Notes: generated from the sequence alone by a model not told the origin. Shown: positions 1 to 63,121, counted from the first letter of the whole stretch. The stretch: 63,121 nt of DNA, filler included, from Octopus bimaculoides (GCF_001194135.2; 3 parts of 3 records of this genome joined end to end with filler, not necessarily neighbours in it), one strand, 5' to 3'. Numbers and translations are program-made.

Positions 1-13493: not shown

Positions 13494-13790
13494 GACGGTG
13501 GAGAGGGAAGTGTTGCCTTCTGGCAAGTTTGTTGAATGTTGGAAGAATGGTTGGTGTGAAAAAACCAATTTTGAGTATACACCTATGAAAATAAAAGAAG
13601 GGCCCTTTTCTCTGTTGATCAGGGACCCGTGGCATTTGTGGGGCCTCCCCTTTCCAGAGTTTTGATATTGTTTGTCATTGTTATTTATTGTTTACACGCG
13701 GAAAACCCTTTGTCTCGTGTTGTCACTTGTCATTTACTGTTTTGTTTATATCAGCCCTTGTGGCCAATAAAAGAAGAAATCATTATTATT
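13494..13790 (+). mobile_element. 3' end of a Tx1/L1-type non-LTR element (inferred)
   Basis: Resembles the end of the Tx1 copy at 41290-41610; terminates GCCCTTGTGGCCAATAAAAGAAGAAAT before (TAT)n. Confidence 0.45.
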
Positions 13791-14310
13791 ATTATTATTA
13801 TTATGCTTAAAGTTGAGTTTACTGGCAAAATCGTTATCGTTAGCATGATAGACAAAATGCTTGGCTGTATTTCATTCATGTTTCGTTCTGAGTTCAAATT
13901 CCACCAAGACTGTCTTTGCTTTTCATCCTTGCGGTGGNNNNNNNNNNNNNNNNNNNNNNNNNNNNNNNNNNNNNNNNNNNNNNNNNNNNNNNNNNNNNNN
14001 NNNNNNNNNNNNNNNNNNNNNNNNNNNNNNNNNNNNNNNNNNNNNNNNNNNNNNNNNNNNNNNNNNNNNNNNNNNNNNNNNNNNNNNNNNNNNNNNNNNN
14101 NNNNNNNNNNNNNNNNNNNNNNNNNNNNNNNNNNNNNNNNNNNNNNNNNNNNNNNNNNNNNNNNNNNNNNNNNNNNNNNNNNNNNNNNNNNNNNNNNNNN
14201 NNNNNNNNNNNNNNNNNNNNNNNNNNNNNNNNNNNNNNNNNNNNNNNNNNNNNNNNNNNNNNNNNNNNNNNNNNNNNNNNNNNNNNNNNNNNNNNNNNNN
14301 NNNNNNAAAT

Positions 14311-14341
<31 letters not shown>

Positions 14342-14359
14342 AATATATCTATATACACA

Positions 14360-14522
14360 ACAGGCTTCTTTCAGTTTCCGCCTATCAAATCCACTCACAA
14401 GGCTTTGGGCGACCCGAGGCTATAGTAGAAGACGCTTGCCCAAGGTACCACTCAGTGGGACTGAACGCGGAACCATGTGGTTGGTAAGCAAGCTACTTAC
14501 CACACAGCCACTCCTGCGCCTA
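14360..14522 (-). mobile_element. SINE family 2 (tRNA head plus CORE-like CCTTGGGCAAG), 5' half
   Basis: Reverse complement GGCGCAGGAGTGGCTGTGTGGTAAG..GTTCAGTCCC..ACCTTGGGCAAG; other copies at 15330-15460, 24206-24358, 25383-25500. Confidence 0.9.
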
Positions 14523-15695
14523 TAGCAAAAAAAAAAAAAATATTGGTATTTGTAACATTGATGCATCTCCAAAGACTACCACCATCATAATAATCTGGAG
14601 ATTGCATCGGTAACAAGGATGGCGGTGGGGAAGCTTGTACTTTTCTCTTACTTTTATTTATTTATTTTTAGTCCACCATATTATTGAAGTGGTAATAGTT
14701 ATTGATGTACATTGACTGTTCATTTCTCTTCTCTGATTCCTTAGTTTGGTTTTCTGCCTTTATGTGTGTGGGCGTGTGTGTGTGTGTGTGTGGAACCATA
14801 ATTCTTGGTGCCATATTTTAATCTCCTTTTGTTCTTGGGATGTTCATTTGATAAATCTTATTGAAGGAAAGGATTAATTTTTAATACTCCATAAAAACAA
14901 GAGACCCATATATTTTCAAAATTTTGTGTGTGTGTGTGTGCGCACATGGATGCATGCGTGCATGTACAAATGCATATACAAAATCCAGTTTTCTAAATCA
15001 GTAACTGTCGTGCTACTGCCACTCTCCATTTCTGAGGAATTACTCTATGGCAGACCGTACTTCAAAAGATGTCAGATGTCTTGGTGGTGGCGGCAGTGGA
15101 AGAAGTGGTGTTCTAGACAATCATCATCATCGTCTTCATCAGTTTTAACATCCACTTTTTCATACTTGCATGGGTCAGAAGGAATTCATTGATGCAGTGT
15201 TTTTAGGGTTAGAAACCCTTCCTGTCACTAACACTTCATTTGTTTCCAAGTAAGAGATGGAATTTCCCCCATGACCAGACATGTTTTCAGCAATGGTTAG
15301 AGACAAACAACATTCCTTTGTTACATATGATGAGCTTCTTTCAGTTTCCATCTACCAAATCCTCTCACTAGGCTTTGGTTAACTTGGGTCTATAGAAGAC
15401 GCTTGCCCAAAGCACTCTGCTGTGGGACTGAACCTAAGACCACATGGTTGAGAGGCAAGCTTTTGTCATTATCATCATCATAACATGCTTTTTCTTTTCC
15501 ATATTTGCATGGGTTGGACGGAATATTTTTCGAAGAGTTTCTATGGCTGGATGCCCTTCCCTGTCACCAACCCTCTCCTTTTTCCAAGTAAAGTAATATT
15601 TTCCCCACGTCCAGACACAAAAGATTGGAAAGAAAGGACACCTCTTGCATGGCAGTGACTCTCATTTACAACTAAGTCAAAGCAGGAAGACAGAA

Positions 15696-15728
<33 letters not shown>

Positions 15729-16031
15729 CTTCCCTACTTTTTTTACTCAGAAAATAGAAGTACATTTTTAAACGGTGTCAAGCATTTGGTACCTCAGGCC
15801 ATGTTTTTTCAATTACACACACACACACATACACATTGTTGACACAAGGCATCCCTCCCCCCACCTGATTTTCAATTTTAATTTCCAGTTATTTAGTATT
15901 CTTAAATGAATTACTGAATTTCAAAACTTTACTCAAAAATATCTTCCTTTATTATATTTTGGTCTGACATATTTTGCATCACATCTANNNNNNNNNNNNN
16001 NNNNNNNNNNNNNNNNNNNNNNNNNNNNNNN

Positions 16032-16043
16032 TTAATTAATTAA
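16032..16043. other. Artificial scaffold spacer N44-TTAATTAATTAA-N44
   Basis: Exactly 44 N on each side (100 bp total); identical construct at 43045-43056. Confidence 0.95.
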
Positions 16044-16087
16044 NNNNNNNNNNNNNNNNNNNNNNNNNNNNNNNNNNNNNNNNNNNN

Positions 16088-16127
<40 letters not shown>

Positions 16128-16529
16128 ACTCTCTCTCTCTCTCCCTCTCTCTTGGAGGAAAACACGATTTTATTGTTTGCAAGTGAACAAACAAATATTG
16201 ATATGAGAGGGACAACTGCTGTATTATTATCTTCTTTGTACTAAATTTGATTATTATTATACGTGCACACACACACATAATATGGACACACATATGGACA
16301 CACGTATGCAGCTATCTCTCTGCATTTGCAGATGCAATTTGGTCGTAATTGGATGTGTACTCATATAAATATAAAAGTTTGCACCAAGTTTTGACGCCAG
16401 AAAATATTGAAAACTATGTGAAATCACGCATTCAGGTGCACACATATACAATTAAAATCTATTACTGCATGTTCTAAAAATGTATAACACAGGTAACAAA
16501 TATGTCTGTGTGCGTACATAAAAATCTTT

Positions 16530-16735
16530 TCTAGTAAAGGCACACAGCCTGAAACTTTGGTGGAGGGGATAAGTCGATTATATGAACCCCAGTGAAACAC
16601 TGTTACTTAATTTATCGCCTCCGTAATATGAAAGGCAATGTCGATCTCGGAGGAATTGAACTCACAATGTAGCAACGGATGAAATGCCGCTAAGCATTTC
16701 GACCAGCATGCTAACGATGCTGGCGGCTCGCTGCT
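16530..16735 (-). mobile_element. SINE family 1
   Basis: Head, core and short tail recognisable. Confidence 0.85.
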
Positions 16736-17376
16736 TTCGTGTGCACGTACAATAGTAATGAAGTTTAATATAAGGGAGACAATAATCAAGAATGTGTTCC
16801 CACTCATATGAATATCTGCTTGTTTATTCTAAAAAAAAACACGTGCGAACTCACGTGATTCTATCGTAAATTTATTGTGTCTTCATGCAAATGGAGACGG
16901 ACTCCAACGTCTCATGCAATAGGCTTTAAAATTGTGAAGAGATATACTTCTCTTGACATGAAACCAATGGTAATCTGGTTAACCCACAAATAAATAATAT
17001 CTATCCATGAATGCGATGCTTAGCACTGTTTCTAACTGTTCGATATTAGGGCATATATATATATATATANNNNNNNNNNNNNNNNNNNNNNNNNNNNNNN
17101 NNNNNNNNNNNNNNNNNNNNNNNNNNNNNNNNNNNNNNNNNNNNNNNNNNNNNNNNNNNNNNNNNNNNNNNNNNNNNNNNNNNNNNNNNNNNNNNNNNNN
17201 NNNNNNNNNNNNNNNNNNNNNNNNNNNNNTATATATATATATAAATTTTATATATATATATATATATATATGTGTGTAATTGAGATCAGTTGAAATTGGT
17301 ACTTTAGGTGAAGCACCAAATCAGTGCGGTATTTCCTGTACAACTCAAAGTAAGGTGAATAAAATCAAAATTAACG

Positions 17377-19036
17377 ACAGGATATCAAGAAGTGATGCAG
17401 TGCGACAGTTTCAAACGGCTGCATGTAATTGAACAATGCAATCATTACATCAGTATAAATACAGGGCTATCCTCAGCTGCATAAATAAATAGAATTCTCA
17501 ATCAGTTTCCCATCTTAATATAATTTTACTCAAATTCTCTAAAAGAGCAAGAGGTGGGAAAGAGTCCATATTGCTACTAATGTAGCTAAGAATACACTAC
17601 ACTTCTAAGAACTGTATGAAGTTTGTTAGGGTCATAGTTTGTAAAGGATTTTGATTCATTTTTAATTTATTAGTCTTTTTTTTATCAACTACTAAATCTA
17701 AGACTAGAGGAGAGCGTCTGTTTAGAATGAAAGACAAGAGTGAGTTGGCAGTTTATTGTTGGGTATGATCATAAATATTGTCAGGATTTTCGGATTTCTA
17801 TCAGTAACTGTCTATAAAGGAAACTAGTTAGGGAAAGACCCCGAATCAAGATGTTAATTACCAGTTAAAAGGGCAAGACGCTAATAAAACCTATGATGTT
17901 AATACAGAGGAAATTATCATGGGGTACAATGGATGATTGTATATAAACAATATTGTTATGTTGTATGAAAATAAAATTTAAGATTACTAAAATTTATGTT
18001 ATAACCAGATTAGATAAAATGTGTATATATACCAATTTTCAACATTAGAAAGGGAAGATGACATAGAATTAGTTTAATAATCATTCCTGCACTTAATTAT
18101 TTACTTATTATGTGGTTTCTATAAAGATTGCTCTGGGTATTTACTTATGGAATACTGGGGCGATAAATCATGCTATCTGTATATTAATTATAAGCTAAGA
18201 ATCCGAAAAAAATCGGAAAAAATCAGTTGTGCACAGATACATACACATATGTAACTATGTGCACACATGCAAATATACACAAATATTTGTACTTTATTAC
18301 GAGTATGTTATAATCAACTCTCATAGACTTAAGTACCTAGAAAGCTTATACCTCTCTGTAACAATATTAATACCTTATAAGAGATAAGCGGTTAATAAGT
18401 AAAGCTATCAAACTAAGAGAAGAAAATAAATTATAGAGAATAGTAAGAAAAAATATATAACTTATTATATAAGAAAACTAGGGGCTAAGTTCACATCAGA
18501 CATGACACTAAAGATTAATTTCCTTATCTAGGTTCAAGTGTAGCACCTTTAAACGTTAATTTCGAAAATATTTAAATGTACGGGTGACACTATGTACGCA
18601 TTATACCCTTAGGTCTAATCTATTATTAATCAGGTTGTTCTTGCACCTATACTAAGTCTTATAAGTTTCCATAGAGCACAGCTCACACCCGTATCGACTA
18701 TCTCTATAAAGCTGCGCGTTCCGTATTATATCCCATTTAAGGCTAAATTCAATTCTGCTTTCCTTCAGTTCCCAAAATATTGCTTGATAAGGACGTACAA
18801 TTGGCCTTAGGTTTGAGCCTAAAAGATGAAAAATGGTTATTAATACGTTCTTCATATTTATTGACCATCCTATGTATACAAAGTTACCAGCTACAGTTGT
18901 GATTGTACATTTAAAATTTCTATATATTTATGCAGCTGCGGATAGGCCTTCATTTGAATTGGTTGTAATGATTGCATTGTTCAATTAAATGGAGTCGCTT
19001 GAAATGGTGGTATGACATCACCTCTTGATATCCTGT
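17377..19036 (-). mobile_element. Decayed Penelope-like element (GIY-YIG remnant) bounded by inverted ~120-bp terminal repeats
   Basis: 18652-18855 encodes IFWELKESRIEFSLKWDIIRNAQLY..CELCSME (Neptune-type endonuclease C-terminus); 17377-17496 is the reverse complement of 18915-19036 at roughly 75% identity. Confidence 0.65.
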
Positions 19037-19048
19037 TGCTTATTTTGG

Positions 19049-19138
<90 letters not shown>

Positions 19139-19809
19139 GTGTGTGTGTGTGTGTGTGTGCGTGTGTGTGTGTGTATGTGTATGTATGTGTGTTTGTGTGT
19201 GTTTGTGTGTGTCTGTGTGTCTGTCTGTCTGTGTTTATGTATATATATGTTTGTATATGTAATGTATTTGTGTATGAATATATATATGCATATATACATT
19301 AGATGTAATATTACTTAGTTTTCTCCTAATTTTCTTAACCTCAGGAAATATACACACACTCTTACGTCTGCTCGTTTTATTTGGATACGTGAGTATGTTG
19401 TGAGTATGTGTCTATAAAAGCTGCTTGTACTTGTATTTGTGATAAAATGTGTACGTGCATATCTTTTTACGCCTGACTACTTACATTATGATTAGATCTG
19501 AATATCGATTACGTAAGATCTAACAGTAAGATGTAATATATTTAGTTACACCCTCGTACGCCATACACACAAACATAAATACATTCGTGTGTCTGAGTGT
19601 GGGTGTGTGTATGCATGTGTACATTCCTTTATATATACGAATAGAAATATATTTACATAGATACATCCTGTCAACACAATACATATACTCTACTACTACT
19701 ACTATACTACTAACACTACTACTACTAACACTACTACTACTACTACTACTACGACAACTACTACTACTACCTCTACTACTTACAGGACTCCATGATGTCT
19801 ACAAGTAGT

Positions 19810-20200
19810 TAACGGGAGTTGATGCATCGCCAGCTTTGTTAACTGGCAATAATGCGCTAACTGGATTGGTTGACCCTCTACTGATCGTTGACTGAAGAGG
19901 CTCTTCTGTTCACACTGTGTCGTGTAGTTTCGTCGAAGCAATATCGAGGAAATGAAGGTCATATATTGCATAAAGATTAATACACCTAAATTCGCATCCA
20001 CCATGTTGCTCCCCATGGCTTCGATGTGACACTGGCTCGAACATCCTCGAGGTTAACTCCACTATATACACACCGTTGGATGGGCTTTGATTTTCATCCT
20101 GCAGTATGTCAAAATCACTTTCGTCACCAAGTAAACTTGGTGGATTTGCCGGTTTAGTCGCCGATCACCCGCCAATATGAGGTGTTCTACTAGGTTATAT
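19810..20200 (-). mobile_element. 5' fragment of a non-LTR retrotransposon related to the 30560 element
   Basis: Reverse complement TCGGCGACTAAACCGGCAAATCCACCAAGTTTACTTGGTGA matches 30566-30607. Confidence 0.6.
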
Positions 20201-22350
20201 GTTACCTGTTAGCACTTGAGAGAGAACTGACAATAATATATGTACATATATATATGTGTGTGTGTGTAGATGCCTACGTGTGTGTGTGTCTGTGTATGTG
20301 TGTGTGTATCTGTGTGTGTGTGTGTGTGACCCGTGACCATTCTCCTCTGTCTGTCCACTTCCTTTCTTCGCTTGACCGTTAACTCGTTCAGTCACGCTTC
20401 TCTCAGGCTCTACTTCCAATAGTCAGTTTGTTTCTTCACCGTTGTTTTCTCCCCTTCGTTCTATTTTCCAATCATCACGACTTTCTGTTCCCAGTTTTTG
20501 AGGCATTTTCCTTGTCGTACTCGTGTTATCCAATCCTTGTTTCACAGCCATATAGGCTTTAATTTTGTATATTGTATATTTCATTTCGTTTTTGTATATT
20601 TATATTCGTACCATTACTTGTGTCGTTTGTTTTCGTCACTGTCCACAACTTTAGCTCACTATTCCTAGCAGTTTTTCACCGCTGACGCCACCAAAAATGA
20701 AACATGGTTCCTGTTGAAAGCGTGAAATTGGAACGAGTTTTGGACGATAACTGATAAGGAATGAGAACGTTCATAACTGGTGTGTGTCCGTTCCGTTCGT
20801 TGTCTTGCCGAGCTCCTGTTCAACTTTTGTAACATTATTTAATTTAACATCATTCACCTATCTTTTCCCCTCTCTATATACATACGTACATACATACATA
20901 CATACATACAAAGATACATACATACATACATACATACATACGTATATATATACTAAACAAACCTTTCCGACGAACGGGAACGGGAAACTGAGTAACAGTT
21001 TTTGTGATATTTTTGCTGCTTTTTAATAAAGCATATTACTCTACCTCTAGTATTCGAGTACTATTTTTTTCACCTTGTTTCGCATGTATATACTTACTCT
21101 GGTATATANNNNNNNNNNNNNNNNNNNNNNNNNNNNNNNNNNNNNNNNNNNNNNNNNNNNNNNNNNNNNNNNNNNNNNNNNNNNNNNNNNNNNNNNNNNN
21201 NNNNNNNNNNNNNNNNNNNNNNNNNNNNNNNNNNNNNNNNNNNNNNNNNNNNNNNNNNNNNNNNNNNNNNNNNNNNNNNNNNNNNNNNNNNNNNNNNNNN
21301 NNNNNNNNNNNNNNNNNNNNNNNNNNNNNNNNNNNNNNNNNNNNNNNNNNNNNNNNNNNNNNNNNNNNNNNNNNNNNNNNNNNNNNNNNNNNNNNNNNNN
21401 NNNNNNNNNNNNNNNNNNNNNNNNNNNNNNNNNNNNNNNNNNNNNNNNNNNNNNNNNNNNNNNNNNNNNNNNNNNNNNNNNNNNNNNNNNNNNNNNNNNN
21501 NNNNNNNNNNNNNNNNNNNNNNNNNNNNNNNNNNNNNNNNNNNNNNNNNNNNNNNNNNNNNNNNNNNNNNNNNNNNNNNNNNNNNNNNNNNNNNNNNNNN
21601 NNNNNNNNNNNNNNNNNNNNNNNNNNNNNNTATATATATATATATATGTATGTATGTATGTATGTAGACGCACATACACACTAATAATAAGTAAATGTTC
21701 TCTACTGAGCACTAAATACGATATAGTTCCTTGTGTCCGACTATGAGTGCAACAATGAACATTGTTAATCTGAATGTCGGAAATGACTAAATAACGAATC
21801 GTGAGATTAAATTGTAGATTCCGTTTATACTCTCTCAACTCGTATTGTTGTTCTGTTAATCTGTTATTCTTTTATTAAGCAACATATTAGCAGGATTCAA
21901 AATTATTTTAATTTATAAATGATATAAAAATGTTTCTACATTAACTGTGTTACATTTTCGTTTTTAAGGACATGATTATTATGTTGTTGAAAATAACTCG
22001 ATACATATGTAATATTCTTTTAAAAGTTTTATTAAAATATCATTCTCAAAATATGAGAGAATATTCATTAACTTCATAATGTGACCCTCTAAAATAATTA
22101 ATTGTGCAAGCCACTCCATCCAGCGTTTAACAAATCGTATCCGCTACATGTTTTCTCTCATCTGTCCTTCAGTCAGGCACCAGATCTTACGTAATATGAA
22201 CCTACAAGAGCTATTTTTTGCCCAGATTTATTAAGTAAACGCCGCTAGTCGTTGTATTCTTTCAAGAGATTGATACACCTAATTGACTTTCAAATACACC
22301 GACTAGATTTGCTCACTCTTAGGATCAGCCCTACATCATATGTCCATGAC

Positions 22351-22389
<39 letters not shown>

Positions 22390-22392
<3 letters not shown>

Positions 22393-22700
22393 ACCAGATT
22401 ATCCGGCAAAGGTTTTGACTTCCCAAACCGATCTTGCTATCTCCTCACCTCCAATGTATGTGGAACACCAACTACTTTTTCAGACGCGATTGTAAACTGA
22501 GCCAAACTATGTTCTAGAGTTCCTTTACTCCTCGCTACACCAAACCTGTTATGTTTGCCTCTTCCTTCTAATGTAACACTTGTCCTTTTATCCACATATC
22601 AGCTCCTTATGCGCTTCTTGACCATCTTTCCAAATCACGGATCACTTGACCACAGTCACCCAGAATACTATTTACTGCCTCAAAACATATTGTACATTGG
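22390..22700 (-). mobile_element. Highly decayed LINE ORF2 C-terminus (RTE-like)
   Basis: Broken translation resembles the RLRW.GH..R / GRP.KTW region. Confidence 0.4.
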
Positions 22701-22769
22701 GAAAACTGCATTGATATTTAGTCATGAGACTGTTCAAAAAAGACTTCAAAAAGTAGCGACTTATTTTGA

Positions 22770-23493
22770 AATAAATATTTGGGTCCATGGTGTTATCAGT
22801 TACCTGCAAAAAAGGGTTAGTTCCCAAAGACATTCATGCTGCCATGGTTGCTACACATTAGGGGATGACGCTCCAGCATTATCAACAGTGGGCAGTTGGA
22901 TTTGGGAGGGAGCGTCTTGAAGATGACCCGTGGTCTGGAGATCTTGCAGTGCTACTATCAAGGAAACCATTGATCATGTTGACCACATGGTAAGTGGCAG
23001 GCGATTAACTATTTATCTGCAGAGTAAGTTATAGACTCAGTGTTTTGGGATATAAAGGCACTGTGTTTATTGACTATGTTCAAAATACTCACCGAGGCAG
23101 TTACGAAATGCTGTCAAGACCAAACGCCCATGAAAACTGAAAAAAGTGGGGGGTTTTGCATCAAGACAAAGCTCCAGCACACAAATCTTTGGTTTCAATG
23201 GCTGCTGTGCGTTCAATAGCTTTGAACTGGTTGATCACCTATCCTCTTGATTTGGCCCCACCTGAATACCATCTGTTTGTCAACACGAAAATACAGTTGG
23301 CTCGAGACCAGAGTTGCAATGGTGATGAAGTCATATCTGCTGATGTTGAGTGTTTTGACCAATCGGATGAAAGCTTTTTTACTAATGGGATCCAATCACT
23401 GCCACATCGATGGAAGAAGCGTGTCGAGTGCAAGGAATCCCATTTCATGAAAGTGCCTCAGTCAACCTATGAACTTCTCAGTCGACCCTCGTG
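22770..23493 (+). mobile_element. Mariner (DD34D-type) transposase relic, internally deleted
   Basis: KKGL.PKDIHA..LGDDAPALSTV; VFWD.KG.VFIDY; HQDKAPAH; DLAPPEYHLF; GIQSLPHRWKKRVE; right TIR CCTATGAACTTCTCAGTCGACCCTCGTG at 23466-23493. Confidence 0.9.
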
Positions 23494-23597
23494 CTTCAGC
23501 ACCTATTGTCCCACACACAATGCCCACACATTTTATTCCAATTATTTCATCCCGTCTCCCTCACCTGATGCACACACATACACACACACACACACAA

Positions 23598-23693
<96 letters not shown>

Positions 23694-24380
23694 AAACAAA
23701 TGAATACCTTATACATCTTTTCAACAGACTGCTGTCTCTCACGCTATTTTTCGTGATTACATCACTTACACTTCACTCTTCTAAAAGTGCTGTGTTTTCA
23801 CTATTCCCTCTTTACAACTCAAGCATAGTTTGCCTTTAACAAAGCTTTTATTTCTTTCCTTACCTCTTAACGAGAGAACATCATCTAAAACGCCGGACTT
23901 CCTCCTCTTCTTTAAAAAAATTAACTTTGCTCAAAGACCGCTCTTGCTTTGTATCCGACGTGGAGAATATTTACTTATGTTGATATCACTAACTACACTT
24001 ATGCAAACTAAGCACGGATTAATTTCTGATTTTCCTCGACTTTTCCGTATTGTATTAACTGCTTTATTAAAGAGGCAGAATGTCTCATAAAGATCAGGGC
24101 ATATATATGCACATACATACAAACATGCATATATACATATATATATATATGTGTGTGTGTATGTGTGTGTGTGCGTGTGCATGTACGTGCGAGTGTGTGT
24201 ATCTGAGCAGGCTATGGGGTAAGACGTTTCCTTCGTAAGTACATGACTCCGGCTCCAATCCCATTGCGTGTCACAGTGTGTCTTTCACTAGAGCTCCGGA
24301 CCGACCAAAAGCTCGTAATTTGTATTTGGTGGACGGAAACTGAAAGCAACCCGTCGCATATATATATATATATATATATA

Positions 24381-24608
24381 TATAAACATAATTAAGGGAA
24401 CAGCAACACAGTTGCTTCACCACATACCGAAGTTCAGAAATAGCAGCTAAAGTGCTGAAACTCCAACAGATAGCATTACTTGTAACTCACAAAAGCAAAA
24501 CAAGAAGAAAAGAATAACGAACCAATCTAGTCGTAGTTAACTACGACTAGTTCCTGAACTTCGGTATGTGGTGAAGCAACTCTTGCTGATCCCTTAATTA
24601 TGTTTATA
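24381..24608. repeat. Fold-back element: ~58-60 bp inverted arms plus an internal 24-bp perfect palindrome
   Basis: 24381-24440 versus reverse complement of 24551-24608 (3-4 differences); CTAGTCGTAGTTAACTACGACTAG at 24527-24550. Confidence 0.9.
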
Positions 24609-25561
24609 AATGTATAAGAACTTTTAAATAAGTTCTTCACCGATAATGGTGTTTACATATCGAAGGGCTTGGTAANNNNNNNNNNNNNNNNNNNNNNNNN
24701 NNNNNNNNNNNNNNNNNNNNNNNNNNNNNNNNNNNNNNNNNNNNNNNNNNNNNNNNNNNNNNNNNNNNNNNNNNNNNNNNNNNNNNNNNNNNNNNNNNNN
24801 NNNNNNNNNNNNNNNNNNNNNNNNNNNNNNNNNNNNNNNNNNNNNNNNNNNNNNNNNNNNNNNNNNNNNNNNNNNNNNNNNNNNNNNNNNNNNNNNNNNN
24901 NNNNNNNNNNNNNNNNNNNNNNNNNNNNNNNNNNNNNNNNNNNNNNNNNNNNNNNNNNNNNNNNNNNNNNNNNNNNNNNNNNNNNNNNNNNNNNNNNNNN
25001 NNNNNNNNNNNNNNNNNNNNNNNNNNNNNNNNNNNNNNNNNNNNNNNNNNNNNNNNNNNNNNNNNNNNNNNNNNNNNNNNNNNNNNNNNNNNNNNNNNNN
25101 NNNNNNNNNNNNNNNNNNNNNNNNNNNNNNNNNNNNNNNNNNNNNNNNNNNNNNNNNNNNNNNNNNNNNNNNNNNNNNNNNNNNNNNNNNNNNNNNNNNN
25201 NNNNNNNNNNNNNNNNNNNNNNNNNNNNNNNNNNNNNNNNNNNNNNNNNNNNNNNNNNNNNNNNNNNNNNNNNNNNNNNNNNNNNNNNNNNNNNNNNNNN
25301 NNNNNNNNNNNNNNNNNNNNNNNNNNNNNNNNNNNNNNNNNNNNNNNNNNNNNNNNNNNNNNNNNNNNNNNNNNNNNNNNNNCAATTTCCGTCTACCAAA
25401 TCCACTCACAAGGTTTTGATTGGCCCGAGTCTATAGTAGAAGACTCTTCCCCAATGTCCAACGCAGTGGGACTGAACCCGGAACCATGTGATTGGAATGC
25501 AAACTTTATATTACACACCCACATCTACGCCTATATATATATATGTGAACGGTGTGGGTGC

Positions 25562-25592
<31 letters not shown>

Positions 25593-25649
25593 CGTGCGTG
25601 AGTATGTGTTTGTGTGTGTGTGCGTGTGTGCGTGTGCTTGTAGGTCTTT

Positions 25650-25850
25650 GTATATGTCCTACACTACTGCTTGACAATCGGAGTCGGATTGTTTACTTTC
25701 CTGTAACATAGCGGTTCAGCATAAGAGACCGATAGGATAATTGTCAGGATTAAAGACAATAAGTACTGGGGTCGATTCCTTCGACTAAAACCCTTCAAAA
25801 CAGTGCTACAGCATCGTAGCATTCTTATGATTAAAAGATGTAAAAGGTAA
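25650..25850 (+). mobile_element. SINE family 2, 3' body
   Basis: CTTGACAATCG..GTTTACTTTCCTGTAACATAGCGGTTC..CTGGGGTCGATTCCTTCGACTAAA. Confidence 0.75.
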
Positions 25851-26665
25851 AAGATTTATGTTTATGCATGCGTGTATGGNNNNNNNNNNNNNNNNNNNNN
25901 NNNNNNNNNNNNNNNNNNNNNNNNNNNNNNNNNNNNNNNNNNNNNNNNNNNNNNNNNNNNNNNNNNNNNNNNNNNNNNNNNNNNNNNNNNNNNNNNNNNN
26001 NNNNNNNNNNNNNNNNNNNNNNNNNNNNNNNNNNNNNNNNNNNNNNNNNNNNNNNNNNNNNNNNNNNNNNNNNNNNNNNNNNNNNNNNNNNNNNNNNNNN
26101 NNNNNNNNNNNNNNNNNNNNNNNNNNNNNNNNNNNNNNNNNNNNNNNNNNNNNNNNNNNNNNNNNNNNNNNNNNNNNNNNNNNNNNNNNNNNNNNNNNNN
26201 NNNNNNNNNNNNNNNNNNNNNNNNNNNNNNNNNNNNNNNNNNNNNNNNNNNNNNNNNNNNNNNNNNNNNNNNNNNNNNNNNNNNNNNNNNNNNNNNNNNN
26301 NNNNNNNNNNNNNNNNNNNNNNNNNNNNNNNNNNNNNNNNNNNNNNNNNNNNNNNNNNNNNNNNNNNNNNNNNNNNNNNNNNNNNNNNNNNNNNNNNNNN
26401 NNNNNNNNNNNNNNNNNNNNNNNNNNNNNNNNNNNNNNNNNNNNNNNNNNNNNNNNNNNNNNNNNNNNNNNNNNNNNNNNNNNNNNNNNNNNNNNNNNNN
26501 NNNNNNNNNNNNNNNNNNNNNNNNNNNNNNNNNNNNNNNNNNNNNNNNNNNNNNNNNNNNNNNNNNNNNNNNNNNNNNNNNNNNNNNNNNNNNNNNNNNN
26601 NNNNNNNNNNNNNNNNNNNNNNNNNNNNNNNNNNNNNNNNNNNNNNNNNNNNNNNNNNNNNNNNN

Positions 26666-26722
<57 letters not shown>

Positions 26723-27074
26723 ATGCATGTGTGCACGTTTGCAAGTATGTATTCTGCATATTCCTGTGATTCTGTGTTTATATTTGTGTGCTTGTGTGTG
26801 TTTGTGTATTTGTGTTTGTGTTCATGTTAATGTGTTTCTATGTGTGTGTGTATGCGTGTGTGTCTACCACTGTCTCTTTGTGTGTGCATGTTTCAGTGTG
26901 TCGTTGTGTGAGGTGTGCGCGTGGGTTTCAGTCTTCATTTCCATGTATGTTGTAAGTATGTATGTATGTATGTATGTATGTATGTATGTGTGCCAGTCTG
27001 TCCTTATCACCTATGTACCTATCTATCTCTATATCTGTCCATATACATATACACATATATGCATACACACACAG

Positions 27075-27107
<33 letters not shown>

Positions 27108-27159
27108 CTCACACTCCTGCATAACGGCCTACTAACTATACTGTCTGAGTATATATAAA

Positions 27160-27790
27160 CTGTGGGTATTGGGGTATGATGCTTTCTATGTATATTTCCT
27201 ATTTAGTACTGGAAATGTTTCGTTAATGAAGACATACTCTTGTACATGTCTGAGTGTTGGGTTCGTCACGTGCTTGGATAAAATGCGATGCGGATGTCAA
27301 GTTGACCCAGTGTTCCTCCATGTTGATGTTTGGCATGTTGGTAGAGTATGGAAGATTTTTTTGTCGCCATATTGACTTAGATGTGCATGTAGTCTCTCCG
27401 CAATGCTCCTAGATGTCTTACCTATGTATATTCTTATCTTGCACCTTATGCTGTAGACTACACTTCTAGTTCTAAAGTTAATGCCAGGGTTAATCTTACA
27501 TACCATGCAGTTATCATTGGTGCATGTATTCTTAAAGGGGTACGTCCTTCATAGTTGTGATTTCATGGAGCTTTCTGGCTTGTCAATGATCTAACGGTTG
27601 AGTTTGGTCTCTTTCAGAGCTTCCCTAAACCTACGATCTAGTTCTCCATGGGCTATGGCCTCTACAAACATCATTCTTTGATATTTGTTTGTCTTGTACC
27701 ACGTGTTCACCCTGATTGCTTTGTTTTATCACAAAATCTTTGTATCCTATGCAAAAGATTGCAAGTCGCAACGAAACTTTTAGTAAAAAA
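27160..27790 (-). mobile_element. Penelope-like GIY-YIG endonuclease relic
   Basis: RSVVYSIRCKIRIYIGKTSRSIAERLHAH in 27297-27506. Confidence 0.8.
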
Positions 27791-27889
27791 TAATAAATGA
27801 GTGGAAATCAGGATTCTCCCCAGATATAACATGATACGATATATATATATATATATATTTATAATATAATATGATATATATATATATAA

Positions 27890-27928
<39 letters not shown>

Positions 27929-28306
27929 NNNNNNNNNNNNNNNNNNNNNNNNNNNNNNNNNNNNNNNNNNNNNNNNNNNNNNNNNNNNNNNNNNNNNNNN
28001 NNNNNNNNNNNNNNNNNNNNNNNNNNNNNNNNNNNNNNNNNNNNNNNNNNNNNNNNNNNNNNNNNNNNNNNNNNNNNNNNNNNNNNNNNNNNNNNNNNNN
28101 NNNNNNNNNNNNNNNNNNNNNNNNNNNNNNNNNNNNNNNNNNNNNNNNNNNNNNNNNNNNNNNNNNNNNNNNNNNNNNNNNNNNNNNNNNNNNNNNNNNN
28201 NNNNNNNNNNNNNNNNNNNNNNNNNNNNNNNNNNNNNNNNNNNNNNNNNNNNNNNNNNNNNNNNNNNNNNNNNNNNNNNNNNNNNNNNNNNNNNNNNNNN
28301 NNNNNN

Positions 28307-28337
<31 letters not shown>

Positions 28338-28994
28338 ACTCGTGTGTATATAAATGTGTATGCTCACCCATATCTCGCCATATACAACTGCATGCAATTA
28401 TGCGGGCTTGTTTGTGTACATTTAATAAATTACGCCTTCCATAAAATATGTACATGTATAGTATTTGCAAGCGAGTGGTAATGTCTGTGCGCGCGTGCGT
28501 CTATTTATATATTTCTGTTTGCTTGTAATGAATTGTTGGCGACCACGTATGTGTATTGAACAAACGACGAATTGAATACGTTCTTCACAACTAAATGTCA
28601 TACTGATATGAATCTATGTTCCAACACTGAAAGCTCCTAATGACGATCTGCTCTATTACAGTAATCATTATCTATCATTTTCACTTTTACACTCAGCTCA
28701 ATAAATCTTCTTCATTTTATTGATTGAGTAGATTCCGTTTGGTATTGTTTGAGACAGCTATCTGTGTAGCAACATAATAAGTAGTTCAGATGTGAATTTA
28801 CATCAACAATCTCGCTCCTCAACGATAACACATTGTTTTAATTTTGATCGAGATGAAGATGGTGATGAGATGTTTCATAGTTTAACAATAACAACAACAA
28901 GAGTAACAAAAGCAAACAACGCCAACATCAACGTTACTGTTACTTGCAGTAATAGTGCTACTACCAATAAAAAAACAACAGCAGCAACAGCAAC

Positions 28995-29205
28995 AATAAT
29001 AATACTTCTTACTAAAATCACAAGGCCTGAAATATTTGGGGAGGGTACTAGCCGATTTGCATCGACTCCAGTTTTTCACTGGTAATTAATTTATCTGCCG
29101 AAAAGATGGAATGCAAAACTCGACCTCTGCAGAATGTGAACTCAGAACGTGAAGACGGACGAAATACCGCTAAGCATTGCGCCTGTAGTGCTAACGATTC
29201 TGCCA
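28995..29205 (-). mobile_element. SINE family 1
   Basis: GAACTCAGAACGTGAAGACGGACGAAATACCGCTAAGCATT. Confidence 0.85.
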
Positions 29206-29239
29206 ATAATAAACTGTCAAATACTGAAATTTGTAAGAT

Positions 29240-30400
29240 TGATAATAAAATCCGAAATTGTTGACAATGAATAGAATGCACTACCCTAATACAGATGTAG
29301 ATCAACTTTATTTGCCAAAGAAAGAAGGTGACCGTGGACATGCACAACGTGAATTGACACTGAAATTTGCCATGACTGGCCTAAATATTTATCTGAAAAA
29401 CTCTGATAACTGGATGGTAAAACGTGTCTTAAAGAACAAAAACAAGAAAATCTCATATTCAGTAACAAAAGCAGCAAGAAAATATCTAAGTGAATCCAAA
29501 AGTCCCAGACTTAAATAAAGCGGGAAAAAGCACAGAGAAAGCTAAACGTATGTTACAAATTCTGTCTTAAATAATCTCGCTGATAAATGACACGAAAAAC
29601 CACTCAATGACAAACACCTAAAAAGAGGTAACAATGCAAATGTTGACAAAGCCCTTACTCGTCAATGGTTAACGTCTTATAGTTTCAAATCAAAAAGAGA
29701 AATGTTTACTATAGCAGCTCAGGATCAATGCCTATCTACCAGAAGCTACCAGGCCAACATCTTAAAAGACGGTAGTAGCTCAGTATGTCGTGTATGTAAA
29801 CAACAAACTGAAAACATCAATCACATTGGTTCCATGTGCAGCCTTCATGCATCTTAAGAGTATGGCAACAGACATGATAGAGCGGCATAATGTATTCACT
29901 GGGTAATTTGCAGGGATCTAGGTGTGACCCATGATAAAATCTGATGGGTACACAACCACCTCCAGTGCTTCAAAATGATCATATCTCACTCCTATGGAAC
30001 TTTTCTGTTCAAGCCGACAGAAAGAGAGAGGCAAATAAACTGGACATTATATTGAAGGATTTCAGACGAAAGTCATGCCGCTTCATTGGCAAATAGACCA
30101 GACATTATTTGAAGGTTTTCAGATGCCGCTTCATCCGTATAACTGTCCCAATCGACATAAATGTATCTGTCAAGACCTACCAAAAACTGAACAAGTATAG
30201 AGATCTTGAAACAGAAATTGGCAAACTGTAGAAACAGAAACTCAAGACTAGAACAATACCAGTTGTCATACATGCCCTAGAAATAATAGCAAAAGAAGCT
30301 AATTGTTGCCTTCTCAGATTCCAGTAAATCAAACAATGGAAGAAATCCAAAAGATAGTTCCCATAGGATTTGCTTATATCTACGAAAAATACTATGTAAT
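29240..30400 (+). mobile_element. R4/Dong-clade non-LTR retrotransposon, 3' fragment (decayed)
   Basis: DVDQLYLPKKEGDRG; AAQDQCLSTR; CRVC..ENINHIGSMC..RHD (CCHC); RPDIILK and IPVVI (restriction-like endonuclease). Confidence 0.85.
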
Positions 30401-30469
30401 TCCAAACACATTTTAATCTGTAAACATATCATAAGTACTTTAAAATTCTTTCATTATTTTATTCTTCTA

Positions 30470-30552
30470 GACGTTTCAGTCATTTGACTGCGGCCATGCT
30501 GGAGCACCGCCTTAATGGGTGTTAGTCGAAGAAATCGACCTCAGGACTTATT
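30470..30552 (-). mobile_element. SINE family 2 tail
   Basis: TTTCAGTCATTTGACTGCGGCCATGCTGGAGCACCGCC. Confidence 0.8.
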
Positions 30553-30559
30553 CCATATA

Positions 30560-33500
30560 AGGAATCGTCGGCAACTAAACCGGCAAACCCACTAAGCTTG
30601 CTTGGTGAGGAGGGTGGAGTTTCGACACCCAGCGGTATTAAAAACAAAAGCCGACAAAGGGCAGAGGAACTTAAAAGAGTCAATGGCCATTCTGAAATCA
30701 GGCAGACAAAACTCGTGAGCCTTGGTTAATAGTCTGTCTAGGAGAAGGGACGCTCTGATTTAAAAATTGGGGTAGATAAGACTCCTAATCCAGAGTGGTG
30801 ACAAACTGTCAGTGTCCAATGGCTCCATGCCTGAGATAAAGGGGAATGAACAGCGAATGGAGACTTAACTCCTGAGCAATATTTGGATGAAGATACGGGA
30901 CCAAATGAAGCTCCCCTATGTCCTAGTGAGAGTCAGGATCATATTCCCTAACACACACAAATGCGAAGGGAACAGGCCCAACTTATGGGTAGTAAGAGCT
31001 CTACAGTCTTGGTTGGCTGCTTTGCTAAACCAACAGAAGTGTGAGAAAAGGCGAATATCTGGCGCCTTCAAATAACCAGTGTTCCGAGTAGGCTGTACTC
31101 GTTAGCCTTGGGTGGCAAGCAGGCTAGTAGAAGGAACACTCCGGGTCCCAAACCAGGGAAACAAGGACACTACTGCCCTGGTGGACTACCTTGATAGAGG
31201 TGGTGTCTCAATAAAAAGACCAGTTGGTAGTAACCTAAAAACACTCCCCATTAGTGAGTGAAAATGCCAAGCAAAATAAATGGCGATAACGGTGTGTACA
31301 GGACTGGAACCAATGGTGAAGGTGCCGTACTCGGCAGGTGCCCGACTGTGCAGCAGAGTGGGCCCGGTCGTAATCCGACAACTGCTAGCCATACTACAAA
31401 ACATAGTCCTTGTACTGGTCAAAATATGCAACGCGCTCGCAAACACAAGTGGTCTGTTGATATGAACCAAAAAGCGACCCACTGCCATGAACAAGCCTTG
31501 CTAGACAAGAACAATGGCGAATGTAAAGCGGTCGGAAAAAGATTATTAGAATTTTGGAACCATATGGGTGTGTTCCAGATTACTGAAAATGGACATGTTA
31601 AACAGATAAGAATAATTCGGAATAGAGGCTTTCTTAATGAGACCTCTGTAGTGGTGATAATCTCGAGGAGACTAACTAGGTGAAGATCAGCGACTGCGTA
31701 GCCAAGGTGAAGCTTTAGTGGAGGAGACATCCGGCCAATGAATATAATGTAGAAAACCCTGAATTACGAGAGGATATGACTGACGAACGGAGAAACCTCA
31801 GGATAAGACTCGAGGATATAATAATTACAAAAAGAGAGATCAAGCTGGTGAATTTAAGAAGCCTCGACAATAACAATATGAAATGCGTGACCCAAAAAGT
31901 TGATGAGATTCTGAAATTCATTCTGACAAATGAGCTAACGGAAACAAGGGACTTAATCAGATGCGCTTCAATTTTAATAGGTGAACTGGTTGGAAAGAAA
32001 GAGCGGAAAGTAGCCGGAGAGAAGGAGCCATGGCGGAAACGGTGAATTGAAGGGGATATTCTAACTTAGCGTAAAGTTCTGAGCCGCATAGAAGAGTGGT
32101 TCAAAGGACAATGGAAAAATAGAAAAAAAGTGCAAGGGCATATTTTGACACGGAGTACCAAATAGAAAGGAAAGGGTTCAAAACTCTCATCGAAACCCCA
32201 AAACAACGTTAGAAGGCAACAATGGGGGAAATATTGCTCCTGATGCAAATCAAGCCAAGGAGTTCTGGAGCGGATCGTTGGGAAATAATGTGGTGCATAA
32301 AAGGGATGCAATGTGGATAGGAACTATTAAGACAGAATTACAAGAAGGAAAGAAACAAAGGAATATTGTCATAAGCACAGGTGATGTGAAAGAACAAGTG
32401 GGTAAAGAGTCTAGCTGGAAAGCCTCGTGACCAGATTCATGGCTTTTGGCTGAAGAGATGCCATGCGGTGCATGTAAGACTAACAGCCCAAATGAATGAG
32501 TGTGTCGATAAAAGTACAGTCCCCGTGTAAATAGTGGCTGGGAGGATAATACTTGTAATGAAAGATAGAAGAAAGGGGAACATTGTGAGAAATTACCCTC
32601 CCATGGCATGCCGAAATATAATCTGGAAGATATTCACTGGATTATGTGAAGCAAAGACACAGGAAGAAATACTACCAAGGGAACAAACAGGATGTAGGAA
32701 GAGTTCTCAGCGTACCAAGGATCACCTGGTCATCGATAAAACAGTTTTGAGGCATTGTAAAAAAATATCATACAAACATGTGTATGACTTGGATTGACTT
32801 TAAGAAGTCATATGATATGATGCTTCATTCTTGGATTGTTGAATGCCTGCAGATGTTTGGTGTTGCTGACAACACAAATTTTCTGATGCATAGCATGAAA
32901 GAATGGAAAACCAAATTGTACTCAAGTAATGTATATTTGGAAAAGTTAATATTAAAAGGAGAATCCTCCAAGGTGAATCGTTTACTCGCTTAATTTTTGT
33001 AATTGCACTAATACCCATAACAATGACACTTAGGAAAGTTAAGATGGGTTACCGATGTGGGAAGAAAGGCCGATCATTGAACCGTCTTTTGTTTATGGAC
33101 AACCGGAAATTTTTTTTGGTAAATCTGAAAAACAAATAGAATCCTTAACTAATACAGTTCAGAAGTGTGGCTGGGACATCGGTATGGAATTTGGGATTAC
33201 CAAATGCTCAGTACTTAATATGAAAAGAGGGAAGAAAGCAGCCTGCAGGGGGTTGCAGTTACCATCAGGAGAGACCATGTGTGAACCCGACGGTAGAGGG
33301 TATAGATATTTAGGGATTTTGGAGCTGGATGACATTCTACACAGATAAATGAAAGTCACGGTAAGCGAGGCTCATAAAAAAAGGGTGAAGATGGTGTTGA
33401 AATCCAAACTAAATGCCAAAACTTCGATCACCGCAATGAATATTTGGGCATTTCCGGTGGTCAAATATAGTGCGTCCATCCTCAAATGGACTAAGGAGGA

Positions 33501-34580
33501 AATATGAACACTGGATGGAAGGACGAGAAAGTTGATGACGCTACAGGGGTCGCTACACCCCAACGCAAACATAAACAGATTGTATATCAGAAGAAAGAAT
33601 GGTGGCAAAGGACTAATTAGTATAGACCATTGCATAAGGAGTGAAAGGAGAATGCTTGCCGAATATTTGATAAATAGTGATGAAGACCTGCTGCAATATG
33701 CCACTAAAGATACGGATGTAAATGCAGATGAAATGATGGGCAAGGAAGAGTTTAACCAAAGAGTTGAGAAGAAGAGAAAAGAAGATCTTGAAATGAGAAT
33801 GCATGGACAGTTTGAAAGGAATACACAAGACTTTAAGCATAATACAGCATCGTGGGCATGATTTGAGCGAGGTGATTTGAAGCGTACCACCGAAAGCCTG
33901 ATCATTGCTGCACAAGACTTGGCTCTCGCTACCAATTCAGTGAGGCATAACATCTATAAAACTTCTGACACCCAGAAATGCAGACTGTGAAAAGTGTGTG
34001 GAAAATGTGACCCATTTGGTAAGTAGGTGTGAGAGCCTTGCACAAAAAGAATACAAGCGCCGCCACGATAAAGTGTGTGTGTGTATCTTCATTGGCTCTT
34101 ACGCCGTAAATACCAATATGAAGTAACAGAGAAGTAGTATGAGCATGAACCAAGTAAAGTTATGCAGGTGGATGGAAAAGTAACGTTATTGTGGGACGAT
34201 GATTTTCACACGGGTTGTGTAATCGAACACCGTCGGGCGGATATTGTCATATTGAATAAGAGAGACAGATACGCTCAGGCCATTGATGTAGCCATACCAA
34301 ATGACATGAATGTAGTGAGTAAAGAGGTTGAAAATATCACCAAGTACTCCGAATTGAAAGTGGAAATGGCAAGATTGTATGGAATGCGGGAGGGTAATGT
34401 AAAAGTGATACCAGTGGTGGTCGGAGCGTTGCGTTCAATCCCATTGAAACTTCAAAACTTCTTAAGGCCACTGGAAGCCCCATCCAAAATTGATGTCTTG
34501 CAAAAAAGCTACCTTATTGGGCACAGCGCACATCTTCAGGATGTGACTTGACAGATGACTAAAGACTCCGGTGCATTTTT
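30560..34580 (+). mobile_element. Near full-length, frameshifted R4/Dong-clade non-LTR retrotransposon (RT + CCHC + RLE)
   Basis: ORF pieces 31258-34551: NYPPMAC, EQTGCRK, WIDFKKSYD, FMDN (YMDD equivalent), NRLYIRRKNGGKGL, AAQDLAL, HRRADIVI..IDVAIP..TKY..IPVVVGAL; followed by a (GAT)(AAT)n(AAG)n tract. Confidence 0.9.
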
Positions 34581-34584
34581 ACCG

Positions 34585-34609
34585 GATGATAATAATGATG
34601 ATGATGATG

Positions 34610-34704
<95 letters not shown>

Positions 34705-34720
34705 AAGAAGAAGAAGGAGA
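34585..34720 (+). repeat. Compound trinucleotide microsatellite (GAT)n(AAT)n(AAG)n
   Basis: Read directly from the sequence. Confidence 0.95.
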
Positions 34721-35764
34721 AGAAATCTATTGAAAATACCAACGCACACATTATGGAACACGCGCGCAAATATAAGCACATGCATATAAATACACACACG
34801 AACACACATGTTAATGAAAATAATTTTTAAATTGTTTAAAATCTTGGAAATAGATTTAACGCAGAACTTAGGGAAAATATGAAGGGAGTTTACGTGTGTA
34901 ATCGCTNNNNNNNNNNNNNNNNNNNNNNNNNNNNNNNNNNNNNNNNNNNNNNNNNNNNNNNNNNNNNNNNNNNNNNNNNNNNNNNNNNNNNNNNNNNNNN
35001 NNNNNNNNNNNNNNNNNNNNNNNNNNNNNNNNNNNNNNNNNNNNNNNNNNNNNNNNNNNNNNNNNNNNNNNNNNNNNNNNNNNNNNNNNNNNNNNNNNNN
35101 NNNNNNNNNNNNNNNNNNNNNNNNNNNNNNNNNNNNNNNNNNNNNNNNNNNNNNNNNNNNNNNNNNNNNNNNNNNNNNNNNNNNNNNNNNNNNNNNNNNN
35201 NNNNNNNNNNNNNNNNNNNNNNNNNNNNNNNNNNNNNNNNNNNNNNNNNNNNNNNNNNNNNNNNNNNNNNNNNNNNNNNNNNNNNNNNNNNNNNNNNNNN
35301 NNNNNNNNNNNNNNNNNNNNNNNNNNNNNNNNNNNNNNNNNNNNNNNNNNNNNNNNNNNNNNNNNNNNNNNNNNNNNNNNNNNNNNNNNNNNNNNNNNNN
35401 NNNNNNNNNNNNNNNNNNNNNNNNNNNNNNNNNNNNNNNNNNNNNNNNNNNNNNNNNNNNNNNNNNNNNNNNNNNNNNNNNNNNNNNNNNNNNNNNNNNN
35501 NNNNNNNNNNNNNNNNNNNNNNNNNNNNNNNNNNNNNNNNNNNNNNNNNNNNNNNNNNNNNNNNNNNNNNNNNNNNNNNNNNNNNNNNNNNNNNNNNNNN
35601 NNNNNNNNNNNNNNNNNNNNNNNNNNNNNNNNNNNNNNNNNNNNNNNNNNNNNNNNNNNNNNNNNNNNNNNNNNNNNNNNNNNNNNNNNNNNNNNNNNNN
35701 NNNNNNNNNNNNNNNNNNNNNNNNNNNNNNNNNNNNNNNNNNNNNNNNNNNNNNNNNNNNNNNN

Positions 35765-36235
35765 NTATATAGGGTGCAATGAATAAACTGTCGTCTTAAT
35801 TACGCAAAAATGAAAATATCATTGTCATCTCATTTTAACATATGTTTACCCAAATCACATAAACATATCTTGAAATACTAAAGAGAAAATTTATTCGATT
35901 AAATCGTCATTGGTTTCAACTACGGGCTCCAGACGACTTCGGAATCTCCTGCAACCTTTCTGGACGGTCGCCTTGTTTAAGATGGGGAATGCTCCCATAA
36001 TCCTTGCCTTCAGTTCATCTTTGGTGTTACAAGGAGTTGTGTTGGTCTGTCGCCCAACTGCGCCCCACACATAATAGTCAAAGGGGTTGCAGTTTGGGGA
36101 GTTCGGTGGACAGATGTTAGTGGTGATGTTATCGCAGAAATTTTCTGACATCCATGACTGGGTTCTCCTGCTTGTGTGGCATGAGGCAGAGTCCTGACCC
36201 AGGTACTTGATGTAAGCACTTGATGCAGGCCTCTG
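35765..36235 (-). mobile_element. Tc1/mariner (maT/DD37D-like) transposase C-terminal relic with one TIR
   Basis: QDSASCHTSRRTQSW..PPNSPNCNPFDYYVWGAV..TKDELKARI..CRRFRSRLE; terminal TATAGGGTGCAATGAATAAACTGTCG. Confidence 0.85.
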
Positions 36236-36272
36236 CATTGATATATATATATCAACACAAAGAAAGAGAGCG

Positions 36273-36356
<84 letters not shown>

Positions 36357-36661
36357 TAAGAAAGAAAGAAATGAATGTGTAAGAGTGCGAGTATGGAAAA
36401 AAGTATGGCAACTATATGTGTCAATATCTGCTGCTTGATGCACCAACTGTTAACAGAGGAGAAACCGGTTTCTGACAGATTCATATGTCTGACATGTACA
36501 TGTATGAATACAGACATTACTTACACATTTTAAATATATCCATGCACATACACATATATGCGTATAAGTCTACGTATGCAAATACATGTATTTACGTAAT
36601 TATAAATGTTTCATATACATTGTATATGTGTTTCTATGAGAATATACAGATACATACATAC

Positions 36662-36703
<42 letters not shown>

Positions 36704-37299
36704 TGTGTGTGTGTGTTTGTATTTGTGTGTGTGTATGTGTGTGTGCGAGTGTGCATGTGTAAATAAACACTTTGTTGAATCTATATTTGCATTTTTGTCT
36801 GTTAAACTCGAAATGTTTGGCACCGCTCAGTGATGATATTATCTATGCATTTTACCAAAAAATCGATAAGGCATTCAAAGCATACAGATTGTAACATCCA
36901 TATAGGCTCTTGACACTGGCTACAACATTCACATTACACCATACATCATACAGCATAACATCATACAGCACAATAAATACATTGAACTTTGATGTGCGAA
37001 ATAGTTAACACCCCCTTCTTATACCAACTCCATTTCTGTCTAAACAACACACTAACAATGTTTTAGAGATGGTTCAATCGGAGTGATATTAAATATTATC
37101 TTTATTGTCTTCAACGATCGCCAATTAATTTTGCGGCTTTATACAAGCTTTTCTATAAGCTGTTTGATATATGTAAGCAATGAATCGCATTAGGACATTC
37201 ATCATAGTTAAGAATGTCAGCCTGTTGTTTGTTGTTTTGTTACTTGCTAATATATGATGACTTAGATATATACACAGCCATAAAAACAATCAATATCGC

Positions 37300-39575
37300 A
37301 CACATACGCACCTACACGCATGCATACATGTACATGCTGATGTGCAGAAAGTGAGAATGAAAAACACAGAGAGAGAAATGTACATTGATATTCTCGGCTA
37401 CATATACAGTAAATTATGACATGACACAAGGCGCAGCCATTAATTTATGCATTTGTTATATCATACATCTCAAACGGGTGACGTCACACTTTGTGTGCCC
37501 ATCTTAACGTAAAGTCATTGTCATTACATCTCCCTTCTTTACAAACATTTCGTGAGGTATTATTGTAGTCAATAGACACACAAAGTTTAAGTTATGGCAA
37601 TATTACAACTTAAATTATCAACTTCAAATAAACTCAATTATATATTTGTTATCATTCTGATAATGCAATTTTCTTCAAAGTCCATGAATATATCTTCTTT
37701 AAATTGAACTGCCCATAAATGATTTTTTTTTCTTTTATCATTAAGAAAATAATCTCTTTAACTTCTTCAAACATGGAAGAATAATGAAATATGCTTTCTA
37801 TCAGTTAACACTGTTCAACTTGTTTGACTTGAAATTCATCGTTTAACACAGTTCATGAATCTCTCTTTTCATGGAGCACTTCTCGAATTCAACAGTTCTC
37901 GATATCAATCTCGATATCGTTCCGGCATGTTAATTTTTCCTATGGATCTCGTAGTTTCATTACTGATAGTGACTGTAGTCTCAGACTGCATCAAGTTCAT
38001 AGTCTCTTCACATTCTCCATTTGGCTGAGCTTTTGGATTCTCCACCATTCTACACCAAAGTTAACGAATTCTGCACTCGTAAACTGCAGTCCTTTATCTG
38101 TCATGAGCTTATCTGGGATGTCGTGTCTGGCAAAGACAGATTTCACTGTTGTGGTTGTCACTTTAAATGAAAGGTCAGACAATTTCATAATTTCAGGGTA
38201 CTTTGAGAAATAGTCTACACACACCAAGTAGTCAGTGTTCTTGTACACAAACAAGTCGGCTCCGACTTTGGACCACGGTCGATCAGAAATGTCATGGGCT
38301 CTTCAACGGTTGTTTTAGATTATTCTTTCTGTTCTTGTTGCACACAAAACATTGTGATACAAATTCTTCAATTTGTACAGTCATTCCTACCCAAAGGGTA
38401 ACATCGTTGGCTCTGAGTATGCACTTTGTCACTCTGAAATCAGCATCATGAATTCTGTTCAACATTTCTGTTTGTAGTGTTGCAGGAACTACAATTTTGA
38501 CAAATTGCTGGACCATAATTTCTGTTTTATGACCATCCGAACAGAATCACTGATTTCAGTTCTTGCAGTTGTGGGTCATTCGCTGTGGTAATCCTGAATT
38601 CGCTCAACTTTCCTGAAGTCATCGGCAATTGTGATACTAAGTCCAAATCACACTCAGTTTCATCATCCCAATCATTACTGCCTTGAAAATGTGTCCTGCT
38701 CAAGTCATTTGCAACAGTCAGTTCTTTGCCGGGTCTGTAGGTAACTTGAAGAACATACTTCTGTAGATGCAGCGACATTCTCTGCAACCCCTGAGGCACA
38801 CAAAGCGTTTCTGAAATATGAATTCAAGGGGCTTGTGATCAGTTCTAAATGTTTTCCCATAGATGTACTGATGAAACTTTTCACATCCATGTAGGATACC
38901 TAGCATCTCTTTCTTAATCTGTGTACATTTCTTTTGCGAACTTGTCAGTGACCTCGAAGCGTACGCTACAGGCTTGTCAGCTTGCATCAACACAGCTCCT
39001 GGCCTTTTGGAGCTTGCATCTGTTGTTAACGTTACTGGCTTTGTAACACCAAAGTACTGTAGTACTGGAGTCTCTGTCAATCTTGTTTCAAATTCTTGAA
39101 ACATGTTTATTGCCCTTCTTCCCAGTGCCATGCAATGTCCTTCGGCAATAACTCTCGTAGAGCTGCGGTTTCACTGCAGAGATTCGCATGAACTTTCTCA
39201 GATATTGTATCATACCGAGGACTCGCATCAGATCTGTTTTGTTTTCAGGCTCTGGCAATTCTCAGATAGCTTTCACCTTTTCAAGATCTGGCTTCAGTAC
39301 CTTGTCAGTGAGAAGATGCCCTATTTATGCGACCTCCATCATTCTCAGCTTCCATTTCTTTGAATTTAATTTCAGACCACTTAACTGTATTCTGTTCAGA
39401 ACGTCATGTAGTCTTTCATCATGTTGCTTGACATATGTACTCGACACCAAAATGTCATCAACAATACATTCTGTGCCAGATAAACTTTCCAGGATCTGTG
39501 ACATTGTTCTCTAAAATACCTCAGGCGACGACTTCACTCCGGAAGGTAGTTGAGTGAATCGGTAAACATTCCAAG
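37300..39575 (-). mobile_element. Ty3/Gypsy LTR retrotransposon pol relic (RT-RNaseH-integrase) with PPT and start of the 3' LTR
   Basis: IVDDIL; TDASS..GAVLMQ..VAYASRSLT; RTDHKPL; integrase H..C..C zinc finger; PWSKVGADLF..VDYFSKYPE; TDKGLQFTS; PPT AAAGAAGGGAGA at 37540-37529 abutting TGTAAT; left limit approximate. Confidence 0.9.
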
Positions 39576-39794
39576 ACATGCTGGTTTATGGCTGAGACTT
39601 AAATCGCAGGTAATCTTTCAACTTTCTCTGAAACTGTACGTCAAAATGCAGCTGTGTTGAATGGCATGGGTGGCAGTCGCAAACAATTGTCATGAAAACC
39701 GAAATGCACTTGCATCTCGTCAAGGTTATGGGTATAAAAATCAACTTTAAACACTTTCCTGGAATTTTTAATTTGGAAGCTGAGTTTGACGTTC

Positions 39795-39995
39795 CTGGTT
39801 ATATTAATTTATAATTTGTTGAATTTGCTGTTGTTCCCTTTGTTGTGTGTATTTTAAAAAGAACACCTTGTTTTACTGCGTTTGGCAGAATTGTGAACGT
39901 TTACCCCCTTGTGTTAAGGGGGAAATTACCATTGTTTTTCTTGGGTGTTTGCACCCAAAATTATTATTTGAAAAATGAGTAGTTCCTCTGGCACA
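39795..39995 (+). repeat. Copy 1 of a ~200-bp direct repeat
   Basis: GAATTTGCTGTTGTTCC..AACACCTTGTTT.ACTGCGTTTGGCAGAATTGTGAAC..CCAAAATTATTATTTGAAAAAT shared with 41640-41870. Confidence 0.85.
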
Positions 39996-40159
39996 AGGCT
40001 ACTACTGAATGAAATTTGAACATGCCTACGGAGGAAGAAATGTTGAAAGAACCAAAATCGAACCAAGAAATAACAATATGACAAATTTTGCAGCGACAGC
40101 TGGTGTGAACAGGAAAGACCCGAATATTGACCAAAAGGAATTCATCAAATATAAAGGAC

Positions 40160-41610
40160 TGATTTACTCTGGAGCTTTTACTGTGGAAGTTGGAGGGTAT
40201 GAGTGACATCCCGTGTGATCTCGATTGCGGAAGATCAGTTACGGCGTATGCGGACGACATCACTAACATCGTTTCCGAGGTGGACCACCTACAGAGGGTA
40301 GGCGAGGCCATTAAGGAGTGCGAAGCGGTGGCAGCAGCAAAAATTAACCAGGATAAGTCAGTCGGGCTTGCAACTCGGCACCTGGAGTGGCAAGTCGATA
40401 CCTCCTAACAACCTCATCGGGCATTGGATGGAGGGCCCGGTTAAATTGCTAGGAGTCCAGTTCGGTCCTAACCTCCAAATAGAGAAGAATTGGAGCGAGG
40501 TGACGAGCAGGGCGAGCAACCTAACTCAGACCTGGTCTGGATGGTGGCTATCTCTGAAAGGAGAGGGAGGTCGCCAATGTGTTTATCGCATCTGTGATTA
40601 TCATCTGGACGGTGAACGGGTGTGGTCTCCGTCTGTCAAACTGATCCTTCCTCGATTCACTAGTTTCGGTGAATTGGAGCTGTGGATTAAGCGTAGACCA
40701 AATTTGGGTGCGTGGCAGGCCGAATGTCGGCAGGCATTCGCTCTTGTCTGCCGGACGGGTAATGCCGGTGGCGAGGGTTCCACCTCGTAAAGGAAAAATG
40801 TGACGATGATCTGGGGGAAACCCTGGGCTTCGACGAAGGTCAGCTTACTGGTTTGTTCCGAGGGACATTGAGGCCGGAGCTTTTGGACAACTTCCAAAGG
40901 TCTCTGGCTTGGCAATGTTACTGAGGAACCTTACCAGTTGGAGATAAAGTCGCTAGGCATGGATATTCATGGCGAACCACTTGCCCAAGATGCGAGCAGA
41001 GCAGTGAAACCGTTCTGCACATTATTGTCCAGTGTCCGAAAATTTCGGAAATGTGGGGTATATGACGAATGGCTGCTGTCACGTCTGGAAAGAGTACAGC
41101 TGCCTACCGAGTGGATTATAATGATTGTTCCGCCATCCTCCTTGAATATGGAAGGCAAGGTGTGTCTTCTCGTGTGGTAGCGATGGCGAAAGTGATTGTT
41201 TGGAGGACACGAATGAAGAGAGTGACAGCGGGTGCCTTCATCTCCGGCCCTGGTTTGCTCAACCTGTTTATTTTCCATCTTAAAAGGAAACTAAGGCTGG
41301 ACAGAAGGCGCTTGTCGCTCGATATATAGAGCAAAAGATGGAAGGAAGAGACGTGGAAATTGATAGAGTATGGACCCGCGTGAGAGTAAAACATAAGGGA
41401 AACTAAAATGTTCAGTGGTTGATCGGGGATTTTAGGGTCGAACTCGCCCCACTCCATTGTGTTGTTTTCGTATTGTTCGTTCATTTGTCTATATCATTCG
41501 TCAATTTTTAACTGCTCATTTTTAACGTTTTATAATTCTATCCCCGACACCTCTCATTTTGTATCGTCCTCCCTGTATTTAGCCTTCATGGCGGACATAA
41601 AATCAGTTCG
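40160..41610 (+). mobile_element. Tx1/L1-clade ORF2 relic (RT second half to 3' UTR)
   Basis: TLELLLWKLEG; SVTAYADDIT; AKINQDKSVGL; PVKLLGVQFGP..EKNWSEV; LSLKG; AMAKVIVWRTR. Confidence 0.85.
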
Positions 41611-41639
41611 TAATTAGGACGCTGAGTATTGTATTGTAA

Positions 41640-41870
41640 GTTGCTGCCTGTATTAATTGTTAATTTGATTGATGAATTTGCTGTTGTTCCATTTGTTGTG
41701 TGTGTGTGTTGTTTTAAAAACACCTTGTTTCACTGCGTTTGGCAGAATTGTGAACTTTTCCCCTCATGTGTGAAGGGGAAATTATTATTGCTTTTGTGGG
41801 GTGTTTACGCCCCAAAATTATTATTTGAAAAATAAGTAGTTTCTTTGGCAAGGAGATACTACTGATCCAA
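41640..41870 (+). repeat. Copy 2 of the ~200-bp direct repeat
   Basis: See 39795-39995. Confidence 0.85.
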
Positions 41871-41925
41871 TTCTGAACAATGTCAATCAATAATCAAACC
41901 CAAAAGCATACTATCCGCTCCAATT

Positions 41926-42447
41926 ATGAAGAAAAGAGAGGGTAAAACCAATAGAATGTCCGCAGTCTGTCTACCCTATGTGAACGACCTCTCCGAAAAG
42001 ATACAAAAGAAAAGCGGCCCATATGACATGAGGACAGTATTCAAGACTAATACAACACTTCGCAAATATCTCCTTCGAGTAAAACCACCAAAAGAAGAGA
42101 ATAAGACCAATGCCAGCGTGTACTCCAACCCATGCAGCTGTGGTAAATTATACAAAGGCGAAACATGCCGCCCCCTCAAAATAAGGGTAGACGAACATCG
42201 CGAAGCTGTGACACGAAGAGATATTGATAAATCGGGTATAGTTGATCATATATGGAAAAATGGATACCACCTCCCCCTGTGGGATGAAGTCAAAATAATA
42301 GACAGCGAACACAACTGGAAAATACGAAATCTAAAAGAAGCAGTACATATGCTAGGACAAAACAACCTCCTAAGCAGACCGAGTGAAGATACGAGTAGCA
42401 TATGGGGAGCGGTATTAAGGAAGGAGAAGAAAATATTAGATTTATAA
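41926..42447 (+). mobile_element. Penelope-like GIY-YIG endonuclease ORF (open for 173 aa)
   Basis: VCLPYVNDLSEKI..VYSNPCSCGKLYKGETCRPLKIRVDEH..SGIVDHIW..WKIRNLKEAVHM. Confidence 0.9.
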
Positions 42448-42475
42448 GCCCTAAATTCAGTCCATAATTTCCGAT

Positions 42476-42700
42476 GGGCATATGACGTAGTGGTTAATAG
42501 CGCGGGTTCCCAAGATTCCGAGTTTGATTCCAGGCTGTGATCTTAATAATAATAATAATAATGATAATAATAATAACATTAGGAATGAGAACCCAGGCTC
42601 CAAATTCCCCCAAGACACTTGATGAAGGCTGGAGGGTATATTAGCCGAAACATTGTGTTAACAACAAACAAGATGAGGACAAATGTAAATAATGTAAATA
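42476..42700 (+). ncRNA. tRNA-like Pol III head + (TAA)n + minimal hammerhead-like motif at the PLE 3' end
   Basis: A box TGACGTAGTGG (42483), B box GTTTGATTCC (42522); ACAC-TTGATGA-A-GGCTG-loop-TAGCC-GAAAC-ATT-GTGT at 42615-42658. Confidence 0.55.
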
Positions 42701-42888
42701 AATATCTGGTTTACTTGCCTTGATGGTCCAATCTTTACATACTGGGAAGTCCCAAAGAATTGTTACATATTCTCTGTCATTTACAGCTTCAGGGTGGTGA
42801 TTGTACCATGTCAGCAGTTTTGATTTTACAATGGCGACACATTATCCAATATAGATATTGGCCTATTATTATTATTATTATCATTATT

Positions 42889-42919
<31 letters not shown>

Positions 42920-43044
42920 TTATTATTATTATTATCATCATCATCATCATCATTATCATTATTATTATTATTATTATTGTTCAGTAGTTTTATTTTTATA
43001 NNNNNNNNNNNNNNNNNNNNNNNNNNNNNNNNNNNNNNNNNNNN

Positions 43045-43056
43045 TTAATTAATTAA
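43045..43056. other. Artificial scaffold spacer N44-TTAATTAATTAA-N44
   Basis: Identical to 16032-16043. Confidence 0.95.
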
Positions 43057-43689
43057 NNNNNNNNNNNNNNNNNNNNNNNNNNNNNNNNNNNNNNNNNNNN
43101 TATATATATATATATATATATGCACACATTCATTTACATATACTTATATATGTGTGTGTGCCTGTGTGTGAGAGTATGTATGCGTTAAAGGACTGGTATC
43201 AGAAGGATTCACCCGGTTGGGGAGTTACATTGTTATAAAAAAAAGGAGGCACAATAAAGTGCGATACGTAACTAAAAAGCCGGCTCTGTAGTTAGTTCCA
43301 TACTCCACTCCACAGTCCACTGTAGTATGGTGCTGCCCATCAGTATCGGGATAGGTTAGTGTGCGGAATACGAGCCAAGTGAGATATATAATATAGATGT
43401 ATATAGAGTGTATTTGTACGCATGTGTGTAAACAACTATACATACAAATATATATAACTTAAATGATGTAAATGTGAGCTACTATACATTTCATACTTCT
43501 AATAGTAGAGTAGTGAGATGAACTTCTATAATATACCGGGTACTATCGCACAATCTTTCATGGGTGCTTTCTGAGAAATAGCGAGAAAGAACGAGAAGTA
43601 ATTAAAAGAAAAATAGTAAATAAGAAAAAAGCATAGAAGTTAAATAGGAGTTGGGTCCTTTGATCTGTTAGAATGATTGATATTGGTTG

Positions 43690-44115
43690 TGTAGTTAATT
43701 CGACAGGAAAGGTTCAACTTTGGAGAGGGTGGTGTTCTCTAATTCGATAATAGAAACATATCCAAATGCTTACACTTAGTGAAAATTTCTGATCTAGAAT
43801 TCAGTCTGTGTATTTCATAGATATAAATAGATATAAATTCTTTGAGCTATACAAAGCCTTGCACATCCTGAACCCATTAACGTAGAGCGTGGCTCGTTCT
43901 ACGATTATCCACTTTATGGTGTTTAGGATATTTTTGGCCTTCAGGTTCGATAAATGGCAAGCAAACTTAGTGACTTTCTTCTTGTCTACGTTTCGGAAAG
44001 CAGATTGATGGTTAACATATCTATTTTGAAAATCGCTTTTGCAGAGACCAATATACTTTTTCAGTTGAGTCTCGTCAATTTGTAAACCTGAGGTGACTAC
44101 AACTTTGTAGACTAC

Positions 44116-44118
<3 letters not shown>
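43690..44118 (-). mobile_element. Penelope-like (Neptune-type) GIY-YIG relic
   Basis: VVYKVVV..KYIGLCKSDFQNRYVNHQSAF..LKAK..IKWIIVERA. Confidence 0.8.
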
Positions 44119-44147
<29 letters not shown>

Positions 44148-44429
44148 NNNNNNNNNNNNNNNNNNNNNNNNNNNNNNNNNNNNNNNNNNNNNNNNNNNNN
44201 NNNNNNNNNNNNNNNNNNNNNNNNNNNNNNNNNNNNNNNNNNNNNNNNNNNNNNNNNNNNNNNNNNNNNNNNNNNNNNNNNNNNNNNNNNNNNNNNNNNN
44301 NNNNNNNNNNNNNNNNNNNNNNNNNNNNNNNNNNNNNNNNNNNNNNNNNNNNNNNNNNNNNNNNNNNNNNNNNNNNNNNNNNNNNNNNNNNNNNNNNNNN
44401 NNNNNNNNNNNNNNNTATATATATATAGG

Positions 44430-44590
44430 GAGAATTCACAAAAAAACAAAAGACGAAGACAGGTGGTGTAGACAACAAACTGATGTATTAGTTTAACGCT
44501 CGTGAAGTGAAAAAGTCTTTAACGTTTCGAGCCTACGCTCTTCCACAGAAAGTAACACAGAAAGAAACAAGGAGAGAAAATAAAGAATGT
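44430..44590 (-). mobile_element. PLE terminal-repeat-like segment carrying a minimal hammerhead-like motif
   Basis: Minus strand CTTT-CTGTGGA-A-GAGC-GTAG-GCTC-GAAAC-GTT-AAAG at about 44553-44516. Confidence 0.55.
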
Positions 44591-44769
44591 GTAGTGGCGC
44601 ACACATTCTACTACTATTACTTCTACTCATAATAATAGTATATATAACAAGGACAGTTTGGGTTCAAGTAAATACTAAAATGACACATTAGGAAAGAATG
44701 CCTTAACCCCCAGGTAGATATCTTATCAATAATGCTAACAATAAATATCGTGGAAATGAATCCATAAAG

Positions 44770-45160
44770 GAAAGAAGCACCTGTAAAATACATAATAATT
44801 GTCCATTACACGACAACTTCCGCATATTTAATGTTTTTTGTAAATGCACTGTTCTTAATAAAGAACAAATCTCTATCAAAATATACATCGGCACCGCTGT
44901 CACATTTAAACATCGATACATATTTCCCCTGTGCCCATTTAACTTTCCGAAACACTGTAAGTCTACCTCACTAGCTCATCACATAGTGAACCTTAAGGAA
45001 AACAGTATACCATATAATTAGTCTATGATCGGTTCCGGGGTGCCAAACCAGGAAAACCACACTCCGTGCTGGTTATGCTTAAATGAACCTATACAGACCT
45101 TACAACATAATTCATAGTAGTTACTGAACCAACCAAAGAAAGCTTTAACTATTTACATTC
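44770..45160 (+). mobile_element. Penelope-like (Neptune-type) GIY-YIG relic, not in the ORF track because it lacks a Met
   Basis: NNCPL..NVFCKCTV..KIYIGTAVTFKHRY..STSLAHHIVNLKE..PCWLCLNE. Confidence 0.75.
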
Positions 45161-45513
45161 ACAGATTCTTTGGAACGTTCTGATTTCATCAGACATCTAA
45201 ATGTTGCGCTTTGAGTTTCTTCACACAACTAACACGCATGCTTATTCAATACAATTCAACTTATTTTAACCCGTCATGTACCCCACCTCCCATTCCTCTC
45301 TTTATACTATGGTTATTATTTTATCACCACCTCTGAAATCCTTTATTTACTTCCCTTATTCTACAATTACGACTAACCTGAACCTCGTATATCACCACCT
45401 CCCATAATTCATTATATCACTGCTCGGAATTCAAGTAGAAGGATTTAACTAAATATTATATCCGAATATATATTTATCGATATTATTAGTTATTATTAGG
45501 TTAAATTTTTTCT

Positions 45514-45900
45514 GTGGAGGCGCAATGGCCCAGTGGTTAGGGCAGCGGACTCGCGATCATAGGATTGCGGTTTCGATTCCCAGACCGGGCGTTGTGGGTG
45601 TTTATTGATTGAAAACACCTAAAGTTCCACGAGGCTCCAACAGGGGCCGGTGGTGAACCCTGCTGTATTTTTTCACCACCACTTTCTCTCACTCTTACTT
45701 CCTGTTTCTGTTGTACCTGTAATGCAAAAGGTCAACCTTGTCGCACTGTGTCACGCTGAATATCCTCGATAATTACGTTAAGGGTACACATGTCTGTGGA
45801 GTGCTCAGCCACTTGCACGTTAATTTCACGAGCAGGCTGTTTCGTTGATCGAATCAACTGGAACCCGCGATGTCGTAAGCGACTGAGTGCCAACACAAAA
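45514..45900 (+). mobile_element. Full-length tRNA-derived SINE family 3
   Basis: A box TGGCCCAGTGGTTAG, B box GTTTCGATTCCC, ~390-bp body; partial copy at 8858-8955. Confidence 0.85.
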
Positions 45901-46477
45901 TTTTTCTATTCCCTATCCTACGCTATTTCTTTACCCAAATTTGTTCATATCCATATTATGAATCAAATTTATAATTTTAAATTAAATTTATAATTTTAAA
46001 TAGTAAATCTTTATTTTTACGATAAAAACATTCGCTAATCTGATAACTATTATCAAACGCGTGCACGAACTGCTCCGATTATATATCCTATGAAGTATAA
46101 GCCTTAATTCCTATCAGCAAAAGCCATTTTTCTAGCAGTAAGACCTTGAATTCCCTTATAGTAAGGTGATTTATATACCCAAATGCCGAATATTTTCTTC
46201 TTTCCATTTCTTTTCCTCTTTTCTCTTTAGCATAACACATTATATCATATAACCATATATTCAATGCTACAGTTTGTCTACACATTTCCATGAGTTTGTG
46301 TGTCTGTGCGTGATTCTGTGTGCACATGTGACTGTGTACCTGTGAGCAACTGTATGTCTATGTGCATTTGTGTGTCTGTAGTTTGTTATCTTGTATATAT
46401 GTGAAAGTATATTACTTCTATTCAGGTGACACCATTTTATGACAGACAGTTAAATAATTTCTAGAATACCGGAATAG

Positions 46478-46483
46478 TTTATT
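46478..46483 (-). terminator. Candidate polyadenylation signal AATAAA of the membrane-protein locus
   Basis: Plus-strand TTTATT, about 45 nt downstream of the terminal TGA (46530-46528). Confidence 0.45.
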
Positions 46484-46527
46484 TTTCAAAAAAATGTTAA
46501 CAATTTCATAAATATATCTAATAAATT

Positions 46528-48752
46528 TCATTCTTCAAATACATTTATTGTTTCGACTATTTCATCTAACATGGTTATTGTTAACCTACTATTTGTGTTT
46601 TTTATAGACAATAATTTAGGTATCATAGACGTCATCAACATCAAAGTAATCTTTGTGAATGTTGATAAGCCCAAGTCTTCTAGATTTATTATATTGTTGC
46701 AAGCAAAGAAAAAAAATACGATTAGAAACAGTTTTACAATGGATTTACCAATCTCGAATCTCAATGGAAAATGTTGGTTAACAATTGTCTTGAACAACTT
46801 GGCGTTTATGAATTCCTCCCCATATTTTGACTTTACTAAATTTGGACGAAGAATTTTGGTGAGCTTTATAGATTCAAGCAGAATAAAGTCATACTGTTTC
46901 TGAACAGCTTTTATAATTGCAATACCATAAACAAGAAACATGGAAACGAACCATATATCACCAACGGTACCAGGCTTAGCAAGTACTGCAACAGCTATTG
47001 AAAATATATACTCGCAAAGGATACCAAACGTTACTACAAATATATAGATTGAATACATTCCCCAAATTAGAAAACATGGAAACGATATGAATGTTAAAAT
47101 GAAAGCAATAATCTTGAAAATATAGTTAGGATTCAAATACAGAGGGAAAATATAAACTCTGAAATAACTTAATGGTAAAGTTAAAACCAAATAAAGAATT
47201 GGGATTCCATAATACAAGAGGCACAGAAATAATTCACAGACAGAAAATACGGCAAATAAAATTGTAATGGAAACAAAGGGACAAAGTGTAATGAATCGCC
47301 AGAAAATATTTCTTTCGTAGTAATATAACCAAATTTTCTTTATACGGTTAAACCAAGTATAAATTACTAAATGCCAGAAACTTGGGTTTAAAGCAGTAGA
47401 AATATTAGCTTTCATTATTGCATAGAGTAGATCATAATCCTGTACTGTAGAAACATTTAAACTGCCATACTTCTCTAATAATCTCTTATTTTGAATGAGA
47501 AATGTGCAAGTGGATCATTGATGTAATGTATTATAAGCGATAGTCTCACTTAAACGACTGGGAAGAACGAAGAGAATAAAACTGAAAAATATGTAGCCCA
47601 TGAACCACAAAAATGGACCCCCGAAGAAGCCACCTGTATTGTCATAACTTCGCGAGATTCCTAATATTAGGGCGCGATAGCCCAATGGTATATCATTTTG
47701 GAATAGTATTTTTATTGTTTCATATAAAAAGAAGTAATGCATCAAAAGATCCAGAACAATTACTGAAAGAGAGAATAGAATACACAGGAATCTTCTTAGT
47801 CTTGAGGCAAAGAAAGAGGAATTGTGGAAACAAAATATCCAAGACACAAAATGAGAGAATGTGTAAATATTATGTTTTCCATTGATCCACTCGGATTTGT
47901 ATGGCAACGTGTTTTTAATTGTAAATAAGAATTCATCGTGTGCAAACAGTGGCAGATTGAGTTGACGGGAATGTGAAGGTACTTTAGCTTTTGATACGAA
48001 ACTTATAAACAATGGAGCAAATGCCCACAAAACTGCTCCGATGATATTTGCATAATTGTAAAACATAGCATTTTCAATGGTTTTTCCCGGACAAATGGAT
48101 TTGGTGTGAATAAACATGACTTTCGTTTTTATTGATCACACAGCAATAGTTCTTCACTATCTCTCGATTTATACCTATTCTTCTGTAAGCTTCAAATACG
48201 CGAGGACTTTTCCTCTTCAAATCATAAGACAGATTTATTAAAAAAACACATGGAGCCAGATTTTCCCATTTGCAATTTGGCGATAAATAAGATACTTTTC
48301 AATTCCTGAAAAATTAAATATATTAAATCATTTCTCTGAATATTTTGTTTTCCACAATTTATATCGATATTAATCCTTAGATTAGCAATGTAGACAGCTA
48401 ACATATGAAAAGTGCGAATTTTAAAATCATAGGAAAACTTGTTATATACTACAAAACCATTAGGTACATCTGAAATCCACGTAAAATGTCTCGCGTTTGC
48501 AAAATAATCCAGCGGTACAGGATTAAGAAGGTCATCAAGTGACTTGTTTGATAAATGGACTTCAAAATTGAAAACATCTTTTTCTAATTTTACTAAACGA
48601 GATAAAATCTCACTGACATTGGGAGGAATTTTAATTTCGCAATTATTTCCGCGTTCCTTCGCATCGATGTTTAGTGATGTCAGTGTGATAATAAGAATGA
48701 TTGAAATAATAAGAGAACTGGCTGCTCTTATTATCGTCTGCATGGCAGCCAT
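46528..48752 (-). pseudogene. Disrupted single-coding-exon gene for an uncharacterised ~740-aa signal-peptide, multi-pass membrane protein
   Basis: ORF 48752-48222 (signal peptide, ectodomain) shifts +1 into an open bridging frame (..YDLKRKSPRVFEAYRRIGINREIVKNYCCVINK), then +1 into ORF 48117-47515, then passes an in-frame TGA (47517-47515) straight into ORF 47415-46528. Long, non-repetitive, strongly hydrophobic frames; no TE motifs. Confidence 0.75.
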
Positions 48753-48762
48753 ATTTCGTTAC

Positions 48763-48785
48763 CTGTAAATAAAAAAAAATATAGA
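48763..48785 (-). promoter_or_regulatory. Splice acceptor 10 nt upstream of the ATG (5' UTR intron)
   Basis: Minus strand TATTTTTTTTTATTTACAG|GTAACGAAAT-ATG-GCT; AG at 48764-48763. Confidence 0.7.
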
Positions 48786-50137
48786 ACATATAAAATAAGG
48801 AAGATTCATTTTAATTTTTCTTTAAATTTCGTAACTCTTTTAAAATGGAGATTATTTTTGTAGCTGATCTTTGTCTCGATTTGAACCTTCAGCGCTTTCT
48901 TTTAATTAGGTTTTCTTAAATAGTAAAAAACAACTTTGATGGTGATAACGTTATTAGAAAAGACACTAATTACACTTAACAATACCGAATCAAATTAAGT
49001 GACAGAAATAGTACAAAGGAATCAAAAGTTGTTGATGGCAAACCAATCAATTCTGATTTCGATAATTGAGTATATGTAAATAGAGGAGAGAGCGACAGAC
49101 AGACGTCCCTCAGTCACCATGATGGTCAGTGACAAACAGATAAGAGAGACGAGAACATCACAGTATAATATGAGACTCTTTTGACGACTGGGCGATGTGA
49201 ACGAGCAATTTGCCTCTTTTCTAAAAATTGCAGGGGAAAAATATAAATACACACATATACACATCATATATATATATATATATATATATATTCATATATG
49301 CGAGCTGGCAGAATCGTTAGCACGCCATTTTCATCAGTGTGAAGAATTTTTTAAGGACATAAAAAAAGGTCTAATAAAATAAGGTAAATTAAAATAAGAT
49401 ACAATAAGGGAGAATACAAGTGGGGTAATAGGGAAAATAGGATATTTACAGGCAAGTTGTAAAAGGGAAAATGATAACAGTAATAATAATAATGAGAGAG
49501 ACGATAGGGAAAAAAAAAAGATATATCAATGTGTATGCACGTCTATATGTGCTGTAAACTATAACAAAAATAAGAATGAAAAGCTTGTCCTTTGAATTGC
49601 GCGTATGTATTGTATCCTATTTGTATTAAATCTAATTTTGATTCAACATCTTTTTCTCCTCCATTTTTCTATAATCGTTTATGGTATTTTTGTACCTATA
49701 ACGATATTTTTCAACTGTGAGTATGGAAAACGATTAAATTTTGGAAAAATTAAAAGTAAAGTTTTTTAAAAGAATATTTGCATAGTATTTAAATACAAGG
49801 GGCATCTTCCTTGTTTCTACCTGTCTCTGTCTCTTTTGTTTACTCTTGTAAACCCACAAGAGTTGACTTTTTTCCATATATATATATATNNNNNNNNNNN
49901 NNNNNNNNNNNNNNNNNNNNNNNNNNNNNNNNNNNNNNNNNNNNNNNNNNNNNNNNNNNNNNNNNNNNNNNNNNNNNNNNNNNNNNNNNNNNNNNNNNNN
50001 NNNNNNNNNNNNNNNNNNNNNNNNNNNNNNNNNNNNNNNNNNNNNNNNNNNNNNNNNNNNNNNNNNNNNNNNNNNNNNNNNNNNNNNNNNNNNNNNNNNN
50101 NNNNNNNNNNNNNNNNNNNNNNNNNNNNNNNNNNNNN

Positions 50138-50185
<48 letters not shown>

Positions 50186-50199
50186 TGTATATTTTATAT

Positions 50200-51187
50200 A
50201 TGTTTCAGCCTTAAGACTACGGCCTTACCGGCGCACCGCCAGTGTAATCACCTTTTAATTAGCCAATCCTATATGATTAGCTATTGGTGAAAGAGAGAGT
50301 TTGACACTGCTGCCCTCTTGAGTTTCCTACCTTGATATTGACTACTTGTACTACTTCTGTATCGTCGGCATAGCCAGTAAGTGTGGCTGTCTGTGTAACT
50401 GATGGCATATCTGAAAGAGCCATCATGAGCAGCACGGCCGCAATAAGTTCTATGAGGCACTTCACTGTCTATTACTGTCTCCATGGAGAGGGCTTCTGTA
50501 TTTAGGAAGTCATGCAACCACTTTCGATTTTGCCACATAAGCCGAGTCTCAGTAGATTGTGACATATCATCCCATGATCAGCTTTATCAAAGGCCTTTGC
50601 AAAGTCGAAATATATCACATCTACGTTTGAGCGATTCATTAATTGTCTCAACCCCCAGTCATAGTGCTGTAAGAGCTGTGTAAGGAGCTTCTTACTGAGC
50701 GAAAGCCATGCTGGGTGTCAGGAAGCAAGTGATTATCTTCAAGGAACGTAATTAGTTTATTGCTGACAATGCGCTCCGTTACTTTGCTGACATGGCAGTT
50801 TAGAGAGACAGGTCTATAATTTTTAGCATCTGCTCTACTACCTTCTTTATAGACAGGGCATATTATGCCTTCCTTTAACTTTTTGGGAAGTCTCCCAGTT
50901 GTGAGCAAGCTCTGGAAGAGAATCTGAAGTAGTCTTGCTAGAGCCTCATTACATTTCTTCAGGAGAATTGCTGGGAATCCATTAGGGCCTGTGGCTGAGT
51001 TTGAGCTCATTTCAACAATGGCTGATATTACATCAATTTCCTTTATTTTGATGCTCTCAATAATTACCATTTTGTTGTGTAGAGCTATGGGAGCCCAAAA
51101 ACTCATGACGCATAGCTACTTGCAAGTGTCTTAATGGAGTGGGGAAAAGACTCTTGTATTGCACATTCAGTACTTCACTGATCCTCT
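50200..51187 (-). mobile_element. CR1-type LINE RT relic
   Basis: SATGPNGFPAILLKKC; NYRPVSL..SKVTERIV; TQHGFRS; DVIYFDFAKAFDK; GYADDT. Confidence 0.9.
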
Positions 51188-51333
51188 NNNNNNNNNNNNN
51201 NNNNNNNNNNNNNNNNNNNNNNNNNNNNNNNNNNNNNNNNNNNNNNNNNNNNNNNNNNNNNNNNNNNNNNNNNNNNNNNNNNNNNNNNNNNNNNNNNNNN
51301 NNNNNNNNNNNNNNNNNNNNNNNNNNNNNNNNN

Positions 51334-51366
<33 letters not shown>

Positions 51367-51404
51367 ATAGACACACATATATGTACATACATACACACAC
51401 ATAT

Positions 51405-53160
51405 AAACCAGACCTTAAAGCCTTCTTTATGTTTACCAAGGAGACTGCTTCTGTGCATTGCAAGGTAGAGCCACTCCTCCAAAAAGATGGCTCCCTCACA
51501 GGAAACCCAATGAGGATAAGTGAGACGCTGAATGAACAGTTCAAAAGTGTCTTCACCCCACCCCTACAGCACATGCAAGTTAGCAAACCTGTAGAATTCT
51601 TTACTGCTACAGAAGCTGAACAGGAGGCAGTAACAATTGATTACATCAACATCGAAGAAAAGGATGTAATGCTAGCAATAGATAACATAGACGCAAACTC
51701 AGCTGCTGACCCTGATGGATTCCCAGCAATCCTCCTCAAGTCATGCAAACGAGTCCTTGCAAAACCACGGCAGCCTCTTTTCAGAGCTTCCTTGCAAATA
51801 GTAAGGTCCCGGATAAACGAAAGGAGGGAGTAATATGCCCTATCCATAAAGGAGGAAGAAGATCAGATGCCAAAAATTATAGGTCTATCTCTATGACCTA
51901 TAAGTCAAGGATCGCATTGTCAGGAAGAAACAAATTACGTTCCTTGAAGAGAATGACTTGCTGAATGATACCTCGCATGATTTTCGACCAGGTAGAATCT
52001 GCCCGACACAGCTCTTGCAACACTATGACTGAGCGCTAAAGCAGTCGCTCAACAACTCAAATGTGGGCGTAATATACCTCGACTTCGCAAAAGCCTTTGA
52101 CAAATTTGATCGTGGCATGATTTGTCACAAGCTGCGTAATTTTGGCATAGTCAGCATACTTGGAGAATGGCTTCATGGCTTCTTAAAAGACAGAAGTGGT
52201 GGTCAAAGGGGTTACCTCCGAGGAAACACAAATAATTAACGGTGTTCCACAGGGCACTGTCCTGGGACCACTGCTATTCATAGTGCTCCTCTCTGACATG
52301 CTCTCAGCTGCTCAGCTAGCTTCCCTTGCTAGCTATGCAGACGATACGAAAGTCTTTCAGAGAATAGGACCCTGGAGACGTCATGCATCTACAACGTGAA
52401 TTGAACGCAATATACAGATGGGCTGAGGAAAGTAACATGCAGTTTAATGCTGAAAAATTTCAAGCCCTGCGGTACCAACATTTGAAGCTCAATGAAAAGC
52501 AGATAGGATACACTGGCCCCGGAGGGATTGCAATCCCTGAATCAAAACCAGTGCGCCACCTGGGCATCGACATGGGTATCGATGCATCTTTCCAGGTGCA
52601 TATATTACCAAGTTGGCAATAAAATGCAGACGCTTGACCGGGTAGATCCTTCGAACTTTCAAAACTAGAGATAAGGAAATCATGATGGTCCTCTGGAGGA
52701 CTTTCGTCCTTAGCCATCTGGATTGCTGCTTCCAACAGTGAAAAATTAACGACGGAACTCGAGGCGATCCAGCGAAGCTACACCAAGAAGATCGACACAA
52801 TGCGAAATATCAGCTAGTGGGAAAGAGTTAAGACTCTGCTCACTGGAACAAAGGCGAGAAAGATATGCTGTAATATAATCTGGAAGATCCTAGAAAAGCG
52901 TGTCCCAAATTTTGGCGTTGTCAATTACACAAACAGCCTCTGCATAGTACCAAAACTCCCAACATTGCCATCAGGGTACAGGACCAGATACTGCAACAGC
53001 TTCTACTTGAAAGGTCCACAGCTCTTTAATATCCTCCCATAAAATCTGCCTGGCGTGGATGTAGACTTTTTCAAAACAAAACTAGATCTCCTTTGGTCAA
53101 GAGTTCCGAATGAACCTACTTCGAGACAAGAAACAAAGATGAGGGCAGCAACGTCAACGC
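51405..53160 (+). mobile_element. CR1-type LINE RT to 3' end relic
   Basis: DPDGFPAILLKSC; IYLDFAKAFDK; GVPQGTVLGPLLF; SYADDTK; QFNAEKF; FKTKLD..VPNEP. Confidence 0.9.
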
Positions 53161-53829
53161 CGGTGCCCCAGAATGGCCGCAGTCCTTATGTGGAAAACAT
53201 ATATAAAAAAGGGGGAAGAGAAATGCCTTCGTTTCACATAGATTTAATATCTTTTTATAAAAAAATATATATATATATATATTATGTATGGAACAAGTCT
53301 CATGAAATGTAGTGATATCCAACCGATTTTCGCTATTTGAATTAGCTTTTCAAGGAACATTGTAAAGTGATAAATCCTTCAGAAAAGGAATGACGCCATT
53401 TTGGATTTTTTGAGAAGTCAAAATGCGTGGTGAGAGTGGATAAAGGGAGGCAAACGGTGGCAAGGGGGACAACTACCTCCTCAGCATTATTGAATATGAT
53501 ATGAGAAGCAATTTCTACAGGAAATGTGAAAAGATAATAATTGCAATTTTGAAAAATTGTGAAAAAGGAAATTGGAATTGAAATTGAAATGAACAAAAAA
53601 TGTATAATTATCTGTACATTTGTGTGTAATTTATAATACTAGTTCCTCATTTTGTCAATATTGAATTATTATAGACAAAGGAAAAATCTTTGGTCAATAT
53701 AATGTAATACAAATTAAATAAGCCAAAGAAATATGTATATATATTGGTCAATAAGTTGAGTGAAAGTTTTACAATTCAGGTTCAGATTTTGAGTTTTTAT
53801 TTTTAATTTTTAGGGAATGTGTAGGAAGC

Positions 53830-55430
53830 AGGTGGTGAAGTTTGTATATTAAGGTGTGGTCTGTACTTTTGTATAAACAGGTTTTCCTTGTTTAGGCGTT
53901 CTTGTAAGGAGACTGAATCTTTGCATTGGTATATTGGAAAAATATGGAAATTCGGTGTTTTATTTCTTGCTCATCTGTCAATATGTTCGCTCAGAGCTAT
54001 CTTCCTGCATTGAGGAAAACGAATCTGTTCTTTATGCAGCGTAACTCTGCGTCTCAAAGTAAGGCTCGGTTGGTCCACATAATTGTGGCCACAGCCTGAG
54101 CAGGTTAGAAGATAAATCAGGTTCTGAGAGGCACATGTGAAGTTGGTTTTAATTAGAAATATTTCTTCTTGCTGGAATGTGAATTTCGAGCCTTCAATTA
54201 GGTGTGGGCACGTACCACAATTCGGTCGTCCGCAATGTTTAACTGTTGGTATCGTGTGTTGAGTATAGTTTTTGTATTTAGTAGGAGTCTCTTAAGTGAT
54301 TTGTGTTGTCTTTTGCATTTGAGGAGTTTATGTGTATTTAGGATGTTGTTCATTTTCGGGTCTTGAGTGAACAAAGGGAGATTTTATACAATTGTGTTGT
54401 ATGCTTTATTGTTTTTGGGGTTGTGGGTTGATATGTATGGGAGTGAGGTATGGTGTTATGTTTTGTTGTCCTTAGTATGTTTGTGTCTAATTTTTTGGCA
54501 CGTTTAATTTCATGGTCCATAAGTGCGGGTCGGTATTAACGTTCAATGAGTGTTATTTTGGAGTCTTGTAGGCGAAGTTCCCGACTTGTTGTATCAGATA
54601 CAATTGTACAGATCCTTTTTGCTAGATTGAACGGGATATTTATTTTGGTGTGTTTAGGATGGCATCAACTGAAAAGGAGATACTGTTTTGAGTCTGTTGG
54701 TTTGTAGTAGATGTTAGTTGCAATTTTGTTGTTGGAATTTTTTTATAATCAAAATGTCCAGAAATGGGAGCTGTTCACTGTTCCATTGTAAATTGAATAT
54801 TGGAGTCTATATTGTTCAGTGTAGATTTGAAGTCCAGAAGTTTGTCATAAGTTTCATTCCAGATGACAAAACAATCGTCTAGGTACCTTTTCCAGTTTTC
54901 TCTTATACAGTAGTGGAATGGGGGTCCAAATCTTTGAAGCGAAAGTTCATATAGAGTAGATTCAAAGAAACCTATTATTAGGTTCGCAAGGACAGGCGCT
55001 GCTTTCATTCCCATCGCAATACCGCGTTTTTTTTTTTTTTTGCGGTAGTATGTTACATCGAATAGGAAGTAATTGTTTTGTAGGATGAACTTCAGGGATT
55101 CAATGACAAATGTCTGGTTTATGCGATCCGGGAGAACTTCGGGGTATTTTTCTAACCAGAATTTTATTGCTTCTATTCCGTAGTCATGTGGAATAGAGGT
55201 TGATGACATCGGAGGAGACTAATAGAGCTTCTTCGTTGGTGGTTTTTGGTAGATGCTCTAGCATGTCCAGATCGTTTCTAATGAAACTTTTATTTTATCT
55301 GAGGAAAGGTTTCAATAGTATGTCAAGAAAATTGCTTAGGCGGTGTGTTTCACGGGCCGGGCCAGCAATAATAGGCCTTAATTTTAAGTCTTCTAGTGTT
55401 GGGATATTTATGTATAGACCTGGATTTTAG
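53830..55430 (-). mobile_element. Penelope-like element, RT plus GIY-YIG, decayed
   Basis: RPIIAGP; SIPHDYG; GIAMGMKAAPVLANL; WKRYLDDCF; IQFTME; YYKPTDS.QYL; CGRPNCGTC; LIYLLTCSGC. Confidence 0.9.
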
Positions 55431-56209
55431 TTACAGGCCTGTAAATCAAATCCAGGTTTATACATTAATATCTTTGTCTTTTAAGTTTACTCTGCTTTTT
55501 ATTTCATTTTGTTTTTCTTCATATTAATCATCCTTCCTCACATGTCTTAATAGCATGTACGATAATTAATGAAGCCGCCCAGTCCCTTTATCTGAAAATG
55601 GCGCCATTTCACATCAAAGCCCTTCTATAACTGGGATGTGAGTTTATGTGAGTTTCTTTTTTTTTTCTTCAACTTTATGCATTTTCTAGAGATATTTGAC
55701 AGGTTTGTTGCTCTGTATACTTAACTTCAAAATAGTATTCCCTCTCAACTGGCACCGATAACAAAGAGTTAGTATGTAAGCTATACAATTTGTGTATCTT
55801 AAGAAAGATTCTTCAGACTTGAGAAAACTGCGTTTCACTAAACCTTAAACCAACATGCCGGAAAATTTAAATAGCATGTAACATCTTTATGGAATGATGA
55901 TGATGATGATGATGATGATGAGGAGGAGGAGGAGGAGAAGAAGAAGNNNNNNNNNNNNNNNNNNNNNNNNNNNNNNNNNNNNNNNNNNNNNNNNNNNNNN
56001 NNNNNNNNNNNNNNNNNNNNNNNNNNNNNNNNNNNNNNNNNNNNNNNNNNNNNNNNNNNNNNNNNNNNNNNNNNNNNNNNNNNNNNNNNNNNNNNNNNNN
56101 NNNNNNNNNNNNNNNNNNNNNNNNNNNNNNNNNNNNNNNNNNNNNNNNNNNNNNNNNNNNNNNNNNNNNNNNNNNNNNNNNNNNNNNNNNNNNNNNNNNN
56201 NNNNNNNNN

Positions 56210-56560
56210 AGTTCAAATTCTGCCGAGGTCGACTTGGCCTTTCATCCTTTCGGGGTCAATAAAATAAGTACTAGTTACGCACTGGGGTCGATATAATCGA
56301 CTAAGTCCGTTTGTCTGTCCTTCTTTGTCCCCTCTATGTTTAGCCCCTTGTGGGTAGTAAAGAAATAAGAAACGTTAGCACGCCGGGCGAAATGCTTAGC
56401 GGTATTTCGTCTGTCTTTACATTCTGAGTTCAAATTCCACCGAGATAGACTTTGCCTTTCATCCTTTCGGGGGTCGATAAATTAAGTACCAGTTGCGTAC
56501 TGGGGTTGATCTAATCGACTGGCCCCCTCCCCACAAATTTCGGGCCTTGAGTAGAAAAGA
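56210..56560 (+). mobile_element. Two abutting SINE family 1 copies (long-tail copy joined to the head of a short-tail copy)
   Basis: ..GGGTAGTAAAGAAATAA|GAAACGTTAGCACGCCGGGCG.. junction at about 56367. Confidence 0.9.
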
Positions 56561-56888
56561 ATAAATTATACTGTTTTAACCAGCTTTTAGGAATAAGAAT
56601 GCAGGTGCTTGAAAAGACTGCAGTGAGATCGTTGTGAGACTTTCTTATAGAAATGAAGAATGGAGCAGAACAGGACAGATACTGAACGCATTGTATGTAC
56701 TGTAATGCACGTGACAAAGTCATGTGACCCATGATTGAAAAGAAAGGCAAAAATAAATTTAAAAAATAACAGTCGAATGGATAAGTGTGATAACAAACTA
56801 TGAAAATGAGTTATTTTAACCTGGGAATAGAAAATTACTATTTGTAAATCTCACAACGAGAGATATTCGGCAACAGTACTTTGTAGTA

Positions 56889-57210
56889 AAGATTGTTTGC
56901 CAACATAACATGGCAGTCCTGGTTTAGGACGAATGTTACTGTAATTTAGCCCCAGGAAACATCGTCTCCAGCTGGCTATACAACACGATCTATGTCCTTA
57001 TATTTTTATGTAGTAAATATATAAGTCTTGAATTTATTCTTCAATTCTTTATGAACTATTTTAATAATATACACGCAGATTCCCTTGTTCGAAAATATAA
57101 GGGCACACAATCGTGTTGTATAGCCAACTGGAGACGACGTCTCCAGGGGCTAAATAACAGCAACATTCGTCCTAAACCAGGACTGCCATGTTATGTTGGT
57201 AAATAATCTT
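56889..57210. mobile_element. Fold-back / MITE-like element with ~118-bp inverted arms
   Basis: 56889-57007 versus reverse complement of 57092-57210, high identity including the shared block CCAACATAACATGGCAGTCCTGGTTTAGGACGAATGTT. Confidence 0.9.
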
Positions 57211-57656
57211 GACTCCAGCCTGGGAATAGTTTGAGTGAAGAAAAGGTCCTTCGGGTTTCGAAAAATTATATTTATGCAAGTATGAACAGATAAGAAAAAC
57301 AGGCAAATCTTTTGTAGAGAAGATACAGAATTCCCGATATAGACCGACCCGAATATTTGGAATCCATATTTCAAATGTTTGTGTGCGTATATGTGTTTAA
57401 ATGTGTGTATGTATGTATGTATGTATCAACCAACAAGTCCACAATTAGATGCAGTGTCACCTTGTCAGTGACGAGGTCGCAGTTCACGCGACAAAAGTGA
57501 TATCAAATACGAAATGATAAATGTCTAAGTGAATTTAAAAGACATATTTTCGCGGTTGGGAATGACAAACACGTCTTTCATGCAGCAATCCTTTTAACAT
57601 CAACACACGGTCTCAAAATCAGTTCACCTTCTCGTCAAGTACACCTTCAAAACACA

Positions 57657-57705
<49 letters not shown>

Positions 57706-58086
57706 ACACATTTATCGAGGTAAAGGTAGTCATTGTTGGAATACCTTGCATCATAGCTTTACTCAATTCGGGCTGACCTAGACAAAATCAAAAACAAAAG
57801 CAACAACACCAACAACAACAGTTGTCTTACCTATTCTGGGTCTGTCACTTTAAAACGATATACGAACGACAAATACCGGACAATAAAATGTAAACCAATT
57901 TCTTAAAAACATCAATATTTTTCAAACAACAAAATTAATTTTCTGTTTTCCTTCACTATAACTGAACCTACCCAAGAGGTGGCATGTAGACTGCATCATC
58001 TATGCTTGAATTTGTCCGGTTTGGTGTATTTATAGAATATATATATGCATATATACGTGTGAGTGTGTACGTGTGTATGTATGTGT

Positions 58087-58125
<39 letters not shown>

Positions 58126-58661
58126 TATGCATGCATACGTACAAGCATACATACATACATACATACATACATACATACATACACATACATATGGATATAG
58201 GGATGCACATGTCAAACCTGCAATGTTTTTCTAAAGAAAACTTGACAAACGAGTTTCTTTTCACAGACGTAAAACACAATGAAAGGACACAAGCCCAAAA
58301 AGAAGGCTTCACTTACAAGAATTAGCTGAGAAATTTCCCTCATATCAAACTCTGCCAACCCAAAGTTAATACATTAGAAAATGAAATGGTGGATTCTCAC
58401 AAATATACATGCATGCATATATATGTACATACATACATACATACATACATACATACATACCTACATACACAGAAACCGGTTCTCTCTATTGGTAAGAAAC
58501 CTTGAAACAAACTGAATGACATGCATACATACGTACATACATACCTACCTATCTACCTACCTACCTACATACATACATACATACATGCATACATACATAC
58601 ATACATACATACATACATACATACATACATACATACATACATACATACATACGTACGTACG

Positions 58662-58869
58662 TACGAGAGGGGCTGAAATGTTTTGGGTAAAAGAAAATAC
58701 ATGAGGACCAGTTAATTAAGGTTTTATACAACATGTCCTCCTCTCAGGTTCAACTATCGTAATAATCTTTCAGTTTTTCTGAGCTCTGTAAATGAACTCA
58801 GATGCTTGGGACTCTAACCAGACCTTTTGCGATGTCCTTAAAGCCATGAGCTTTTCAGTACCTCCTCAA
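58662..58869. mobile_element. Mariner-derived MITE
   Basis: TA-CGAGAGGGGCTGAAAT.. and ..GAGCTTTTCAGTACCTCCTC; termini resemble the mariner TIR at 23466-23493. Confidence 0.65.
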
Positions 58870-59090
58870 TTGAGTGGACAAACGAACGAAAAGGGCTTTC
58901 AACACATTCAGTAAGAGTTACATATATTATTTGAAAAACATTTATTCAATTCTATGTCACTTAAAATTTCGTAGGCCTCTAACAGAAACCCGTCTCTTTC
59001 ATACTTTCCATTGCCAAATAGATAAATGCAAGAAATGGAAGGTGGCTACCGGAATATAATAGGAATTACATGTATTATTTAAAACATCGA

Positions 59091-59310
59091 AGGCGGTGAG
59101 CTAGCAGAATCGTTAGCACAACGGACGAAATGCTTAGCGGTATTTCGCCAGTCGTTACGTTCTGCGTTCAAATTCCACCGAGGTAGACCTTGCCTTTCAT
59201 CCTTTCCGGATCCATAAATTAAGTACCAGTGAAACACTGGGACCGATGTAATCGAGTAGTCCTCTCCCCCATAATTTCAAGCCTTGTGCCTATAGTAGAG
59301 AGGATTATTT
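59091..59310 (+). mobile_element. SINE family 1, full-length short-tail form
   Basis: Head GGCGGTGAGCTAGCAGAATCGTTAGCA through tail GCCTTGTGCCTATAGTAGAGAGG. Confidence 0.9.
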
Positions 59311-59734
59311 AAACATCTGATGATATTTTTTCTTTTTTCTTTGTTTTCCTCAGACGAGTAACGCCCAAACTCTAAGGGAACATTAGACTGGCAAAAGCAC
59401 AAATGTAACACCTGAAGAAGCATACACATTGTGATGGAGGAAAACTGAGTTTTATAGATATGAATAATCTTAAATAATATCTTATGTATGTGAAAAACTT
59501 CTAATGGGATGCAGAAACGTCTAATGTGGGATGCAGAAACACATGTCGGGATACATTAATAAAGCCTATAAATTTCCATCCACAAGTTATTCTTGTTATT
59601 AATATATTTATCCTAAACTGAAAGAACTTTCTCCTTTATAACCATTCCATGAGATTACACATCAAGATGGGACCGACAGGCGATAGAAGACAACGAGAGA
59701 CATAGAAGCTTTTAACATTGCAACCTGAGGCATT

Positions 59735-60147
59735 CACCGAAAATATATTAAACAGATATATATGTCTGGTCTCTGAGCATCGATTAGAGAGTCACGTTGG
59801 ATTGTAATATCCTTCAGGATATTATATTCATTGTCATCAGTGATGCGCTCTCGTTCATGATCGCACCATTCCCGCACTCTGTCCAGACCGTATTTTTCAC
59901 ACAGTCTCCAGTGAATAAATTTACCCATGTTATTGCGTCTCCTTTTGCTCTGCTTTTCGGCTAGCTTACTACACTCACTCATAATATGTGAGATTGTTCC
60001 GCTTTTGGTGCCGCACATCATACAAAGAGGCGATTCCCTGCTCCTATATATTTGGAACTTGGTGTAATTAGTTCTCAGAGCTTGTTCTTGGGCGTTGAAT
60101 ATCAATGCCTCATTGCAGCCTTTCAGATCACTTTTTCTTAGCCATCT
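59735..60147 (-). mobile_element. R4/Dong-clade fragment (CCHC to RLE start)
   Basis: AQEQALRTNY..CMMCG..TISHIMSEC..IHWRLC..RPDI. Confidence 0.85.
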
Positions 60148-60266
60148 CCAGGTGCTGGGTTCAGTTCCACTGCTTGGCACCTTGGGCAAATGTCTTCTAC
60201 TATAGCCTCGGGCCGACCAAAGCCTTGTGAGTGGATTTGGTAGACGGAAACTGAAAGAAGCCCGTC

Positions 60267-60314
<48 letters not shown>

Positions 60315-60525
60315 GTTTGTGTGTCTGTGTTTGTACCTACAACATCATTTGACAACTAATGATGGTATGTTTACGTCCCCGTAACTTAGCGGTTCGGCAA
60401 GAGAGACCGATAGAATAAGTACTAGGCTTCTAAAGAATAAGTCCTGGGGCCGATTTGCTCGACTAAAGGCGGTGCTCCAGCATGGCCGCCGTCAAATGAC
60501 TGAAACAAATAAAAGAATAAAAGAA
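60148..60525 (+). mobile_element. SINE family 2 showing both halves joined by an internal (TA)n
   Basis: CORE-like half, then (TA)n, then GTTTACGTCCCCGTAACTTAGCGG..GGCGGTGCTCCAGCATGGCCG tail. Confidence 0.9.
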
Positions 60526-60659
60526 TTATTGTTTTCATTTTCCAATTGTTTATTCTTTATTCTTCATCTCATTGTTTCCATTTTCCAATTGTTTCATTGT
60601 TTACATTTTCTAATTGTTTATTGTTATTATTTTGGCTTGGCTCAGGTTCGGTCTTATTC

Positions 60660-61060
60660 CTCGTAGGGATTATGTAGATAGTGGGTTACAACCTGTAACC
60701 TTAGGTATCCACAAGTTATCAGCAGTCTTTCAAGTGCTTAGGACCCTCCTGACAATTCTTGCTGTTCCTAAGAGACAAACTATCTATAGGAGCTCTACCG
60801 AGCATTCTATTTCAATATCCTTCAGCCATTTGTCTATATCTTGGCTTACTGTTCCCAACACACCAATTATTATAGGCACGACCTTTACGTTCACAAGCTC
60901 CAAATTCTTCCTATTTCAAATTTTAAGAGACTGTATTTTTTCTTTTCTTTCTCTTTCTTTACGATCCTGGAATCAAACAGGCATGATGGGTCGATAAGTA
61001 AGCAGCTTCTCTTTTCCTTGCGCACTTGGTCCTGTCGTGGAGCCTCTGTGTGATGGAGTT
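60660..61060 (-). mobile_element. R4/Dong-clade RLE C-terminus and 3' UTR
   Basis: CLLIDPSC..VKVVPIIIGVLGTV..LLGTARIVRRVL. Confidence 0.8.
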
Positions 61061-61131
61061 CGGATCTCACGGAGTGGATCCACTCAACACGTGGTTGTTG
61101 AAAATTATTTTTATTATCATTATTATTGTTG

Positions 61132-61162
<31 letters not shown>

Positions 61163-62119
61163 ACACGTCACACAGTATACAATATCGTGAGGTTGTTGAT
61201 TGAAGATATTGTAGTATTTGTCAAGTCACAACAACGACCTCAGACAGACAGTACTTTACGCAATAGCCGTGCAGTTCCGGGTAATGCCGACTTTTGCAAT
61301 ACACCGAGATTGTAGCGTATTTCTAAAGTTTTCTGATGTTTTTTTTTTTTTTCAGATTGGGCGGTATTGAAACCAATGTTTCGACGACAATAGGGATAAC
61401 CTAATGTAAGAGACATTTATTGAATCACACTATTTGAAGTACTACTCTTGTCCTTCATTTAAGTTCTCTGAAGTAGTCATCTCATATTTTTTTGGCTCAT
61501 ATTGTCGAGAAAGACGGTACTTAACAGAGTTACTAGATCAGCACTTCAAATACCTAAGTGCAGAAAAAAGCCAATAAACTATAAAAATAGTTCATACACA
61601 TCCTTGTTTAGATAATAACTTTTTTTAAACTTTCTTATTCCTCTTTACACCAGAGAGGGGAGAGAGGTTTCAGTATAATTTCAAAGTCTCTGTTAGTTTT
61701 ACTGTGAACAATACAATACAATATTAATCGCGTGTAAGGCGTCGAGCTGACAGAATCGTTTGCACGTTTGGTGAAGTGTTTTGCAGTATTTTATCCGTCT
61801 GTACGTTATGAGTTCAAATTTACCTTTCATCATTTCAAGGTCGAGAAGTCAAGCACTTACAAACGAGTGACAGCCTCGCCCGAAGTTGCTGGCCTTGTGC
61901 TAAATTTTGAAACCGATATAATAATTACAGTCACTTTCATTACTGCTTCGCTGGTTTCGGATACTTACCCGAGCCCAACGTAAACAGTGTTACGACTTCC
62001 CTGTCAATTAAACTGTAAGTTTTAATTTCTACATGAATTACGGCTGACAAATTTTCTATTTCTGTCTTTCTTTCTTTCTTTCTCTCTCACTCTCTCCCTC
62101 CCTCCTCCCTCTCTCTCTC

Positions 62120-62205
62120 TCTAGAAAGCAGTGTTACAGCTCCAGAAATCAGTGTTATTAGGGGCAGCTAAGATACTTAGGAAAGTTCTTGGCATCTAAG
62201 GATAT
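62120..62205 (+). mobile_element. Short R4-clade 3' terminal fragment
   Basis: LQKSVLLGAAKILRKVLGI*. Confidence 0.6.
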
Positions 62206-62547
62206 TAGGATGTTTATTTTCCAACAGGCTAATCTGCTGGCAAATCCAGATGGATCTCGCGACCGAAAATATATCCCTATGACCGGAAGCCGAATACACT
62301 AACCACTAAGCCGAGCGCTTTCACACACACACACATACGCACATACACACAGACACGCACACGCGTGCGCACACTCACACACACACACAAGCACACACAC
62401 AAGCACACACACAAGCATAGTTTCGTAGATAATATTAATGTTAATATTGTGTACAAATATATGCGTGCGTGTATGTATATATATGTGTGTGTGTATGTGT
62501 GTGTACATATATGTCACACACACGCACACTCATACGCACGCACACAC

Positions 62548-62776
62548 GGCGAGCTGGCAGAAACGTTAGCACGCCGGGAGAAATGCTTAGCGGTATTTCG
62601 TCTACCGCTACGTTCTGAGTTCAAATTCCGCCGAGGTCGACTCTGCCTTTCATCCTTTCGGGGTCGATTAAATAAGTACCAGTTACGCACTGGGGTCGGT
62701 ATAATCGACTTAATCCATTTGTCTGTCCTTGTTTGTCCCCTCTGTGTGTAGCCCCTTGTGGGTAGTAAAGAAATAA
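62548..62776 (+). mobile_element. Young full-length SINE family 1 (long-tail form) inserted in a (CA)n tract
   Basis: Near-consensus copy; reverse complement matches 10624-10845. Confidence 0.95.
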
Positions 62777-63121
62777 CACACACACATACACACAAAGAAA
62801 CATATTAATTTTAATAATATTGTGTGTATATATACACTCATCATCCAAACTTTATCTGCCCATCCCTACAGAACACTGAAGAGATGGAGATGGCATGGAG
62901 CATTTCGTTTCCTCCTGGCAGTAAAGGCCGTAAGGAACTAATCTTTTGCTCTTTTCTGTAATATTACTACATGTGTGTGTGTAACTCATGGTTACTACAT
63001 GTGTATGTTTTCTCTTAATACTTTCTTATGCTTTGGAATAAATAGACACGCTGGAATGTCTACCGGATGATGTATGCCATTTTGTATCCTCTCCATTTTC
63101 TTATTTGCCGTATATATATAT

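What the first reader, a model, noticed from the sequence alone, without database searches (positions are those of the whole stretch)
46528..48752. Unassigned receptor/channel-like multi-pass membrane protein gene hidden as three ORFs
Seen: the three ORFs are one ~740-codon frame (2225 nt minus 2). It has a cleavable-looking signal peptide (..ITLTSLNIDA|KE), a ~200-aa Cys-bearing ectodomain (including YCC and a later C), then about 8-10 hydrophobic helices with distinctive motifs SRLRRF, IPLGY, FGGP, YGIP, LF..IV..HFPLR and TSMIPKL. An acceptor precedes the ATG and AATAAA follows the stop. It does not look like a GPCR, a Cys-loop chemotactile receptor or a transporter I can name. From memory it resembles a family of uncharacterised invertebrate proteins (unverified). 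Inference: single-coding-exon architecture, an ectodomain and recent decay fit a birth-and-death sensory or immune receptor family. Best candidate for an undescribed system in this window.
Basis: partly seen in the sequence, partly recalled or inferred. Interest (0 to 1): 0.8.

Follow-up and report, generated by a model that had tools for sequence, protein, structure and literature searches.

The report
Dead copy of orphan octopus membrane-protein gene
This is a recently broken copy of a single-exon octopus gene from a multi-copy family of nine-helix surface membrane proteins, found in molluscs, annelids and ribbon worms, that nobody has characterised and that matches no known protein family or solved structure.

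Summary
On the minus strand, 48752..46528 is one 740-codon gene broken by two +1 insertions (about 48239 and 48110) and one nonsense codon (TGA, 47517-47515). It is a paralogue of intact, intronless octopod genes of 731-747 aa. The closest are 77-79% identical in protein; the closest O. sinensis coding sequence is 87% identical in DNA. In O. sinensis these genes sit in a loose cluster on one chromosome.

Relatives occur in cephalopods, gastropods, bivalves, an annelid and a nemertean, giving 151 clusters at 50% identity. Every named one is "uncharacterized" or "hypothetical".

The architecture is a signal peptide, a roughly 195-aa ectodomain with six conserved Cys and many glycosylation sites, then nine TM helices (N-out, C-in). 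An AlphaFold2 model is confident (pLDDT 87, pTM 0.83) but has no significant Foldseek match in the PDB or BFVD. There is no Pfam hit.

Two O. bimaculoides members carry the UniRef label "STRA6". It fails every test run here: PF14752 is absent, hhalign probability is 0.5%, and 5SY1 is not among the fold hits.

Decay is recent: 84 of 86 cephalopod-invariant residues are kept. dN/dS among paralogues is about 0.45. Tandem copies and truncated copies fit birth-and-death evolution. A receptor or channel function is a plausible inference but untested.

The parts
46528..48752 (-). The whole pseudogene: a 740-codon coding region (ATG at 48752-48750, TGA stop at 46530-46528) of an orphan nine-TM membrane glycoprotein family
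   Evidence: tblastn with O. sinensis P0001 covers residues 1-740 in three frames. The CDS alignment is 87.4% identical in DNA. phmmer gives E = 0 to octopod proteins.
48763..48790 (-). 3' splice acceptor: polypyrimidine tract plus CAG (48765-48763), 10 nt upstream of the ATG. It marks the coding region as a single terminal exon, with any 5'UTR exon(s) upstream and not located here.
   Evidence: 'TTTACAG|rTAACsAAAT ATGGCTGCC' is conserved in the window and in four O. sinensis paralogues. Homology to the paralogous loci ends about 55-105 nt upstream of the ATG.
48660..48752 (-). Signal peptide (about residues 1-31)
   Evidence: Hydrophobic segment 9-27. In the AF2 model, helix 6-31 precedes the first strand at residue 38.
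48072..48659 (-). Ectodomain, about residues 32-227 of the intact relative: alpha/beta, with six conserved Cys. Both frameshifts lie inside it.
   Evidence: AF2 strands and helices 38-225 have pLDDT around 90. Across 98 family members this region averages 6.8 Cys and 4.2 N-x-S/T sequons per sequence. C38, C133, C169, C203, C204 and C220 are conserved.
48239..48239 (-). Frameshift 1: one extra base (TTTA-A-TAAAT against TTTATAAAT), at codon ~172
   Evidence: Global CDS alignment to L001. The tblastn frame changes from -3 to -1 at 48240-48244.
48110..48110 (-). Frameshift 2: one extra base, at codon ~214
   Evidence: Global CDS alignment to L001. The tblastn frame changes from -1 to -2 at 48083-48129.
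47515..47517 (-). Premature stop TGA, where relatives have Arg (AGA in P0001; consensus 'HQRST'), at codon 412
46531..48071 (-). Membrane core: nine TM helices plus cytoplasmic helical segments (residues about 228-740)
   Evidence: AF2 helices 228-253, 313-351, 379-395, 482-515, 517-539, 543-591, 593-634, 663-690 and 697-718. Hydropathy agrees, as does the charge and sequon distribution.
46478..46483 (-). AATAAA polyadenylation signal candidate, 45 nt after the stop
   Evidence: Direct read of the sequence. It is not conserved among paralogues, because the 3' flanks diverge immediately after the stop.

Best explanation
WHAT IT IS (shown). Window 48752..46528, minus strand, is a unitary pseudogene made by DNA-level duplication. 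It is a paralogue of a multi-copy, single-coding-exon octopod gene family, and it was inactivated recently by two +1 insertions and one nonsense mutation.

The intact proteins are 731-747 aa in octopods and about 750-860 aa elsewhere. They have a cleavable signal peptide, a roughly 195-aa glycosylated, disulfide-bonded alpha/beta ectodomain, and nine TM helices with the N-terminus outside and the C-terminus inside. Every family member whose source is named comes from a mollusc (cephalopods, gastropods, bivalves), an annelid or a nemertean. The family has no Pfam model, and no sequence or fold relative was detected among solved structures.

HOW IT WORKS (inferred, about 0.35). The window copy itself makes no functional protein. 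Intact relatives most likely act at the cell surface as ligand-sensing membrane proteins, either a receptor or a receptor-gated pore. In this reading the ectodomain sits over a conserved outer-face site. That site is formed by the TM2-TM3 loop (GxPxGF...GGP, the most conserved segment of the protein), the TM4-TM5 hairpin (a near-invariant membrane-embedded Glu506, then YYGxP) and the TM6-TM7 turn (Pro593).

The genomic behaviour resembles lineage-specific chemoreceptor or immune-receptor families more than housekeeping transporters: intronless coding exons, tandem clusters, truncated and dead copies, and dN/dS around 0.45.
For: Gene and lesions.

Intact homologues: 21 hits, all named ones octopods, the best at 77-79% identity.

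Single-exon coding regions of 2196-2223 nt for four O. sinensis paralogues, all on CM016859.1 at 205.04, 205.13, 205.34 and 208.61 Mb. A partial second copy lies in L002 at 21071-22001.

The conserved intron acceptor shows DNA duplication rather than retroposition.

Family breadth: 151 representatives at E<=1e-3 and 60 at E<=1e-30. Named members come from Ostrea, Mercenaria, Mytilus, Mya, Potamilus, Sinanodonta, Mizuhopecten, Haliotis, Owenia and Tubulanus, all labelled 'uncharacterized' or 'hypothetical'.

No Pfam hit. No PDB sequence hit.

AF2 model with pLDDT 87.2 and pTM 0.83. Best Foldseek E-value is 0.78 against the PDB and 2.0 against BFVD.

Topology: Cys and sequons are enriched in the ectodomain, and loop 3-4 has net charge +5.4.

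Conserved outer-face motifs and Glu506.

dN/dS of 0.39-0.52 for all paralogue pairs, the pseudogene included. 84 of 86 cephalopod-invariant residues are retained, so decay is recent.
Against: For the pseudogene call: only one assembly was read. Without reads or a second individual, indel errors or a segregating null allele cannot be excluded.

For the mechanism:
- There is no expression, localisation or ligand evidence.
- The ectodomain's dN/dS (0.25-0.45) is not higher than that of the membrane core (0.36-0.53).
- No catalytic or pore signature could be recognised.
- The coordinates of the model could not be inspected.
- AlphaFold DB and HHpred-scale profile libraries were not available, so a remote relative among unsolved families may have been missed.
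- Foldseek is relatively insensitive for all-helical membrane bundles.
Confidence: 0.8

Rival explanations
1. The gene is actually intact and functional. The two single-base insertions and the stop would then be assembly or consensus errors, or a heterozygous null allele. Cephalopod A-to-I RNA editing could recode UGA to UGG.
For: The sequence is otherwise well preserved: 84 of 86 invariant residues are kept, and its dN/dS is no different from that of intact paralogues. The splice acceptor and the ATG are intact.
Against: There are three independent lesions. Neither indel lies within a long homopolymer run. The two +1 shifts sum to +2 and do not compensate each other. RNA editing cannot repair frameshifts. 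Relatives have Arg, not Trp, at the stop position.
Confidence: 0.1
2. The family is a very distant branch of STRA6/RBPR2, the retinol-binding-protein receptor and retinol transporter. This is what the UniRef name 'Receptor for retinol uptake STRA6' on two O. bimaculoides members implies, and it would mean the family moves a lipophilic ligand delivered by a carrier protein.
For: The UniRef names of P0003 and P0006. STRA6 is also a nine-TM protein with N-out, C-in topology (my own knowledge of PDB 5SY1), similar in count to the topology predicted here.
Against: PF14752 is precomputed on all 120 listed true STRA6 proteins. It is absent from all 21 octopod hits, and it is absent at E<=10 from 58 family members. 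hhalign of the 98-sequence family profile against a STRA6 alignment gives probability 0.49%, and against human STRA6 alone 0.16%. hmmsearch of the family profile against the PDB does not find 5SY1 at E<=10. Foldseek on the confident model does not list 5SY1 among 51 matches at E<=10. Only 2 of the 6 O. bimaculoides paralogues carry the name, which suggests a marginal automatic assignment. STRA6 also lacks a signal peptide followed by a 195-aa ectodomain.
Confidence: 0.05
3. The family is a transporter, a scramblase-like lipid handler or a membrane-embedded enzyme (for example an acyl- or glycosyl-transferase with a lumenal domain) rather than a receptor. The window would still hold a dead copy.
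For: Nine TM helices with long, tilted helices of 42-49 residues, and a conserved membrane-embedded Glu. The family is conserved across three phyla. The ectodomain shows no excess divergence.
Against: No conserved His/Asp/Ser catalytic constellation was found; the near-invariant residues are mostly Pro, Gly, Cys and aromatics. No internal repeat or transporter fold match was found. High dN/dS (~0.45), tandem expansion and frequent decay are unusual for core transporters and enzymes.
Confidence: 0.25
4. The ORF is carried by, or derived from, a transposable element or a virus.
For: The family is multi-copy. The surrounding DNA is full of decayed retroelement fragments and interspersed repeats.
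Against: There are no terminal inverted or direct repeats around the gene. Homology between paralogous loci is limited to the coding region plus the end of the intron. There is no Pfam TE or viral domain and no BFVD fold match. A signal peptide plus nine-TM glycoprotein architecture conserved across phyla is not TE-like.
Confidence: 0.02

Closest known systems
Octopod 'uncharacterized protein' paralogues: O. sinensis LOC118765918 (P0001), LOC115211026 (P0002), LOC115232508 and LOC115209402; O. bimaculoides LOC106875165, LOC106877666 and LOC106877664; an O. vulgaris hypothetical protein (P0004); an Argonauta hians homologue (P0013)
   Same: Full-length collinear homology at 65-79% protein identity and 87% DNA identity to the P0001 coding sequence. 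Same single coding exon and the same conserved acceptor 10 nt before the ATG. Same Cys pattern and motifs.
   Different: The window copy is broken by two frameshifts and one stop. Its flanks are not homologous to those of the four O. sinensis loci examined, so it is a separate paralogue rather than one of those loci.
Homologues in other spiralians: bivalves (Ostrea, Mytilus, Mercenaria, Mya, Mizuhopecten, unionids), the gastropod Haliotis, the annelid Owenia and the nemertean Tubulanus. All are annotated as uncharacterized.
   Same: Same overall architecture and the same near-invariant residues: C38, C133, C169, C203, W92, P246, R317, GGP377-379, P397, FW458-459, R469, E506, P517, P593, Y608, Y620, P662 and P711.
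   Different: Only 15-23% identical to the octopod proteins. They are longer (about 750-880 aa), and some have N-terminal extensions without recognisable domains.
STRA6 (Pfam PF14752, PDB 5SY1), the retinol-binding-protein receptor
   Same: The name has been given automatically to two O. bimaculoides members. Nine TM helices with N-out, C-in topology, as predicted here (the STRA6 topology is from my own knowledge).
   Different: No Pfam, HMM, profile-profile or fold similarity. STRA6 has no cleavable signal peptide and no large Cys-rich ectodomain.
Lineage-expanded chemoreceptor families encoded by intronless or single-exon genes in tandem arrays (for example vertebrate odorant receptors and cephalopod GPCR expansions). 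This is an analogy of genomic behaviour only.
   Same: Single coding exon, tandem clustering, pseudogenes and truncated copies, and elevated dN/dS.
   Different: Nine TM helices plus an ectodomain, with no 7TM Pfam hit. There is no evidence of sensory expression.

Membership tests
Orphan spiralian nine-TM ectodomain protein family (octopod LOC118765918-like) | Full-length, collinear sequence homology to intact members | tested here: met
   E = 0, 65-79% identity and 96-100% coverage. tblastn with P0001 covers residues 1-740.
Orphan spiralian nine-TM ectodomain protein family (octopod LOC118765918-like) | Conserved ectodomain Cys set and the motifs SRxxR, GxPxGF, GGP, NPxFW, E..LC..YYGxP and LPK | tested here: met
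   84 of 86 cephalopod-invariant columns and 23 of 24 family-wide columns conserved at >=90% are retained in the conceptual translation.
Orphan spiralian nine-TM ectodomain protein family (octopod LOC118765918-like) | Single coding exon preceded by a conserved splice acceptor (the octopod branch) | tested here: met
Orphan spiralian nine-TM ectodomain protein family (octopod LOC118765918-like) | Open reading frame able to encode the full protein | tested here: not met
   Two +1 insertions and one TGA. The locus is a pseudogene member, not a functional member.
STRA6 / RBP receptor (PF14752) | Match to the Pfam RBP_receptor model | tested here: not met
   No hit at E<=1 for the window pieces or 9 octopod homologues, and none at E<=10 for 58 family members. 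All 120 listed true STRA6 proteins carry PF14752.
STRA6 / RBP receptor (PF14752) | Profile-profile similarity to STRA6 sequences | tested here: not met
   hhalign probability 0.49% against a STRA6 alignment and 0.16% against a single sequence.
STRA6 / RBP receptor (PF14752) | Fold similarity to the solved STRA6 structure (5SY1) | tested here: not met
STRA6 / RBP receptor (PF14752) | Binding of a lipocalin (RBP), retinol transport, and calmodulin-binding C-terminal helices | not testable with these tools
   These are biochemical properties.
G-protein-coupled receptors (7TM) | Seven-TM core recognised by a 7tm Pfam model | tested here: not met
   No Pfam hit. The model has nine TM helices. No significant GPCR fold hit: the only GPCR listed, the adrenomedullin 2 receptor complex, has E = 7.9.
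Cys-loop (nicotinic-like) chemotactile receptors of cephalopods | Neurotransmitter-gated channel ligand-binding domain plus four TM helices | tested here: not met
   No Neur_chan Pfam hit. The ectodomain is alpha/beta and is followed by nine TM helices.
Transposable-element or viral protein | TE or viral domains, terminal repeats, and copies bounded by element ends | tested here: not met
   Paralogue homology is limited to the coding region plus the end of the intron.

The most novel reading that the evidence does not exclude
The family to which this dead copy belongs is a new class of metazoan cell-surface receptor or receptor-channel, restricted to Spiralia. It would have a membrane fold not represented among solved structures, and in octopods it would have expanded by tandem duplication of intronless genes as part of their lineage-specific sensory or immune repertoire.
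Probability: 0.25. Interest if true: 0.8.

Novelty: categorically new. Interest (0 to 1): 0.5.

Why it matters
The locus itself is a dead gene and does nothing, but it points to a family that has been overlooked. That family consists of proteins of about 740-860 aa with nine TM helices and an ectodomain. It is conserved across at least three spiralian phyla, is multi-copy in many species, and is annotated everywhere as "uncharacterized" or mislabelled "STRA6". It has no Pfam model. A confident AlphaFold2 model finds no counterpart in the PDB.

If the intact members are receptors or channels, they would add a new membrane-protein class to the lineage-specific toolkits of molluscs and cephalopods, alongside the chemotactile receptors. 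If they are transporters or enzymes, they would still represent a fold and function with no characterised example.

A practical point follows. The automatic "Receptor for retinol uptake STRA6" name on the octopus proteins should not be used as evidence for retinoid-uptake machinery in cephalopods.

Tried and rejected
1. Pfam scans found nothing consistent. I scanned the window pieces, 9 octopod homologues, 10 distant homologues and 58 family members at E<=10.
2. Family profiles A1 and A2 against all PDB chain sequences gave only noise at E>=0.4.
3. A first AF2 run on a 12-sequence octopod alignment gave an unusable model (pLDDT 46). A second run on 98 sequences gave pLDDT 87.
4. Foldseek against the PDB and BFVD gave no match at E<=0.001. 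The top PDB rows are TRP/Nav channels and ABC exporters at E of 0.8-9 with TM-scores of 0.18 or less, which I treat as noise from long helical bundles.
5. The STRA6 lead from the UniRef names was tested with a human STRA6 sequence that I recalled from memory. I validated it against 5SY1 (E = 2.6e-169) and built a 16-sequence STRA6 alignment from it. The lead was rejected.
6. A last word-indexed search with the 98-sequence profile returned only the known octopod proteins and did not widen the family.
7. Looking up the 295-aa ORF and P0004 by exact sequence found no record, so the source species and assembly of the window remain unidentified.
8. Literature searches found nothing on this family. 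The terms were STRA6 with octopus, STRA6-like with invertebrate, the LOC identifiers, and intronless/tandem/transmembrane with octopus.
9. TE carriage was rejected because there are no terminal repeats. Retrocopy origin was rejected because the intron acceptor is retained.
10. Rfam found nothing in the piece.

Full report
**1. What is in the sequence**

ORF listing and three-frame translation of the minus strand show three long ORFs: 48752-48222, 48117-47515 and 47415-46528. A 43-codon stretch in the third frame, carrying 'NYCC', lies between the first two. tblastn with the best intact relative, O. sinensis LOC118765918 (P0001, 740 aa), covers residues 1-171, 170-223 and 208-740 in three different frames. 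It finds no second copy in the 20-kb piece.

A global alignment to that relative's coding sequence (L001:10001-12223) shows exactly two single-base insertions, at about 48239 (codon ~172) and about 48110 (codon ~214). There is also one nonsense codon, TGA at 47517-47515, where the relative has AGA for Arg412. Neither insertion lies within a long homopolymer run, although the first directly follows a run of seven T. With the two bases removed, the frame is 2223 nt and 87.4% identical to the relative.

**2. Gene structure and origin**

Four O. sinensis paralogues are each encoded by one uninterrupted coding exon of 2196-2223 nt. All four, and the window, share a polypyrimidine tract and CAG acceptor 10 nt before 'ATGGCTGCC'. 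The coding region is therefore a single terminal exon behind a 5'UTR intron. Because the end of the intron is retained, the copies arose by DNA duplication and not by retroposition.

Homology between loci stops within about 55-105 nt upstream of the ATG and immediately after the stop codon. AATAAA follows the stop by 45 nt. No terminal repeats flank the gene. The surroundings hold decayed reverse-transcriptase fragments, interspersed repeats and microsatellites.

**3. The family**

The conceptual product finds 21 proteins. All the named ones are octopod: O. sinensis, O. bimaculoides, O. vulgaris and Argonauta hians. Two unnamed ENA proteins match at about 34% identity.

O. sinensis has at least nine loci, seven of them on chromosome CM016859.1. 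Intact copies lie at 205.04, 205.13, 205.34 and 208.61 Mb. There are also several short gene models: 602, 569 and 512 aa, plus two that match less than half of the query. A partial second copy lies about 9 kb from P0002.

An exhaustive HMM search with the octopod profile found 151 representatives at 50% clustering. The named members come from bivalves, a gastropod, the annelid Owenia and the nemertean Tubulanus, and every one is 'uncharacterized' or 'hypothetical'.

No Pfam family matches the window pieces, the octopod proteins, distant members, or any consistent subset of 58 members at E<=10.

**4. Architecture**

With a 98-sequence alignment (A2), AlphaFold2 gives a confident model of P0001 (mean pLDDT 87.2, pTM 0.83). 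A run on the 12-sequence octopod alignment had failed (pLDDT 46). The model contains:
- a signal helix, residues 6-31;
- an alpha/beta ectodomain, residues 38-225;
- TM helices at 228-253, 313-351, 379-395, 482-515, 517-539, 543-591, 593-634, 663-690 and 697-718;
- helical cytoplasmic segments at 400-478, and a beta-hairpin with a helix at 639-660.

Across the family, the ectodomain carries 6.8 Cys and 4.2 N-glycosylation sequons per sequence, about three times the sequon density of the other loops. The 396-481 segment has a net charge of +5.4. Together these support an N-out, C-in, nine-TM topology.

Near-invariant residues are C38, C133, C169, C203(/C204), W92, P246, R317(/R320), G377-G378-P379, P397, F458-W459, R469, E506, P517, P593, Y608, Y620, P662 and P711. 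The most conserved segment is the extracellular TM2-TM3 loop. With the Glu506...YYGxP hairpin and Pro593, it would lie on the outer face under the ectodomain. That placement is inferred from the topology; I could not inspect the coordinates.

**5. Comparison with known families**

The model has no significant Foldseek match. The best PDB hit has E = 0.78, and all PDB hits have TM-scores of 0.18 or less. The best BFVD hit has E = 2.0. Family profiles find nothing among PDB sequences.

The only lead to a characterised family was the UniRef name 'Receptor for retinol uptake STRA6' on two O. bimaculoides members. I tested it as follows. A human STRA6 sequence recalled from memory was validated against 5SY1 (E = 2.6e-169). 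All 120 listed STRA6 homologues carry PF14752, while no member of the octopus family does. hhalign of the family profile gives 0.16% probability against STRA6 alone and 0.49% against a 16-sequence STRA6 alignment. 5SY1 is not among the fold hits. The label is therefore unsupported, and it is probably a marginal automatic assignment, since only 2 of the 6 O. bimaculoides paralogues carry it.

**6. Evolutionary behaviour**

Nei-Gojobori dN/dS among the four O. sinensis paralogues and the pseudogene is 0.39-0.52 for every pair. This is high for a membrane protein but still indicates purifying selection. The values for the pseudogene are no different from the others. It also keeps 84 of 86 residues invariant among cephalopod homologues; the exceptions are Y167S and D373G. 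Inactivation is therefore recent relative to its divergence from the nearest paralogue (dS = 0.22).

The ectodomain does not show a higher dN/dS than the membrane core. That gives no positive support to a ligand-diversification model.

**7. Interpretation**

Shown: the locus is a recently inactivated, DNA-duplicated paralogue of an orphan spiralian family of nine-TM glycoproteins. The family undergoes birth-and-death turnover in octopods.

Inferred: intact members are cell-surface ligand-sensing proteins, either receptors or receptor-channels. This rests on the secreted-type ectodomain, the conserved outer-face site, the intronless tandem arrays and the elevated dN/dS. I put this at about 0.35. 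A transporter or enzyme role is at about 0.25, and the remainder is unknown.

The main rival for the locus itself is an intact gene with assembly errors (about 0.1). The STRA6 and TE readings are essentially excluded.

**8. Limits**

- The source species could not be identified.
- The literature searches found nothing on this family.

**9. Verdict**

The locus is a dead copy, which keeps its own importance modest. The family it reveals appears to lie outside every characterised protein family that could be tested here.

Noticed in passing
window 50648-51106 (-), 51159-51833 (+), 54775-55209 (-), 59734-60189 (-): These are ORF fragments with reverse-transcriptase-like sequence. Two give sub-threshold RVT_1 hits (E of 1e-4 and 3e-4). 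They look like decayed non-LTR retrotransposon remnants around the pseudogene.
   Followed up: partly
window 56210-56563, 59090-59311, 62547-62776; also 60151-60525: An interspersed repeat of about 150-370 nt occurs several times in the piece. It also occurs many times, at 74-92% identity, in all four O. sinensis paralogue loci (L001-L004). It looks like a SINE-like octopod repeat and is not linked to the gene.
   Followed up: no
L002 21071-22001 (O. sinensis CM016859.1, about 9 kb downstream of LOC115211026): A second partial copy of the family lies here, 75% identical to window 46742-47726. It appears truncated at its 5' end by the interspersed repeat. This points to tandem duplication followed by decay.
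   Followed up: partly
P0003 and P0006 (O. bimaculoides, e.g. A0A0L8GRC4): UniRef names these proteins 'Receptor for retinol uptake STRA6'. No Pfam, profile-profile or fold evidence supports the name, so it is probably an annotation error that could propagate.
   Followed up: yes
P0021 (O. vulgaris, 1010 aa, 'cytoplasmic-like'): This gene model joins about 270 aa of this family to gelsolin-type domains (PF00626 and others). It is probably a mis-merged prediction with a neighbouring gene.
   Followed up: no
window 45719-45882 against L001 14600-14765: This short 78%-identical match lies on the collinear side of the gene relative to the O. sinensis P0001 locus. It could be a remnant of shared flank, or just a repeat.
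   Followed up: no
window 44100-44420, 49800-50140, 51200-51400, 55900-56200: Runs of N are embedded in TA/ATAC-type microsatellites. These are masked or unresolved simple repeats, so ORFs that cross them are artefacts.
   Followed up: no
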